DNA of 64,000 bases from Polyangiaceae bacterium (GTDB lineage: Bacteria; Myxococcota_A; Polyangia; Polyangiales; Polyangiaceae): the NCBI GenBank assembly GCA_020849655.1, contig JADLFU010000133.1, positions 40,142 through 104,141 of the forward strand, written 5' to 3'. Position 1 is the first letter of the stretch. Each line of letters starts with the position of its first letter. The notes beneath the pieces were generated by a model. The model was given only the letters and a program-made list of their open reading frames with translations. It was not told the origin of the DNA and made no database searches. Made by a program: the position numbers and the translations under genes. Positions 1 to 64,000 of the stretch are shown here, one piece after another.

Positions 1-321
1 GGCGCGCGCTGGGTGGGCGGGCGCATCCTGCCCATCCAGGGCTCGCGCACCGCCGTGCTGCAGTACTCGATGGGCAGCGGGCACCGCGTCACCGTCTACG
101 TCTACGATCCGTCGCGCGTCAGCACGGCCGGGCGCGGCCTGACCGCGGGCGCGTCGCCGCGGCTCAGCCGCTCGCGCATGGTGCGCAACGTCCCCGTGCT
201 CGTCGGGCACGTGCGCGGCTACAACGTCGCGGCGACCGAGAAGAAGGGCGTCGGCTACGCGCTCGCCACCGATCTCGACGAGCCCGAGAGCGCCGAGCTC
301 GTCGCCGCGTCCGGCCCGTGA
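1..321 (+). CDS. C-terminal fragment of a putative anti-sigma-factor-like protein (5' end outside window)
   Basis: Frame is open from nt 1 to TGA 319-321 with near-uniform G/C at codon position 3. The tail ...GYNVAATEKKGVGYALATDLDEPESAELV recalls C-terminal halves of membrane anti-sigma factors (memory-based, weak). Confidence 0.4.
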   Translation, partial: GARWVGGRILPIQGSRTAVLQYSMGSGHRVTVYVYDPSRVSTAGRGLTAGASPRLSRSRMVRNVPVLVGHVRGYNVAATEKKGVGYALATDLDEPESAELVAASGP

Positions 322-402
322 TCGCGAGCCGCGCGAGTTTGCCTTGACACCAGGGCGGGGGTGCTGCTACTTCCCGCGCCCCTTTCCCACCAGAGCAGGC
401 GC

Positions 403-843
403 ATGAGCACCCGAACCTTCCAGGCCAAGCCGGCCGATGTCGTTGATAGTCGCAAGTGGTTCGTCGTCGACGCGAGCGGGCAGCCGCTCGGTCGCCTCGC
501 CAGCAGGGTCGCGTCGATCCTGATGGGCAAGACGAAGCCCACCTTCACGTCGCACGTCGACACCGGCGATTTCGTCGTCGTCGTGAACGCCGACAAGGTC
601 AAGCTCACCGGCAACAAGCTCGACCAGAAGCACTACTACCACCACTCCGGCACGCCCGGCGGGTTCCGCACGGAGAGCTACCGCCACCTGCTCGATCGCA
701 AGCCCGAGCTGCCGATCGAGAAGGCCGTGAAGGGCATGCTCCCGAAGAGCGTGCTCGGCCGCCAGATGCTCACGAAGCTCAAGGTCTACGCGACCCCCGA
801 CCACCCGCACGCGGCGCAGAAGCCCGAGGCGCTCTCTCTCTGA
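403..843 (+). CDS. rplM: 50S ribosomal protein L13 (uL13)
   Basis: ATG at 403 inside track ORF 361..843. [52 protein letters not shown] is canonical uL13. Confidence 0.97.
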
Positions 844-851
844 GGCAAGAC

Positions 852-1247
852 ATGTCGACCGACACCCGCACCTACGCCACCGGCAAGCGCAAGACCGCCG
901 TCGCCCGCGTCTGGATCAGCCCCGGCTCGGGGAAGATGACCGTCAACGGGGTGCCCTCCGAGGGCTACTTCGTCCGCCAGACGAACCAGATGATCGCCCG
1001 CCAGAGCCTCGAGCTCCTCGAGCTGGTCGACCAGTTCGACGTCCGCGCGACGGTCGCCGGCGGCGGCCACTCGGCCCAGGCCGACGCGGTCCGCCACGGC
1101 ATCGCGCGCGCGCTCATCGCCGCCGATCAGGAGCGCCGCCCCGCGCTGAAGCGCGCCGGGTTCCTCACGCGCGACGCGCGCAAGAAGGAGCGCAAGAAGC
1201 CCGGCCAGCCCGGCGCGCGCAAGCGGTTCCAGTACTCGAAGCGCTGA
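852..1247 (+). CDS. rpsI: 30S ribosomal protein S9 (uS9)
   Basis: ATG at 852, 8 nt after rpl[15 protein letters not shown]...[19 protein letters not shown]...[12 protein letters not shown]...RKRFQYSKR is canonical uS9. Confidence 0.97.
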
Positions 1248-1283
1248 GCAGCCAGCGCGACGCCGAGCCCCGCGCTCGTCACG

Positions 1284-1313
1284 GAGGCAGGCACCCCACG
1301 GGGCGCCTGCCTC
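1284..1313. terminator. GC-rich hairpin between convergent rpsI and PilZ genes (candidate bidirectional terminator)
   Basis: GAGGCAGGC (1284-1292) pairs perfectly with GCCTGCCTC (1305-1313), with extra C:G pairs inside. Lies 37 nt after the rpsI stop and 31 nt after the minus-strand stop at 1345. No clear U-tract. Confidence 0.5.
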
Positions 1314-1344
1314 TCGTCGTTCATGGCCGCGGACCGGGCGTTGG

Positions 1345-1674
1345 TCACTCGAAGTCGTCGGGCGCGACGAGATCGAGCACGGCCCCCGCGGCGTCCGCGT
1401 TCATATCGACAAACCTTACACCGAACCGCGTCGGCGCCGACCAGGCCACCTCACCGCGCAGGAGCAACGGGTCCCAGAGCGACTGCGCCTCGACCGCGAG
1501 CGTCACCGCCGCGCCGAGGGCGGGGCAGAGGTCGCAGTCGACGCCCGCGCCTCCCAGGCCGAGGTCGTGGAGCCGCACGCGCGCCGTCTTGACGCCGAGC
1601 TCGACCGTCGCCGGCAGGTCCGTGCCTCGCCGCTCGAGGCGACGAAAGTGGCGCTTCGACGTCTCGGCCGTCAC
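1345..1674 (-). CDS. PilZ domain protein (stand-alone, 109 aa)
   Basis: GTG start at 1674. N-terminal KRHFRRLERRG (RxxxR) followed by DLGLGG (D-x-S/G-x-x-G), the PilZ c-di-GMP signature. Good GC3 bias. Confidence 0.75.
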   Translation of the reverse strand: MTAETSKRHFRRLERRGTDLPATVELGVKTARVRLHDLGLGGAGVDCDLCPALGAAVTLAVEAQSLWDPLLLRGEVAWSAPTRFGVRFVDMNADAAGAVLDLVAPDDFE

Positions 1675-1738
1675 CCGCGCATCCTACCGATTCTTTGGGG
1701 GCTCACGGATTTTTTGGATACCCTGCGCTCGAGCCAAC

Positions 1739-3202
1739 ATGTCACAGGACACCCGGAAGGATCCGCGCGCGAAGGTCCTCAGCATGACCGTCCGCTACAA
1801 GAGCGCCACGGTCGATGAGTACATCGAGCAGCACTCGCACGACGTCAGCCGCGGCGGCATCTACATCAAGACGCCGTCGCCGTTCCCCCCCGGCACGCTC
1901 CTCAAGTTCGAGATCAAGATCGGCGAGGATCAAGGCGTCTTGCAGGGCGTCGGGCGCGTCGTGTGGAAGCGCGACGCCGCGTCCGCGACGCCCGAGAAGC
2001 CCGCCGGGATGGGCGTGAAGTTCATCAAGATCGACGACGCGTCGCGCGCGATCATCGACCGGCTCGTCTCGTCGCGCCCGGCCGATCAGCTGTCGAACTT
2101 CGAGGACGAGGGCGCCGCGCCCGCCGCGCCCGCGCCCGCCGCGACCCCGAAGCCCGCGGCCGCGGCCGCCGCGTCGCCCGCGGCGAAGCCCGCGCCGATC
2201 GCGCGCAAGGCGACGATGATGGGCCTCGGCGCGATCAAGCTCCCCGAGATCGCCGCGACGCCGACGATCGAGAAGGCGGACGCCGGCTTCTTCCCCTCGT
2301 CGGCGACGCCGGCCGAGCAGCCCCCACCGCAGGAGCGCACGGTCTACAAGCAGGCGGCCGAGCTGCTCGAGGAGGCGCTGAAGGAGGCGGGCGGCTCGAT
2401 GGGCGAGGTGAGCGAGGCCCCGCTGTTCGACAAGAAGGCCGAGCCGCCCGCGACCACCGCCGCGCCGCCGACGAAGGCGGAGCCGGCGCCGACCGTGCGC
2501 CAGGATCACCTGCCCGAGCCCGCGCCGGAGCCCGCACCCGAGCCCAAGGCAGAGCCGGCGCCCGAGCCGAAGCCGAAGGCGGCGGCCGTCGCGACGACGC
2601 TCCTCTCGTCCGCGCCGCCCAGCCCGCCGTCCGACCCGCCCGCGTCGCCGGCGGCCGCGCCCGCGTCGAGCCCGTCGAAGCGCCCGCGCAGCGTGCCCCC
2701 GCCGGAGCCACAGCAGGAGCCCTCCGGCGGCGCGAGCCGCGCGCCCATCTACGTGGGGATCATCGCGGTGGCGGCGGTGGCCATCTACTTCGTCACCCGC
2801 GGCCAGGCGCCGGCGCCTGCCCCCGCACCCGAGCCCAAGCCCACGCCGGCGGCCGTCTCGACCGCGCCCGCGGCCTCTTCCGCCCCGCCCCCGGCGGTGT
2901 CCTCTGCGCCTGCTCCCGCCGCGAGCGCGAGCGCCGCTCCGTCCGCGAGCGCCGCGAAGAGCGCCGACGCGCCGAAGCCCGACAAGCCCGCAGCGGACGC
3001 GAAGCCCGCGCCGGAGCCCAAGCCCGAGCCCAAGCCCGCGCCCGAGCCCAAGCCCGCACCCGAGCCGAAGGCGCCTCCTCCGCCGAAGCCCGAGCCGAAG
3101 CCCGCGCCCGAGCCGAAGGCAGCCCCGGAGCCGAAGCCCGCTCCGGAGCCGAAGCCCGCCCCGAAGCCCGCCCCGAAGCAGGATCCAGACAATCCTTACT
3201 GA
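1739..3202 (+). CDS. PilZ (TIGR02266-like) domain protein with Pro/Ala-rich linker, one TM helix and (KPAPEP)n tail
   Basis: ATG 1739 (MSQDTRKDPRAKV). RKDPR plus DVSRGGIYIKT plus GMGVKFIKI matches the myxobacterial PilZ-type module. TM segment is IYVGIIAVAAVAIYFV. The C-terminus is PAPEPKPEPKPAPEPK repeats. Confidence 0.8.
   Translation: MSQDTRKDPRAKVLSMTVRYKSATVDEYIEQHSHDVSRGGIYIKTPSPFPPGTLLKFEIKIGEDQGVLQGVGRVVWKRDAASATPEKPAGMGVKFIKIDDASRAIIDRLVSSRPADQLSNFEDEGAAPAAPAPAATPKPAAAAAASPAAKPAPIARKATMMGLGAIKLPEIAATPTIEKADAGFFPSSATPAEQPPPQERTVYKQAAELLEEALKEAGGSMGEVSEAPLFDKKAEPPATTAAPPTKAEPAPTVRQDHLPEPAPEPAPEPKAEPAPEPKPKAAAVATTLLSSAPPSPPSDPPASPAAAPASSPSKRPRSVPPPEPQQEPSGGASRAPIYVGIIAVAAVAIYFVTRGQAPAPAPAPEPKPTPAAVSTAPAASSAPPPAVSSAPAPAASASAAPSASAAKSADAPKPDKPAADAKPAPEPKPEPKPAPEPKPAPEPKAPPPPKPEPKPAPEPKAAPEPKPAPEPKPAPKPAPKQDPDNPY
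2970..3180 (+). repeat. Tandem coding repeats for (K/E)P(A/E)P units
   Basis: Iterated gagcccaagccc / gagccgaagccc units encoding PAPEPKPEPKPAPEPKPAPEPK... A shorter block of the same type lies near 2512-2580. Confidence 0.8.
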
Positions 3203-3254
3203 TTGACGAGGCGAGGCGCGCTGGAGCGCCGCCGTCTCGCGCGCGGCGCGCCGC

Positions 3255-3764
3255 TCACTGGAGCGTCGCGACGCGCACCGTGCGGAGCGTGCGGCGGTAG
3301 GTGAGCGCGGCCAGCTCGGGGGCCTTCTCGGCGTCCTCGACGCCGACCTCCACGAGGCCCGTCAGCAGCTCCTCACGGCGGGTCGCGCGCGCGACGAGGC
3401 CGGCGTCGCACGGGCTGAACTCGCACGCCTGCAGCGCTCGCCGCGTCATCGTCAGCGCCTCCGACGCGTGCCCGCCGGTGAAGAGCGCGCGCGCGACGAG
3501 ATCGCGCCCGGCGGGGGAGGCGTCCACCGCGGGCGATCGCGCCGCGACCGCGAGCGCGCTCCCGGGCTCGCCCTGCTCGACGTAGTGGCGCATCAGCCGC
3601 AACGCGGCGACGGTGTCGCCGGGATCGCTCGCGGAGCGCCGCTCGAGCGCCGCGGTGTCCGCCCGCTGCGGTCCGACGCGCTCGACGCCGCGCCGCCCGG
3701 TCGTCGCCAGCCCCACCCCCAGCACCGACAGCACCAGCAACGAGTTCAGGATCAGTCTCTTCAT
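3255..3764 (-). CDS. hypothetical secreted protein (169 aa)
   Basis: ATG at 3764 (MKRLILNSLLVLSVLGVGLATTG signal-like N-terminus) inside track ORF 3255..3911. Helical, Ala/Arg-rich body; no recognised family. Confidence 0.6.
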   Translation of the reverse strand: MKRLILNSLLVLSVLGVGLATTGRRGVERVGPQRADTAALERRSASDPGDTVAALRLMRHYVEQGEPGSALAVAARSPAVDASPAGRDLVARALFTGGHASEALTMTRRALQACEFSPCDAGLVARATRREELLTGLVEVGVEDAEKAPELAALTYRRTLRTVRVATLQ

Positions 3765-3858
3765 CGGTCGAGCGCCTCGCGATCCGGGGAGACAGCGGCG
3801 GCCGGAGAAAGGTTCCGCCGCTCGGGGCGAATTTGGAGGATAAGGGCGCCACGCGCAG

Positions 3859-4470
3859 ATGGCCTCGAGCAAGGAAGACCGGCGAGCCCAGATCCTCGGC
3901 GTCGCCCGCAAGGAGTTCGCTCGGCGCGGCTACCACTCGACGACCATCGAGGACATCGTCGCCGCCGCCGGCATCGCGCGCGGCACGTTCTACCTGTACT
4001 TCGCCGACAAGCGCGGCGTGTTCGAGGAGCTCGTCGACCGCTTCTCCGCGCGCCTCGGGATGGCCATCCTGCGCGTCGACCCCGGCGATCCCGTGCGATC
4101 GGTCGCCGACCAGGTCAAGGAGAACACGCGCCGCGTGCTCTCGGCGTGCCTCGAGGACCAGATGATGTCGAAGATCTTCATGGCCGACACGCTCGGCGTC
4201 GACGAGGCCTTCGACCGCAAGCTGCTCGGGTTCTACGACGAGGTGACGAAGCTGTTCGTCGAGAGCCTCACCGAGGGCCAGGCGCTCGGGCTCGTGCGCC
4301 CCGGCGATCCGCGGCTGTTCGCGATGTTCACGATGGGCGGCATCCGCGAGGTGCTCTTCCAGATCGTCAAGCGCGACGGCGAGTACGATCTCGAGCGGCT
4401 CGTCGACGGGCTGTTCGCGGTGTTCTCGTCCGGGTTCATCATCGCCGAGGCCGCGAGCAAGCGCGGCTGA
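3859..4470 (+). CDS. TetR/AcrR family transcriptional regulator
   Basis: ILGVARKEFARRGYHSTTIEDIVAAAGIARGTFYLYFADKRGVFEEL is the classic TetR N-terminal HTH. Divergent from 3255..3764. Confidence 0.9.
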   Translation: MASSKEDRRAQILGVARKEFARRGYHSTTIEDIVAAAGIARGTFYLYFADKRGVFEELVDRFSARLGMAILRVDPGDPVRSVADQVKENTRRVLSACLEDQMMSKIFMADTLGVDEAFDRKLLGFYDEVTKLFVESLTEGQALGLVRPGDPRLFAMFTMGGIREVLFQIVKRDGEYDLERLVDGLFAVFSSGFIIAEAASKRG

Positions 4471-4480
4471 CGACGGCGCG

Positions 4481-7400
4481 TCAGTCGCCCGACAGATCGT
4501 CGAACAGCGCCTCCTCGGTCTTCGGCGTCGCGAGCAGCTCGCCGTGCGCGCCGTCGCGCCGCACGACGAACACCCGCTGCGTCACGGTCTCGGGCGTCTC
4601 GCGCGCGACGAAGCGGAGGTAGTTCGTGCCCGGGCGCAGCGGCACCTCGAGATCGATCGGCAGGCGCGTCGGATCGGCGCCGCCCTTGTTGGAGCGGTAG
4701 AACACCTTGCGCGCGTTGACGAACATGTACGCGTCGAGGATGCGATCGCTGTCCGACGCGAAACCAACGATCTTGATCTTCCCGTCGCGCGTCGCGAGCG
4801 CGGCCGGCGCCACCTCGACGAGCGGCGGCGACCGCTGCAGGAGATCCTCGAAGGCCGCGGGCTCCGCCGGCGCGGGCGCGCCGAGCTCCACGTCGGCCTC
4901 CTTCACGAAGCCGAAGCGCGCCTTGCCGAGCTCGATCTTGAGGAACTCCCCCGAGCGACCGAGCACCTTCGCGACGGTGCCGGCAGCGAGCTTGCCGAAC
5001 GGCCGGGGCGCCGCGGACGGCGACTCGACGAGCAGCGCGCCCGCGTCGCGCGCCTTCGCCCCGCCCGAGAGCGGCGTGACGGGCGCCGCGGGCTCGATCA
5101 GCAGCTTCAGCTTCTCGGTCGCGATCTCGCGCAGATCGCGGTCGGCGACGGAGAGCTCGAGCTTCAGCTCCGCGCCCTCGACCGCGGGCTGCACGTCGAA
5201 GGTGAACGCCACGCGCCGCGTGTCGCCGGGCTGCATGTTGCTGATGTCGAACCGCCCCTCGCCGAGCAGCACGCTGTCGCCGGAGAGGTTGCGGAGGTTC
5301 GCCTGCGTCTCGTGGGAGCGCCCCTTGCCGACGTTCCTCACCTTCAGGTACAGGGTGACGCCCTCGCCCTTCTGGACGCGGCCGTCGCCGTTCGCCGCGC
5401 CGCGGTTGTCGACGACCTCGTACGCGTACGCGAACATCGGGCGATCGAGCGCGCGGATCGTCGGGCGCACCTCGACCTCCGCGGGCGCGTGGTCGCCGGC
5501 CGACTCGAACTTGATGCGCACGCCGTCCTGCCGGCTCACCGCGTCCTTCGGGATGCGGCACACGCGCGGCGCGTCCTTCGGCGTCGGCGCGGTCGAGCCG
5601 GGCTTGCGCCCCTCGACGTCACAGAAGCCGACGGGCACGGTCGCCGTCTTCGACTGGCCGGGCAGCAGCTTGCCGAACACGAGCTCCTTGCCGTCGTAGT
5701 AGCCGCTGTCGGCCTGCGTCTGCGCGCGCAGCTGGTACACCGGATCCTTGCCGTTGTTCTTCACGGTGACCGAGAGCTTCATCGCCTCGCCGGCGCGCAC
5801 CTCGTTGCCGGGGCGGTCGGTCTCGACCTTGACCTCGTAGTCCTTCGCGGTCGGCCCGACGTCGGCGCCCGCGGGCGGCTCGGCCCAGTCGACGCCCATC
5901 TTCGACAGATCGGCGGCGGCCTTCGCGAGCTCGTCCTTCTGCACGCCGGCGAGGAAGTCGTGGACCGCGCGCAGCTGCTCCTTGCGCCCCTGGCCGGGCG
6001 GCATCTTCAGCGCGAGCTCGCGCGCGAGCCGGATGGAGAAATCGGCCTCGAACGAGTCGTCGAGCTCGCCGCCGCGCTCGCGCAGCGCCGCGCGCTCGGC
6101 CTCGGGCAGGTAGTAGCGCACGGTCTCCGCGGGCTTCTGCCCCTCCCGCGCGCGCGCGTTCGACAGGTGCGAGGAGAGATCGCGCTCGCGGACGATCTTC
6201 CCGCGCGAGTAGAGGTCCATCTCCTTCTCGTCGACGGTGACGGGATCGAGCTCGATGTCGGGCGCGATGCCCACCGACTGGATCGACTCGTCGCCTGGCG
6301 TCAGGTACTGCGCGATCGTCAGCTTCAGCGCGGCGCGCTCGGGCGTCACGTCGTTGAACACGAGCTGCACGCTGCCCTTGCCGAACGTCGTCTGCCCGAC
6401 GATGAGCGCGCGATCGAGGTTCTTCAGCGCGCCGGCGACGATCTCGCTCGCGCTCGCCGAGTTGCCGCTGACGAGCACGACGATCGGGTAGTCGGGCTCG
6501 GTGCCGGGCGCCTTCGCCGACTTCTCCTCGCGCCCCTCGGCCGCGCCCACCGTCGCCACGATCACGCCGCGCTTCAGGAAGAGATCGGCGATCCGCACGG
6601 CCTGGTCGAGCAGGCCCCCGGGGTAGCCGCGCAGATCGAGCACGAGGCCCTTCAGGTTGGGCTCCTTCGTCTTGAAGTCCGCGAGCGCGGCCTCGATCTC
6701 GTGGACGCTCTTCGACTGGAACTGCTTCAGCCGGACGTAGCCGACGCCGCCGTCGAGCAGGCGCGCCGGATCGACGCTGCGCACGCTGATGATCTCGCGC
6801 GTGAGCTCGAACTTCTTGTCGCCTGCCCAGCCGCCCTCGCCCTCGCGCCGCACCCAGATGGTGACCTTGGACTGCGGATCGCCGCGCAGGCGTCGGACGG
6901 CGTCGTCGAGCGGCATGTTGAGCGTCGACTCGCTGTTGATCTTGACGATGCGGTCGTAGCGCTTCAGCCCCGCGCGGCCCGCGGGCGTGCCGGGCATCGG
7001 GCTCATCACCGTGAGCATCTGGTCGCGCAGCGAGATGACGATCCCGAGGCCGCCGAACTTCCCGGCGGTCGATTGGTTCATCTCCTTGTAGGCCTCGGGC
7101 GACAGGAACACCGAGTGCGGGTCGAGCGTGTGCAGCATCCCGTTGCAGGCCGCGTACTCGATCTCGCGCAGATCGAGCTCGGTGCCGCGGAGGTTCTCCT
7201 GGAGAAAAGCGAAGACCTCGCGGAGCTTCGCCGACACGTCCCAGGGGCCCTGCACGTTGTCGACGCGGAACTTCCGCTCGGCCGTCTCGACGCGCACGGT
7301 GACCTCGGGCGAGCCCTCGTCGTGCAGCACGATGACCTGCGCCACGTCCTGCTGGATGCGGTTGAGCGCCGAGAGCAGCATCTCGCGCGGGCGCACGCGC

Positions 7401-7627
7401 GACGGATCGACGTATTTCTCGCGGATGGTCTTCAGCGTCTCGTTGACCGCCGAGAGCTTCGTGAGATCGTACGGGCCCTTCGGCTGCTTCGTCGCGGCGA
7501 CCGCGATCGAGCCTGGCTCGAGGCCGCGCCACAGCCCGCCCGAGCCGAACTTGATCGAGAACCAGCTCGCGAGGCCGAAGGCGATGGCTGTGCCGGCGTA
7601 GGCGCCGACACGGTGGAGCGTCCGCAT
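4481..7627 (-). CDS. S41 family C-terminal processing peptidase, unusually large (1048 aa) with PDZ and C-terminal beta-rich/SH3b-like extensions
   Basis: N-terminal TM. PDZ (GLGIVISLRDQMLTVMSPMPGTPAGRAGLKRYDRIVKIN). S41 core (PGGLLDQAVRIADLFL; VLVSGNSASASEIVAGALKNLDRALIVGQTTFGKGSVQ). C-terminal VTVKNNGKDPVYQL and LKVRNVGKGRSHE segments plus GTVAKVLGRSGEFLKIELGKARFGFV. Confidence 0.9.
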   Translation of the reverse strand: MRTLHRVGAYAGTAIAFGLASWFSIKFGSGGLWRGLEPGSIAVAATKQPKGPYDLTKLSAVNETLKTIREKYVDPSRVRPREMLLSALNRIQQDVAQVIVLHDEGSPEVTVRVETAERKFRVDNVQGPWDVSAKLREVFAFLQENLRGTELDLREIEYAACNGMLHTLDPHSVFLSPEAYKEMNQSTAGKFGGLGIVISLRDQMLTVMSPMPGTPAGRAGLKRYDRIVKINSESTLNMPLDDAVRRLRGDPQSKVTIWVRREGEGGWAGDKKFELTREIISVRSVDPARLLDGGVGYVRLKQFQSKSVHEIEAALADFKTKEPNLKGLVLDLRGYPGGLLDQAVRIADLFLKRGVIVATVGAAEGREEKSAKAPGTEPDYPIVVLVSGNSASASEIVAGALKNLDRALIVGQTTFGKGSVQLVFNDVTPERAALKLTIAQYLTPGDESIQSVGIAPDIELDPVTVDEKEMDLYSRGKIVRERDLSSHLSNARAREGQKPAETVRYYLPEAERAALRERGGELDDSFEADFSIRLARELALKMPPGQGRKEQLRAVHDFLAGVQKDELAKAAADLSKMGVDWAEPPAGADVGPTAKDYEVKVETDRPGNEVRAGEAMKLSVTVKNNGKDPVYQLRAQTQADSGYYDGKELVFGKLLPGQSKTATVPVGFCDVEGRKPGSTAPTPKDAPRVCRIPKDAVSRQDGVRIKFESAGDHAPAEVEVRPTIRALDRPMFAYAYEVVDNRGAANGDGRVQKGEGVTLYLKVRNVGKGRSHETQANLRNLSGDSVLLGEGRFDISNMQPGDTRRVAFTFDVQPAVEGAELKLELSVADRDLREIATEKLKLLIEPAAPVTPLSGGAKARDAGALLVESPSAAPRPFGKLAAGTVAKVLGRSGEFLKIELGKARFGFVKEADVELGAPAPAEPAAFEDLLQRSPPLVEVAPAALATRDGKIKIVGFASDSDRILDAYMFVNARKVFYRSNKGGADPTRLPIDLEVPLRPGTNYLRFVARETPETVTQRVFVVRRDGAHGELLATPKTEEALFDDLSGD

Positions 7628-7743
7628 GTGGCGCCGACCTTAGCGTAGATCTCGGTGATTTCGAGCACGAGCTGGCCGGGCGCCCCGCCTCGCGCCACGA
7701 GCGCGCGTGAGATCGATGAGCGGCCGGTGTAACGTCTCCGGCG

Positions 7744-8997
7744 ATGAAGACCGGCGCCGCGCTGCTGCTCGTGACCCTGGCGATCGGCTGCGCCCCGGAG
7801 ACGCCGGAGGCGTCCGGCCGCGCGGGCAGCGCAGGCCAGTCGAGCGCGGGCAGCGCGGGAAAATCGAGCGCGGGACAAGCAGGCGCGAGCGCGGGACAAG
7901 CAGGCGCGAGCGCGGGACAAGCGGGCGCGAGCGCGGGACAGGCGGGCGCGAGCGCGGGACAGGCAGGCGCGAGCGCGGGCACCGCAGGACAAGCGGGCGC
8001 GGGACAGGCAGGCGCGAGCGCGGGCACCGCAGGACAAGCGGGCGCGGGACAAGCAGGCGCGAGCGCGGGCAGCGCAGGACAAGCGGGCGCAGGACAAGCA
8101 GGCGCGAGCGCGGGCACCGCGGGCCAGCCGAGCGCGGGCACCGCGGGCCAGTCGAGCGCAGGACAAGCGGGCGCGAGCGCGGGACAAGCAGGCGCGAGCG
8201 CGGGACAAGCAGGCGCGAGCGCAGGACAAGCAGGCGCGAGCGCAGGACAAGCAGGCGCGAGCGCGGGACAAGCAGGCGCGAGCGCCGGGCAGGCGGGCTC
8301 CGCGGGCGCCTCCGCGAACCCCGCCGTGACCGTGCCGTCGTCGAAGGGCTCGTACTCGATCGACGCCCACGAGGTCACGGTCGGTGAGTACGCCGACTGG
8401 ATCAAGACCTCGCCCAGCGTCATCGGGCAGCCTCCGGTGTGCTCGTGGAACACCGATTTTCAGCCCTCGACCGTGCCGGCCGGCTGGCCCGACGTGACGG
8501 ACGAGCGCGACCACCCGATCACCTGCGTCGACTGGTGCGACGCGGTGGCGTACTGCGCGGCGCACGCGCGGAGGCTGTGCGGGCGCATCGGGGGAGGCGC
8601 CGTCGACTGGACCAAGCGCACCGACGCGAACGAGAGCCAGTGGTTCAACGCGTGCACGTCGGGCGGCACCCACGCCTACACGTACGGCGGCGCGAGCTAC
8701 GTCCCGGGCCTGTGCAACAGCGGCAACGCGGACGGCGCCCAGCGGGTGACCGCGGCGCAGAGCCACCCCGACTGCCACGCGACGGAGGCCTACTCGGGCG
8801 TGTATGATTTGTCAGGAAACGTCTGGGAGTGGGAGGACGCCTGCGACTCCACGACGAAGGGCGAGGACGCGAAGTGCGCGCTCCGCGGCGGCGCGTGGGA
8901 CAACAACGCGTCCGAGTCGCGCTGCGCGGAGACGGGCTTCGCGTACTCGCGCTCCAACGCCGACGGGTTCGTCGGGTTCCGCTGCTGCTCGCTGTAG
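7744..8997 (+). CDS. lipoprotein with (AGQAGAS)n spacer and FGE-sulfatase (SUMF1/EgtB/PvdO-type) domain
   Basis: Lipobox LAIGC. About 160 aa of AGQAGAS repeats. C-terminal SIDAHEVTVGEYADWI...HPITCVDWCDAVAYCAAHARRLCG...YDLSGNVWEWEDAC...LRGGAW...GFRCCSL. Confidence 0.85.
   Translation: MKTGAALLLVTLAIGCAPETPEASGRAGSAGQSSAGSAGKSSAGQAGASAGQAGASAGQAGASAGQAGASAGQAGASAGTAGQAGAGQAGASAGTAGQAGAGQAGASAGSAGQAGAGQAGASAGTAGQPSAGTAGQSSAGQAGASAGQAGASAGQAGASAGQAGASAGQAGASAGQAGASAGQAGSAGASANPAVTVPSSKGSYSIDAHEVTVGEYADWIKTSPSVIGQPPVCSWNTDFQPSTVPAGWPDVTDERDHPITCVDWCDAVAYCAAHARRLCGRIGGGAVDWTKRTDANESQWFNACTSGGTHAYTYGGASYVPGLCNSGNADGAQRVTAAQSHPDCHATEAYSGVYDLSGNVWEWEDACDSTTKGEDAKCALRGGAWDNNASESRCAETGFAYSRSNADGFVGFRCCSL
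7822..8310 (+). repeat. Nested tandem repeat array (21-nt and 45-nt units) inside CDS 7744..8997
   Basis: Unit gcgggacaagcaggcgcgagc first seen at 7870-7890. About 5 copies, then three 45-nt composite units (AGTAGQAGAGQAGAS), then about 7 more 21-nt copies. No unique spacers. Confidence 0.9.
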
Positions 8998-9006
8998 GGT
9001 GCCTCG

Positions 9007-9966
9007 ATGAGCGTGCGGGCGGTCGTCGCCGTGGCGGGCAAGGCAGAGATGGCCATGAGCGCGGAGGCCGCCGTCCGGGCGCTCGCCGCCGACGAGGACG
9101 CGAAGATCTGGATCGATCTGTCGGGGCCCATCTCGGCCGAGCTGAAGCAGCTGCTGTCGCGCGAGCTGGGCGTGCACCTGCTCGTGCTCGAGGATCTCGA
9201 GGCGAGCTACATGGTGCCGAAGCTCGAGGAGTTCCCGGAGTACACGTACCTGCTCGTGCACGGCGCGCGGCGCGGCGAGCGGCAGGACGACCTCGACTTC
9301 GAGGAGATCGATCTCGTCATCGGTCGACGGTGGATCGTCTCGCACCAGGTCGGCGGCTCGCGGATCGCGCTCGACGATCGGGATCTGCGGGCGCTCGCGC
9401 GCGGACCGGCCGCCGCGGCGCACGCGGTGCTCGATCGCGTCGTCGACGAGTACCTGCCTGTCGTCGACGGCCTCGAGGCGGTGCTCGACGAGCTCGAGGC
9501 CGAGGTGATGCGCGATCCCTCGCCCGAGGTGCTCGCGCGCGTGTTCGCGGCGAAGCGGGCGGTGTTTCAGCTGCGGCGCGTGGCCGCGTACCAGCGCGAT
9601 CTGCTCGTGCGCCTGGCGCGGCCGGGCGGCCCCGTCATCCCCGACTCGGCGCTGCCGTTCTTCCGCGACGTCGGCGATCACCTGACGATGGTGCTGTTCC
9701 AGACGGAGGCGCAGCGCGAGATCGCGACCGGCATCGTCGAGCGGCACCTGGCGATGCAGTCGAACCGCCTGAACGAGGTGATGAAGACGCTGACGATGTT
9801 CTCGACCGTCATGCTGCCGCTCACCCTGATCGCGGGCATCTACGGGATGAACTTCGAGAACATGCCGGAGCTGAAGTGGCGCCACGGCTACCCGCTCGCG
9901 CTGCTCGCGATGGGGCTCGTCGCGGTCGGGCTCCTCTTCTATTTTCGGCGCAAGAGGTGGCTCTGA
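9007..9966 (+). CDS. corA: CorA family magnesium/cobalt transporter
   Basis: C-terminal MLPLTLIAGIYGMNFENMPELKW (GMN motif) followed by a second TM. 9 nt after the preceding gene. Confidence 0.9.
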   Translation: MSVRAVVAVAGKAEMAMSAEAAVRALAADEDAKIWIDLSGPISAELKQLLSRELGVHLLVLEDLEASYMVPKLEEFPEYTYLLVHGARRGERQDDLDFEEIDLVIGRRWIVSHQVGGSRIALDDRDLRALARGPAAAAHAVLDRVVDEYLPVVDGLEAVLDELEAEVMRDPSPEVLARVFAAKRAVFQLRRVAAYQRDLLVRLARPGGPVIPDSALPFFRDVGDHLTMVLFQTEAQREIATGIVERHLAMQSNRLNEVMKTLTMFSTVMLPLTLIAGIYGMNFENMPELKWRHGYPLALLAMGLVAVGLLFYFRRKRWL

Positions 9967-9984
9967 CGGGGCTACAACCAGCGG

Positions 9985-10590
9985 ATGCGCGCCGCCCTCC
10001 TGCTCGCCCTCTGCTCGCTCGTCGGCTGCTCGCGGGAGTCGAGCGCGCCCCCGTCGGCCGCCGCCACGGCGACGCCCTCGCACGCGCCTGCCCCAGCGTC
10101 GACGAGGCCCGCGGTCGCGCCGGGCCAGCTCATCACGCCGGGCAAGGGCGTCACGTCGGCGCAGCTCGGCGCGGGGCTCTCGATCGTCGAGCGCGAGCTC
10201 GGGCCGTGCACGAAGATGCACCAGGACGGCAAGCGGCGCGTCTGCTTCTACCCGCACCGCGGCCTCGAGATCGCGCTCGTCGACAACGACGTCACCCGCG
10301 TGAGCGCCCACCGCGGCGGGCGCACGGTGCCCGACAAGGAGCTCGCCGACCTCACGTTCACGCAGTTCCCCGGCGCGACCGCCGAGGGCGTGAGGCCGGG
10401 CATGACGAAGGTCGACGCGGAGGCGAAGCTCGGCCCGCCCAGGGCGTCGGACAAGCCGAAGGGGGACGTCCCGGCGAAGGACGGCGCGCGGCGCATCGCG
10501 GTGCTCGAGTACCCGGGGCTCGCGCTCGAGGTCGAGATGGTCCACGGCGAGCTGATCGTCGGCGCCATCCACGTCCCGAAGGGCCCATGA
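9985..10590 (+). CDS. hypothetical lipoprotein
   Basis: MRAALLLALCSLVGCSRES lipobox; good GC3 bias; no recognised family. Confidence 0.7.
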   Translation: MRAALLLALCSLVGCSRESSAPPSAAATATPSHAPAPASTRPAVAPGQLITPGKGVTSAQLGAGLSIVERELGPCTKMHQDGKRRVCFYPHRGLEIALVDNDVTRVSAHRGGRTVPDKELADLTFTQFPGATAEGVRPGMTKVDAEAKLGPPRASDKPKGDVPAKDGARRIAVLEYPGLALEVEMVHGELIVGAIHVPKGP

Positions 10591-10681
10591 GCCGAGCCGC
10601 CGGCGCCGTGCCCTCGACCTGGCGAGTGCGGTGCGAGCGCCGACTTGGCCCGCCGGCGCGGGGCGCGGCACGATCTCGCGC

Positions 10682-11020
10682 ATGCCGTACCAACCTCGCC
10701 GCCACGGGCGTCGCGCGCCCGTCGATCTTCCCGTCACCGTCCACGCCGACGGGCTCACCTTCGACTGTCGGGCGACCGACCTGTCACCCGACGGCCTGTC
10801 ACTCGACCGCGCGCCCGGCCTGGCGGCGCACGGCGGGCGGCCCTTCTACTGGATCCACATCCCGCTCGGCGACCGGGGCATCCGCGCGCTCGCGCGCCCG
10901 ACGTGGACGGCGGGCCAGCGCCAGGGGTTTCGGTTCATCCTCGTCAGCGACGAGGCGCGCCTGACGATGGCCGAGCACATGGATGTCGTCGAGCGGCTGT
11001 GGGGTCGCGCGCTGCACTGA
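10682..11020 (+). CDS. PilZ domain protein (stand-alone)
   Basis: ATG 10682 (MPYQPRRHGRRAPVDLPV); the track ORF starts at an upstream alternative start, 10631. RRHGRR (RRxxxR) and TDLSPDGLSL (DxSxxG) present. Confidence 0.7.
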   Translation: MPYQPRRHGRRAPVDLPVTVHADGLTFDCRATDLSPDGLSLDRAPGLAAHGGRPFYWIHIPLGDRGIRALARPTWTAGQRQGFRFILVSDEARLTMAEHMDVVERLWGRALH

Positions 11021-11038
11021 GCGCCGATCCCGAGGCGC

Positions 11039-12745
11039 CTACTGCAGCCCCGCTGCCAGCGCCGCGAGCAGCGGGTCGCGGTCAGCAGGGGCGCCCGTCT
11101 TCAGATGGCCTTCATTGATCGTCCACACGATCATCCCGCCGAGTCCCTTCGTCTTCAGGTAGGCGGTCTGCGCGGCGATGGCCTGCTCCTCGAGGTACGA
11201 GAGGTACGTGCAGCCGAGCGGGCCCGTCGGCGACGAGAAGCTCATGTAGGCCGCGCTCGCGACCGCGTCCCAGTGCTTCGTCCCGCCCGCGTAGACGCCG
11301 GAGACGAGCGCGCGGTACGAGAGCTGGTTGTCATCGCCGCTCGAGGTCGCGCCGCCGAGCGCCTGGCCGGGGCCGGTGACGGGGCTCGTGTAGCACAGTC
11401 CATAGAAGCCCGCGCCGATGCCCAGCTTCTTCGCGGGGACACCCGCGGCCAGGTACGCGTCGACGCTCGACGAGATGCTCATCGGGGTCGACGGCGCCTG
11501 GCCGGCGAGCGGCGAGTGGTGCCAGCTCTTCCAGCCCGCGTACGCGCCCGCCATCGAGTACGTCATCAGGTTCACCTGGTCGAGCGACGCGGAGATGGAG
11601 GCCCACCTCGGATCGACCGTCTCGAAGTTGGTGTTCACCCCTCCGAGCGGCACCGTCAACACCGCCTCGGGCCACGCGGCGCGCAGCGCCTTCGCCAGCG
11701 CGTCGAAGTCGTCGAGCTCCGCCGGGGGCAGCGGCTCCCAGTCGAGATCGAGGCCGTCGAACCCGTGTGACTTGGCAAAATCGACGAGCGCCTGCACGAG
11801 CTTCGCCCGCTGCGTCTTCGCGGCCGCCGCGAAGGCGTCGTGCGCGCCCGCCCCGCCCACCATCAGCACCGCCTTCTTGCCGGCGGCGCGGGTCGCGTCC
11901 GCGAGCGCCTTCGCGAACACGGGCCCCGTCTGCGGGGTCTGGTAGAAGTCGACGTCGAGCGAGCCGTCCGCCTTCGGCAGCGCCGCGCCGGCCGCGACGT
12001 GGCTCATCAGGTCGAAGCGGACGTCCCCGATCGGCAGATCACCCTCCTGGTAGCCCGGGTAGTAGCCCATCAGCCATCGGCCCGACGTCGCGCCGGCCTG
12101 GCCGCTGCTGCCTGCCTGGTTGTTGCCTGCCTGGCCGCTGTTGCCACCCTGGTTGTTGCCTGCCTGGCCGCTGCTGCCACCCTGGTTGTTGCCTGCCTGG
12201 CCGCTGCTGCCACCCTGGCTGTTGCCTGCCTGGCCGCTGCTGCCACCCTGGCTGTTGCCTGCCTGGCCGCTGCTGCCGCCCTGGCTGTTGCCTGCCTGGC
12301 CGCTGCTGCCGCCCTGGCTGTTGCCTGCCTGGCCGCTGCTGCCGCCCTGACTGTTGCCTGCTTGGCTCTTGCCTGCCTGGCCGCTGTTGCCTGCCTGGTT
12401 GTTGCCTGCCTGGCCGCTGTTGCCTGCCTGGTTGTTGCCTGCCTGACCGCCGGCGCCTGCCTGGCTCTTGCCTGCCTGGCCGCCGGCGCCTGCCTGGCCG
12501 CCGGCGCCTGCCTGGCTCTTGCCCGCCTGGCCAGCCTGGAGGCTGCCGGCGTGGCCTCCCCCTCCCGCGCCTGTCCCGCTGGCGCCGCCGCTCGCCTTGC
12601 CTCCGCCGCCGCTCTGGCCTGCTCCGGCGCTCGCCGCGCCGCCCCCGCCAGGCGCAGGCCCGGAGGCGCCGGTGTCGCCTCCGCCCCCGCACGCCGAGGC
12701 CGCCACCAGGATCACGCCCGCCCACCCGATCGTCCGCTGCGCCAT
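11039..12745 (-). CDS. glycoside hydrolase family 18 (chitinase-like) lipoprotein with long Gly/Gln/Ser/Asn repeat spacer
   Basis: Signal plus AASAC lipobox. About 200 aa of GNSQGGSSGQA-type repeats. TIM-barrel part has the FDGLDLDWE (DxxDxDxE) catalytic motif and MTYSMAG. Confidence 0.85.
   Translation of the reverse strand: MAQRTIGWAGVILVAASACGGGGDTGASGPAPGGGGAASAGAGQSGGGGKASGGASGTGAGGGGHAGSLQAGQAGKSQAGAGGQAGAGGQAGKSQAGAGGQAGNNQAGNSGQAGNNQAGNSGQAGKSQAGNSQGGSSGQAGNSQGGSSGQAGNSQGGSSGQAGNSQGGSSGQAGNSQGGSSGQAGNNQGGSSGQAGNNQGGNSGQAGNNQAGSSGQAGATSGRWLMGYYPGYQEGDLPIGDVRFDLMSHVAAGAALPKADGSLDVDFYQTPQTGPVFAKALADATRAAGKKAVLMVGGAGAHDAFAAAAKTQRAKLVQALVDFAKSHGFDGLDLDWEPLPPAELDDFDALAKALRAAWPEAVLTVPLGGVNTNFETVDPRWASISASLDQVNLMTYSMAGAYAGWKSWHHSPLAGQAPSTPMSISSSVDAYLAAGVPAKKLGIGAGFYGLCYTSPVTGPGQALGGATSSGDDNQLSYRALVSGVYAGGTKHWDAVASAAYMSFSSPTGPLGCTYLSYLEEQAIAAQTAYLKTKGLGGMIVWTINEGHLKTGAPADRDPLLAALAAGLQ
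12096..12535 (-). repeat. Tandem 33-nt coding repeats (GNSQGGSSGQA and variants) inside GH18 gene
   Basis: The plus-strand unit gcctgcctggccgctgctgccaccctggctgtt repeats with few substitutions, flanked by related GQAGKSQAGAGGQAG-type units. Confidence 0.9.
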
Positions 12746-12792
12746 CCGCCGAGCCTACCGGACCGGGCGCGCCGGTGCGATGCTGCGCGTCG

Positions 12793-12957
12793 ATGCGCTC
12801 GACGCTCCTCCTGCTCGCCCTGTCGCTCGTCGCCTGCGATCCGACGACGGGGGCGCGCCCGCCGAAGCACACGGGCGAGCCCGCGCCGACCGCGTCGACC
12901 TCGGCGGAGCCGCTGTGGCTCTCCAACCAGCCGCGGCCCGCCCCGGCGCCGAGGTGA
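12793..12957 (+). CDS. candidate small lipoprotein (54 aa)
   Basis: ATG 12793. MRSTLLLLALSLVACDPTTG is a textbook lipobox. Every codon I read ends in G/C except GAT. Lies in the divergent spacer between GH18 and cysE. Hidden within track ORF 11767..12957. Confidence 0.4.
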   Translation: MRSTLLLLALSLVACDPTTGARPPKHTGEPAPTASTSAEPLWLSNQPRPAPAPR

Positions 12958-12986
12958 CGCCCTCGGCCGTGTGCTAGCGTCGGCGG

Positions 12987-13937
12987 GTGTCCAGTGAACC
13001 GCTCCTGCCCGAGCTCGTCGACGCGCTGCTGAAGAGCTACCGCGACGATCCGCGGGCCCACCACATCAACCGGCGGTTCTTGCCCTCGCGCGCCGAGATC
13101 ATCGAGCTCACGCGCCTCCTGCTCGACCTGATGTACCCCGGCTACTTCGGCCGGCAGGATCTCACCGACGACAACGTCGCGTTCTACACGGGCGTCACGC
13201 TCTCGGCCGTCAAGGAGAAGCTCGAGGAGCAGATCGGGCTCTCTCTCTGCTACCAGCGCGAGCTGAGCGGCAACTGCTGCAAGGACACCGAGCCGGGCAA
13301 GGTGCGGTGCGACGCGCGGGAGCTGACGGCGCGGTTCCTCCGGCGGCTGCCCGAGCTGCGCGCGATGCTCGTCGAGGACGTGCAGGCCGCGTACGACGGC
13401 GATCCGGCCGCGACCAACCTCGACGAGGTCATCCTCGCGTACCCCGGCCTGTTCGCGATCAGCGTGTACCGCATCGCGCACGAGCTCGCGGGGCTCGGCG
13501 TCGCCTTGATGCCCCGCATCATGACCGAGTGGGCGCACGCGCAGACGGGCGCCGACCTGCACCCCGGCGCGAAGATCGGCCGGTCGTTCTTCATCGATCA
13601 CGCCACGGGCGTCGTCGTCGGCGAGACGACCACCATCGGCTCGCACGTGAAGCTCTACCAGGGCGTGACGCTCGGCGCGCTCTCGCACCCGAAGGGCGGC
13701 GACGGTCGCGTCATCCGCGGGCAGAAGCGCCACCCGACCGTCGAGAGCCGCGTCACCATCTACGCGAACACGACCGTGCTCGGCGGGCAGACGGTCGTCG
13801 GCGAGGGCAGCACGATCGGCGGCGCGGTGTTCCTCACGTACGGCATCCCGCCGGGCTCGAAGGTCGCCGTCAAGCCGCCCGAGCTCGTGCTGAAGCCCGC
13901 GCCGCCCGAGAAGTCCGCGTCGCCGTCGGCCGAGTGA
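12987..13937 (+). CDS. cysE: serine O-acetyltransferase (long EpsC/CysE type)
   Basis: GTG start. ...AYDGDPAATNLDEVILAYPGLFAISVYRIAHEL...GADLHPGAKIGRSFFIDHATGVVVGETTTIGSHVKLYQGVTLGA hexapeptide-repeat core. Confidence 0.9.
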   Translation: MSSEPLLPELVDALLKSYRDDPRAHHINRRFLPSRAEIIELTRLLLDLMYPGYFGRQDLTDDNVAFYTGVTLSAVKEKLEEQIGLSLCYQRELSGNCCKDTEPGKVRCDARELTARFLRRLPELRAMLVEDVQAAYDGDPAATNLDEVILAYPGLFAISVYRIAHELAGLGVALMPRIMTEWAHAQTGADLHPGAKIGRSFFIDHATGVVVGETTTIGSHVKLYQGVTLGALSHPKGGDGRVIRGQKRHPTVESRVTIYANTTVLGGQTVVGEGSTIGGAVFLTYGIPPGSKVAVKPPELVLKPAPPEKSASPSAE

Positions 13938-13977
13938 TCCGCGCGCAGGGCGCCTTTCTCCGGTATCGTCGCCTGCC

Positions 13978-15090
13978 ATGACGCAAGGCAACGAGGGCCT
14001 GAAGGTCAACCTTCACCAGCTCCTGAAGGCGATGATCGAGAAGGGCGCGAGCGACATGCACATCACGACGGGCTCGCCCCCGCTGTTGCGCATCGACGGC
14101 TCGGTCGTCCCGCTGAAGCTCCCGCCGCTGTCGCCCGTCGACACGAAGGCGCTCTGCTACTCGATCCTCACCGAGGAGCAGAAGATCCACTTCGAGAAGC
14201 ACAACGAGCTCGATCTCTCCTTCGGCGTGAAGAACCTCTCGCGGTTCCGCGCGAACATCTTCATGCAGCGCGGCGCCGTCTCGGGCGCGCTCCGCGCCAT
14301 CCCGTTCAAGATCCTCAGCTTCGACGAGCTCGGCCTGCCGGTGATCATCTCGGAGCTCGCCGCGAAGCCGCGCGGCCTCGTGCTCGTCACCGGCGCGACC
14401 GGCTCCGGCAAGAGCACGACGCTCGCGTCGATCATCGACAAGATCAACACCGAGACGCGCCAGCACATCATGACGATCGAGGATCCGATCGAGTACCTGC
14501 ACCCGCACAAGCTGTGCGTGGTGAACCAGCGCGAGATCGGGGCCGACACCGAGAGCTTCAAGACGGCGCTGAAGTACGTCCTGCGCCAGGACCCCGACGT
14601 CGTGCTCGTCGGCGAGATGCGCGACCTCGAGACGATCGAGGCGGCGCTCACGATCGCAGAGACGGGTCACCTCGTGTTCGCGACGCTGCACACGAACAGC
14701 TGCGCGCAGACGATCAACCGCATCGTCGACGTGTTCCCGCCGCACCAGCAGCAGCAGATCCGCGCGCAGCTGTCGTTCTCGCTCGCCGGCGTCGTCACGC
14801 AGCAGCTGCTCGCCCGCCACAACGCCCCCGGCCGCGTCCTCGCGCTCGAGATCATGGTCCCGAACGCCGCGATCCGGAACCTCATCCGCGAGAACAAGAT
14901 CTCACAAATCTACAGTCAGATGCAGGTCGGGCAGGAGAAGTTCGGCATGCAGACGATGAACCAGTCGCTGTTCTCGCTGTTCTCGCGGCGGATGATCTCG
15001 CAGGAGGACGCCATCGGGCGCTCGAGCGAGCCCGACGAGCTGCGGATGATGATGGACGGACGGACGCCCGGGCCCGGCGCCCAGCGCTGA
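13978..15090 (+). CDS. pilT: type IV pilus twitching-motility ATPase PilT
   Basis: LLKAMIEKGASDMHITTGSPPLLRIDG..., Walker A VTGATGSGKSTTLAS, IMTIEDPIEY, VLVGEMRDLETI, TGHLVFATLHTNS. Confidence 0.95.
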   Translation: MTQGNEGLKVNLHQLLKAMIEKGASDMHITTGSPPLLRIDGSVVPLKLPPLSPVDTKALCYSILTEEQKIHFEKHNELDLSFGVKNLSRFRANIFMQRGAVSGALRAIPFKILSFDELGLPVIISELAAKPRGLVLVTGATGSGKSTTLASIIDKINTETRQHIMTIEDPIEYLHPHKLCVVNQREIGADTESFKTALKYVLRQDPDVVLVGEMRDLETIEAALTIAETGHLVFATLHTNSCAQTINRIVDVFPPHQQQQIRAQLSFSLAGVVTQQLLARHNAPGRVLALEIMVPNAAIRNLIRENKISQIYSQMQVGQEKFGMQTMNQSLFSLFSRRMISQEDAIGRSSEPDELRMMMDGRTPGPGAQR

Positions 15091-16030
15091 GCCCGTGACG
15101 ATCGAACCAATCTAACATCGCGCGCCAGCGCTCGACGAGCGCCTCGAGGGCGGGGCGCGAGGTCACCGGGACGAGCCACCGCGCCGGGATGGCGGCGACC
15201 CCGTCGCGCACGCCGGCGATCCCGCCGGTGATCGCGGCGGTCGTGTCGGTGTCGTCGCCGAGCGCGACGGCGGCCTTCACGGCGGCCTCGTAGCCGCCGG
15301 CGAGCAGCGCGTGGCGCGCCGAGTGCAGCGAGTCGACGGCGTACCCGCTCCCCTTGCCGCCGGGCGGATCGTCGAGGCGGAGCGCGGGCAGCTCCTCCTC
15401 GGCCGGCCGGTCGCCCGCGGTGACGGCGCGCGTGCGCTCGACGGCCGCGCGCCACGGATCGGCCGCGCCCTCGAGGTGCGCCCTCGCCCACAGGCAGTAC
15501 ACGACCGAGCAGAGCTGCGCGCGCAGGTGCGGGTGGGTCACGCGGGTCTGCAGGCGCGCGTCCGCTGCGAGCGCCGCGTCGTCGCCCGTGTGCCACAAGG
15601 CGAGCGGCAGGACACGCATCAGCGCGCCGTTGCCGTTGCCGCGCTCCTCGGCCGGGATGGGATCGAGCGCGGGCGCGCCGCGCGAGATCGCCCGCAGCGC
15701 CTGGCTCGTCTGGATGCCAATGTCGAACACCCGACCGTCGACGGCGAGGTAGCCCTCGAACGCCCAGCGGCAGAAGCGCGCCGCGAGGTCCTCCGGGTCG
15801 AGGCGCCCGGCGTGGAGCAGGGAGTCGAGCACGCAGAGCGCCATCGCGCCGTCGTCCGACCACGCGGCTGCGGGCGCGTTCGGGTGGGCCCGAGGGAAGC
15901 CCCGCGGCGGCTCGAGCTCGATCTTCGCGATCGGCGGCAGCGCAGTCGGCCGATGAAACTCGTACGGGACGCCCAGCGCGTCGCCCACGAGCAATCCGAA
16001 CAAACCTCCTATTCTCTGGTCGTCGATCAT
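14882..16030 (-). CDS. ADP-ribosylglycohydrolase family protein (about 70-aa low-quality C-terminal tail antisense to pilT)
   Basis: MIDDQRIGGLFGLLVGDALGVPYEFH... and ...LGDDTDTTAAITGGIAGV are DraG/ARH-type motifs. The first in-frame stop is at 14882, 209 nt inside pilT. Confidence 0.85.
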   Translation of the reverse strand: MIDDQRIGGLFGLLVGDALGVPYEFHRPTALPPIAKIELEPPRGFPRAHPNAPAAAWSDDGAMALCVLDSLLHAGRLDPEDLAARFCRWAFEGYLAVDGRVFDIGIQTSQALRAISRGAPALDPIPAEERGNGNGALMRVLPLALWHTGDDAALAADARLQTRVTHPHLRAQLCSVVYCLWARAHLEGAADPWRAAVERTRAVTAGDRPAEEELPALRLDDPPGGKGSGYAVDSLHSARHALLAGGYEAAVKAAVALGDDTDTTAAITGGIAGVRDGVAAIPARWLVPVTSRPALEALVERWRAMLDWFDRHGLSAGRRARASVRPSSSAARRARSSARWRPPARSSAARTARTATGSSSACRTSPARPASDCRFVRSCSRG

Positions 16031-16031
16031 G

Positions 16032-16922
16032 TCAGCCCTTCGTGCGATCGGCGCGCATGCCGAGCAGCGTGAGCGGCTCGTCGGACGCGGTGAAGGTGAG
16101 CACCTCGCCGAAGCGGATGTCCGCGCGCTCGGCGGGGCCGTCGAGGAAGAGGCGCGCGTCGTGCATCTTGCTGCGGATCTCGAGCAGCTCGCCGCGGCGG
16201 AGCAGGAGCTTCGTCATCACGAGCGGGCGCCCGTACGGCGTGTACGGCTCGCGCACGACCAGCTGCAGCTCGTCCGAGTCGAGCGGCAGCACGTCGCCGC
16301 CCGCGGAGCGCTGCGCCGCGGTGGAGCCGGCCGCCGGGCCCACCCAGAACCCGCTCGAGCGCTGCTCCTCCTCGCCCCCGTGGACGCGCAGCAGGTAGCG
16401 CGACGTCGCGGCGGGCGACTCGTGGCAGAAGAGCGCGTCGTTGAGCACGTGCTTCGACAGGAGCGCGCCGTCGCGGCGCACCTCCATGCGCGTGAGCACG
16501 ACCCGCGGCAGCTCGCCCGCGGCGAGGCGCGCGAGCACGGCGTCGACCGTCGCGCCGTCCGCGCCGCAGAAGAACCCGACGCTGTGCTCGGGCGCGCTGT
16601 TCACCCCGAGCACGGGCACGCCGACGCCGACCTGGTGCGACGCGGTGAGCAGCGTGCCGTCGCCCCCCACGGTGACGACGAGCGCGGCGCCGGCGGTGTC
16701 GAAGCGATCGGTCGGGCCGACGACGTCGCTCGACAGGCCCGCGCGCAGGAGCCCCTCGGAGACCGCGTCGACGGCGCGCCGGTGCGCGTCGTGCGCGGTG
16801 CGCATCCGCCGGACGGACGCGTCTCCCGCGTCGAGCAAGGCGAGGATGCGCGGATCGCGCTCGTCCTCGACCGAGCGCTGGAAGCTCGTGCGCTTGACGA
16901 CGACGACGGCGCGCCCGCTCAT
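16032..16922 (-). CDS. nadK: NAD+ kinase
   Basis: ATG at 16922 (MSGRAVVVVKRTS). VVTVGGDGTLLTAS (GGDGT). The start overlaps the upstream stop as ATGA. The stop lies 1 nt before the ARH start. Confidence 0.9.
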   Translation of the reverse strand: MSGRAVVVVKRTSFQRSVEDERDPRILALLDAGDASVRRMRTAHDAHRRAVDAVSEGLLRAGLSSDVVGPTDRFDTAGAALVVTVGGDGTLLTASHQVGVGVPVLGVNSAPEHSVGFFCGADGATVDAVLARLAAGELPRVVLTRMEVRRDGALLSKHVLNDALFCHESPAATSRYLLRVHGGEEEQRSSGFWVGPAAGSTAAQRSAGGDVLPLDSDELQLVVREPYTPYGRPLVMTKLLLRRGELLEIRSKMHDARLFLDGPAERADIRFGEVLTFTASDEPLTLLGMRADRTKG

Positions 16923-17602
16923 CGCCCGCTCGGGTACCGCGCGGCGAGCCTGCGCAGGCCGAGCTCGGTCTTCATGTCGTCGAAGAACCCCTCGTCGGCG
17001 AGCGAGAGCGCAGCGGCGAGCGGGTACGCGACGATCTCGGCGGCCTCCTCGAGCGGGGAGCCGTCGAGGCCGGGCGCCCTCCGCGACGACGGATCGACCT
17101 CGACCTCGTAGAAGTAGATGCGCTCGCCGATCACGCCGGGGCTCGGGTAGACGCCCGCCCCGAGCGCCCGGAGCGCGTCGTCCGCGACCGTGACGCCCAG
17201 CTCCTCCTCGAGCTCCCGCGCGGCGCAGCGACGCAGACCGGCCTCGCCCCTCTCCTCGGGCTCGACGAGCCCGGCTGGCAGCTCCCAGAGGCCGCCCGTG
17301 CGCGGCCCGCGCGCCACGGGCTCGTCGGGGCGGAGCGCGACCGGCGGGCGCACCGACGACCGCAGGAACACGCGCCGCACGCCCGCCTCGTCGACGAAGT
17401 GCGCCGCCATCGTCACCGCGTCGAGCGCCGCGCGCCACGCCTCGTCGTACGCGAACGGCCGCGAGGTCGCGCCGCCGGGGAAGGTGAGCGTGAGCCTGCG
17501 GCGGCGCACCCGGAGGAACCCCTCGTCGCAGCGAGATCCGGCGGTGACGTCGTCGACGACCGACACGACGATCGAGGGCAGGGGCGGCAGGGCTTCGCGC
17601 AT
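16919..17602 (-). CDS. Nudix hydrolase (ADP-ribose pyrophosphatase-like)
   Basis: ATG 17602 (MREALPP). Nudix box region GLVEPEERGEAGLRRCAARELEEELGV, with a G-x5-E to RE spacer longer than the consensus. Confidence 0.85.
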   Translation of the reverse strand: MREALPPLPSIVVSVVDDVTAGSRCDEGFLRVRRRRLTLTFPGGATSRPFAYDEAWRAALDAVTMAAHFVDEAGVRRVFLRSSVRPPVALRPDEPVARGPRTGGLWELPAGLVEPEERGEAGLRRCAARELEEELGVTVADDALRALGAGVYPSPGVIGERIYFYEVEVDPSSRRAPGLDGSPLEEAAEIVAYPLAAALSLADEGFFDDMKTELGLRRLAARYPSGR

Positions 17603-17636
17603 GACGCCGCGCGAAGATACCACCGCTCGCGCGGGG

Positions 17637-18704
17637 TCACGCGGCGCGTGACGACCCGGCGCCCGCGCGCGCGCCGATCCAGCTCTCGACGATCGGCCAC
17701 GTCATCTGCGGCGCCTGGCGCCCGACGAGCAGATCGATGTGGCCCGCCGGCCACTCGCGGTAGGCCTTGTCGCGCGCCTGGCTGCGCTCGAACGCCGTGC
17801 GCACGCCGCTCGGCGGCGCGAGATCGTCGTACGTCCCTCCGACGACCAGGAGCGGCGTGTCGGTCATCGCCTCGAAGCCCTCGCCGAAGCCGTCGATCCC
17901 GCCCGGCAGATCGGTGCGGTGCCCGCGCTCCATCGCCCAGCGGAACATCGCGCGCATCACGCGGATGGAGCCGAGATCCATCGCGAGCGACATGTGCTGC
18001 GCGATGATGTCGGCCTCGATGCCGGGCGGGTAGTAGCCCCGAAAGGGCAGCGGGTAGAGCGGGCTCTCGACGAACGCGCGGAACCCTCGCACCGCCTCGC
18101 CCACCAGGTTCAGCTCCATCGCCGGCAGGCGCTCGACGAGCGCGAGGCGCTTGTCGAGCGACAGGAGCAGCGCGCCGATGCGCCGCAGCCCCTGGGCGCC
18201 CTCGCAGAAGTGGTACGGGCTGCCGATCGACACCACGCCCGCCACGGCGTCGCCGACGCGCGGCGCGACCGCGTACGAGACGAGCCCGCCGAGCGAGTGG
18301 CCGACGAGGAACACCGGCGCGCCGCCCGTCAGCGACCGCACCTTGTCGAGCGCGGAGGGCACGTCCTCGCGGACGTAGTCGTCCGGGGAGTGCGGGGCCT
18401 TCGCGCCGAGGTGCCCGCTGCGCCCGTGCCCGCGCAGCTCGAGCGAGAACACGTCGAACCCGGCGCGCGCGAGGTGGTTCGTCATGCTGCGCTTCGGCAG
18501 GTGCCAGGCGTAGCGGTTCTGGCCGTAGCCGTGGATGAGCATCACGGTCGCGCGCGTGCCCCCCGGATCTCCGCGGCGGGTCGCGCGGCGCTTGCGGACG
18601 AGCGCGAGCGGCACCGGGCCGTCGGTGACCACGAGCTCCCGCACGAAGCGGCCCTTGTCGGCGCGGTCGACCGACTGCTCGACGATCTTCGACCCGAGGA
18701 TCAC
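17637..18704 (-). CDS. alpha/beta-fold hydrolase
   Basis: GTG start overlaps the upstream TGA (GTGA). VMLIHGYGQNRYAWH, LRGHGRS, nucleophile elbow VGHSLGG. Confidence 0.85.
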   Translation of the reverse strand: MILGSKIVEQSVDRADKGRFVRELVVTDGPVPLALVRKRRATRRGDPGGTRATVMLIHGYGQNRYAWHLPKRSMTNHLARAGFDVFSLELRGHGRSGHLGAKAPHSPDDYVREDVPSALDKVRSLTGGAPVFLVGHSLGGLVSYAVAPRVGDAVAGVVSIGSPYHFCEGAQGLRRIGALLLSLDKRLALVERLPAMELNLVGEAVRGFRAFVESPLYPLPFRGYYPPGIEADIIAQHMSLAMDLGSIRVMRAMFRWAMERGHRTDLPGGIDGFGEGFEAMTDTPLLVVGGTYDDLAPPSGVRTAFERSQARDKAYREWPAGHIDLLVGRQAPQMTWPIVESWIGARAGAGSSRAA

Positions 18705-20626
18705 TCGTCGTCCCCGTCCGTCGCCCGCTGCGTGAGCCCGAGCAGCCGGAGCTTCTTGTGCAGGCCCTCGCGGGTGATGCCGAGCGTCCTCGCGGCCGCC
18801 GTCTTGTTGTTGTCGTGCTCGCGCAGCGACTCGACGAGCAGGTAGCGCTCGACCGTGTCCATCATCTCGCGCAGGTTGCCCTTCGTGACGCCGGCGCGCG
18901 TCGCCATGCCCTCGGCCTTGCGCAGGTGCGGCGACAGGAGATCGGGCGTGACGATGCCGCCCGCGTCGACCTGGATGACGAGCCGCTGCACCTCGTTCTG
19001 CAGCTCGCGCACGTTGCCCGGCCAGTCGTACGCCACCAGCATCTCCATCGTCGCCTGCGCGAGCCCGCTCGTCGTCTTGCCGATCTCGCGCGCGTAGCGC
19101 TGCAAGAAGTGCCCCGCGAGCAGCGGGACGTCGTCGCGGCGCTCGCGGAGCGGCGGCACGCGCAGCGGGAACACCTTCAGCCGGTAGTACAGGTCCTCGC
19201 GGAACCGCCCCGCCTTCACCTCGGCCTCGAGCGAGCGGTTCGTCGCGGCGACGATGCGCACGTCGACGTGCTTCGCCTGCGTCGCGCCCACGGGCCGCAC
19301 CTCGCCCTCCTGCAGCGCGCGCAGCAGCTTCGCTTGCAGCGACAGGGCCATCTCGCCGAGCTCGTCGAGGAAGAGCGTCCCGCCGTTCGCGATCTCGAAG
19401 AGGCCCTTCTTCTCCTCGGTCGCGCCGGTGAACGCGCCCTTCTTGTGGCCGAACAGCTCGCTCTCGAGCAGCTGCTCCGGCAAGGCCGCGCAGTTCTGCG
19501 TCACGAAGAGCTTGTCGCGGCGGCGCGAGCGGTGGTGCAGCGCCGAGGCGACGAGCTCCTTGCCGACGCCCGTCTCGCCCTCGATGAGCACGCTCACCTT
19601 CGTGTCGGCGACCTTGTCGATCTGCGCGAGCAGCTCGCGCATCGCGTGGCCGCGTCCCACGATGTCGCGCGTCCCGCGCTGCGCGGCCTCGCGGCCCTTC
19701 AGGTAGGTGTTCTCGCGGCGCAGCTCGCGCTCGGCGACGCGCAGCCGCTCGATGAGGCGCGCGTTCGCGACCGCGAGGCTCGCCGACGTCCCGAGCACCG
19801 CGAGCACGTCGACGTCGACCTGGCCGAGCATCGCGGGCGCGGAGCGGTTGTCGACCTGCAGCACGCCCTCGAGCTCGTCGCCGCGAAACAGCGGCACGCC
19901 GACGATGCTCTTGATCTGCGCGCCGATGAGCGACTGCGAGCCCGCGACGTCGCGCGGCGCGTCGGCCGCGAGCACCGTGGCGCGCTCGGCCACCACCTTG
20001 CGGAACACCGCGCGCGCGACCGGCACCGCGCCCGCCGGCGACGTCCCGCGGCCGGAGGCGTCGCGCACGCGCGTCAGCACCGGGACGAACGCGTCGTCGT
20101 CGCGCAGCACGAGGGTCGCGTGGGTCGCGCCCGGCACGAGCTCGAGCGCCGCGTCGGCGATCGCCACGAGCACCTCGTCGAGCCCGCTCGCCGCGCCGAT
20201 CGCGCGCTCCTGCCTCACGATCTCCGCGAGGCGCGCGGGGTCGACGACGCCCGCCTCGCCGTCGCGTCGCAGCGCCATCACGTGGGCCTCGCCCGCGTCG
20301 CCGACCGCCGCGAAATACAACACCGCCGCCTGCTCGCCCCAGCCGAGCTCGACGAGATCGCCCACCCGGAGCGCGAGCCGCCAGCCGTTCGCGTCGGAGA
20401 CCTGCGTGCGCTCGCCGTCGCGGATGCGCGCGGCGCCGTGATCGGCGCCCAGCCCCTCGAGCAGCACGCCGTCCGCGCCGACCACGAGCCGCGCGTGCTC
20501 GGGCGCGACGGACGGATCGGTGAGCCGGATCTCCGCGTCGTCCGCCCGGCCGATGCGCATCACCTCGCCGGGCACCTCGAAGACCTGCCCGGCGTGCGCC
20601 CCCGCGCGAACCTCGATGCGAATCAC
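18701..20626 (-). CDS. sigma-54-dependent transcriptional activator with N-terminal FHA and GAF domains
   Basis: FHA-like VFEVPGEVMRIGRADDAEIRLTDPSVAPEHARL. AAA+ GETGVGKELVASALH, ESELFGHKKGAFTGA. C-terminal Fis-type HTH NKTAAARTLGITREGLHKKL. Confidence 0.9.
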   Translation of the reverse strand: MIRIEVRAGAHAGQVFEVPGEVMRIGRADDAEIRLTDPSVAPEHARLVVGADGVLLEGLGADHGAARIRDGERTQVSDANGWRLALRVGDLVELGWGEQAAVLYFAAVGDAGEAHVMALRRDGEAGVVDPARLAEIVRQERAIGAASGLDEVLVAIADAALELVPGATHATLVLRDDDAFVPVLTRVRDASGRGTSPAGAVPVARAVFRKVVAERATVLAADAPRDVAGSQSLIGAQIKSIVGVPLFRGDELEGVLQVDNRSAPAMLGQVDVDVLAVLGTSASLAVANARLIERLRVAERELRRENTYLKGREAAQRGTRDIVGRGHAMRELLAQIDKVADTKVSVLIEGETGVGKELVASALHHRSRRRDKLFVTQNCAALPEQLLESELFGHKKGAFTGATEEKKGLFEIANGGTLFLDELGEMALSLQAKLLRALQEGEVRPVGATQAKHVDVRIVAATNRSLEAEVKAGRFREDLYYRLKVFPLRVPPLRERRDDVPLLAGHFLQRYAREIGKTTSGLAQATMEMLVAYDWPGNVRELQNEVQRLVIQVDAGGIVTPDLLSPHLRKAEGMATRAGVTKGNLREMMDTVERYLLVESLREHDNNKTAAARTLGITREGLHKKLRLLGLTQRATDGDDE

Positions 20627-20639
20627 GCGCCCGGCGTGC

Positions 20640-22337
20640 TCACTGCGCGCGCGCGCGGAGCCGCGGGATGAACTGCTTCAGCGGGCTGTTGCCCTGGACG
20701 GCCACCGCGTCGCCGCGCGCGGCGTCGGCGTCGACGATCTTCTGCAGCTCGTCCGCGATCTTCGCGTCGCCCTGCGGCGAGAGCTTGTCGATGGCCTTCG
20801 CGGAGACGAACTTGATCGAGGCGTTCCGGATCTTGTGCCAGCGCTTCGCGATCTCGCCCTTCGTGTCGTCCTTGCCGAGCATCCCGAGCATGAACGCCGA
20901 CTTGATGCCGGTGAACTGCTGGTTCTTCTCCTGGACCTTCTCGTCCTCGAGCTTGCCGAGGTAGCAGCCGAGGTTGTCGCCGCAGGCGGTGAGGACGTCG
21001 CTCGCGAGCTTGAACGCGGCCTTCTCGAGGTCGGAGCCCTCGCGGTCGACGACCTTCTTCACCTCGTCGACCTGCTCCTTGCGCATCAGCTTCATCGCCG
21101 ACTGCAGGAGCGCGCCCTGGATGAGGTCGGCCTCCTCCTTCTCCTTCGCGCCCTTCGCGACCGCGTCGACCTGCTTCAGCAGCCACGGGACGATGCTGCT
21201 GTCCATCCAGTCGGCGACCTGCTCGGCGAGCGCGATGCGGGCGTTCTGGCCGTCGCCGAGCGTCGCGCCGTTCGACGTCTTCTCGAACACGCCCTGCACG
21301 GTCTTGATCGACTCGGGGCTCGCCGGCAGCTTCGCGAGCTCCCGCGCGAGGTGCGCCTTGTCGCCCTCCTCGGTCGCCGCGTTGACGGCCGCGATCATCG
21401 GCGTGAGCGCCTCGGTGCGGCCGAGCAGGCCCATCGTCGCCGCCGCCGACGCGATGTAGCCCTTGGGGTTCACCTTCTTCACGTACTCGGCGATCTCGGC
21501 GTCCTTGCCGCTCATCACGTCGAGCAGCATGATCACGCTCGGCTTGCCGATCTTCACGAGGGCCATCAGCGCCGTCGCGGCGATGTCCTTCTTGTCGGGC
21601 GTGACCATCGCCTTGAAGAGCACCTTCGTCGCCTCGGCGGCCTTCAGCTCGCCGAGGATCAGCGCGGCCACGGTCTGGTGGTAGATGGCGTTGCGCAGCT
21701 CGTCGATGTTCTTCGGGTCGACGGGCTTGTTGACCTCGTCGATGAGCTTGCCCTTCCACGCCTGGTCGGGGATCGCCAGCATCGCCTCCTGCACCGCGAT
21801 GTACGGCGGGCCGAGATCCTTCTTCGACGGGTTCACGCGGAGGAACGCCTCGAGCAGCGGGCCCGCGGCCTCCTGCACCTTCAGCGTCTTGACGAAGTGC
21901 GCGGCCTCCGTCGCCTCCTGCGCCGTCGCCTTGCCGGCCGCGAAGTCGGAGAGCGCCTTGATGATGGCGCCCTTCGCGTTGACGTCGCGCGTGCCGGAGA
22001 GCGACTTCAGGAGATCCTTCCGGGTCTTCTCGTCGAGATCGCCCTTCACGTAGGCGTCCGACATGGGCTTCACGATCTTGCCCATGAGCGCCTTCATCTC
22101 GGGCGCCTCACGGTTGTTGTTCGCCTTCGTCATGCCGTCTTCGTAGAACTGGTTCAGGCGCTTGATGGCGCCCGCGCGCTTCGCCGGATCGTCGAGGCGC
22201 TTCACCCAGGTCTCGGGCTGGCTCTCGTCCTCGCACCCGACGAGCACCGTCGACGACGCGACGACGATGAGGGGGAGGGCCGCGCCGAACAGGAGGCGGG
22301 TCGCGAGGGCGGAGAGAGCGCGCGCGTTCTTGAGCAT
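20640..22337 (-). CDS. HEAT/armadillo-like repeat lipoprotein
   Basis: ATG 22337 ([35 protein letters not shown] lipobox). All-helical Lys/Ala/Leu-rich body. Stop is 13 nt before the sigma-54 activator start. Confidence 0.7.
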
Positions 22338-22453
22338 GGCGCGCGGACGGTAGAGGTGCGCGCGCTCGGGTGTCAACGATCGCGCGCCGACGCGGCGTGT
22401 CGCCGCGCGCTTGGCTCCGGCCTCGCGAACGGGTACGAGCCGCGGCCTCCGTC

Positions 22454-23341
22454 ATGCACTTCCAGGACATCATCCTCACGCTGCAGGACTTCTGGGCGAA
22501 GCGCGGGTGCCTGGTCGTCCAGCCCTACAACACGGAGGTCGGCGCGGGCACGTACAACCCGCAGACGTTCCTGCGCGCGCTCGGCCCGGAGCCCTGGCGC
22601 ATCGCGTACGTCGAGCCGTCGCGCCGCCCGTCCGACGGCCGCTACGGAGACAACCCCAACCGGCTGCAGCAGTTTCATCAGTTTCAGGTGATCCTGAAGC
22701 CCTCGCCGATCGAGATCCAGGAGCTGTACCTGGAGTCGCTCGCGGCGCTCGGCACCGATCCGCTGGCCCACGACGTGCGCTTCATCGAGGACGACTGGGA
22801 GTCCCCGACGCTGGGCGCGTGGGGGCTCGGCTGGCAGGTGTGGCTGGACGGCCTCGAGATCAGCCAGTTCACGTACTTCCAGCAGGTGGGCGGCGTCGAC
22901 TGCCGGCCCGTCTGCGGCGAGCTGACGTACGGGCTCGAGCGCATCGCGATGTACCTGCAGGACAAGGAGAGCGTCTACGAGCTCTCGTACGGCGACGGCG
23001 TCTCGTACGGCGACGTCTACCGGCGCGCCGAGTGGGAGTGGTCGACCTACAACTTCGAGGAGGCGAGCGTGCCCGCGCACTTCGCCGCCTTCGACCACTG
23101 CGAGGCCGAGGCGAAGCGCCTCCTGTCGCGCGACGTCGACCCGCAGAAGAAGCTCGTGCTGCCCGCGTACGATTTCGTCGCGAAGGCCGCGCACCAGTTC
23201 AACGTGCTCGACGCGCGCGGCGCCATCGGCGTCACCGAGCGCGCGCGCTTCATCGGGCGGGTGCGCGCGCTCGCGAAGGGCGTGGCGGAGGCGTACGTCG
23301 CGCAGCGAGAGGCGATGGGGTTCCCGCTGCTCCGCGGGTGA
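22454..23341 (+). CDS. glyQ: glycine--tRNA ligase alpha subunit
   Basis: ATG 22454. [48 protein letters not shown]...[23 protein letters not shown] is canonical GlyQ. Confidence 0.95.
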
Positions 23342-23449
23342 GCCCGCGGCGCGACAGGCACACCGCAATCGTCGAGGCTGAGCGAAATCCTGCGAGATTC
23401 TGCGCGTCGCCCCTGGTTCGCGCGGGGCGGGGTTGCTAAGGAGCCCACA

Positions 23450-23465
23450 CTTCTACCGGTAGAAG
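23450..23465. promoter_or_regulatory. perfect 16-bp palindrome just upstream of the S1 protease start
   Basis: CTTCTACCGGTAGAAG at 23450-23465, 16 nt before ATG 23482 in a 140-nt intergenic region. Either an operator or a translation-masking hairpin. Confidence 0.35.
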
Positions 23466-23481
23466 CGGAGACGAAAAAGCG

Positions 23482-24874
23482 ATGCGACTCTCTTGGTTGG
23501 GACTGGTCGGGCTCGGCTGCGTGGCGACCCTCACGGGCGGCGGGTGCGGAGGGTCGGAGGCCGGAGGGGGCCCCGCGGTGTCGCAGGTGGCGGCGCCCAT
23601 CCAGGGAGGCGTGAACGACACGACCGATCTGAACGTCGTCGGGCTCTCGATCATCATGGGCCAGAGCGGCGGCATGTGCACCGGCTCGCTCATCGCGCCG
23701 AACCTCGTGCTGACGGCGCGACACTGCGTCTCGGAGCTGGAGAATCCGCCAGGGTTCCCGGAGGGGGCGGTCGCGTGCGGGCAGTCGACGTTCGGCGCCG
23801 TGCACCCCGCGACGAGCTTCAGCGCGACCACGAACGCGTACATCAACTTCAACGGCAAGTACAAGATCACCGACGTGCTCGTGCCGCCGGAGAGCGACGC
23901 GGCGTGCGGGTACGACATGGCGCTGCTCATCCTGAGCAAGTCGGTCACCGAGACGCAGCCGCTCATCCCGCGCGTCGACGAGGCGCCGAAGAAGGGCGAG
24001 GTCTACCGCGCCGTCGGCTACGGCGCGACGAGCGACTCGCAGTCGGGCCAGAACCAGGCCGGCACGCGCCGCATGCGCGACAGCCTCACGTTGACGTGCG
24101 CGTCGGGGTGCTTCCAGTACGGCGCGACCGACAAGGAGATCGTGGGCCAGACGGGCATCTGCCAGGGTGACTCGGGCGGGCCCGCGCTCGACGGGCAGAA
24201 CCGCGTGTTCGGCGTCGTGTCGCGCGGCGGCAACAGCTGCTCGAGCCCCATCTACGGCAGCGTCTACAAGTGGGCGAACTGGATCAAGGACACCGCGCTC
24301 GTCGCCGCCGAGAAGGGCGGCTACGAGCCGCCGGCCTGGGCGAAGGGCGAACCGACCAGCGGCATGGGCGGCTCGAGCGGGGCGGGCGGCTCGCCGGGGA
24401 CGGCGGGCGCTGCGGGGACGCCTGGCAGCGCTGGCTCACCCGGCGCCGCAGGGACGCCCGGCGCCGGAGGATCGCCCGGCGCGGCAGGATCGCCCGGGGG
24501 AGGCGGCGCCCCTGGCGCCGGGGGCGAGCCCGCGTCGGCGGCCGGCGCGCCGCAGTCGAGCGGCCCCGCGTTCGGCACCGCGTGCAAGAGCGACGCGGAG
24601 TGCCCCGGCGGCGTCTGCGTGACCGAGAAGGGCTACAGCTACTGCACGGCGGACTGCGCGGCCGACGAGGCCATCTGCCCGACCAGCTCCGGCTACGCGT
24701 GCACGCCGGTCCAGGGCTCCGATCGCAAGGTGTGCACCGACACGAACCTCGAGGACGCGTCCGGCAGCAGCGGCGGGTGCACTGTCGCGAGGGGAGAGCC
24801 CGCGAAGCCCGTGCCGTGGAGGTCCGCGGCGCTCTCCGGCCTCGCCCTCGCGCTCGCCGGGCTGCGCCGGCGAC

Positions 24875-24885
<11 letters not shown>
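23482..24885 (+). CDS. secreted trypsin-like (S1) serine protease with Gly/Ala/Pro spacer, Cys-rich module and MYXO-CTERM-like sorting tail
   Basis: Triad contexts LTARHC, YDMALLIL, CQGDSGGP. GSPGAAGTPGA repeats. The tail GGCTVARGEPAKPVPWRSAALSGLALALAGLRRRRAR is Cys plus hydrophobic helix plus Arg cluster. Confidence 0.85.
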
Positions 24886-25699
<814 letters not shown>

Positions 25700-25728
25700 G
25701 GCCGTAGCTCAGCTCAGCGCTCCCCACC

Positions 25729-27339
25729 TCAAGGCGGCGGGTACGACGACAGCTTCGCGCCGAACACGAAGCGCTCGCCGACGGCCTCGGACAGGCTGAA
25801 CAAGAGACCGTTCGCGTCGTCGACCATCAGGTCCTCCGGGCTGTCGATCCACGCGCTCGTCGCGCTCTTCCCGGGCGCCACCCGGTAGAGCGCGCCGCCG
25901 CCGCCCGCGGGCTTGCTCGACGACAGGTACGCGACGCCGCCTCGCAGCGCGCCGCCCTGCACCTGCACCTGCCCCATCAGCCACGCGTGGCTGGGCCACG
26001 AGCGCCCGGGGGACGGCAGCCCCGTCGCCGGGTCGAGCGGCCACCGGAAGATGCGCCCCGAGAGCGCCGACGAGCACGAGGTCGTCGAGCAATACTCGCC
26101 GGAGACGAGCGCCGCCGTCCCGCCCGCGCGCTCGAGCGACACCCAGGAGAACCGGGGCCCGCACGCCGACGCCTCCTTGTAGCCGCCGACCTGCGGCAAC
26201 ACGTACTTGTAGAGCCCCGCGCGGCACACGCCGCCCGCGCAGCCGATGACGTCCTGATCGGTCTCGACCTGCAGGATCTTCTCCGTGTCGAACACCCGGA
26301 ACCCGTTGCTCGTGTCGGCGACGTACAGCCAGCGCTGGTACCAGGCGATGCCGCCCGCGTGGATGCTCACCGGCGCGAAGCTGGGCGCGGCGGCCGTGCC
26401 GGTGGGCGCGACGAGCAGCGCGAAGCGATAGGTGGGCTTCGTCGGATCGGTGACGTCGACGAACGCGAGACGCACGCCCTTGTCGTCCGAGCCGGCGGGC
26501 GCCGCGTCAGTGTCGAAATAGAAGCTGACGACCACCACGCGCCTGCCCGCCACGAGGCCGCCCGTCGCGTCCGCCGAGCCGGTGATCCCCTGCGGCACCC
26601 ACGTGGTCTTCGAGTTCTCGGCGTCGTCCCACCGAAACGCGAGCGAGACGCCGGGCGGCGCGCCGGGGACGCTCTTCACCGCGACCGGATCGCGGTTCGC
26701 GTCGGCGAGCACGTCGGCGATCTGCCTGTTCGGGAGCTTGGCGTCGAGCGCGGCGACGAGCGGGCCGTAGGAGGTCCACGTGGACGCGCGATCGATGGGG
26801 AACGCGCACCTGTCTTGCGACGCGAGCCCGTCGCCCTCCGAGAACCCCGCCGGCGCGCCGGGACACGCGGGCTTCACCGACGCGCACGGATCCGCGGGAG
26901 GCGCCCCCGCGCTCGCCATTCCGCCGCCTCCCCCCGCGCCCGCCACCGGGCCGCCGGCGCTCCCGGCCGACGTGCCCGCGTTGCCCGCTCCTCCTGAGTT
27001 CGCGCCCGCGCTGCCCGCGCCTCCTGCGTTCGCGCCCGCGTCGCCCGCGCCTCCTGCCTTCGCGCCCGCGTTGCCCGCGCCGCCAGCGCCTCCTGCCTTC
27101 GCGCCCGCGCCTCCCGCGTTCGCGCCCGCGCCTCCCGCGCCTCCTGCCTTCGCGCCCGCGCTGCCCGCACCTCCTGCCTTCGCGCCCGCGCCTCCGCCCC
27201 CCTGACCTCCCTGGCCCGCGGTCGCGCCCGAGTCGCCCGACGCGGACGCCGCGCCGTCGCCGCCGCACCCCAGCACACAACACAATCCAAACAATGCAAC
27301 CCGAGGGAGGGAGCGCCGCGTCACGAGGCTCGTTGCCAT
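25729..27339 (-). CDS. lipoprotein with (GGAGxAGAKA)n spacer and uncharacterised C-terminal beta-rich domain
   Basis: MATSLVTRRSLPRVALFGLCCVLGC lipobox. About 100 aa of Gly/Ala repeats. About 380-aa domain (..TTWVPQGITGSAD.., ..IAWYQRWLYVADTSNGFRVFD..) that I cannot assign to a family. Confidence 0.75.
   Translation of the reverse strand: MATSLVTRRSLPRVALFGLCCVLGCGGDGAASASGDSGATAGQGGQGGGGAGAKAGGAGSAGAKAGGAGGAGANAGGAGAKAGGAGGAGNAGAKAGGAGDAGANAGGAGSAGANSGGAGNAGTSAGSAGGPVAGAGGGGGMASAGAPPADPCASVKPACPGAPAGFSEGDGLASQDRCAFPIDRASTWTSYGPLVAALDAKLPNRQIADVLADANRDPVAVKSVPGAPPGVSLAFRWDDAENSKTTWVPQGITGSADATGGLVAGRRVVVVSFYFDTDAAPAGSDDKGVRLAFVDVTDPTKPTYRFALLVAPTGTAAAPSFAPVSIHAGGIAWYQRWLYVADTSNGFRVFDTEKILQVETDQDVIGCAGGVCRAGLYKYVLPQVGGYKEASACGPRFSWVSLERAGGTAALVSGEYCSTTSCSSALSGRIFRWPLDPATGLPSPGRSWPSHAWLMGQVQVQGGALRGGVAYLSSSKPAGGGGALYRVAPGKSATSAWIDSPEDLMVDDANGLLFSLSEAVGERFVFGAKLSSYPPP
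26975..27200 (-). repeat. Tandem ~30-nt coding repeats (Gly/Ala spacer)
   Basis: The plus-strand unit cgcgcccgcgctgcccgcgcctcctgcgtt is iterated about 7 times with point differences. Confidence 0.85.
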
Positions 27340-27401
27340 CCGCGCAACGTACGCGCGACAGGGCGCGAAGTCGCGCGCGCGTGGTGCTAGACAGCGGCGC
27401 C

Positions 27402-29705
27402 ATGGTCCCTGGGGACGGCGTCGACACCCACCAGCTGAACCCCGCGCAGGCCGACGCCGTCCGCCACGTCGACGGCCCGCTGCTCGTGTTCGCGGGCGCG
27501 GGCTCGGGCAAGACGCGCGTGATCACGTACCGCGTCGCCAACCTCGTCGCGCACCACCACGTCGCGCCGTACCGCGTGCTCGCCGTCACGTTCACGAACA
27601 AGGCCGCGGGCGAGATGCGCCACAGGCTCGACGCGCTCGCGGGGCCCGAGATCGCGCGCGACCTCTGGATCGGCACGTTCCACGCCGTCTGCGCGCGGCT
27701 GCTGCGGCGCTACCACGCGGACGTCGGGCTCGCGCGCGAGTTCGTCATCTACGACGACGCCGACCAGCGCGCCGTCGTCGCGCGCGCGCTGAAGGACCTC
27801 GAGGTCGACGAGCGGCGGTTCGCGCCCCGCCAGGTGCTCGGCCAGATCCACAAGGAGAAGCAGGAGGGGCGCACGCCCGCGGACGTCGAGGAGCGCGGGT
27901 TCGAGCACCACGTGCTCGCGAAGGCGTTCGCCGCGTACGAGGCGCGCCTGCGCGCCGCCAACGCGTGCGACTTCGACGATCTCTTGCTGCACGTCATGCG
28001 CCTCGCGGAGAGCGACGGCGAGGCGGGGCGCGAGCTCCGCGGGAGGTTCTCGCACGTGCTCGTCGACGAGTTCCAGGACACGAACCAGGTGCAGTACCGC
28101 CTCGTGCGCGCGCTCGCCGCCGGCACGCGGAACCTCTGCGCCGTCGGTGACGATGACCAGAGCATCTACCGGTGGCGCGGCGGCGACGTGCGCATCATCC
28201 GCGGGTTTCGCAGGGATTTCCCCGACGCGAAGGTGGTCAAGCTCGAGGAGAACTACCGCTCGAGCGCGCGCGTCCTCCGGGCCGCGCTCGCCGTCATCGC
28301 GCCGAGCCGCGAGCGCGAGCCGAAGGAGCTGTTCACCCGCAACCCCGACGGCGAGAAGCTGCGCGTGGTGCTCGCGCGCGACGAGCGCGACGAGGCGGCG
28401 TTCGTGTGCGGGGAGGTCAAGGCGAGGCTCGCCGCCGGCAAGTCACCCGACGACGTCGCCGTGTTCTACCGCGTGCACGCGCAGAGCCGCGTGCTCGAGG
28501 AGGCGCTGAGGAGCGAGGGCATCCCGTACCGCATCGTAGGCGGCACGCGGTTCTTCGACCGCGCCGAGATCAAGGATCTGTTGAGCTACCTGCGCGTGCT
28601 GTCGAACCCGCGGAGCGACGTCGATCTGCTGCGGGTCATCAACGTCCCGCCGCGCGGCATCGGCGACACGACGGTCGCGCGGCTCGGCGAGATCGCGCGC
28701 GACCGCGGCGTCGCGCTCTTCGACGCGCTCGACGTGGGGCGCCGCGCGGAGGCGCTCGGGGCGGCCCCGCGGAAGAAGGTGGAGGCGGTGTTCCTGCTGC
28801 TCGACGGCCTGCGGCGCGCGGCCGCCACGCTGTCACCGAGCGAGCTCTGCGCCCGCGTGCTCGAGGAGTCGGGGTACTCGCGGTGGCTCGAGGCCGAGGA
28901 CTCCGCGGAGGGAGACGCGCGCCTCGGCAACCTCGGCGAGCTCGTCGGGTCGATGACGGAGTTCGAGATCGAGGAGCAGGCCGCCGGCCGGGAGGTGTCC
29001 CTCGCGAGCTACCTCGAGCGCGTCTCCTTGCAGACGTCGGCCGACGAGGGCGCCGCCGCCGGCCCGAAGGTGTCGCTGATGACCGTGCACGCGGCGAAGG
29101 GCCTCGAGTTCGACACGGTGCTCCTGACGGGCATGGAGGAGCGGCTGTTTCCGTACGAGCGGGCCGACGGCGAGAGCGATCTCGAGGAGGAGCGCAGGCT
29201 CGGCTACGTCGCCGTCACCCGCGCGAAGCGGCGGCTCGTGCTCACGCACACGACGTTCCGCACCATCTTCGGCGACACCCGCGGCGGCGTGCCGAGCGCC
29301 TTCTTGCGCGATCTGCCGCGCGAGGACGTCGAGCACGTGACGACCCCCCAGGCGCGCGGCGCGGGCGGCGGCGCGCGATTGGCGCCCCCGAGCCACGCCT
29401 CGTTCGCGGGGGGCGGCGCGCGCGCGTGGGAGGGGCGCGCGCCGACGGCCCGGCGCGGCCCGGTGTTCCAGCGCGAGGCGCCCGCCCGCCCCGAGCCCCG
29501 CCGGGAGCCCGGCGAGCGGTGGGTGGAGCGCGATCCGGACGCCGGCGACGACGCCGCGCTCGCCCGCGGCGCGAGGGTCCGCCACCCGCGGTTCGGCGAG
29601 GGGACGGTCCGGGCTCTCGAGGGGGGCGCGACGCCGAGCGCGACTGTGCATTTCCCCGGCTGGGGAGAGCGGCGTATCCTCCTACGATTCCTCTCCATCG
29701 CGTGA
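27402..29705 (+). CDS. uvrD: ATP-dependent DNA helicase UvrD/PcrA
   Basis: ATG 27402. [96 protein letters not shown]. Confidence 0.93.
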
Positions 29706-29709
29706 CGCC

Positions 29710-31746
29710 ATGGCCTCGACCCTCACAAGAGTAGAGCTCGACCGACTGATCGCCGACGTGAGAGGCAGAGGCGCGCGCCCACCCCTCGACACCGTGCAGC
29801 CGCACCAGCGAGCGCCGCTCCTGATCGCGGCAGCGTGCGCGGGCCAGCCACCCTCCGCGGGCGAGATGGCGCAGGTGTTCGACGGCGCGCCGACCGAGCT
29901 GCTCGCGGCGCTCGTCATCGCCGCCACAGGCCCGAGGGCGGCGACGCTCGTCGAGCTCGTCGAGCGCCGCAAGATGCCGCCGGAGCACGAGGGCTACGCG
30001 CTCCTGTTCGCGTCGCTGCTCGTCGCGACGGGCGAGCCCGCGCCCCCCCGGCTGCTGCCGGTGCTGCGCAAGAAGCTGCTCGCCGAGGTCGGCGTCGAGG
30101 CGACCCTCGCGCTCTGCGCGGCGGCAAACCTCACGACCGATCCGGAGTGCCACAAGCTCGAGCGCGACCTCGCGCCCTGGGCGCCGCCGGGCTCGGTGAA
30201 GAAGCTCGTCGGCGACATGAAGCGCCGCTTCGCCGACGGAGACCCGCGCCTCGCCTTGCCCGAGCGCGCGGAGGGCACGGTGGTGAGCGGGTTCACCGCG
30301 CGACGCGCGACGCCGAAGGTCGGCCGCAACGATCCGTGTCCCTGCGGCAGCGGCAAGAAATACAAGAAGTGCTGCGAGGCGAAGGACGCCACGCGCGCGC
30401 AGGATCCGTCGCCCGTGCCGGGGATGACGCGCGTGGAGTGGCTCGCCGCCGGCGCGCCGAACCTCGGCGTCGACGACGTCGAGGCGCTCTCGGTGGACGA
30501 TCTCGCGCGGGTCGATCCCGCGCGCTCACCGACGGAGGCCGTCCTGCGCCTGCTCTCGGTCCTCCTCGGGGCGCACCGCTTCGACCTCATCGACCCGGTG
30601 CTGGACGATCTCGCGCGCCGCCCGTCGCTCCCCGGCGGCGAGACGCTGGAGAAGCTCACGAACGACGCCATCGCGGAGGCGCTCCGCGCGCGGGCCCTCG
30701 ACGCGGCGGAGCGGCTCGCGGCGCGCGCCCAGGATCCCGCGACGCTGCCGCTCGATCTGCGCCTCAGCCTGCGGTTCGCGAAGCTCACGGGGCTCGCCGA
30801 GCTCGACGAGGTCGCGAGGAAGGCGCTGCTCGACGAGAAGTCGGACGAGTGCATCGCGCTGCCCTACGCGGTGCTCGACCACGCGCCGTCGCTCGGCGTG
30901 CTGGTCGCGCGCGGCGCGATCCCGATGATCTCGAGCGCGGAGGCGCGCACGCTGCTCGAGGAGGTCGAGGACGCGTGCGCGCGCGCGGGGCTGCCCCTCG
31001 AGACCGCCGGCTGGGAGATCGTCGACGGCTTCGAGAAGCTCGACGGCGAGGTCGAGGAGGAAGAGCGCGCGCGCAAGCAGCTGGAGGACGCGCGCGCCCT
31101 GGCCGAGCGCCGGCTGTTCGAGGCCGAGCGCCGGGCGCGGGCGGCGGAGGAGCTCCGCGCGGCAGGAGAGGCCCGCGCGGCGGCAGCCGAGGCCCGCGTC
31201 GCCGAGCTCTCGACCGCGACCGACCGCGACCTCGCGCGGCTGCTCCAGTCCGAGCTCGAGGCCCGCAGGCGCGCGGAGGCGAAGGTCGCCGAGCTGCGCG
31301 CGCTGGTCGCCGACGGCGTGCGCGAGCGGGCCGAGCTGCGCAAGCGCGTGGCCGAGGTGGAGGCGGCGCGCGCCGCGGCCCCGCCGACGTCGTCGCGCGA
31401 CTCGGCCGAGGTCCCGTCGTCGCCGATCTCGGAGGAGGAGCCCGTCTCCGGCAGCGTGATCGCGCCGCGCGGGCTGCACGTGCCGTCGTTCGACGACGGC
31501 GCGCTCGCGTCGATGCGGCGCCTGCCGAAGCACGTCTCCGAGGACGCGCTCGCCGTCGCGGCGGGCCTCGGCGGCGGCAAGGGCTGGCACAACGTGAAGC
31601 AGATGCAGGACATCGCGCCGCCGCTGTTCTCGGTGCGCCTCGGCATCCACCACCGGATGCTGTTCCGCATCGAGCAGGACCGCCTGATGGTGTGCGACGT
31701 GCTGCCGCGCGAGTCGCTCGACGCTCAGCTCAAGCGCTACCGCTGA
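29710..31746 (+). CDS. SEC-C motif protein with coiled coil and C-terminal RelE/ParE-like domain
   Basis: Starts 4 nt after uvr[19 protein letters not shown] at nt 30322-30375. Long Ala/Arg/Glu coiled coil. The last ~95 aa align by eye to RelE. Confidence 0.8.
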
Positions 31747-33031
31747 CGCGCGCGACGATCTCGGACGCGTAGCGGAGCGCGTGCGACAGATCGAACGCGC
31801 GCTCGATCCTCTCGCGACCGAGGCGCCCGGAGACGTCCGGGTCCGCGAGCAGGTTCGCGCGGAAGTCCTGGCCCAGCGTGAGCGCCTTCATCGCGTTGCG
31901 CTGCACGAGCACGTACGCCTCCTGGCGCGGCAGGCCCGTCTCGACGAGCGCGAGCAACAGCGCCTCGCTGAAGAAGAGGCCGCCGGTGCGGTCGAGGTTC
32001 TGGCGCAGGCGCTCGGGGTACACGACGAGCCCGTCGACGAGGGCCTTCGCGCGGTCCTGCATGCACGCGAGCGTCGTCGTCGCGTCGGGCGCGATCATCC
32101 GCTCGACGCTGGAGTGCGAGATGTCCCGCTCGTGCCACAGCGCGACGTCCTCGAGCGCGGGCAGCGCGTAGCCGCGGAGCATCCGCGCGAGGCCCGTGAG
32201 GTTCTCGCTGAGGATGGGGTTACGTTTGTGAGGCATCGCCGACGAGCCCTTCTGCCCCGCGGTGAACGCCTCCTCGGCCTCGCCGACCTCGTTGCGCTGC
32301 CAGTGCCGCACGTTCGTCGCGAGGCGCTCGACCCCCGCGCCGACGAGCGCGAGCGCCACGAAGAAGGCGGCGTGCCGATCGCGCGGCACGATCTGGGTCG
32401 AGACCGTCTCGGGCAAGAGGCCGAGCCCCGAGAGCGCGTCGCGCTCGATCTCGGGCGAGAGGTGCGCGTACGTGCCGACCGCGCCGGCGATCTTGCCGAC
32501 CGCGATCTCGGCGCGCGCGGCCCGGAGGCGTTCGATCCCGCGCGCGGCCTCCGCGGCGTGCCCCGCGAGCGCGACGCCGAACGTGATCGGCTCGGCGTGG
32601 ATGCCGTGCGAGCGACCGATCATCGGCGTCGTCGCGTGCTCCTGCGCGCGGGTGACGAGCGAGGCCGCGTAGGCCGCCTGGCGCGCGATGAGCGCGTCGG
32701 CGGCGCGCGTGAGCAGGAGCGCGAGGCTCGTGTCGAGCAGATCGCTCGAGGTCATCCCGCGGTGCAGCCAGCGCGCGTCCGGGCCCGCGAGCTCCTCGAC
32801 GTGCGTCAAGAAGGCGATGACGTCGTGCTTCACCGTCCGCTCGATCTCGTCGATGCGCGCGGGATCGAGCGCGAGCTGCTTGGCGCGCAGCCTCGCGGCC
32901 GTGCCCTCGGGGACGAGCCCGGCGCGCTCCATGGCCTCGCAGGCGGCGAGCTCGACGTCGAGCCAGGTCGCGAAACGGGTCGTGTCGGACCACAGCGCGG
33001 CCATGTCCTTGGGCGTGTATCGAGGGATCAT
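31730..33031 (-). CDS. purB: adenylosuccinate lyase
   Basis: [16 protein letters not shown]..., [17 protein letters not shown] signature. Convergent 17-nt overlap with the preceding gene. Confidence 0.95.
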
Positions 33032-33073
33032 CGCGCGCGTGCGCTTAGCCGGGTTCTCCCCCGTGAGGAAGGC

Positions 33074-33931
33074 TCACCACGCGCCGACGATCGCCGCGCC
33101 CGTCGCGTCCCCGACGCGCAGCGGGACGAGCGTCACGGTCGGCGGCGCGCCGCTCGCCGCGAACCCCCGCCCGACGCTGCCCCCGATCGCCTGACCGAGC
33201 AGCGCCCCCGCGGCGACGTCGCTCGGGAAGTGGTGCACGCCGACGAGCATCCCGGCCGCGATCGCCGCGGCGCCGCCGTACGACGCGACGGCGACCCACG
33301 GGCGGTCGCCCTGCACCGCCGAGATCGACGCGGCGAGCGCGACGGCGACCGACGTGTGCCCCGACGGCCACGCGGTGCGCTCGAGGCTCGGCGGCTCCCA
33401 CGTGCGCGCGAGGCCCGGGTGGTCGCGCGCGGCCGGATCGGCGCGCGGGTAGCCGCCGAGCGGGTACGGGCGCCCCGTCAGCAACTTCGCGGCGGCCGTG
33501 GCCGCGAACGTCAGCGTCACCGCCTGCAGCGCGGCGGCGCCCGTCGCGGCGAGGCGGCGGCGCTCGGTCGCGAGCCCCGCGCCCCACGCCGACAGGCCGA
33601 CGACGGGCGGAGCGATCCAGCCGGCGAGCACCATGGCGTCGGCGAACGAGTAGAGCCCTGGCGCGTCGAGCGCGCGGCGCCCCTCGTGGTCGCCGCCGGA
33701 CCACGACAGGGCGACCGTCGACGCCACCGCCGCGCCGTGCAGCCACAGCGACGGGCCCGAGAACGCGTCGGCCGCGTGACGCCCGACGCCGTCGACGGGT
33801 GTGGGCATCGGCTCCGCCGCCAGCGCCCGCAGCGGCGCGAGCGCCGACAGGGCGGCCGCCACCGTCAGCCAGCGGCGCGCGGCGCGACCTCGAGCTTGAC
33901 CTCTTGCCAGTCGCCCTTCGCGAACTTCCAC
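33074..33931 (-). CDS. PAP2-family phosphatase (membrane); start uncertain
   Basis: [23 protein letters not shown] acid-phosphatase motifs. Candidate GTG starts at 33931 (gives an Arg-rich n-region plus [18 protein letters not shown] signal) or 33862. Either start overlaps or abuts the MATE gene stop (33865). Confidence 0.7.
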
Positions 33932-35322
33932 ACCATGACTCCACACAAACCGAACACATACACCACGGCCGCGGCCCAGATGCCGGGCAGGCCGAGGTTC
34001 AGCGTGATGCCGAGCAGCCACGCGAGGGGCACGAGGCAGGTGAAGTGCAGCACGAGCTCGACGATCATCACGAACATCGCCCGGCCGGCGCCGAACAGGG
34101 CCTGCGTCAGGATCATCCCGACGGCGATGAGCGGCGTGCACAGGCCCATCGTCCGCATCGGCAGGAGCGCCGCCGCCTGCACCTCGGGGCTGTGGGTGAC
34201 GAACGCGAGGATGGGCTTCGTGAACAGCAGGCCCTCGCAGACGCCGACGACGCCGAAGATCACGAGGCCGAGCTTCACGGCGACCCAGCCGAACTTGCGC
34301 GCGTCCTCGGGCTTGCCCGAGCCGAGCGACTGCGACACGAGCGTGGCCGCCGAGGTGCCGAAGGCGAGGCACGCGGTGAACGTGAGCTTCAGCACGCCGA
34401 CGATGTCGGTCGTCGCGGCGCTGTTGACGGCCTGCGCGCGCCCGCACTCGCTCGACACGAGCGACGCCGCGTTCATCGCGTCGAGCTTCGAGACGATCCA
34501 CGAGAACATCGCGAAGCCGCTCATCACCGCGACGGTGGCGATCGCGCTCGGGATCGAGAGCTTCAGGATGCCCCACGTCAGGCGGCGGTCGAGCTTGCGG
34601 AGGTCGAACGGGTGGAACCCATGGCGGAACTCCCGCTTCAGCGCGTAGCCGACCATGATGAAGAGGCCGATCCACGTCGAGACGAAGCCGCCGAGCCCGG
34701 CGCCGCCGATGCCCATCCGCGGCATGCCGTGCGCGCCGAAGATGAACAGGTAGCAGACGGCGATGTTGATCGCGTTCATCACGACGGCGCTGATGAGGTG
34801 GACGTGCGTCTTGCCGATCGCGTCGAAGAACGCCTTGAACGCGAAGGTCACCGCCATGCTCACGATGCCGAGCAGGCGCCACTGCAGGTACGACGTCGCC
34901 GCGACCTGCACCGCCTCGACCTTGATGAGCCCGCGCACGATGTGGGGCATCGCGAGGTAGCCGCCGACGGTGAAGACGACCCCGGCGGTGAGCGCGAAGA
35001 ACCACGCGTTCATCAGCACGGCGCCCGCCTCCTCGGGCTTGCCCTCGCCCATGCGCCGCGCCGTCCACGCCTGCGTGCCGACGCTGATGGCCGAGAGCGA
35101 GCCGCCGAACAGCCACAGCACGATCAGCGACGGCAGGAGCGCCGCCTGCGCGTCGGACGACTCCGGGCACGGCAGGTGCGCGAAGAAGACGATGTCGATC
35201 TCGTTGACGACGCTCTGCGTGAGCATCGCGACCACCGTCGGCGCGGCGAGCTTGAGGATGACCTTGTAGGGGTTGCCCGAGGTGTCGACGGGCGCCGCGG
35301 GTGCGGTGGGGATCGCTGCCAT
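33865..35322 (-). CDS. MATE family efflux transporter
   Basis: ATG 35322 (MAAIPTAPAAPVDTSGNPYKVILKLAAPTVVAMLTQSVVNEIDIVFFAHL). 12-TM-like hydrophobic pattern. Sits inside track ORF 33865..36609. Confidence 0.9.
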   Translation of the reverse strand: MAAIPTAPAAPVDTSGNPYKVILKLAAPTVVAMLTQSVVNEIDIVFFAHLPCPESSDAQAALLPSLIVLWLFGGSLSAISVGTQAWTARRMGEGKPEEAGAVLMNAWFFALTAGVVFTVGGYLAMPHIVRGLIKVEAVQVAATSYLQWRLLGIVSMAVTFAFKAFFDAIGKTHVHLISAVVMNAINIAVCYLFIFGAHGMPRMGIGGAGLGGFVSTWIGLFIMVGYALKREFRHGFHPFDLRKLDRRLTWGILKLSIPSAIATVAVMSGFAMFSWIVSKLDAMNAASLVSSECGRAQAVNSAATTDIVGVLKLTFTACLAFGTSAATLVSQSLGSGKPEDARKFGWVAVKLGLVIFGVVGVCEGLLFTKPILAFVTHSPEVQAAALLPMRTMGLCTPLIAVGMILTQALFGAGRAMFVMIVELVLHFTCLVPLAWLLGITLNLGLPGIWAAAVVYVFGLCGVMVWKFAKGDWQEVKLEVAPRAAG

Positions 35323-35448
35323 CTTGGGGTCGCCCGCGCGCGGCGCGTCGGGGCCCGGGGGCTTAGGGTGGCGCAGCCGGGCGCGCAAGCGCGGCGGCCG
35401 GGCGGCGCGGTCGCTCGCGAGGGGGTTTCGCGGTAGGAGGCGTGCCGC

Positions 35449-36684
35449 ATGCCGCCCGCAGCGCTGGATCCGATCGAGGTGCTCTCCCGAGGCACGGTGG
35501 ACGTCGTCGTCCGCGCGGAGCTCGAGCAGAAGCTCGCGGCGTTCGCGCGCGGCCTGCGCGGGCCGCTCCGCGTGAAGGCCGGCTTCGATCCCACCCGGCC
35601 CGATCTGCACCTCGGTCACGTCGTGCTCCTGCAGAAGCTCCGGCAGTTTCAGCAGCTCGGGCACACGATCGTCTTCCTCATCGGCGACACGACGGCGATG
35701 GTGGGCGATCCGACGGGCCAGAACGATCTGCGCCCGCGCCTCTCGCGCGAGGAGGTGCTCGCGGCCGCCGAGACGTACCAGGCCCAGGCCTTCAAGGTGC
35801 TCGACCGCGACGCGACCGAGGTGCGGTGGAACGGCGAGTGGCTCGGCAAGCTCTCGTCGCTCGAGTTCATCGAGCTCGCGGCGAAGACGACCGTCGCGCG
35901 CATCATGGAGCGCGACGACTTCGAGAAGCGCTGGAGCGAGCGCCGCCCCATCTACCAGCACGAGCTCTTGTACCCGCTGCTCCAGGGCTACGACTCGGTC
36001 GCGCTCGACGCCGACCTCGAGCTCGGCGGCACCGATCAGCTCTTCAACCTCAACGTCGGCCGCGATCTGATGCCCCGCTACGGCAAGCCCGCGCAGTCGG
36101 TGCTGACGGTGCCGCTCCTCGAGGGCACCGACGCGCGCGTCGTCGACGGCAGGGTCGTCGGCAAGAAGATGTCGAAGAGCGCCGACAACTACATCGGCAT
36201 CACCGAGGCGCCGCTCGTGATGTTCCGCAAGTGCATGCAGATCGACGACGAGGTGATCTGGCGCTACTTCGAGCTGCTCTCCCGCCGCTCGACGGCCGAG
36301 CTCCGCGAGCTGCGCGCGGCGACGACCGATCCGCGCGAGCCGAAGCGCCTGTTCGCGCGGGAGATGGTCGCGCGCTTCCACGACGACGAGGCCGCGGCGC
36401 TCGCCGAGCGCGAGTTCGCGAGCGTGTACCTCGGCGAGGGGCTCCCCGCGGACATCCCCGAGGTGAGCGTCGCGGCGGACGGCGACACGCTCTGGCTGCC
36501 GAAGGCGCTCGTCGCCGCGAGGCTCGCGAGCTCCACGAGCGACGGGCGCAGGCAGCTCACCGACGGCTGGGTCGAGGTCGACGGCGCGCGCGTGACCGAT
36601 CCGAAGCACGCCCTGCCGCGCGGCGCGTACCTGCTGCGCGTGGGCTCGAAGAACCGAAAATTCGCGCGCGTCACGGTCGCGTGA
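35449..36684 (+). CDS. tyrS: tyrosine--tRNA ligase
   Basis: HIGH-type DLHLGH, KMSKS present, C-terminal S4-like domain (...LTDGWVEVDGARV). Confidence 0.95.
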   Translation: MPPAALDPIEVLSRGTVDVVVRAELEQKLAAFARGLRGPLRVKAGFDPTRPDLHLGHVVLLQKLRQFQQLGHTIVFLIGDTTAMVGDPTGQNDLRPRLSREEVLAAAETYQAQAFKVLDRDATEVRWNGEWLGKLSSLEFIELAAKTTVARIMERDDFEKRWSERRPIYQHELLYPLLQGYDSVALDADLELGGTDQLFNLNVGRDLMPRYGKPAQSVLTVPLLEGTDARVVDGRVVGKKMSKSADNYIGITEAPLVMFRKCMQIDDEVIWRYFELLSRRSTAELRELRAATTDPREPKRLFAREMVARFHDDEAAALAEREFASVYLGEGLPADIPEVSVAADGDTLWLPKALVAARLASSTSDGRRQLTDGWVEVDGARVTDPKHALPRGAYLLRVGSKNRKFARVTVA

Positions 36685-37667
36685 TCGATCGCCGCGCGCT
36701 CTTGCTCGGGCTCGTCGCGAGCGCCGCGGGCTGCGCGAGCGGCCCCTTGCCCCTGCCCGCGCCGATCCCGCCGCGGCCGCTCACGCTGCGACCCGTCGTC
36801 GGCCTCGCGCCCGCGGGGGGCCTGTCGTGGATGATCACCGCGCGCCCCGCCGAGCTGCTGCGTGACGCCCGCGCGAGGGCCGCGCTGCACCAGATCGCGA
36901 CGCCCGCCCGGCTCGATCAGCTCGCGGCGCACCTCGGCCTCGACGTGCGCTCGGCCGATCACCTCGTCCACGCGCGCTACGGTGAGGCGTCGCTCACGCT
37001 CTTGGACGCGCCGCACGATCAGCGCGCGGCGGTCGCGCGGTTCACCGAGCGGCTGTCGAGCGCGCCCGCGCGGGTGGTCGACGATCCGCGGATCGACTGG
37101 ATCTCCGGGAAGATCGGCGCCGAGCCGCGCGCCTTCGCCGATCTCGAGGGGCAGATCGCCCTCTTCGAGGCGGGGCCGCCGCTGCCGCTCCGCGCGGCGC
37201 TCGGGTTCGCGCGGGGCAAGCTGAAGCGCGCGAGGCCCGCGCTCGACGCGCCGCCGCTCGACGCGCTCGCGCCGCTGCTCGCCTCGGCCCCGGTGGCGGT
37301 CTACCTGCCTCGCCGCGCGGCGGAGGCGTGGGCCGACGGCAAGCACGCGCTGCTCGACGAGGCAGACGCCGTCGGGATCGGCCTCTCGCCCGCGCCAGGG
37401 GGCGCGCGCCTCGAGGTCATCGTCACGGGAGATTTCTCGGGGCACGTGGAGCCTGCGCAGGCCCGCCTCGCGGCGATCGTCGAGCGCGTCGCGGGCTCGC
37501 CGCTCGGGCACCTGCTCGGGCTCGACGCGCCCGAGGCGCCGGACGAGGCGTCGGCGACGACCGCGGCCTTGCGCCTCGCGCGCACCGTCTCGTGGGAGCG
37601 CCTCGGCGACGGGCTGCGCGCGGCCGTCGTCTCGGAGCTGCCCGAGCTGTTCGGCCCGAAGCGGTGA
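36681..37667 (+). CDS. hypothetical lipoprotein
   Basis: GTG 36681 overlaps the tyrS TGA (GTGA). VIDRRALLLGLVASAAGC lipobox. No recognised family. Confidence 0.65.
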   Translation: MIDRRALLLGLVASAAGCASGPLPLPAPIPPRPLTLRPVVGLAPAGGLSWMITARPAELLRDARARAALHQIATPARLDQLAAHLGLDVRSADHLVHARYGEASLTLLDAPHDQRAAVARFTERLSSAPARVVDDPRIDWISGKIGAEPRAFADLEGQIALFEAGPPLPLRAALGFARGKLKRARPALDAPPLDALAPLLASAPVAVYLPRRAAEAWADGKHALLDEADAVGIGLSPAPGGARLEVIVTGDFSGHVEPAQARLAAIVERVAGSPLGHLLGLDAPEAPDEASATTAALRLARTVSWERLGDGLRAAVVSELPELFGPKR

Positions 37668-37710
37668 AACCCACGGAGCCGAGCTATGCTCCGCCCCCAC
37701 AGCCTGCCTC

Positions 37711-38754
37711 ATGGGATCGATCAACCTCTCCAGCCCCATCGCCATCGCCCTGGTCGTCCTCGGCCTCGGGCTCCTGATGGTGGTGCACGAGGCCGGGCAC
37801 TACCTCGCGGCGCGCTATTTCGGCATGCGAGTCACCAAGTTCAGCATCGGGATGCCCCCGGTGCTGTTTCGCCTGCAGCCGAAGGACAGCCCGACCACGT
37901 TCCAGATCGGGGCGATCCCGTTCATGGCGTACGTCCAGATCGCGGGGATGAACCCGCTCGAGGAGCACGACAAGAAGGACAAGGGCAGCTACGCGAACGC
38001 GAGCCTCCTCGGGCGCATCGTCACCATCTTCGCCGGGCCGCTCGCCAACTACCTCGTCGCGTCGGTGCTGTTCTTCGTGTCGCTGATGGCGACCGGCGAG
38101 CGCCTGCCGACGACCCGCGTCGAGCCGATGCCCGACAGCCCCGCGGCGAAGGCCGGGTTCGTCGCCGGCGACAAGGTGCTCGAGGTCGAGGGCGTCGCCA
38201 TCAAGGAGTGGGACGAGTTTCGCAAGGCCGTCGCGGCGCGCCCGGAGCAGCTGACGCGCGTGCTCGTCCAGCGCGGAGACGAGCGGGTGACGATCGAGGT
38301 CACGCCGAAGCGAGAGGGAGATCAGGGCCGCATCGGCGCCCGCTACATCGAGGACGTCCGCCCGATGGAGGTGAAGAAGGCGCTGAAGGCCTCCGTGCTC
38401 CTGCCGCCGATGGTCGTCTCCGAGCTCGTGCGCGGCGTCGTCCGCATGGTGAAGGATCGCAAGCTCGAGCTCGGCGGCCCGGTGGCCATCGCGAAGGAGG
38501 GCGCGCGCGCCGTCCACCGGGGCGCGGGCGACTACCTGTGGTTCCTCGCGATCATCTCGGCCAACCTGGCGGGGTTCAACCTCCTGCCCTTCCCCGCGCT
38601 CGACGGGGGGCGCCTGCTGTTCCTCGGCTACGAGGCGGTGTCGCGGAGGCGCCCGGACGCCATGGTGGAGGCGCAGGTGCACGTGGTAGGATTGTTCATG
38701 TTGCTGGCGTTGATGGTGTTCGTGACGTTCGGCGACGTCATGGGCAAGCACTGA
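37711..38754 (+). CDS. rseP: RIP site-2 metalloprotease RseP (M50)
   Basis: HEAGHYLAARYFGM zinc motif in TM1, PDZ segment (PDSPAAKAGFVAGDKVLEVEG), NLAGFNLLPFPALDGG. Confidence 0.9.
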   Translation: MGSINLSSPIAIALVVLGLGLLMVVHEAGHYLAARYFGMRVTKFSIGMPPVLFRLQPKDSPTTFQIGAIPFMAYVQIAGMNPLEEHDKKDKGSYANASLLGRIVTIFAGPLANYLVASVLFFVSLMATGERLPTTRVEPMPDSPAAKAGFVAGDKVLEVEGVAIKEWDEFRKAVAARPEQLTRVLVQRGDERVTIEVTPKREGDQGRIGARYIEDVRPMEVKKALKASVLLPPMVVSELVRGVVRMVKDRKLELGGPVAIAKEGARAVHRGAGDYLWFLAIISANLAGFNLLPFPALDGGRLLFLGYEAVSRRRPDAMVEAQVHVVGLFMLLALMVFVTFGDVMGKH

Positions 38755-38778
38755 GCCGCGCTCCCCCCGGCGGGGCCG

Positions 38779-39321
38779 TCAGCCAGCCAGCCGCGCCTCC
38801 GCGTACGCGCGCACGTCGCGCGGCCAGCGCGAGACGAGCGAGGTGAAGCGCCCGATCTCACCCGCGTAGAGCGCGCGGCACGCCTCCTCGAAACCCGGTC
38901 GATCGCCGGCGATCGCCGTCAGCACCCGCGCGAGCGCGGCGCGAGAGAGGCGCGCGCGCTCGCCCTCCGGGTCGGCCTTCATCGCCTGCTCGACGAGGCG
39001 CCGCAGCGACGCCGACGCGCCGCTCGGCTGCTGGTCGAGCCAGTCCCAGTGACGGGGGAGCAGCGTCACCTCGCGGCCCGTGACGCCCAGCCGAGGACGG
39101 CCGGGGCCGCGCGGCGCCTCGGGCTCGGCCCGCGCCAGCGCCTCCCCGAGCGAGCCTCGCAGATCGAACTCCACCTGGCGGCCCGTCTCTCGCTCGAACA
39201 CCAGCGCGAGCTCGGCGCGCCCGGCGTCGAACCGCTGCTTCAAGGCGGGCAGCACCTCGGGGAGCGAGCCCTCCGCCACCCGGCGGGCCCCGACGAAGGC
39301 GACGTACGTGAGGGGTTGCAT
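38779..39321 (-). CDS. conserved hypothetical protein (resembles the DUF2239 type, from memory)
   Basis: MQPLTYVAFVGARRVAEGSLPEVL...FDLRGS...; good GC3 bias; family name is a weak recollection. Confidence 0.65.
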   Translation of the reverse strand: MQPLTYVAFVGARRVAEGSLPEVLPALKQRFDAGRAELALVFERETGRQVEFDLRGSLGEALARAEPEAPRGPGRPRLGVTGREVTLLPRHWDWLDQQPSGASASLRRLVEQAMKADPEGERARLSRAALARVLTAIAGDRPGFEEACRALYAGEIGRFTSLVSRWPRDVRAYAEARLAG

Positions 39322-39327
39322 GCGCCC

Positions 39328-39355
39328 CTGATATCACCCGGATAAATCCTGTCAA
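39328..39355 (-). promoter_or_regulatory. sigma-70-like promoter predicting a leaderless mRNA for 38779..39321
   Basis: On the minus strand: TTGACA (39355-39350), 16-nt spacer, TATCAG (39333-39328), then 6 nt to ATG (39321). Embedded in the most AT-rich stretch of this neighbourhood. Confidence 0.4.
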
Positions 39356-39380
39356 GATTCATCCTGGTAAAAACTCGTGC

Positions 39381-40367
39381 TCACCTGTGCTCGATGTCGG
39401 CCGCCGTGCAGTCCGCGGGGGCGGTCCTCGGGTTGCAGCGGGCGGGCGCGCCGCCCGGCAGGCGCAGCGTCCGGGTCGGATCGGGCGCGTCGGCCGGGTA
39501 GTCGGTGCTGACGAAGTGCGCGCCGCTCGCCGCCGCGACGTCGTTGTCGGCGGGAGGCCCATCGAGCGACGTGCCGAAGACGCGCACCAGCATCCCGGCC
39601 GAGAGCGCGGCGTCGATGGCCGTGGCGTCGCGGGGATCGTTGACGATGGCGAGGGCGGCGTACGGATCGGCGGGCGCCGACTCGATGAAGCAGAGGCGGT
39701 CGTCGAGGCCGACGCCGCCGTGCGTGTACGCGTCGCGCAGCGGGCCGTCCTCGTCGAGCCCGAAGAAGATCTTCTGGCGCGTCTCGCCGAGCGTCGGCCA
39801 GCCGCGGGCGGCGACGGCCTCCCGGAGCGTGGGCGCGTCGCCCCGGACGCCGGCCGGCGTGACGACGCGCGACGGCGGCCACACCGACGCGATCTCCGCG
39901 TGCAGCGCGGCGAAGGACACGTCGGAGTTCTTCACTGTGAACCCCGACTTCAGCTCCATCTGCACATAGAGCGCGAGGTGCCCCGGGTGCGCGTCCGACC
40001 AGCGCCTCAGCGTGGTCAGGCACTCGACGAGCGTCGCGCAGGTGCTGGTCTCGTCGAGGTAGTCGAGGTGGTGCACCCGGATGGGCTCGCCCTCGCCCAC
40101 CCAGTGCACGTCGAGCTCGACGCTGCGCACGCCGTCCTGCTCGAGCTGCGCGTCGAGCGGGGGCATCGTGTACTTCCAGTCGGGGAGCGTGTTGCCAGGT
40201 GTCTCGACGTGGTAGCTGTTGTGTGTTGCCTTCCACTGGGCGTCCGCGAGCGTCAGGGATGCATCCTTCGGGTAGACGGGCGCACCTGGCGCGATCGGCG
40301 GGTCGGCGTCGCCGCCGCACGCGCAGAGGGAGAGGGCGGCGAGCCAGAGGAGCGAGGGGCGCACCAT
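39381..40367 (-). CDS. PLC-like phosphodiesterase lipoprotein (PI-PLC X-domain-like)
   Basis: LSLCAC lipobox. WKATHNSYH...VRSVELDVHW...HLALYVQMELK resembles the catalytic TIM barrel of bacterial PI-specific phospholipase C. Confidence 0.7.
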   Translation of the reverse strand: MVRPSLLWLAALSLCACGGDADPPIAPGAPVYPKDASLTLADAQWKATHNSYHVETPGNTLPDWKYTMPPLDAQLEQDGVRSVELDVHWVGEGEPIRVHHLDYLDETSTCATLVECLTTLRRWSDAHPGHLALYVQMELKSGFTVKNSDVSFAALHAEIASVWPPSRVVTPAGVRGDAPTLREAVAARGWPTLGETRQKIFFGLDEDGPLRDAYTHGGVGLDDRLCFIESAPADPYAALAIVNDPRDATAIDAALSAGMLVRVFGTSLDGPPADNDVAAASGAHFVSTDYPADAPDPTRTLRLPGGAPARCNPRTAPADCTAADIEHR

Positions 40368-42738
40368 GCGCCCGAGCGTACACCGGGCGCGCTGGACGGG
40401 CCGATCGCGCGCGCGCTACTGTCCGGCCGTGCCCACGGCGCGCGATCCGTCCGTCCACCGCGCGCGTCGCGCGTCGCGCCTCTGGGCGGGGTCGCTCGTC
40501 GTGGCGCTGGCGTCGGGCTGCGGACCGAGCGCGCCCCGGTCGGCGGCGAAGGCGCCTCGCGCGGCCGCGTCGCTCGATCTCGCGCGGCTCGCCGACGACG
40601 TCGGGCGAGGCGCCCCGCCGATCCGGCCGATCTGGCCCACGCTCCCGGAGGACACGCGGCGCGCCATCGAGCAGCGGCTCTCGCGGTTCGCGTCGCCCGA
40701 GCAGCGGCTCGCCGAGCTCGACCGGCGGGGCACGGCGCTCGATCTGCGCGACGACGCGGGCGCGATGGCCCTCGCCGAGCAGATCTACCTGCTGGAGAGC
40801 CTCGCGTTCGGGCCGCCGTCGGCCTCGCGCACCCAGGCCCTCTCGAGGCTCGCCGCGCTCTTCGGCGTCACCGAGCGGATGAGCGAGCTGTCTCGATGGG
40901 CCGAGCGCGTCGCGCGGAGCCTGGGCGCGCCGGAGAGACAGGGCGCGCTCGCGCCCTTCGTGCGCGCGCTCACCGAGGGAGGCGAGCTGCACCGGGCGTA
41001 CGTGGCCGAGACGCTGCGGGCCGGCGCGCCTGACCAGGCGGTCGCGCGCGCGCTGCTCTCCCACGCCTGGTACGTGCAGACGAAGGACGATCTCGAGCGG
41101 GCGCGCTCGCTCCGCGAGGCGGCGGTGCGCGTCGATCCCGAGCAGCCCGCCGCGGTGTGGATCACGCTCGGGAGCACGTACGCCGCCACGCTCGACCCGG
41201 ATGGCGCGACCCTCGCGCGGCAGCGCGCCGAGGGGGCCCCCCCGGGCGACCTCACGCCGAAGAAGCTCGTCGAGCGGCTCGCCGAGCTCGATCGCGCGAT
41301 CGCCCGCGCCCGGGAGGTGAAGGCGGCCGGCGCGCCGACGACGCCCGAGGCGCGGCTCGCGCTCGGCGTGGCGCTCAGCGAGATCGGCGCCGACGCGCGC
41401 GCGGCGCAGGTGCTGACGCAGGCCCGAGACGAGCTGCCGCGCGACGCGCGCCCGATCGTCGCCCTCGCGCGGCTCACGCTCCGGCGCGCGGGCGGCAAGG
41501 ATCTGAGCACCGTCGCGCGGCAGATCGGCCGGTCGCTCGACGTCGCCCGCCAGCTCGATCACCGAACGAGCGAGCTGTACGAGATCCTGATCGGTGTCTC
41601 CGGGCTGACGGCCGTCGAGGACGTGCTCGCCGGCGGCAAGGATCCGGCCGAGATCGCGCGGCGCGCCCGCCTGATGCTCGAGAGGCTGCGCGCGGCGAAC
41701 GGAGAGCACGCCGCGCTCGCGCCCGAGCGCGCCGCGGTGCTCGACGTCGTGCTCGGGCTGGGCGCGGCCGGCGTCGCGGAGGGGCCGGGCCTCGTCGAGG
41801 CGCTGCCGGCGCTCCTGCGCGACGCGCAGCCTCGTGCTCGCGAGGTGATGGCGCGTTACCCGACGGATCCTGCCGCGCGCGCGATCGGCGTGGGGCTCGC
41901 GGCGTTCGCGGCCGATCCCGCGGAGGCCTCGGCGCTCGTCCGCGCGCGGCCAGAGGTGCCCGATCCGCCCGCGCTCGTCGTCACCCGCGCCGAGATCGCG
42001 CTCGATCTCGCGCTCATGTCAGGCGAGGCCGCCGGGGTCGAGGCGGCGCGCGCGCTCGCGGACGAGCTCGCGGCGGGCGACGCGACGCTGGACGCGAGGA
42101 TCGCGGCGCTGCGCGGCGACGTGGAGGTGGTCCGCGCGCGCGCGGGCAAGGGCTCGCTCGCGGCCGCCGAGCGCCACTACCGGGACGCGCTGCGGGGGCT
42201 GCCACCGGGCGAGAAGACCCGCGTGAAGGCCAACCTCGCGTGGGTGCTCGCGGAGACGGGCCGCGTCGGCGAGTCGGCCGACGCCTACCGCGACGCGGTC
42301 AACACCGCGACGAGCGAGGCCAGCGCGGGCCTCGCGCTCGTCGCCATCGCGACGCTCGGGCTGGAGCGGCAGCCGGAGGACGCGCTCTCGCTCGCCGACA
42401 AGGCGCTCGCGCTCGACGCGGACAACACGATGGCGCGCCTCACCCGCGCGGTCGCCGAGCAGCGCCTCGGGAGGGTCGACGACGCGCGGGACGACGCGCG
42501 GCGCGCCTTCGCGCGCATCGATCGACAAGCGAAGGTGACGCCGCGCAGGCTCTGGGGTCAGACGGGCGCCTTCAGCGACGCGACGCTCGACTTCGAGCTC
42601 GGCATCGCCAGCGACAGCCCGCGGTACAACCTGCGCCTGTCGGCGTTTCATCGCGTGTGGTGGCTGCGGTTCGACTTTCGCCTCGACGAGCTCCGCGCGC
42701 TCTCGGGCTCGTCTCCTCCGGCCCCACGCGCCCGCTGA
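40366..42738 (+). CDS. large TPR/helical-repeat lipoprotein; start uncertain
   Basis: Lipobox LVVALASGC. ATG 40366 overlaps the divergent PLC start by 2 nt, so GTG 40429 (VPTARDPS...) is an alternative. All-helical Ala/Leu/Arg-rich repeats. Confidence 0.7.
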   Translation: MRPSVHRARWTGRSRARYCPAVPTARDPSVHRARRASRLWAGSLVVALASGCGPSAPRSAAKAPRAAASLDLARLADDVGRGAPPIRPIWPTLPEDTRRAIEQRLSRFASPEQRLAELDRRGTALDLRDDAGAMALAEQIYLLESLAFGPPSASRTQALSRLAALFGVTERMSELSRWAERVARSLGAPERQGALAPFVRALTEGGELHRAYVAETLRAGAPDQAVARALLSHAWYVQTKDDLERARSLREAAVRVDPEQPAAVWITLGSTYAATLDPDGATLARQRAEGAPPGDLTPKKLVERLAELDRAIARAREVKAAGAPTTPEARLALGVALSEIGADARAAQVLTQARDELPRDARPIVALARLTLRRAGGKDLSTVARQIGRSLDVARQLDHRTSELYEILIGVSGLTAVEDVLAGGKDPAEIARRARLMLERLRAANGEHAALAPERAAVLDVVLGLGAAGVAEGPGLVEALPALLRDAQPRAREVMARYPTDPAARAIGVGLAAFAADPAEASALVRARPEVPDPPALVVTRAEIALDLALMSGEAAGVEAARALADELAAGDATLDARIAALRGDVEVVRARAGKGSLAAAERHYRDALRGLPPGEKTRVKANLAWVLAETGRVGESADAYRDAVNTATSEASAGLALVAIATLGLERQPEDALSLADKALALDADNTMARLTRAVAEQRLGRVDDARDDARRAFARIDRQAKVTPRRLWGQTGAFSDATLDFELGIASDSPRYNLRLSAFHRVWWLRFDFRLDELRALSGSSPPAPRAR

Positions 42739-42771
42739 AGCGGGCACGCGCGCGGTGTACCCTCTCGATCG

Positions 42772-44532
42772 ATGGGCCTCCTGTCCTCGCTGTCGTCCTC
42801 GCTCGTCGAGCTGTCCCGGGCGTCGCGCGCGCTGCCGGACGTGCCGAAGATGCTGCCGTGGGGCGGCTGGGGCCCGTCGCGCCTGCTCGCCCGCAACGTC
42901 GCCGTCCGCCCGGACGCGGTCGCCTTGCTCTTCGAGGGCACGCGCGCGACGTGGCGCGACGTCGACGCCGCGTCGTCGCGGTGGGCGCGCGTGCTCGCGT
43001 CGCGCGGCGTGTCGAAGGGCGACGTCGTCGCGCTCGTGTTCGACAACCGCCCCGATCTCCTGTTCGCGCAGCTCGGGTGCGCGAAGCTCGGCGCCACGGC
43101 GGCCCTCGTGAACTCGACCCTCGCCGGCGCGCCCCTCTCGCACGCGCTCGCCGTCGCCGCGCCCACGCTCGTCGTCGCGGGCGTCGAGCACGAGGCCCGC
43201 GTGCGCGACGCGCTGCCCGAGGCCCGCGTGCTCCCCTCGCGCCTGCTCGTGAAGGCGGAGCCCGGTGAGCCACGCCCCGGCACCGTCGACGAGGAGCTCG
43301 CGGCGACGAGTTCGCGCGACGGCGACTGGGTGGCCCCTCGCGCGGAGGACCCCTCGTCGTACATCTACACGTCTGGCACGACCGGCCTGCCGAAGGCCGC
43401 CATCATCCGCAACCAGCGCGTGATGGGCGCGTCGCTGCTGTACGCGCGGGTCATCCACGAGCTGTCGCCGGGCGACGTGCTCATGGTCACGCTGCCGCTC
43501 TACCACTCGAACGCGCAGTGGATGGGCTGGGGCGCGTGCCTGGCCGCGGGGGCGACGATGGCGCTCTCGCGGCGGTTCTCCGCGCGCGCGTTCTTCGCGG
43601 ACGCGTCGCGCGCGGGCGCGACTCATTTTCTCTACATCGGCGAGATCTGCCGCTACCTGCTCCAGACGCCGGCGAGCCCGCACGATCGCGCCCATCGGCT
43701 GCGCGTCGGCGTCGGCAACGGGCTGCGCGCCGACGTGTGGGCGGCGTTTCAGGCGCGGTTCGGGGTGCCGGTGCTGCGCGAGTTCTACGGCGCCACCGAG
43801 GGCAACGCGCTGCTCGTGAACCTCGAGGGTCGCCCGGGGATGATCGGCCGCCTGCGCCCCGGCCAGCGCGTCATCGCGGCCGACGCGAGCACGGGCGCGC
43901 CGCTTCGCGGGCCTGACGGCGCGTGCCGCGACGTCGCGGTCGGCGAGACGGGGCTGCTGGTCGCGCGCATCTCGCGCCTCGTCGGCTTCGACGGGTACGT
44001 CGACGGCGCGGCGTCGCAGAAGAAGGTGCTCCGCGGGGTGAGCCGCCCGGGCGACGCGTACTTCGACTCGGGCGATCTCCTGACGCTGCACGCCGACCGC
44101 TGGGTGTCGTTCGCCGACCGCGTCGGCGACACGTTCCGCTGGAAGGGCGAGAACGTCTCGACCGGCGAGGTCGGCGCCGCGCTCGACCTCGCCCCCGGCG
44201 TGCTCGAGTCGACGGTGTACGGCGTCGCGGTGCCCGGCGCCGAGGGGCGCTGCGGCATGGCGAGCCTGCGCGTCGACGAGGCCTTCTCGCTCGACGCGTT
44301 CGCGCGCCACGTCGAGCGCCTGCCGGGGTATCAGCGGCCCTATTTTCTGCGCCTTCAGCGCGAGATCACCGTGACGGCGACCTTCAAGCAGAAGAAGGCG
44401 ACGCTGCGCGACGACGGCTACGATCCCTGCCGCTCGGACGATCCCCTGTTCTTCCTCGAGGGCGGCGCGTACCGCCCGATCGACGCCGCGCTCCACGCGA
44501 GGCTCGCGAGCGGCGAGGTCGGGCCGAGGTAG
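42772..44532 (+). CDS. FATP/very-long-chain acyl-CoA synthetase family protein
   Basis: AMP-binding YIYTSGTTGLPKAAI and the FATP-type motif FRWKGENVSTGEV. Confidence 0.88.
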   Translation: MGLLSSLSSSLVELSRASRALPDVPKMLPWGGWGPSRLLARNVAVRPDAVALLFEGTRATWRDVDAASSRWARVLASRGVSKGDVVALVFDNRPDLLFAQLGCAKLGATAALVNSTLAGAPLSHALAVAAPTLVVAGVEHEARVRDALPEARVLPSRLLVKAEPGEPRPGTVDEELAATSSRDGDWVAPRAEDPSSYIYTSGTTGLPKAAIIRNQRVMGASLLYARVIHELSPGDVLMVTLPLYHSNAQWMGWGACLAAGATMALSRRFSARAFFADASRAGATHFLYIGEICRYLLQTPASPHDRAHRLRVGVGNGLRADVWAAFQARFGVPVLREFYGATEGNALLVNLEGRPGMIGRLRPGQRVIAADASTGAPLRGPDGACRDVAVGETGLLVARISRLVGFDGYVDGAASQKKVLRGVSRPGDAYFDSGDLLTLHADRWVSFADRVGDTFRWKGENVSTGEVGAALDLAPGVLESTVYGVAVPGAEGRCGMASLRVDEAFSLDAFARHVERLPGYQRPYFLRLQREITVTATFKQKKATLRDDGYDPCRSDDPLFFLEGGAYRPIDAALHARLASGEVGPR

Positions 44533-44591
44533 CCACGCGAAGCCGTCACGGTTGAACGCGTGGCGCGCGGTCCGTACCGTGCGCCACCTCG

Positions 44592-46583
44592 ATGTCCTCC
44601 GACACGCCCGAGCAGTCCGACGCCGAGTTCCCGCTGAGCCAGGAGCCGCTGCGCGATCCGGCGGCCGTCGCCGCGCGCGACCGGGAGTGGCTGGAGAAGG
44701 TGTACCGCCGCGGCGAGGCGCAGCTCACCTTCCGCGCCGTCGCGTCGGGGATGATCCTGGGCGCGCTCCTGTCCGCGTCGAACCTCTACCTAGGCCTGAA
44801 GATCGGCTGGATCTTCGGCATGAGCATCACCTCGGCGATCCTGAGCTTCGCCATCTTCCGCGCGGCCTCGGGCGCCCTGCCCGGCGTGCGGCCGCTCACG
44901 ATGCTCGAGACGAACACGTCGCAGACGGCGGCGTCGGCCGCGGCGTACATGTGCGGCGCGGGGCTCGTCAGCTCCTTCCCGGCGCTCACGATGCTGCGCG
45001 CGGACGGCACCATCCCCGCGTCGACGCCGATGCTCGACGGCTGGCGGATGGCGCTCTGGCTGCTCGGGACGTCGCTGCTCGGGGTGCTGCTGGCGGTGCC
45101 GATGAAGCGCAGCCTGATCAACGCCGAGCAGCTGAAGTTCCCATCGGGCACGGTGTGCGCCGAGACGATCCGCACGCTGCACGCGGCGGGCAAGGGCGGC
45201 GTCGAGAAGGCGCGCGCGCTGCTCTACGCGGGCGTGTTCGCGGCGGCGTGGAAGTTCCTGTTCGACTGCAAGCTGTCGTTCCTCGCGAAGCTCCCGGAGG
45301 TCATCGCGATGCCGGGGACGCTGCGCGCGCTGCCGCTGTCGGCGTTCTCGTTCCAGATCAACACGTCGTTCCTGCTGTACACGGCCGGCGCGGTCATCGG
45401 GCTGAAGGTCGCGACCAGCCTCGCGCTCGGCGCGATCGTCAACTATGCGGGCCTCTTGCCGTGGCTGCTCGATCACGGCGCGATGGTGATCGCCCCGCCC
45501 GAGATCGCGCGAGACAAGGCGGCGTGGGCCGCGTTCGACGCGGCCGCGGCGGCGGAGCACGTGATCGCGGTGAAGAGCGCCGCGGGGCTCGCCGCGGCGA
45601 TGCGCGCGAAGTGGAGCGTGTGGCCCGGCACGGCGCTCATGGTGGCGTCGAGCCTCACCGGCTTCGCGTTCCGCTGGCGCACCGTGCTGCGCGCGTTCTC
45701 GGGGCTCGGGCGCGTCTTCGGCGTGAAGGCGGCGGCCGACCCGCTGGAGGCGGTGGAGGTGCCCGGCGCGTGGTTCGGCCCGGGCGTGCTCGTCATCGGC
45801 GCGCTCTGCGTGGCGATGCAGCGCGTCTGGTTCGACGTGCCGGTGATCATGGGCGTCGCGTCCGTGGTCGCGGCGTTCGCGCTCTGCGTCGTCGCCGCGC
45901 GCGCGACGGGCGAGACCGACGTCACGCCGATCGGCGCGATGGGCAAGATCACGCAGCTCCTGTTCGGCGGGCTCGTCCCCGGCAACGCCGCGGCGAACCT
46001 GATGACCGCGACGGTGACCGCCGGCAGCATCACGCACGCGGCCGACATGCTGCAGGAGGTCAAGACGGGCTACCTGCTCGGCGGCTCGCCGCGCAAGCAG
46101 TTCATCGCGCAGCTCTTCGGCGTGCTCGCGGGCGGCCTCGTGTGCGTGCCGGTGTACAGCCTCATCGCGAAGCCCGAGAAGATCGGCAACGAGCTCGCCG
46201 CGCCCGCGGCCTTCGCGTGGATGGGCGTCGCGAAGCTGCTGAAGGACGGCGTCGACAACCTCCCGCGCTACGCGCTCGTCGCGCTCGCCGTCGGCGCGGG
46301 CGTCGGCGTCGCGCTGGCCGTCGCCGAGGAGCTCCTGCCGAAGGCGGCGAAGGCGTGGCTCCCGAGCGCGACGGGCGTCGGTATCGCGCTCGTCATCGAC
46401 GCGAACGACAGCCTCGCGATGTTCGCGGGCGCGGTCGTCGCGTGGGCGTTCGCGCGGTGGCGGCGCGATCTGGCCGACAGGTTCACGATCAGCGTCGCCT
46501 CCGGCGCCATCGCGGGCGAGGGCCTGATGGGCATCCTCGTCATCGCGCTCCGAGACGTCCTGCACTGGCTGCCTCCCGGCTGA
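44592..46583 (+). CDS. OPT family oligopeptide transporter
   Basis: LTFRAVASGMILGALLSASNLYLGLKIGWIFGMSITSAILSFA... and multi-TM organisation typical of OPT. Confidence 0.9.
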   Translation: MSSDTPEQSDAEFPLSQEPLRDPAAVAARDREWLEKVYRRGEAQLTFRAVASGMILGALLSASNLYLGLKIGWIFGMSITSAILSFAIFRAASGALPGVRPLTMLETNTSQTAASAAAYMCGAGLVSSFPALTMLRADGTIPASTPMLDGWRMALWLLGTSLLGVLLAVPMKRSLINAEQLKFPSGTVCAETIRTLHAAGKGGVEKARALLYAGVFAAAWKFLFDCKLSFLAKLPEVIAMPGTLRALPLSAFSFQINTSFLLYTAGAVIGLKVATSLALGAIVNYAGLLPWLLDHGAMVIAPPEIARDKAAWAAFDAAAAAEHVIAVKSAAGLAAAMRAKWSVWPGTALMVASSLTGFAFRWRTVLRAFSGLGRVFGVKAAADPLEAVEVPGAWFGPGVLVIGALCVAMQRVWFDVPVIMGVASVVAAFALCVVAARATGETDVTPIGAMGKITQLLFGGLVPGNAAANLMTATVTAGSITHAADMLQEVKTGYLLGGSPRKQFIAQLFGVLAGGLVCVPVYSLIAKPEKIGNELAAPAAFAWMGVAKLLKDGVDNLPRYALVALAVGAGVGVALAVAEELLPKAAKAWLPSATGVGIALVIDANDSLAMFAGAVVAWAFARWRRDLADRFTISVASGAIAGEGLMGILVIALRDVLHWLPPG

Positions 46584-46608
46584 CGTGGAGGTGTGGCATG
46601 GAGCGCGG

Positions 46609-47046
46609 ATGGCCACCCTGCTCGCGGAGCTGAAGACCCACCTCGTCGCCGCGATGAAGGCGAGCGCCGTCGTCGACAAGGAGATCCTGCGCGTCGCCAT
46701 CGGCGAGATCGAGACGGCCGCGTCGCGCGTCGACGCCTTCGACGACGAGGCCGCGCGCGGCGTCCTGCGCAAGCTCGTCAAATCCAACGAGGAGACCCGC
46801 GCGCTCGAGCCCGACGCGGCGACGCAGGCCGTGCTCGCGCGGGAGATCGAGGTGCTGCGCGGGTTCTTGCCGAGGGAGCTCGGCGTGGACGAGCTCGTCG
46901 CGCTCCTCGACCCCGTGCGAGACGCCGTCCGCGCCGCGACGAACGACGGCCAGGCGACGGGCGTCGCGATGAAGCACCTGAAGGTGACCGGCGTCACGGC
47001 GCCGGGCAAGGCGGTCGGCGACGCCGTGCGGCGCCTGCGCGCGTGA
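46609..47046 (+). CDS. GatB/YqeY domain protein
   Basis: ATG 46609 (MATLLAELKTHLVAAMKASAVVDKEILRVAIGEIE...). GTG 46585 is an alternative start. Confidence 0.85.
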   Translation: MATLLAELKTHLVAAMKASAVVDKEILRVAIGEIETAASRVDAFDDEAARGVLRKLVKSNEETRALEPDAATQAVLAREIEVLRGFLPRELGVDELVALLDPVRDAVRAATNDGQATGVAMKHLKVTGVTAPGKAVGDAVRRLRA

Positions 47047-47058
47047 GCGTGGGTCGCG

Positions 47059-47715
47059 CTACCTGCCGACGATCGGGCCGCGCATCGAGCCGACCGGGAT
47101 CTGCGGCTTCGACGCGGGCAGACGCGACTCGCTCGTGCGTTCGCCCTCGAGCTGCCCCATCATCTCGAGCGCGCGGTCCATCCCCATTTCCATCACGGCC
47201 TCGCGCTGGAAGAGGCCCACCATCTTCACCAGGCGGACGGCGAGCGTCTTGCCGAGATCGATCTCGCGCTCGACGAACGCCTCGAAGCTCTGGAACCCCT
47301 TCGCGGTGAAGAGCTTCCGGGCCTGCACGTCGCGCAGCATCAGGCCGACGTCGAAGAAGGTCTTCGGCAGCGTCTTCTTCATCGCCCGGAGCTTCTCAGA
47401 AATCGTGAACAGCTCGGCGATCTGCGCCTTGATCTCGTCGGCCGCGACCGGCGTGCGGATGGTCGCGCGCGCGCTGCCCGGAGGCGGCGGCTCGGCGGCC
47501 CGCTTGCGCGCCTCGGCGGCGTGCTTCGCGGCGTGACGCGCGGCCCACGGCGCCGCGCCGCGGAGCCCGAGGGCGCGCTTCGGCTGGTCGTCGTCCGCGG
47601 GGGCGGCCTTCGCCTTCTTCGAGTCGCTCGCCGGCTTCGCGGCTGCGAAGGACTGCTTCGACGGTTTGTCAGTCGCCTTGGGCTTCCCTGCCGGCTTCGC
47701 GTTCTTGATCGCCAT
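47059..47715 (-). CDS. hypothetical protein with Lys/Ala/Pro-rich histone-H1-like N-terminus and helical C-terminal domain
   Basis: ATG 47715 (MAIKNAKPAGKPKATDKPSKQSFAAAKPASDSKKAKAAPA...). The C-terminal part is KTFFDVGLMLRDVQARKLFTAKGFQSFEAFVEREIDLGKTLAVRLV. Confidence 0.6.
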   Translation of the reverse strand: MAIKNAKPAGKPKATDKPSKQSFAAAKPASDSKKAKAAPADDDQPKRALGLRGAAPWAARHAAKHAAEARKRAAEPPPPGSARATIRTPVAADEIKAQIAELFTISEKLRAMKKTLPKTFFDVGLMLRDVQARKLFTAKGFQSFEAFVEREIDLGKTLAVRLVKMVGLFQREAVMEMGMDRALEMMGQLEGERTSESRLPASKPQIPVGSMRGPIVGR

Positions 47716-47827
47716 CCCCTGTGTCGCGCTCCTGATGTCCGAGGCGACCGCGGGGCCGTTGCCGTGTCCCCCGGCCGTTGCGGCGGCCAGCTGTCGCCGG
47801 CGCCCAATCCGGGGGTTCCTTACCAAC

Positions 47828-47861
47828 CCGGCGGTCGTTCGTCCACCCCGAACGCCGCCGG
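47828..47861 (-). terminator. hairpin downstream of the PEGA-FGE gene pair
   Basis: CCGGCGG-T-CGTTCG / CGAACG-CCGCCGG: a 13-bp stem with one bulge and a 7-nt loop, 20 nt past the stop at 47881. No U-tract. Confidence 0.45.
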
Positions 47862-47880
47862 ATGTACCAATTTGGGTCGA

Positions 47881-49665
47881 TCAGCCCCCGCAGCAGCGGA
47901 ACCCGACCTCGGGCGACACGAACTTCCGCTGCTGCTTCGGCGCGTCGTCGAAGCACGAGAGGCCCGTCTTGCCGGAGGTGAACGAGCCGCCGCGCACGCG
48001 GCAGGTGTCGTCGGCCGACGCGTTCACGTCAGCGACGTCCCTCGTGCAGGAGGCCTCCCACTCGGCCACGTTGCCGCCGAGGTCGAGCGCGTCCGTGTAG
48101 CTCGAGACCGGCGAGTGACAGTTGGGCAGCGTGCCGGCCGCGTGGGTCGGCACGTCGCCGCCGCTGTTCGCGTACGCGCGCTTGGCCGCCACCGAGCCGT
48201 TGCAGAACTGCCCCTCCGGGGTCGCCGACCAGGTCTTGCCGTGGGTCCACTCGAAGACGCCGCCCGAGGAGCAGGCGTTCGTCCACTCGCTGATCCCGGC
48301 GTCGGCGAACTGGTCGGGCGGGACGTTCTCGCCGTTGCCGACGCGCCCGCACAGGCGCTTGCCGCGCGCCGCGCAGTAGGCGCGCGCGTCGCACCAGTCG
48401 ACGCAGACGACGGGGTGCTGGTCGCACGGCGGATCGGCCGCGACCTCGAAGGTCTTGGTCTCGTCGCAGATCGTCTTGGCCGACTTCGCCGTCGCCACGC
48501 ACGCGGCGTCGATCGCGAAGGAGGAGTTCGCCGCGCACCCCGCGGGCTGCCCGGCCGTGGGCGGGTTGGTCCCGAGCCAGGCCGCGTATTCGGCGCGCGT
48601 CACCTCCTTCGCGTCGATCTTCACGGTCGCGCAGGTCTGGGCGGTCGCGTTGCACTGCTTCGCCGGCGCCATCGTCGCGCAGTCGGTGGCCGAGTACTGT
48701 TGAAAGTCGGCGGCGCACGTCTGCAGGCTGCCCTTGTCGTCGCAGTACGCGAGCGGCTTGTCGTTCACGGTGCCAGCGCCGCCGGCGCCGCCCGCCGTGC
48801 CGCTGCCGGGACCACAGAACGGCTTCGTGCACGCGCCGCCCGCCTTGCCGCTGAGGCACAGCGCGTCGGAGGCGCAGGTCGCGATCGTCTCGTAGCCCGT
48901 CTGGGCGGCGTTGCACTTCTGGAGCGCCTTGCCGAGGCACGTGTACGTCCCCTGGGCGCACCCCGTCGCGGGGCACATGGACGCTCCCGCCGTCACGGCC
49001 TGCGCGCACGCCTCCGGGCTCGCGCAGGTGGCCTTGTCGCTCTTGCCCGGCGACTCCTTGTTGCACGTGACGAGCTTCGCGCCGTCGCACGACAGCTCGC
49101 CCGCGGGCGCGCACTGCCCCCAGGACTGCATCCAGCCGGGCTCGCTGCGGCTCACGCACGCGCCGGCGATGCAGTCTTGACCCTGGAACTGACAGGGCGA
49201 GGTGGCGCTGCACGCGGTGCGGCAGGTCTTGTCGAGGCCGCACGCGAGCGAGCCGTTCGCGCACGAGGACGCGCACTTCTCGGCGTCGCCGGGCAGGCGA
49301 CACCCACCCTTCGCGGGGGTGCCCAGGCAGACGCTGCCCTGCGCGCACGCGTCGTCGGCGGCGCACGGCTTGCGACAGAATCCGAACATGCAAGTCAACG
49401 ACGGACACTCCGCCTCGACGGTGCAAGGGCTCCCTTCGGCCCCGCTCGCGCTGCCGCCCGCGCCGGCCTTGCCGCCCTGCGCCGCGCCCGCCTGCGAGGT
49501 GCCGCCCTGCGAGGTGCCACCCTGCGAGGTGCCGCCCTGCGCCGCGCCCCCGCTGCCCGCCTGGGGATCGATCTCGAAGCCCGAGAAGCCCGCGATCATC
49601 TGGCAGCCCGCGAGCGCCGCGGTGGCGACCAGCGCGAGCAAGGGGCGCATCGACGTCGCGCGCAT
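47881..49665 (-). CDS. Cys-rich lipoprotein with C-terminal FGE-sulfatase (SUMF1/EgtB/PvdO-type) domain; paralogue of 7744..8997
   Basis: ATG 49665 (MRATSMRPLLALVATAALAGC). (GGTSQ)3 spacer. About 300 aa of Cys-rich repeats. KIDAKEVTRAEYAAWL...HPVVCVDWCDARAYCAARGKRLCG...LDLGGNVAEWEASC...VRGGSF...GFRCCGG. Confidence 0.85.
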   Translation of the reverse strand: MRATSMRPLLALVATAALAGCQMIAGFSGFEIDPQAGSGGAAQGGTSQGGTSQGGTSQAGAAQGGKAGAGGSASGAEGSPCTVEAECPSLTCMFGFCRKPCAADDACAQGSVCLGTPAKGGCRLPGDAEKCASSCANGSLACGLDKTCRTACSATSPCQFQGQDCIAGACVSRSEPGWMQSWGQCAPAGELSCDGAKLVTCNKESPGKSDKATCASPEACAQAVTAGASMCPATGCAQGTYTCLGKALQKCNAAQTGYETIATCASDALCLSGKAGGACTKPFCGPGSGTAGGAGGAGTVNDKPLAYCDDKGSLQTCAADFQQYSATDCATMAPAKQCNATAQTCATVKIDAKEVTRAEYAAWLGTNPPTAGQPAGCAANSSFAIDAACVATAKSAKTICDETKTFEVAADPPCDQHPVVCVDWCDARAYCAARGKRLCGRVGNGENVPPDQFADAGISEWTNACSSGGVFEWTHGKTWSATPEGQFCNGSVAAKRAYANSGGDVPTHAAGTLPNCHSPVSSYTDALDLGGNVAEWEASCTRDVADVNASADDTCRVRGGSFTSGKTGLSCFDDAPKQQRKFVSPEVGFRCCGG

Positions 49666-50660
49666 CAGAACCTCCCCCCGACGCTCGCGCCGGCGACGCC
49701 CGGGCCCACGCTCGGCGCGACGACGACGGCCGCCTCGCTGCGCCTCGACGAGACGACGAGGTACGCGCCGACGGCGACGCCGACCACGCCGAGACCGACG
49801 GCGACGTTGGCGACGTTGGCCTGGCTCTTCGCCGAGTCGTAGTCGTCGCCGACCGACGGGGCGCAGCCCTTGTGCGACGGGCAGGCCTCGTCGGCGGACT
49901 TGTACTTCGACATGGCCGAGAGGCCGACGAACGCGCCGACGCCCGTCAGCACCACGCCCGCGCCGCCGATCACGTAGCCGAGCGTGGGGCTCTTGCGCCG
50001 AGGCGGCGGAGGGGGCGTCGCGTCGCTGGTGGGCGCGGCCGTCGGCGCCGCGGCGGTGGCGCTCGAGGTCGGCGCGGCCGTCGGCGCCGGGGCGGCAGAC
50101 GCGTCGACCTCGAGCTTCGGCACCGTGATCTCCTGGACGTCGCCGTTCGCCTTCACCTCGAAGGTCTTCGTCCACGGCTTGAACCCGGGCGCGCTCGCCG
50201 CGAGCACGTGGCGGCCCGGATCGACCGGGAGCTTCGTGCCGAGCGACGCGCCCTCGATGAGCTCGTCGTCGCGCTCGAGCTTGAGGTTCGGCACGCGCTC
50301 GGCGACCTTCACGACGAGGAACGAGAGCTTCGGCTCGAGCGCCGCGGCGCGCTTCTTCGCCTCCTCGCTGCGCTGGGCCTGGCCCTGCGACTTCGCGACG
50401 CGCGACGCCGAGAGGAACTCTCCCCACGCGCTCGCGGTCTTGCCCTGCTTCTGATGGCAGTCGGCGAGGTTGAGCAGCGTGCCGGACGACGACTCGAGGC
50501 GGTTCGACTCCGCGAGCTTCGCGCAGGCGCCTGCCACGTCCCCGGCGGCGAGCAGCTTCTTGCCCTCGCGGAAGAGCACCTCGGCCGCCGCGGAGTCCGC
50601 GAGCGCGGACGCGGCGCAACAGAGCACCGCGAGCGCGGCGCGAGCGTTCCCTCTCATCAT
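49665..50660 (-). CDS. membrane protein with TPR-like N-domain, PEGA-like beta domain and two C-terminal TM helices
   Basis: ATG 50660 (MMRGNARAALAVLCCAASALA signal). ...PGRHVLAASAPGFKPWTKTFEV (PEGA-like). Its TGA shares one base with the downstream ATG (TGATG). Confidence 0.7.
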   Translation of the reverse strand: MMRGNARAALAVLCCAASALADSAAAEVLFREGKKLLAAGDVAGACAKLAESNRLESSSGTLLNLADCHQKQGKTASAWGEFLSASRVAKSQGQAQRSEEAKKRAAALEPKLSFLVVKVAERVPNLKLERDDELIEGASLGTKLPVDPGRHVLAASAPGFKPWTKTFEVKANGDVQEITVPKLEVDASAAPAPTAAPTSSATAAAPTAAPTSDATPPPPPRRKSPTLGYVIGGAGVVLTGVGAFVGLSAMSKYKSADEACPSHKGCAPSVGDDYDSAKSQANVANVAVGLGVVGVAVGAYLVVSSRRSEAAVVVAPSVGPGVAGASVGGRF

Positions 50661-50776
50661 CACCCTCGTACGGTCGCAAAGGCGGAGACGGCGGGCAAGC
50701 TCTTCGACGCCTCGGCGTGGCAGATCGCGCTCCATGACCGCGCCGACGCGTTCTCCGCGCCGGCACGTCGCCGCAG

Positions 50777-50962
50777 GTGGGCGTGCTCGAGCTGTCGCGG
50801 TTCATGTTCGACGGGCGCGACAGCGGCGGCGTGGTCCCGAACGCGGCGTCCGCGGTCATCCGCGCGCTCGGGAAGCAGCTGGTCATCGACGGCCACGCCC
50901 CGCTCATCCGCGGCGGCAGGCCGGTGCGCGAGACGCTCGCGCGCGTGGTCGTCGCCTCGTAG
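50777..50962 (+). CDS. orphan small ORF (61 aa), possibly a gene remnant
   Basis: All 61 codons I read end in G or C while positions 1 and 2 are mixed, which is strongly coding-like. GTG start, no clear RBS, no recognised family. Confidence 0.3.
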   Translation: MGVLELSRFMFDGRDSGGVVPNAASAVIRALGKQLVIDGHAPLIRGGRPVRETLARVVVAS

Positions 50963-51094
50963 GGGGAGACGGAGGCCGAGCGGCGCCCGGCGTGTGGGCC
51001 GTGTGGGCCGTGGGGTACCGCGGCGAGCTGGCGAGCCTGACGGAGGTGGAGAGGGTGACGAGGCAGCATTGAGGCTGACGAACCCTCGCGCGCC

Positions 51095-51448
51095 TCACCG
51101 AGCACCTTTGGCCTCGTCGTAGCAGAACCGGCTGCAGTACCGCCCGAAGTGGAGGTGATCCGCGTGCTCCCCGCAGACGCGGCAGTGCCCAGGAACGGAG
51201 TCGGAGGTATCCGACGCGGCCTGCGACCCGCCCTGCTGCGCTGGGTCGTAGAAGAGCCGCGAGCGGGCACCGCACCGGCAAGTGTGATCTTGGCCCGGCT
51301 CGCCCGACCCGAGCAGGGAGTCCATGAGACCCAGGAGCGACCGCGCCCTGGCCTCACGCTCCGCTTGGGGCCGGAGCTTGCCCTGGCGGCCGTAGAACTC
51401 CACGACCTCATTCCGCCCGCACGCGGGACAGTGGAACACCATTTTCAT
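51095..51448 (-). CDS. small zinc-ribbon protein (117 aa)
   Basis: GAGAGGAG Shine-Dalgarno about 6 nt upstream of ATG 51448. N-terminal CPAC...CRC. C-terminal CRVCGEHADHLHFGRYCSRFC (C-x2-C-x11-C-x3-C, FCS/TRASH/YacG-like). Confidence 0.6.
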   Translation of the reverse strand: MKMVFHCPACGRNEVVEFYGRQGKLRPQAEREARARSLLGLMDSLLGSGEPGQDHTCRCGARSRLFYDPAQQGGSQAASDTSDSVPGHCRVCGEHADHLHFGRYCSRFCYDEAKGAR

Positions 51449-51591
51449 CTCGAACTCCTCTCGTCTCGCCAGACCTCTCCATGCTGCCCACCGGTCCTCG
51501 GGGCGACGTGGGCGACGTAGGCGCCTACGTCCGTCGCCGTCGTCCCCCCCGCCCTCGAGGACCGTGCGCGATCGTGTGCCTCGAGCGCCGG

Positions 51592-51801
51592 TCAGACGAC
51601 CCCGTGCGACTCGATACCGGCAGCGCGAGTCAGGTCGTCACCCACCACCAGGTATGCTTTTCCCTTGTATCCCGCCTCGACCAAGCGATTCAGCAGCCTG
51701 GCCAGCGCATCGACGCGCGAGTGGCCGCTGGCCGACAGTTCACCACCATGCGCGACGCGCGCGACCGCGTGCCCATCGATCACGAAGATCTCTATCGCCA
51801 T
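51592..51801 (-). CDS. small HicB-like / UPF0150-fold protein (69 aa)
   Basis: ATG 51801 preceded by GAGGAGGAG. MAIEIFVIDGHAVARVAHGGELSASGHSRVDALARLLNRLVEAG follows the beta-beta-beta-alpha pattern of HicB-type antitoxin N-domains (by eye). Confidence 0.5.
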   Translation of the reverse strand: MAIEIFVIDGHAVARVAHGGELSASGHSRVDALARLLNRLVEAGYKGKAYLVVGDDLTRAAGIESHGVV

Positions 51802-51894
51802 GTCATCTCCTCCTCGATGCCGCCACACCGCGACGCGCCACCCGGCGCCACCGCAAGACTCCCATCCGGTGTCCGAAGTCGGGTTCCGAAGCCA

Positions 51895-52161
51895 TCACGG
51901 TTCCGTCACACCGTCTCCGTCACCGCATTGCGTGGCCCGTCGGCGACTCCGGGCATCCAACACGACGCAGCCGCGCGAAGCCCCGGCACAACAGCCCGCC
52001 ATCGAGTGGGCGTCGAGCTCCTTCCGCGCGTGCTCAGGGATCTTGACGGTGAGCGCGCCGCCGTCGATGGGTGTAGACACCAGATCCGGTCGGAAATTCC
52101 CGTTGCATGTGGCGATCCAGCGGGGGAGCCGCGCGGAGTCGCCCGCGGTGACGAGCGTCAC
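51895..52161 (-). CDS. questionable ORF (88 aa)
   Basis: GTG start 22 nt after the ferritin-like gene stop. GC3 bias is good for the first ~45 codons and then decays. ...IDGGALTVKIPEHARKELDA faintly recalls AbrB/MazE-type strands. Confidence 0.2.
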   Translation of the reverse strand: MTLVTAGDSARLPRWIATCNGNFRPDLVSTPIDGGALTVKIPEHARKELDAHSMAGCCAGASRGCVVLDARSRRRATQCGDGDGVTEP

Positions 52162-52182
52162 CGAAGCGCGCGCCAGCCGCGC

Positions 52183-52875
52183 TCAGAGCCAGCGCGCGTA
52201 CCGCTCGCGGAGGGCGCCCGTCGGCACCCCGCACGCGTCGAACCCGGGCGCGATCACGTCCCGCAGCGCGGCCACGAACACGGCTCGCCGCGTCGCTCGC
52301 GACAGGCAGCCGAGGCCCTCGAGCGCGCCCATCGCCGCGTCCTCGGGCTCGTCCGAGAGCAGCTCGTCCGTCACCGCGCCGTCGACGATCGCGGGCAGCT
52401 CGCGGCCGAGCCACGCCTTCGCGCGCGCGTCGTCGACCGTCGAGAGGTACGCCCACCCGAGCCTCGCGTGCGCGATCTCGTCGCGCAGCACCTCGTGCAG
52501 CACCGCGCGCACGTCGGCGCGGGTCGCGCGCTCGCGCATCGCCAAGAGCGCCACCGTCGACAGGCTCTCGGTGACGCACGAGAGCGCGGCGCACTCGGCG
52601 AGCACGCGGCGATCGTCGGGGACGCCCGCCACGACCTCGCGAGGCGCCACGTCCTCGGGCGCCGGCCCGCGGACGCCGAGGCGCTCGGCGAGCTCGGTCG
52701 CCCACGCGGCGTGGCGCTCCTCGTCGAGGCTCGCGCGCTCCGCCAGCTCGATCAGCGCACCAGGCGCGCCGACGCCGCGCATCCGCGCGCCCAGCCGCGC
52801 GAAGAACGCCGCGGCCTCGCGCTCCACCCGCGCCCGCTGCGCCCACGTGAGGCCAGCCGCCTGCTCGGGCGTCAC
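52183..52875 (-). CDS. ferritin-like di-iron carboxylate protein
   Basis: Four-helix E / ExxH / E / ExxH pattern: VEREAAAFF, LDEERHAAW, CVTESLS, LRDEIAHARL. Preferred start GTG 52875 overlaps the upstream TGA (GTGA). The track ORF starts at TTG 52920. Confidence 0.7.
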   Translation of the reverse strand: MTPEQAAGLTWAQRARVEREAAAFFARLGARMRGVGAPGALIELAERASLDEERHAAWATELAERLGVRGPAPEDVAPREVVAGVPDDRRVLAECAALSCVTESLSTVALLAMRERATRADVRAVLHEVLRDEIAHARLGWAYLSTVDDARAKAWLGRELPAIVDGAVTDELLSDEPEDAAMGALEGLGCLSRATRRAVFVAALRDVIAPGFDACGVPTGALRERYARWL

Positions 52876-53321
52876 TCCCCGCAGCACGGCGTGCAGCAGG
52901 GCTGGGACTCCCAGCAGCAAGGGAAGCCGGAGCAGTGGCCCTGCTCATCCCGCGCGTGGTTCGCGCACTCGGCGACGCAGGCGGGCGACGTCGCGCCGGA
53001 GCCCGCCGCGCCCGCCGCACCCGCGCTAGCGGCGCCTGCCGCGCCCGCGGAGCTGGCGCCTGCCGCGCCCGCGGAGCTGGCGCCTGCCGCGCCCGCGGAG
53101 GCCGTGCCCGTGCCCGCCGTGCCCGTGCCCGCCGTGCCCGCCGAGGCCGTGCCCGTGCCCGCCGTGCCCGCCGCGCCTGCGGCGCTGGTGCCTGCTGCGT
53201 TCGTCCCGGCGGCGCCGCCCGTCGGCGCGGGGTCGGGATCGTCGCCGCCGCACCCCAGCGTGTGCGCGCCGAGCGCGGCCGAGCCGACGACCAGGACGTG
53301 AAAGAGCTTCGAAGCGTTCAT
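52872..53321 (-). CDS. small lipoprotein (149 aa) with Gly/Ala/Thr spacer and C-terminal 9-Cys core (three PCC motifs)
   Basis: ATG 53321 with GGAGGA 7 nt upstream. MNASKLFHVLVVGSAALGAHTLGC signal/lipobox. Ends SPACVAECANHARDEQGHCSGFPCCWESQPCCTPCCGE. Confidence 0.65.
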   Translation of the reverse strand: MNASKLFHVLVVGSAALGAHTLGCGGDDPDPAPTGGAAGTNAAGTSAAGAAGTAGTGTASAGTAGTGTAGTGTASAGAAGASSAGAAGASSAGAAGAASAGAAGAAGSGATSPACVAECANHARDEQGHCSGFPCCWESQPCCTPCCGE

Positions 53322-53380
53322 CTGTGATCCTCCGCCGCGGACGATGCGCGCCTGGGGCTCGCAGCTCCATCGCAGCCTCG

Positions 53381-54331
53381 TCAGCGGATCGTTGCGCCTG
53401 GGTTCATGATCGTGCGCGCGTGCTCCTCCGCGATCCGCGCCCGCAGCGCCGCGAGCAGCTCGTCCACGAGAGGGCGCCGCCGCGCGACGGCCGCGAAGAC
53501 GTCGACGTCCGGGACGCGCGCGGCGTCGAGCAGCCACAGGTCCCCGCGCGCCACGTGCGGGCGCGCGACGACGTCCGGCAAGACGACGAGGAACTGCCCG
53601 CCTAGGCCGACGGCGAGGTTCGTCGACAGGTTCATGATCTGGAACCCCACCCGACGCTCCACCTCCACCGGCCACCCGTCCATCGGCGTGCCGCGCACGC
53701 CCACCGACGCGACGCTGAAGGGGTGAGAGAGCACCTGTGCGAGCGTCGCGCGCCGCTTCTTGAACAGGCGGTGCCCGCGCCCGGCGAACACGTGGCTGCG
53801 CACGCTCCCGACGCGCTCGCACCGCACGTCGGGGTGCGCGGTCGCGTCGTAGTAGAGCGCGAGATCGAGCTCGCCGGCGACGAGGCGCTGGTTGGCCTCG
53901 CGCGACTGCGCGACGCTGAGGACGGGCACGACGCCGGGGCGCGCGGCCGCCAAGGCGAGCAGGCACGGCAACAGCAAGTGATCGGTCAGGACGCCGAGCG
54001 AGCTGACGCTCAGCGTGCCTGTGTCCTCGGGCCCGACGACGGACGGCAGCGCCTCCTCGACGACGGCCGACGCGCGCTGCAGCGCCGCGAGCAGGCGGTG
54101 CCCGGCCGGGTTGAGCACGATGCGCCGCCCCGACCGCGCGAACAGCTCGCGCCCGAGGGCCTCCTCCACGCGGCGCACGGTGCGCGACAGCGCCGACGCC
54201 GAGACGTGCAGCTTCGCCGCCGCGGTCGGCAGGTGCGCGCTCTCCGCGACCGCCTTGAACGCCGGGATCCACGCCCAGACGTCGCGCGCGAGCGCGGCGG
54301 GCTCGCGCGGCGCCGACCGTCGTCTGCTCAT
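53381..54331 (-). CDS. LysR family transcriptional regulator
   Basis: FKAVAESAHLPTAAAKLHVSASALSRTVRRVEEALGRELFARSGRRIVLNPAG HTH plus a LysR substrate-binding body. Confidence 0.9.
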   Translation of the reverse strand: MSRRRSAPREPAALARDVWAWIPAFKAVAESAHLPTAAAKLHVSASALSRTVRRVEEALGRELFARSGRRIVLNPAGHRLLAALQRASAVVEEALPSVVGPEDTGTLSVSSLGVLTDHLLLPCLLALAAARPGVVPVLSVAQSREANQRLVAGELDLALYYDATAHPDVRCERVGSVRSHVFAGRGHRLFKKRRATLAQVLSHPFSVASVGVRGTPMDGWPVEVERRVGFQIMNLSTNLAVGLGGQFLVVLPDVVARPHVARGDLWLLDAARVPDVDVFAAVARRRPLVDELLAALRARIAEEHARTIMNPGATIR

Positions 54332-54409
54332 CCGCGCATCGTCGCCCGCCGCCGCGGCGAGGCCAAGCGGCGCGCCCCCGTGCTATGCCGGCGGCCCCAC
54401 GGACAGCCC

Positions 54410-54847
54410 ATGCCTTCGCTCAAAGAACTCTTCTCCGCCAGCCGCGGCCCCGCCGTCGAAGACTGCGTCGCCCTCATCGATCTCGAGGTGAAGGACAAGA
54501 GCGGCCTCTCCGGCATCGCCATCAAGGCCGGCTACGCGATGGTCAACGGCGTGCGCCCGACCTTCGTGAAGGACGCCGTCGACCGCATGCTCGACCAGTT
54601 CGCCGACAAGCTCGATCCGGTGTTCCAGGAGGCGAAGGCGAAGGGCGTCCCCGTCGCCGCGCACTTCGAGGCGAACAAATCCAAGGTGGCCGACGCGCTG
54701 CTCGAGATCACCGACGACCGCGCCGCGAAGCCCGGCCAGTCGGCGGCCGTGGTGAAGACGTACGGCAAGCTGCGCCCGACCGCGAAGCAGAACGTCGAGG
54801 CCGCGGCGGCCCGGCTCGGCAAGCTCGTCGAGAAGTACGACCGATGA
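54410..54847 (+). CDS. conserved hypothetical protein (145 aa)
   Basis: ATG 54410 (MPSLKELFSASRG...). Its stop overlaps the rph start (ATGA). No recognised family. Confidence 0.75.
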   Translation: MPSLKELFSASRGPAVEDCVALIDLEVKDKSGLSGIAIKAGYAMVNGVRPTFVKDAVDRMLDQFADKLDPVFQEAKAKGVPVAAHFEANKSKVADALLEITDDRAAKPGQSAAVVKTYGKLRPTAKQNVEAAAARLGKLVEKYDR

Positions 54848-55605
54848 GCCGCCGCGACGGCCGCGCGAACGACGAGCCCCGCGGGCTCGAGCTGTCGCCG
54901 GGGTTCCACCGCCTCGCCGAGGGCTCGTGCCTCGCGCGCGCGGGCGGCACCGTCGTCCTCTGCACGGCGTCGATCGACGAGAGCGTGCCGAAGTTCCTCG
55001 AGGGCAAGGGCGTCGGCTGGCTGACGGCCGAGTACCAGATGCACCCGCGCGCGAACCCGCAGCGCCGCGAGGCGCGCGACGGCCGCGGCAAGGCGCCGAG
55101 CGGGCGCACGCAGGAGATCCAGCGCCTCATCGGGCGGGCGCTGCGGGCCGCGTTCGATCTCGACGCGCTCGGGGCGCGCACGCTCGCCGTCGACTGCGAC
55201 GTGCTCGAGGCCGACGGCGGCACGCGCACCACGTCGGTGACCGGCGGGTTCGTGGCGGCGGCGCTCGCGGTCGCGAAGCTCACGCGCGACGGGCGCCTCG
55301 ATCGTCCGGTGATCCGAGATCAGGTGGCGGCCATCAGCGTCGGCCACGTGCGCGGCGAGCTGATGCTCGATCTCGCGTACGACGAGGACAGCGGCGCGCG
55401 CGTCGACTTGAACCTCGTCGCGACCCGCCTGGGCTCCATCGTCGAGGTGCAGGGCACGGCCGAGGGCGTGGCGGTGCCGCGCGCCGACGTCGACCGCATG
55501 ATCGATCTCGGCCTCCAGGGCGTCTCGCTGCTCGCGGCGCGGCAGGCCGAGGCGCTCGCCGGCGCGGGCGTCGCGCTCGACGCGCTCGTGGTGCCGCGAG
55601 CATGA
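54844..55605 (+). CDS. rph: ribonuclease PH
   Basis: RRDGRANDEPRGLELSPGF..AEGSCL...TAEYQMHPRA...GRTQEIQRLIGRALRA...DCDVLEADGGTRTTSVTGG. Confidence 0.95.
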   Translation: MSRRDGRANDEPRGLELSPGFHRLAEGSCLARAGGTVVLCTASIDESVPKFLEGKGVGWLTAEYQMHPRANPQRREARDGRGKAPSGRTQEIQRLIGRALRAAFDLDALGARTLAVDCDVLEADGGTRTTSVTGGFVAAALAVAKLTRDGRLDRPVIRDQVAAISVGHVRGELMLDLAYDEDSGARVDLNLVATRLGSIVEVQGTAEGVAVPRADVDRMIDLGLQGVSLLAARQAEALAGAGVALDALVVPRA

Positions 55606-56282
55606 GCTCGAAGATCACGCTCGTCGTCGCGACGGCGAACAAGGGAAAGCTCCGGGAATTCTCGTCGATCTTCGCCGAGCTGCCCGTGCAGATCGTGCCC
55701 GTCGCCGAGATCGTCCCGAGCGCGCCCTCGGTCGTGGAGGACGGCGTGACGTTCGAGCAGAACGCGAAGAAGAAGGGCGCCTTCGCCGCGGGCCTGACGA
55801 TGATGCTCACGCTCGCCGACGACTCGGGCCTCGAGGTCGACGCGCTCGGTGGGCGCCCCGGCGTGCGCTCGGCGCGCTTCGCCGGAGAGCACGCGACCGA
55901 CGCGGAGAACAACGCCGCCTTGCTCGACGCGCTCACCGAGGTCGACGAGGACGCGAGGACGGCGCGCTTCCGCTGCGTCCTGTCGCTGCACGATCCGTGG
56001 GCGCCTGCCGACCAGCCGCCCATCCTCGCCGAGGGCGCGTGCGAGGGGCGCATCGCGCGGGAGGGGCGGGGCACCGGGGGGTTCGGCTACGATCCGTTGT
56101 TCCTGGTGACGGAGAAGGGCGGGCGCGCGATGGCCGAGCTCTCCGACGCCGAGAAGAACGAGGTCTCGCACCGCGGCCGCGCGGCCCGCGCGCTCCTGCC
56201 GCACCTGTCGCGCGTCGTCACGCAGCGCCTCCTCGACGTCGAGCGGATCTCGCGTCGCCGGCCGTCCTTGCTCGACAAGTGA
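55602..56282 (+). CDS. rdgB: non-canonical purine NTP pyrophosphatase (RdgB/HAM1)
   Basis: ATG overlaps the rph TGA (ATGA). ITLVVATANKGKLREF...LADDSGLEVDALGGRPGVRSARFAG...GTGGFGYDPLF...KNEVSHRGRA. Confidence 0.93.
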   Translation: MSSKITLVVATANKGKLREFSSIFAELPVQIVPVAEIVPSAPSVVEDGVTFEQNAKKKGAFAAGLTMMLTLADDSGLEVDALGGRPGVRSARFAGEHATDAENNAALLDALTEVDEDARTARFRCVLSLHDPWAPADQPPILAEGACEGRIAREGRGTGGFGYDPLFLVTEKGGRAMAELSDAEKNEVSHRGRAARALLPHLSRVVTQRLLDVERISRRRPSLLDK

Positions 56283-56300
56283 CGGGCCGCTCGGCGCCCT

Positions 56301-57104
<804 letters not shown>

Positions 57105-57114
57105 CGCCCGCGCC

Positions 57115-57408
57115 TCACCGGCCGAGCGCGGCGTCGATCTTCTCGCGCAGCTTGCCCTCGAGGAGCCGGCGCATCGGCGAGAGCGCGAGCGGCAGGCGCA
57201 CCTCGACCTCGACCTCCTCGCGCGCCACGCGCACCCGGCCCGTCGCGCCGCGCGCGGGCCCAGGGGGCGCCGTCAGCGTCATCTCGTCACCTTGCCACGC
57301 CCAGCTGACGCGCAGCCGCTGCTCGATCCGGCGCGCCAGGCCCTCGGCGCGCGCGCGCACCTCGTCGCGCGCGAGGCCGTGCTTCTGGCGGATCAGGATG
57401 GCTGACAT
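57115..57408 (-). CDS. small protein resembling the polyhydroxyalkanoate-system PHA_gran_rgn family
   Basis: ATG 57408 (MSAILIRQKHGLARDEVRARAEGLARRIEQRLRVSWAWQGDEMTLTAPPG...GRVRV..EEVEVEVRLPL...KLREKIDAALG). Family name from memory. Confidence 0.6.
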   Translation of the reverse strand: MSAILIRQKHGLARDEVRARAEGLARRIEQRLRVSWAWQGDEMTLTAPPGPARGATGRVRVAREEVEVEVRLPLALSPMRRLLEGKLREKIDAALGR

Positions 57409-57657
57409 CTCCTCGCCCTTGGTAGCGCCCCTCGCCGCGCGTGGCCAAGCGATCGGGGGCGGCCCTCGCGATCTCCTCCGAGTCTGCACAATCGCGCGTG
57501 GGGTGGTCGGCCGACGCGCGCCCTCGCCTCGGTGAACGCCGGCTCTCCGACTCCGACGCTCGGCGGCTCTCGAGGAGCAAGGCGGCGCCTCGACCCCCGA
57601 CCTCGATGGCGCGCGTGCGGGATCCTCTGAGCCCATGCGCCGGGAGAGAGTCTGCAC

Positions 57658-57933
57658 ATGATCACGCCGCTGGGCGACGCTGCTCAGAGCGTCACGAGAG
57701 GCGACTCCGGTGAGCCCGTGTGCCTGAATTTTCCTGACGGATCGCGCCAGGTGGGAGTGGCATCGCCCGCCACCTGTGCGGACGCGTCCTTCCTCCCCAC
57801 GCACCGGGGCCCGACGGCTCTGTGGATCGAGGAGACGTGCGACACCCAGTCGCGCTCTGGCGACGCGCGCAAGGGGCGCGTCGTACAGCGAAGCAGGGGT
57901 TGCCACGGACATCGCCACCCACCGCCTGCGTGA
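57658..57933 (+). pseudogene. possible relic of the C-terminal third of a chymotrypsin-fold (S1) serine protease
   Basis: The frame reads ...SVTRGDSGEPVCLNFPDGSRQVGVASPATCADASF..PTALWIEETC, to be compared with the S1 pattern GDSGGP...G..GV.S.G..C....P.V...V...WI. Weak GC3 bias. No upstream His/Asp part found. Confidence 0.25.
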
Positions 57934-57965
57934 AGCTGCGAGGCGCCCAGTCCGGCGGCGCCGCG

Positions 57966-59018
57966 TCACCTCCGCCCTCGCCCCTTCACGGTCGCCCGCG
58001 GGATGCGCGAGCGCGGCTCGATCGACAGCGACAGCTCGTCGCGCTCGCCCGCGACCAGCCGCGCTGCGCCCGCGTACGCGATCATCGCGGCGTTGTCGGT
58101 GCAGCTCGCCGGCGGCGGGACGAACAGCTCGAGCCCGAGCGAGGCGCAGCGCTCGGCCGCGTGCGCGCGCAGGCCGCGGTTCGACGCCACCCCGCCCGCG
58201 AGGACGACGTCGCGGACGCCCAGCCCGCGCGCCGCGCGCGTCGTCTTGTCGACCAGCACGCCGACCACCGCCCGCTGGAAGCTCGCGCAGAGATCCGCGA
58301 GTGCCTGGCCCGACGGCGCGCCCTCGCGCTCGACGAGCCGCGCGATCCACGTCTTGACCCCCGAGAAGCTGAGCTCGAGCGAGGCGTCTCGCTGCATCGG
58401 CGTCGGCACCGCGAACCGCGACGCGTCTCCGCCGCTCGCCAGCCGGTCGATGACGGGGCCGCCCGGGTAGCCGAGGCCGAGGGCCTTCGCGACCTTGTCG
58501 AACGCCTCGCCCGCGGCGTCGTCGCGCGTGCCGCCGAGCTCCTCGACGTCGCGCTCGAGCGGCCCCGCCACGCGGTAGATCGCGGTGTGCCCGCCCGACG
58601 CGACCAGCGCGACGAACGGGAACCCCGGCCGCCGCGGCGCCTCGCCGCCTCGCGCGAGGAACACCGCGAGCAAGTGCCCGACCAGGTGATCGACGCCCAC
58701 GAGAGGTTTGTTGGTAGCGAGCGCGAGCGCCTTCGCGAACTGCGCGCCGACGAGCAGCGCCCCCGCGAGCCCCGGCCGCACGGTGACCGCGAGGCCGTCG
58801 AGGTCCGCGAGCTCGAGCCCCGCCGCGCGGCAGGCCTCCCGGGTCACCGGCACGACGGCGCGCAGGTGGTCGCGCGCGGCGAGCTCCGGGACGACGCCGC
58901 CCCACGCGGCGTGCAGCGCGATCTGCGAGCGCACGACGTCCGAGAGCACGCGCCCGTCTGCGTCGACGATCGCGGCGGCCGTCTCGTCGCAGGAGCTCTC
59001 GAGGCCGAGCACCCGCAC
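57966..59018 (-). CDS. tsaD: tRNA N6-adenosine threonylcarbamoyltransferase TsaD
   Basis: GTG start. MRVLGLESSCDETAAAIVD...VVPELAARDH...VASGGHT...GGVASN. Confidence 0.95.
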   Translation of the reverse strand: MRVLGLESSCDETAAAIVDADGRVLSDVVRSQIALHAAWGGVVPELAARDHLRAVVPVTREACRAAGLELADLDGLAVTVRPGLAGALLVGAQFAKALALATNKPLVGVDHLVGHLLAVFLARGGEAPRRPGFPFVALVASGGHTAIYRVAGPLERDVEELGGTRDDAAGEAFDKVAKALGLGYPGGPVIDRLASGGDASRFAVPTPMQRDASLELSFSGVKTWIARLVEREGAPSGQALADLCASFQRAVVGVLVDKTTRAARGLGVRDVVLAGGVASNRGLRAHAAERCASLGLELFVPPPASCTDNAAMIAYAGAARLVAGERDELSLSIEPRSRIPRATVKGRGRR

Positions 59019-59025
59019 GGCGGCG

Positions 59026-60081
59026 CTACTCCTCGGCCTTCGGGGCGCGGGCCTTGCGGCGGGTGCCGCGGGGGCCTCGCTCCGCTTGCCCGTGCTTCAC
59101 GAGGTCGTACAGCGCGATCATCAGCTCCGAGACGCCCTCGCCCGTCGCCGCGGAGACGAGGCGCAGCGTGACGCCCGCGCGCTTGAAGCGCGCGCGGAGC
59201 TTCGGGTACGCCTCGCGCACCTCGGGCACGTCGGCCTTCGACAGCGCGACCACCTCGGGGCGCTCGCACAGCGCGGGCTCGAACCTCGCGAGCTCCGCGC
59301 GGAGGGCGCGGTAGTCCGCGAGCGGCTCGCGCCCCTCGGCGTGATCGAGCGTGACGAGGTGCAGGAGCGCGCGCGTCCGCTCGACGTGCTTCAAGAACTG
59401 CACACCGAGGCCCGCGCCGTCGCTCGCGCCCGGGATGAGCCCCGGGATGTCGGCGAGCACGAAGCTCGCGCCCTCGCCGATCGACACGACGCCGAGGTGC
59501 GGCTCGAGCGTGGTGAACGGGTAGTCGGCGATCTTCGGCCGCGCGCGCGACACGCGCGACACCATCGTGCTCTTGCCCGCGTTCGGGAACCCGAGCAGCC
59601 CCGCGTCCGCGAGGACCTTCAGCTCGAGCCGGAGCTCCTTCTGCTCGCCGGGGTTGCCAGGCTCGGCGCGGCGCGGCGCGCGGTCGAAGGGCGTCGAGAA
59701 ATGGATGTTGCCGCGCCCGCCCTTGCCGCCCGCCGCGACGACCGCGCGCGCGCCGTGCGCGACGAGGTCGGCGACGAGCGCGTCGCCCTCGAAGACCTGC
59801 GTGCCGACCGGGACGCGCACCTCGAGATCGGCGCCCATCCGGCCGTAGCAGTCGCTGCCCTGGCCGTGCTCGCCGCGCTCGGCGCGCAGCGTGGCCGAGT
59901 ACTTCACGTCGAGCAGCGTCGAGAGCCCCTCGTCGCCGACGAGCACGACGTCGCCGCCCTTGCCGCCGTCGCCGCCCGAGGGGCCGCCGAACGGGACGAA
60001 CTTCTCACGACGAAACGCGACCGCGCCGTTGCCGCCGTCACCGGCGATCACCTTGACCTTGCACGAGTCGACGAACCGCAT
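59026..60081 (-). CDS. obgE: GTPase Obg/CgtA
   Basis: ATG 60081. MRFVDSCKVKVIAGDGGNGAVAFRREKFVPFGGPSGGDGGKGGDVV..., G1 GFPNAGKST, ADIPGLI. Stop is 7 nt before the tsaD start. Confidence 0.95.
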   Translation of the reverse strand: MRFVDSCKVKVIAGDGGNGAVAFRREKFVPFGGPSGGDGGKGGDVVLVGDEGLSTLLDVKYSATLRAERGEHGQGSDCYGRMGADLEVRVPVGTQVFEGDALVADLVAHGARAVVAAGGKGGRGNIHFSTPFDRAPRRAEPGNPGEQKELRLELKVLADAGLLGFPNAGKSTMVSRVSRARPKIADYPFTTLEPHLGVVSIGEGASFVLADIPGLIPGASDGAGLGVQFLKHVERTRALLHLVTLDHAEGREPLADYRALRAELARFEPALCERPEVVALSKADVPEVREAYPKLRARFKRAGVTLRLVSAATGEGVSELMIALYDLVKHGQAERGPRGTRRKARAPKAEE

Positions 60082-60158
60082 CGCGAGACGCGCGTTAGGC
60101 CAGGACGCCGTCACGCGCCAGAACAAACCCGAGGCGCCCCTCGTGGTAGCGTCCGCGG

Positions 60159-61301
60159 GTGTCGCCGCCCGAGAACGCCCTCGTCGCCGCGGCGCTCGCG
60201 CTGCCGCTGCTCGCCGGGTGCGGCGGCGCGCAGCCGACCGCGCGCCCGGAGCAGGTCGCCGAGCGCCAGCAGCCGCCGCTCGTGGTCGCTTCGGCGGCGG
60301 CCGCGAGCGCCCCTCCCGCGGTGAGCGCCGCGCCGCCCGCGCCCCGCGTGACCACGATGAGCCTCGCGCGCGGGGACGGCGCGCCCGCCGACGCCGCGCT
60401 CGCGCGAGGGGATCGCGCGCTCGACGACGACGATCTCGCGGTCGCCGAACGATCGTTCGGTGAGGCCGCGCGCCTCGCGCCCGGTGATCCCGCGCCCCGG
60501 GTCGGCCTCGCGCGCGTCGCGGTCGCGCGCGCGGGCGTGCCGTACGCGCTCGCGTCCGCGCCGAAGCACGAGGGCCTCACGCGCGTCGCCGCCGAGCTCC
60601 TCGCGCTCTCGAAGGCGCACCCGACGTACGGCCCCGCGGCGGTCGAGCTCGGGCGCGTGCGCATCCTGCTCGGCGAGCCGGAGCCGGCGCTCGCGGCGCT
60701 CCGGCGCGGCGCGGAGCTGCTGCCGGCGGTCGCCGAGGCCCAGTCGCTGCTCGGGCTCGCCGAGGCGGCGACCGGCGCGCTCGACGACGCAGTCCGCGCG
60801 CTCGCGGCGGCGGCGAGGCTCGATCCGCGTGATCCGGCGCGCCACACGAACCTCGGCGCCGTGCTGATGACCCGCGGCGACGGGCGGGCGGCGCTCGCCG
60901 CGTACGACGCCGCGCTCGCCCTCGCGCCCGACAGCGCGCGCGCCCTCTCCGGCAAGGCGACCGTGCTGCTCGCAGGCGGCGACGCGAAGGCCGCGGCGCC
61001 GCTGCTCGAGCGCGCGCTCGTGGCGGAGCCGAAGCGCGCCGCGCACTGGACGAACCTCAGCTACGCGCGGCTCGCCCTCGGCGACGCGGACGGCGCGGTG
61101 AAGGCCGCCGAGCAGGCGATCTCGCTCGACAGATCGTTCGTCAGCGCGCACCTCAACCTCGGGCTCGCGCTCGCGAAGAAGAAGCAGTGGGACAGGGCCA
61201 GGCGGGCCTTCGAGGCGGCGCGCGCGCTCGATCCCGACGATCCTCGCGTGAAGGCGAACCTCGAGGAGCTCGAGCAGCTGCGCCGCGCAAAGCCGCGCTG
61301 A
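60159..61301 (+). CDS. TPR repeat lipoprotein
   Basis: GTG start. ALALPLLAGC lipobox. Repeated A..xY..AL.L.P....A motifs. Confidence 0.8.
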   Translation: MSPPENALVAAALALPLLAGCGGAQPTARPEQVAERQQPPLVVASAAAASAPPAVSAAPPAPRVTTMSLARGDGAPADAALARGDRALDDDDLAVAERSFGEAARLAPGDPAPRVGLARVAVARAGVPYALASAPKHEGLTRVAAELLALSKAHPTYGPAAVELGRVRILLGEPEPALAALRRGAELLPAVAEAQSLLGLAEAATGALDDAVRALAAAARLDPRDPARHTNLGAVLMTRGDGRAALAAYDAALALAPDSARALSGKATVLLAGGDAKAAAPLLERALVAEPKRAAHWTNLSYARLALGDADGAVKAAEQAISLDRSFVSAHLNLGLALAKKKQWDRARRAFEAARALDPDDPRVKANLEELEQLRRAKPR

Positions 61302-61362
61302 GCATGGATTTCGGGAGCCCAAACCGCGAGTGTCGGAGGGATCGCGAACCCCATGCTGAGCA

Positions 61363-62595
61363 TCAGCGCGCGCGGGCGGCCAGGGCGGCGAAGTCGGTGG
61401 CGACGAGCGGGCTCGGCCCGCGGTGCGCGAGCAGCCCGCGCGCGACCTTGTACGCGACCCGCAGCGCCTTGCCGCGGTCGACGCGCAGCCCCCCGAAGTA
61501 CTGGATCCCGATCTCGAGCCCCTCCGGGGTGCTGGCGAAGTTGTCCTCGAACCACGCGCGCGCGGGGCCGAAGAAGCGGCGGCACAGCTCGTCGCGCGTC
61601 TCGAGATCCCAGCCGACGAGCGTCGCGGCGAGCGCGGAGGGCCAGTCGCCGAAGCCGAGATCGCCGGTGCGCAGCCGCTCGATGAGGTACGGCGCGAGCG
61701 CCTCGCCGTACAGGAGGGCCTGCGCGATGCCCTCGCCGGTGATCGGATCGACGCCCGCGGCCTCGCCTACCAGCACGACGCGCGGGCGCGCGCACGGCTC
61801 GTGCGGCGAGAACCCGCGCTCGGCGTAGCGCTTCTTCTTGCACGCCGACAGGTCGAGCCCGGCGCGCGCGAGGCGTCGCGCGAGGCGCGCGGTCACGTCG
61901 ACCTCGCCGGCGTCGTGCCCGGGCAGGACGAGGTGGTAGACGCCGCGGCAGACGAGCGGCTCGCCGTCGACGAGCGTCGGAAAGTCCCACTCGTACCCGA
62001 CGAGGTCGTGATCGGTGACGTCGAAGTGCATCAGATCGCGCGGGGTGTCGCCGGGCGCGGGCGGCGTGTCGACCTCGAGCACCTGCGCGCGCCACTCGCC
62101 GTGCGGCAGCCCGAGGGCGCGACGCACGACGCTCCCGACGCCGTCCGCGCCGACGACCACGCGCGACCGCAAGGCGCCGCGATCGGTCGTGACGGTGACC
62201 CCGTCGGCGTCGGGCGCGACGTCGAGCACCTTCACCCCCTCCTCGACGCGGACGCCGCGCGCGCGGGCCGCCCGGGCGAGCGCGTGGTCGAACTCGACGC
62301 GCCGCACGACGCGGCCGATGTGCCGATCGCGCGCGACGAGCGTCGCCTTCGGCAGCGCGAGCGAGATGCCGGCGCACGGCACGTGCGGCACGTCGATCGA
62401 CACGCCGATCCGCGCGAGGGCCATCTCCGCGCGCCCCCCGACGCCGCCCGCGCAGTACTTCTCGCGCGGGTAGCGCGCGCGCTCCAGCACGACCAGCCGC
62501 TCGCGCAGCCACGGCGCGCGATGGAGCAGGAAGAGGGCCGCCGACAGCCCGGCAGGCCCTCCTCCGACGATGACGACGTCGTGCGCCGCCTTCAC
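61363..62595 (-). CDS. FAD-dependent oxidoreductase (geranylgeranyl-reductase-like)
   Basis: GTG start. DVVIVGGGPAGLSAALFL dinucleotide-binding motif; ...LVGEAAGVDPITGEGI. Confidence 0.88.
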   Translation of the reverse strand: MKAAHDVVIVGGGPAGLSAALFLLHRAPWLRERLVVLERARYPREKYCAGGVGGRAEMALARIGVSIDVPHVPCAGISLALPKATLVARDRHIGRVVRRVEFDHALARAARARGVRVEEGVKVLDVAPDADGVTVTTDRGALRSRVVVGADGVGSVVRRALGLPHGEWRAQVLEVDTPPAPGDTPRDLMHFDVTDHDLVGYEWDFPTLVDGEPLVCRGVYHLVLPGHDAGEVDVTARLARRLARAGLDLSACKKKRYAERGFSPHEPCARPRVVLVGEAAGVDPITGEGIAQALLYGEALAPYLIERLRTGDLGFGDWPSALAATLVGWDLETRDELCRRFFGPARAWFEDNFASTPEGLEIGIQYFGGLRVDRGKALRVAYKVARGLLAHRGPSPLVATDFAALAARAR

Positions 62596-62608
62596 CGCGA
62601 GGCCGCGC

Positions 62609-64000
62609 TCACTTCGCGCCGAAGGCGAGCTGCCGCAGCACGTAGTGCAGGATGCCGCCGTGCTCGACGTACTTCAGCTCCTCGGGCGTATCGACGCGGA
62701 TGTTCGCCTCGAAGGTCGTCACCTTGCCGTCGGGCGCGGTCGCCGTGATCTTCGCCTTCTTGCCGCTCTTCCACGCGGTGCGGATCCCCTCGGCGACGCC
62801 CGAGATCGCGAAGACCTCCTCGCCCGTCAGGCCGAGCGACTGCGCCGTCTGCCCCGGCGGCAGCTCGAGCGGGATGACCCCCATGCCGACGAGGTTCGAC
62901 CGGTGGATGCGCTCGAAGCTCTCGGCGAGCACCGCGCGCACGCCCTGCAGCGCCGGCCCCTTCGCCGCCCAGTCGCGCGAGCTGCCGGAGCCGTACTCCT
63001 TGCCGGCGAGGATGACCGTCGGCACGCCCTCGGCCTTGTAGCGCTCCGCCGCGTCGAAGATCGTCATCGGCGCGCCGTCGGGCAGGTGCCGCGTGACGCC
63101 GCCCTCGGTGCCGGGCGCGAGCAGGTTGCGCAGGCGGATGTTCGCGAACGTGCCGCGCATCATCACCTCGTGGTTGCCGCGCCGCGAGCCGTACGAGTTG
63201 AACTCGTCCTTCGTCACGCCGCGATCACAGAGGTACACGCCGGCCGGGCCCTTCTCCTTGATGTTGCCGGCGGGCGAGATGTGGTCGGTGGTGATGCTGT
63301 CGCCGAGCACCGCGAGGACGCGCGCGCCCGTGATGTCCGCGAGCGGCGCGGGCTCCCTGCCCATGCCCTCGAAGTACGGCGGGTGCTTCACGTAGGTGCT
63401 CGCGTCGTCCCAGCCGTACGTCTCGCCCGCGGGCGCCTCGATCCGCTGCCAGCGCTCGTCGCCCGCGAACACCTCGGCGTACGACTTCGTGAAGAGCTCA
63501 CGCTTGATGACCTCGGCGATCACGGCGTCGACCTCGTCGCGCGTCGGCCAGATGTCCTTCAGGAACACGTCCGCGCCGTCCTTGCCCTTGCCGATCGGCT
63601 CCTTGTCGAGGTCGAGGTTCATCGTGCCGGCGAGCGCGTAGACGACGACGAGCGGCGGGCTCATCAGGTAGTTCGCGCGGACGTCGGCGTGCACGCGGCC
63701 CTCGAAGTTGCGGTTGCCGCTGAGCACGCTGACGGCGACGAGATCGCGCTCGTTGATGGCCGCCGAGATCGCGGGATCGAGCGGGCCGCTGTTGCCGATG
63801 CACGTCGTGCAGCCGAAGCCGACGACGTTGAACCGCAGCGCCTCGAGCGCGCGCATCACGCCGGCGGCCTCGAGGTAGTCCGGCACCGCCTTCGAGCCGG
63901 GGCCAAGGCTGCACTTCACCCACGGCTTCGCGGCGAGGCCCTTCTCGACGGCCTTCTTCGCGACGAGGCCGGCCGCGAGCAGGACGGCCGGGTTCGACGT
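62609..64000 (-). CDS. acnA: aconitate hydratase A, C-terminal ~460 aa (5' end beyond window)
   Basis: The frame stays open to nt 64000 (TSNPAVLLAAGLVAKKAVEKGL...). GCTTCIGNSGPL, SGNRNFEGR, swivel domain ...GSSRDWAAKGP... Confidence 0.93.
   Translation of the reverse strand, partial: TSNPAVLLAAGLVAKKAVEKGLAAKPWVKCSLGPGSKAVPDYLEAAGVMRALEALRFNVVGFGCTTCIGNSGPLDPAISAAINERDLVAVSVLSGNRNFEGRVHADVRANYLMSPPLVVVYALAGTMNLDLDKEPIGKGKDGADVFLKDIWPTRDEVDAVIAEVIKRELFTKSYAEVFAGDERWQRIEAPAGETYGWDDASTYVKHPPYFEGMGREPAPLADITGARVLAVLGDSITTDHISPAGNIKEKGPAGVYLCDRGVTKDEFNSYGSRRGNHEVMMRGTFANIRLRNLLAPGTEGGVTRHLPDGAPMTIFDAAERYKAEGVPTVILAGKEYGSGSSRDWAAKGPALQGVRAVLAESFERIHRSNLVGMGVIPLELPPGQTAQSLGLTGEEVFAISGVAEGIRTAWKSGKKAKITATAPDGKVTTFEANIRVDTPEELKYVEHGGILHYVLRQLAFGAK

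Follow-up and report, generated by a model that had tools for sequence, protein, structure and literature searches.

Genes and Features at the Locus

The window, the whole stretch of 64,000 nucleotides of Polyangiaceae bacterium DNA that was analysed, carries a compact pair of genes on its reverse strand: a small open reading frame (ORF) and, directly downstream, a gene for a ferritin-like di-iron protein, hereafter called the enzyme. All features described below lie on this strand. The small ORF (52872-53321) runs from an ATG at 53321 to a TGA at 52874-52872 and encodes a predicted exported lipoprotein, a putative precursor of 149 amino acids, recorded at NCBI as MCC6646851.1 (hypothetical protein, Polyangiaceae bacterium). 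Its Shine-Dalgarno sequence, GGAGGA (53328-53333), is located 6 nt ahead of the ATG. That the small ORF is more than a chance reading frame is indicated by its GC3 of 0.91, the enzyme gene having one of 0.97.

Three segments are recognizable in the small protein. The first is a predicted signal peptide, residues 1-24 MNASKLFHVLVVGSAALGAHTLGC (53250-53321), which contains a motif conserved in the family and ends in AHTLGC with the putative lipobox Cys24; judged by inspection, TLGC departs from the canonical lipobox at position -3. The second, residues 25-111 (52989-53249), is a low-complexity Ala/Gly/Thr/Ser tether of 87 amino acids (34 Ala, 25 Gly, 12 Thr, and 9 Ser), encoded by imperfect tandem repeats (at 53008-53170, TRF gives arrays whose periods are 24 and 45 nt). 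The third is a 38-amino-acid tail, SPACVAECANHARDEQGHCSGFPCCWESQPCCTPCCGE (52875-52988), with nine Cys and three P-C-C motifs. Within this tail, the C-C-W motif at residues 135-137 (52911-52919) is the aromatic anchor that nearly all relatives have in one form or another, and it is the equivalent of C83-C84-Y85 in the fused family described below. The sequence-level statements of the original prediction all hold but one: the ORF, its ribosome-binding site, the signal end, and the Cys-rich core are as described, and the spacer put at about 85 residues counts 87.

The two genes overlap in a GTGA (52872-52875), the TGA of the small ORF overlapping a GTG at 52875-52873 that opens the 230-residue enzyme, as had been predicted. 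This start is not unique, as GTG 52875 (-4), GTG 52887 (-16), and TTG 52920 (-49) are all open in the window. Position -4 is the sole one with a start codon in all four members of the window's clade, the codon being ATG in L087.

Upstream, a LysR-family transcriptional regulator of 316 amino acids (53381-54331; Pfam HTH_1, E = 6.5e-16; LysR_substrate, E = 1.4e-21) stops 59 nt before the small ORF on the same strand. The original prediction had pointed out this neighbor correctly; the order LysR-small ORF-enzyme recurs in the three closest relatives (L001, L086, and L087) and is limited to this small clade. A scan for promoters and terminators found nothing in this region of 74% GC, as expected for the consensus used, and a second cassette sought in the window was absent.

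The Enzyme is a Ferritin-Like Di-Iron Protein

The enzyme gene occupies 52183-52875, counted from GTG 52875. Six predicted metal-ligand codons span 52468-52824, namely E18 (52824-52822), E52 (52722-52720), H55 (52713-52711), E103 (52569-52567), E133 (52479-52477), and H136 (52470-52468); the second ExxH pair belongs to the motif DEIAHARLGW, which begins at 52482. The predicted E / ExxH / E / ExxH arrangement is confirmed by the conservation of E18, E52xxH55, E103, and E133xxH136 at 99-100% across 83 relatives, and by the fold. Besides this six-residue site, more than 30 further positions are conserved across the phylum, and two extra near-invariant Cys lie beside the metal site. A conserved Cys59 follows the ligand H55 by one helical turn. 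It is missing from the window's enzyme, where residues 58-60 (52696-52704) read W-A-T at the place of the x-C-x found in 99% of the family (column statistics; DNA alignment with L086, L001, and L087). An independent JGI contig (P0001) encodes the identical protein.

The AlphaFold2 (AF2) model of the enzyme consists of long paired helices with a pLDDT of 95.9. In Foldseek, aldehyde-deformylating oxygenase (ADO) is the best match (TM 0.66), followed by PaaC/PaaA, AurF, and CmlI, all of them ferritin-like di-iron proteins. As modelled, the fold matches the capped di-iron oxygenases with a substrate channel, and not the four-helix iron-storage ferritins. Ligand set and fold together identify the partner of the small ORF as a ferritin-like di-iron protein, its iron content being predicted. 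Inspection of the N-termini of the family revealed no hydrophobic, signal-like segment.

Scanned against Pfam and NCBIfam, the window's enzyme gave nothing above threshold (DUF455 reached 13.7 bits against a cut-off of 34.3; no NCBIfam match), and its relatives have weak, scattered Pfam matches only, including Rubrerythrin and Ferritin for some members. A profile search of the PDB returned marginal matches only (designed di-iron proteins and EncC). The idea of an encapsulin cargo was dropped because neither a targeting peptide nor a shell gene is present.

The Pair Recurs across the Myxococcota

The enzyme family comprises 369 relatives in species-representative genomes, almost all from Myxococcota, and 1,470 clusters at 50% identity (E < 1e-30). 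The relatives are annotated only as "hypothetical" or "ferritin-like domain-containing". The loci were surveyed in the best 80 of the 369 genome matches. Located via the enzyme, a small ORF lies directly upstream on the same strand at no fewer than 73 of the ~78 upstream-complete loci. In the reverse direction, 40 of ~51 genuine small ORFs, found by their signal motif and followed by enough sequence, adjoin an enzyme gene. About 11 small ORFs on metagenome contigs have no adjoining enzyme gene, and Enhygromyxa salina possesses the enzyme without the small ORF. All-against-all clustering of the flanking ORFs of 83 loci yielded no conserved third gene, wide clusters being formed by the enzyme gene and its antisense shadows only.

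At most loci, the junction is tight. A start codon within an 8-nt overlap or a 3-nt gap is available at about two-thirds of the loci (~50 of 72), the -4 option of the window at 25 of the 72. At ~20 of them, the nearest in-frame start is farther away, up to a 25-nt overlap or a 14-nt gap. Relative to the small ORF, the enzyme frame is -1, +1, or 0 depending on the clade, and gaps occur at some loci.

Two arrangements depart from the simple pair. Locus L175 has a tandem pair of small ORFs ahead of a single enzyme gene, and single genomes may hold two pairs with different tails (L014/L033, L041/L061, L029/L035, L037/L054, L068/L077, and L063/L079). At L004, a multicopper oxidase and an HMBD protein lie close to the pair.

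The original prediction was open to two checks, on adjacency across the Myxococcota and on conservation of the small ORF in close relatives. The adjacency is that given above, and the three closest relatives keep all nine tail Cys. The pairing is real, tightly coupled, and repeated across the phylum, and the prediction therefore came through both. According to it, no characterised system with this pairing is known, and neither a curated family nor a paper was found that contradicts this: the literature on ferritin-like proteins with lipoproteins, Myxococcota, RiPPs, or cross-links contained nothing describing the pair. A paper on CorE2 (PMC4937300) proved unrelated. Hundreds of genomes from myxobacteria carry the pair, which may be a new peptide-modifying system.

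Signal Motif, Tether, and Aromatic Tail

Cys-richness is not conserved among the small ORFs; what they share is a signal motif, a tether that is disordered, and a short tail containing one aromatic residue. The signal motif is [KR]-L-F-x-V-L-V-x-G-G (or K-L-F-x-V-L-V-x-G-[GS]). Between tail classes, its 12-mer is 51-57% identical, versus 37-38% for the enzyme, and in a search of 809 kb, all 50 of the 50 matches were the small ORF of a cassette. In most clades, a Cys stands 18-25 residues beyond the basic n-region and hydrophobic h-region; the Anaeromyxobacter members have AxA sites in place of the lipobox. The tether is free to vary in both length and composition. Against Pfam and NCBIfam, the window's small protein and nine diverse small ORFs all stayed below threshold. 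A metallothionein-like peptide was ruled out by the conserved Trp, Phe, and His of the tail and by the signal peptide.

The tails measure 5-45 amino acids and contain no toxin domain. Common to nearly all relatives is the aromatic anchor, in the form of CCW, CxW, GW, IW, CSW, or GF (GRGF), with Phe replacing Trp in the Haliangiales. In the window's clade, the consensus is C-x3-C-x10-C-x-GFPCCWE[SN]Q-x-CC-x-PCC; the clade keeps only two of the PCC motifs, the QPCC of the window being QACC elsewhere. In about half of the related small ORFs, the tail is devoid of Cys and ends in, for example, PPGW, GVKGW, GPLIW, or GRGFVLS. A PCC-rich thiol core is not the conserved feature, and a generic thiol-rich, metal-binding module cannot, therefore, be the function of the family. 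Of the two readings offered at the time, the comparative data fit the RiPP-like precursor plus oxidase better than the thiol-rich metal-binding module.

Each tail class corresponds to one enzyme clade, and the match is exact. Where Trp tails do contain Cys, their number is odd (1, 3, 5, 7, 9, or 11) at every one of the 34 loci, which represent ~10 lineages, and a Cys is found at W-1 or W-2. The odd count suggests that one Cys stays outside any disulfide.

Fused Relatives

A related family joins the signal, a Cys domain, and the enzyme in one lipoprotein. It is homologous to the split pair by hhalign (probability 99.95%). In its CCY...C..GRP motif, C83, C94, G97, R98, and P99 are invariant, as are the metal ligands, and C84 and Y85 are conserved at 90% or more. 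Between the split and fused forms, the ORF boundary slides over the colinear CCY/GRP region. About a quarter of the fused relatives (21 of 84) have an RR motif in Tat-like FRRxL signals. Among the 150 best representatives of the enzyme family, P0138 is an in-frame fusion of 417 amino acids. The AF2 model of another natural fusion, P0182, shows a confident beta N-domain and carries no contact information; in Foldseek, it has weak R2lox matches only. Since the enzyme would function as part of the fusion and also, once split off, as a protein left in the cytoplasm, the simplest candidate for its target is the N-terminal module.

Comparison with Known Systems

The closest parallels are the RiPP-lipoprotein hybrids called DAG-RiPPs (DybA/DybH and NedA) and the ChrH-type MNIO systems (PMC13056109, 2026). 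As in DAG-RiPPs, a small precursor, here with a putative lipoprotein (SPII) signal and lipobox Cys, adjoins a non-haem iron enzyme that lacks a signal, would depend on O2, and is proposed to work in the cytoplasm ahead of export and lipidation. Motifs with Cys close to the C-terminus and relatives with SPase I signals, here the Anaeromyxobacter members, are also shared. All described DAG-RiPP members, however, use an MNIO (DUF692) enzyme (PMC13056109). The present enzyme has a ferritin-like four-helix-bundle di-iron fold instead of the TIM barrel of MNIO/DUF692, no DUF692 match, and no partner protein. Its conserved putative target is an aromatic residue and not CPxCGxG, the signal peptide itself is strongly conserved, and the system is known from sequence alone.

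Bufferins, or oxazolins (BufA-BufB-BufC), are Sec-signal precursors with conserved Cys that are modified by an iron enzyme, and ~16% of Buf2 have lipoprotein signals (PMC11626156, PMC12452194). The combination of a signal-bearing precursor with an iron enzyme, the envelope location (predicted here), and the wide, long-overlooked distribution are similar. By contrast, in Pfam and NCBIfam the present loci matched neither DUF2282 nor BUF_6/12Cys as precursor domain, and they contain neither an MNIO nor a DUF2063 partner; half of the small-ORF family lacks Cys, and no consistent link to copper genes exists.

On the enzyme side, ADO, PaaA/PaaC, AurF/CmlI, and R2lox have the same E / ExxH / E / ExxH set and are the best structural matches, R2lox being that of the fused relative; the ligand spacing of the window's enzyme is, we presume, close to that of ADO. 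R2lox acts on a protein side chain, in that it introduces a Tyr-Val cross-link into its own polypeptide. The sequence identity to these enzymes is only 10-19%, and the present family differs in having no Pfam membership, two extra near-invariant Cys, a small-lipoprotein partner, and neither acyl-ACP reductase nor Paa partners.

A chemical precedent is provided by QhpC, the gamma subunit of quinohaemoprotein amine dehydrogenase, a small Cys-rich leader peptide that is cross-linked and oxygenated at Trp in the cytoplasm and then exported, giving cysteine tryptophylquinone. Its maturation enzymes are a radical-SAM enzyme and a flavoprotein (QhpD/QhpG). By analogy, C-C-W and an odd Cys count would fit a Cys-Trp linkage as in QhpC. 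The present system differs in its di-iron enzyme, in its many tails without Cys, and in the lack of dehydrogenase subunits, ABC exporter, and protease.

Proposed Maturation of an Exported Lipopeptide

From the anatomy of the small ORF, the conservation and coupling of the pair, the joint diversification of tail and enzyme, the intact ligands, and the fold, all of them observed, we infer that the tail of an exported lipopeptide undergoes maturation by a di-iron oxygenase in the cytoplasm. This reading is tentative, and we give it a probability of about 0.42. The small ORF would be made as a pre-lipoprotein, with signal peptide, lipobox Cys, disordered tether, and short tail. Ribosomes ending it would re-initiate at the overlapping GTG to make the ferritin-like protein, which, having no signal peptide, would remain in the cytoplasm. 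There, acting as an O2-dependent di-iron oxygenase with the structural type of ADO, AurF, and R2lox, it would bind the tail of the unexported precursor and possibly, also, its unusually conserved signal peptide. It would then oxidatively modify the tail at or beside the conserved aromatic, the candidate site in the window being the C-C-W of GFPCCWESQ. Candidate chemistries are the joining of Trp to the Cys left over from disulfide pairing or the hydroxylation of Trp. The modified peptide would presumably be exported by Sec, lipidated at Cys24, and displayed in the envelope on its 87-residue tether, where the other eight Cys could give four disulfides.

Several observations argue for this sequence of events. 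The two genes are adjacent and coupled, they form a minimal cassette, and their tails and enzymes have diversified together. The tandem small ORFs of L175 are a precursor-like arrangement. An invariant ligand set is combined with an oxygenase-like fold on one side, and an aromatic anchor with an odd Cys count on the other. Conservation of the signal peptide exceeds that of the enzyme, as expected of a leader. Iron enzymes that lack a signal and modify Sec- or lipoprotein-signal precursors before export have, moreover, been described (PMC13056109, PMC11626156).

Other observations speak against it. No single chemistry is obvious, because about half of the tails are without Cys and those of the Haliangiales have Phe. 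The fused relatives put the enzyme domain outside the cytoplasm, so the real job could be extracytoplasmic. The cassette contains no protease, transporter, or RiPP recognition element, and stop/start coupling means roughly 1:1 synthesis, which is unusual for an enzyme and its substrate. The ~11 orphan small ORFs, the orphan enzyme of Enhygromyxa salina, and the absence of Cys59 from the window's enzyme also count against it.

Alternative Explanations

The nine Cys of the window's tail, the LysR gene conserved in its clade, the surroundings of L004, and the weak Rubrerythrin and Ferritin matches of some members could also indicate two separate functions: a thiol-rich or metal-binding peptide in the envelope and a ferritin-like protein that deals with iron or peroxide in the cytoplasm. 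Both would serve metal or redox homeostasis under LysR, with no enzyme-substrate relation. This is improbable, as about half of the family is not Cys-rich, the neighborhood is otherwise unconserved, and the fold matches oxygenases whose substrate channel is capped, as opposed to storage ferritins. For mere co-regulation, the exact match of tails to enzyme clades, the paralogous pairs in one genome, and the fusions would be unexpected.

That the tail docks onto or completes the ferritin-like protein, as a counterpart of the N-terminal module in the fused family, giving a membrane-tethered di-iron oxidase for some other substrate, is quite improbable too. It would need hitchhiker co-export of the partner, which has no signal. 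The tight 1:1 coupling at most loci and the co-diversification of tail and enzyme are what a structural complex would show. The sliding ORF boundary points the same way, and so do the fused relatives, lipoproteins with the enzyme domain behind the signal and, in the RR-bearing quarter, with the motif typical of Tat export. The Tat pathway needs RR, rarely KR. However, none of ~70 small ORFs has a twin-arginine motif; a single basic residue, often Lys, precedes L-F, and Tat hitchhiking of the pair was rejected because RR is absent. A folded partner cannot travel by the Sec pathway, and no dedicated exporter is conserved nearby.

Myxobacterial SitA toxins are lipoproteins with adjacent immunity genes. 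A SitA/SitI-like pair, in which a secreted polymorphic effector or bacteriocin-like lipopeptide is matched by a cytoplasmic immunity protein, would explain the lipoprotein signal, the variable tails that co-vary with the downstream partner, and the overlap of the two genes. It is, however, very unlikely: unlike immunity proteins, the partner keeps the invariant di-iron site and the other conserved positions, the short tails contain no toxin domain, and a toxin fused to its own immunity protein in a single lipoprotein would be senseless.

Finally, a frameshift or readthrough at the overlap, giving one fused lipoprotein-enzyme chain and making the split only apparent, could be imagined from the fused homologues such as P0138 and from the enzyme frame being open upstream of the stop in many loci, but no slippery site is evident at TGCGGGGAGTGA, and it was rejected because frames -1, +1, and 0 as well as gaps occur, which no single mechanism fits.

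Significance

Even if the modification reading is wrong, it has to be explained why the pairing is strict, why the signal peptide is conserved, why the odd-Cys rule holds, and how fission and fusion link the pair to exported relatives. As only two genes are involved, the cassette is directly testable by co-expression and mass spectrometry. If maturation by the di-iron enzyme is true, ferritin-like di-iron oxygenases would be added, as a whole superfamily, to ribosomal peptide biosynthesis, the RiPP-lipoprotein concept would reach beyond MNIO enzymes, and a role would be found for a large family annotated as "hypothetical" or "ferritin-like domain-containing". The furthest-reaching version is doubtful: the ferritin-like protein would found a new peptide-modifying class, the first from the ferritin-like di-iron superfamily, installing an aromatic-centred modification (for example, a cross-link between Cys and Trp or a quinone-type group derived from Trp) on a tethered peptide with a lipid anchor. 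Myxococcota would, in that case, gain envelope-displayed, redox- or metal-active lipopeptides from a two-gene cassette in hundreds of species.

Gene Organization of the Window Locus

The cassette is encoded on the minus strand, 59 nt after the gene of a LysR-family regulator (54331..53381, minus; Pfam HTH_1 and LysR_substrate). Its first gene, a small ORF of 149 aa (53321..52872, minus), carries a Shine-Dalgarno sequence, GGAGGA, 6 nt ahead of the ATG. The N-terminus of the predicted lipoprotein, MNASKLFHVLVVGSAALGAHTLGC, consists of a basic n-region, a hydrophobic stretch and Cys24, in a lipobox (TLGC) with an atypical residue at -3. The tether that follows spans 87 aa of Ala, Gly, Thr and Ser (A34, G25, T12, S9). 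Imperfect tandem repeats (53008..53170; 24-nt and 45-nt periods, 92-93% matches) underlie its coding sequence, and slippage or recombination probably alters the tether length easily. The protein ends in a tail with nine Cys, SPACVAECANHARDEQGHCSGFPCCWESQPCCTPCCGE. The TGA (52874-52872, minus) overlaps a GTG (52875-52873) that opens the gene of the enzyme, a 230-aa ferritin-like protein (52875 to 52183, minus) with E18, E52xxH55, E103 and E133xxH136; GTG 52887 and TTG 52920 are other possible starts.

Re-reading of the sequence bears out the original prediction for the small ORF, its Shine-Dalgarno sequence, signal and nine-Cys tail, and for the overlap and the E / ExxH / E / ExxH arrangement; Pfam agrees on the regulator. 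The GC3 values of the small ORF (0.91) and the enzyme gene (0.97) are what true genes should show at a genomic GC of 74%. At NCBI, the small ORF is entered as a 'hypothetical protein' of a Polyangiaceae bacterium MAG (MCC6646851.1).

The window holds another tethered, Cys-rich lipoprotein with stop/start coupling: a 594-aa protein (47881..49665, minus) with numerous cysteines, a tether rich in Gly, Gln and Ser, and an FGE-sulfatase domain at the C-terminus (Pfam, E = 7e-16). Its gene follows a 356-aa ORF (49665..50735, minus) without a Pfam match, whose stop codon overlaps the ATG by a single base. A 117-aa ORF (51095..51448, minus), some 730 nt past the enzyme gene on its downstream side, shows a zinc-ribbon-like spacing, CPAC...CRC...CRVC...C..C, with marginal Pfam/NCBIfam matches (DUF7560, YacG); it is not conserved beside the cassette at other loci.

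The Enzyme Family

No Pfam or NCBIfam model matches the window enzyme, the top hit being DUF455 with 13.7 bits against a cut-off of 34.3, and its relatives show weak, scattered matches to DUF455, AurF and Rubrerythrin. A word-indexed search returned 22 relatives, and a profile search run exhaustively over 1.84 billion cluster representatives returned 1,470 at E ≤ 1e-30 and 9,602 at E ≤ 1e-10. Judged by these searches, the family is large and without a name.

Conservation of the six ligands reaches 99-100% in an alignment of 83 relatives, and they lie inside D-E-x-R-H and D-E-[VI]-x-H-A-R-L-G-W motifs. Two near-invariant cysteines lie beside the metal site: Cys59 (H55+4, 99%), one helical turn after the ligand H55, and Cys100 (E103-3, 92%). 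The window enzyme has Ala59, as W-A-T replaces L-C-V (52696..52704, minus); its three closest relatives keep L-C-V. The DNA resembles a compensated change over three codons. The loss of Cys59 is probably not an assembly error, because an independent JGI contig codes for the identical protein (P0001).

The AF2 model of the window enzyme (pLDDT 95.9, pTM 0.92) has as its closest PDB structures the cyanobacterial aldehyde-deformylating oxygenase (TM 0.66, 17% identity), PaaC/PaaA, AurF and CmlI. All of these are di-iron oxygenases whose substrate channel is capped, and none is a storage ferritin. Modelled fold and ligands place the enzyme in the ferritin-like di-iron superfamily, outside every curated family. 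None of the family members inspected has a signal-like hydrophobic N-terminus.

Conserved Features of the Small Protein

The Cys-rich core, central to the original prediction, is not what is conserved; a signal motif, a tether and an aromatic-anchored tail recur instead. Of the three Pro-Cys-Cys motifs in the window, two are conserved in close relatives. The window clade retains all nine tail cysteines (C-x3-C-x10-C-x-GFPCCWE[SN]Q-x-CC-x-PCC). The signal motif, [KR]-L-F-x-V-L-V-x-G-G, mostly precedes a lipobox Cys, which in the Anaeromyxobacter members gives way to an AxA site. In a six-frame translation of 809 kb, 50 of 50 occurrences of this motif belonged to a cassette small ORF. The signal 12-mer is 51-57% identical between tail classes, the enzyme 37-38%.

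Tethers in the relatives are of low complexity and any composition, from about 20 to about 190 aa. The tails are short, with one aromatic anchor: ...DPCGCPCCW...EPCC..FC...GCCGG in Sorangium and Polyangium, ...GRGF[VI]L[SAG] in Haliangiales and, further, ...ECCWGTMC, ...GLCSW, ...GKCAWF, ...PPGW, ...GPLIW, ...GVKGW and ...WLSWV. Wherever a Trp tail contains Cys, one is found at W-1 or W-2, and the count of cysteines beyond the lipobox Cys is 1, 3, 5, 7, 9 or 11. This odd-number pattern has no exception among the 34 loci, which represent about ten lineages (tails of loci L007-L085, L002 and the window); the lone even count (4) belongs to the Phe-type tail of L080. Under equal chances for odd and even, an all-odd outcome in ten independent lineages would be expected about one time in a thousand.

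Conservation of the Pair

A scan of species representatives, one genome each, gave 369 enzyme relatives, the best 80 of which are almost all from Myxococcota (Sorangium, Polyangium, Enhygromyxa, Anaeromyxobacter, Myxococcaceae, Haliangiales, Kofleriaceae). The original prediction had proposed a test of gene-neighbourhood co-occurrence across this phylum: of about 78 loci whose upstream DNA is intact, at least 73 have a small ORF immediately before the enzyme gene, in the same orientation. Two Enhygromyxa salina genomes (L009, L011) are among the exceptions. In roughly two-thirds of loci, a possible start codon for the enzyme lies between an 8-nt overlap and a 3-nt gap from the small ORF stop; in about 20, the closest in-frame start is farther off. 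The -4 ATGA/GTGA arrangement is possible in 25 loci, including four of four window-clade members. Each tail class matches a single clade in the tree of the enzyme, and several single genomes contain two pairs with differing tails. The flanks of the loci compared share no third conserved gene; the LysR neighbour is common only to the window clade (L001, L086, L087).

Two loci have distinctive surroundings. In a Myxococcales MAG (L004), the pair, whose tail there has no Cys, is flanked by an HMBD heavy-metal-binding protein on one side and by a small lipoprotein with a multicopper oxidase on the other, followed by a two-component system; this copper-type neighbourhood (930..1184, 4882..6620) was not observed at the other loci. 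On a contig with Planctomycete-type PSD/PSCyt domains (L209), the gene of a very distant enzyme relative (P0021, 27% identity) is overlapped upstream by a small lipoprotein ORF with six Cys, an LPDGG motif and no Trp (2763..3050), and at its 3' end by a second Cys-rich small ORF (3855..4139).

In the reverse direction, the back-translated signal motif was scanned over metagenome contigs and returned 61 signal-like small ORFs. At 40 junctions, an HMM built from the 83 relatives detected a ferritin-like ORF; five contigs had too little downstream DNA and about five hits were chance matches. The other ~11 are genuine small ORFs without an adjoining enzyme gene, among them those of L117, L158, L163 (also L089, L178, L204), L140 and L202, which end in ...LPDGGHLPNPDGGPLGW, ...GGAKTW or ...GGIGGW. 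In L202, a membrane adenylate-cyclase-like ORF takes the place of the enzyme gene. At locus L175, a single enzyme gene is preceded by a tandem duplication of the small ORF, the copies differing slightly in their tails (...GGPQGW and ...GGTPGW); the short contigs L119 and L191 also carry two tandem copies. Such an arrangement is common for precursor peptides.

A Fused Sister Family

Two distant matches, P0019 and P0020, each carry a lipoprotein signal of their own, together with an N-domain that contains Cys. With P0019 as query, 276 relatives were recovered from Nannocystis, Sorangium, Polyangium and Minicystis; their only annotation is 'ferritin-like domain-containing protein'. Profile-profile comparison relates this fused family to the split one with a probability of 99.95% (E = 3e-38). 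Its members (e.g., P0182, P0226, P0235) are lipoproteins of 340-480 aa. In the alignment of 84 (A3), five positions of the segment C-C-Y-x8-C-x2-G-R-P (C83, C94, G97, R98 and P99) are as invariant as the ligands; the conservation of C84 and Y85 is 90% or more. Nearly all have the lipobox Cys, and 21 of the 84 a Tat-like motif, FRRxL.

This segment and the split tails run in colinear order, CCY occupying the CCW position. GRP[FYL][LV] corresponds to the Haliangiales tail end, GRGFVL[SA]-stop, and also to G-R-L-T-S-R-P-L at the enzyme N-terminus in the L004/L005 clade; hence, the ORF boundary shifts along one ancestral architecture. This indicates gene fission or fusion. In the AF2 model of P0182 (pLDDT 91.3), the N-domain is confidently predicted as a beta domain in which CCY lies in a strand; the pLDDT of the invariant C94-G97 loop is below 50. 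The PDB neighbours of the model are R2-like ligand-binding oxidases, with weak matches.

Proposed Function

Obligatory pairing, conserved coupling, co-diversification and fusions together say, at the level of comparative genomics, that the small protein and the enzyme would act on or with each other. That they are metal or redox proteins which are merely co-regulated is unlikely. A non-catalytic stoichiometric complex, exported somehow, is also rather improbable: Tat hitchhiking of the split enzyme is ruled out, as the small-protein partners lack the required twin arginines. An effector-immunity pair is very improbable, and recoding can practically be dismissed, since relative frames of -1, +1 and 0 all occur and exclude a common mechanism. 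The remaining probability falls to something else.

With an enzyme devoid of a signal, a partner without twin arginines and no common recoding, the two proteins could meet only in the cytoplasm, before export of the small protein. As the enzyme is tolerated both outside (fused) and inside (split), the N-terminal module itself is the simplest target. Combined with such a target, the oxygenase-type fold, the aromatic anchor and one putative unpaired Cys point to oxidative maturation of the tail by the enzyme, which would precede Sec export and lipidation. We infer this function solely from comparative anatomy and give it a probability of roughly 0.4. The modification might, as a conjecture, be a bond joining Cys to Trp, or else the hydroxylation of Trp or its conversion to a quinone.

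The proposed mode of working resembles that of the RiPP-lipoprotein hybrids ('DAG-RiPPs'), in which MNIO enzymes act on lipobox-bearing precursors before export and lipidation (PMC13056109); the cassette, however, has no MNIO, the one enzymatic membership criterion of that group. Bufferins follow the same pre-export maturation logic (PMC11626156, PMC12452194), but the cassette contains neither DUF2282 nor DUF2063 and is hence not a bufferin. Our literature search found no paper describing the pair. This two-gene system is large, extends across the phylum and can be tested directly; it could add a new enzyme superfamily to peptide maturation.
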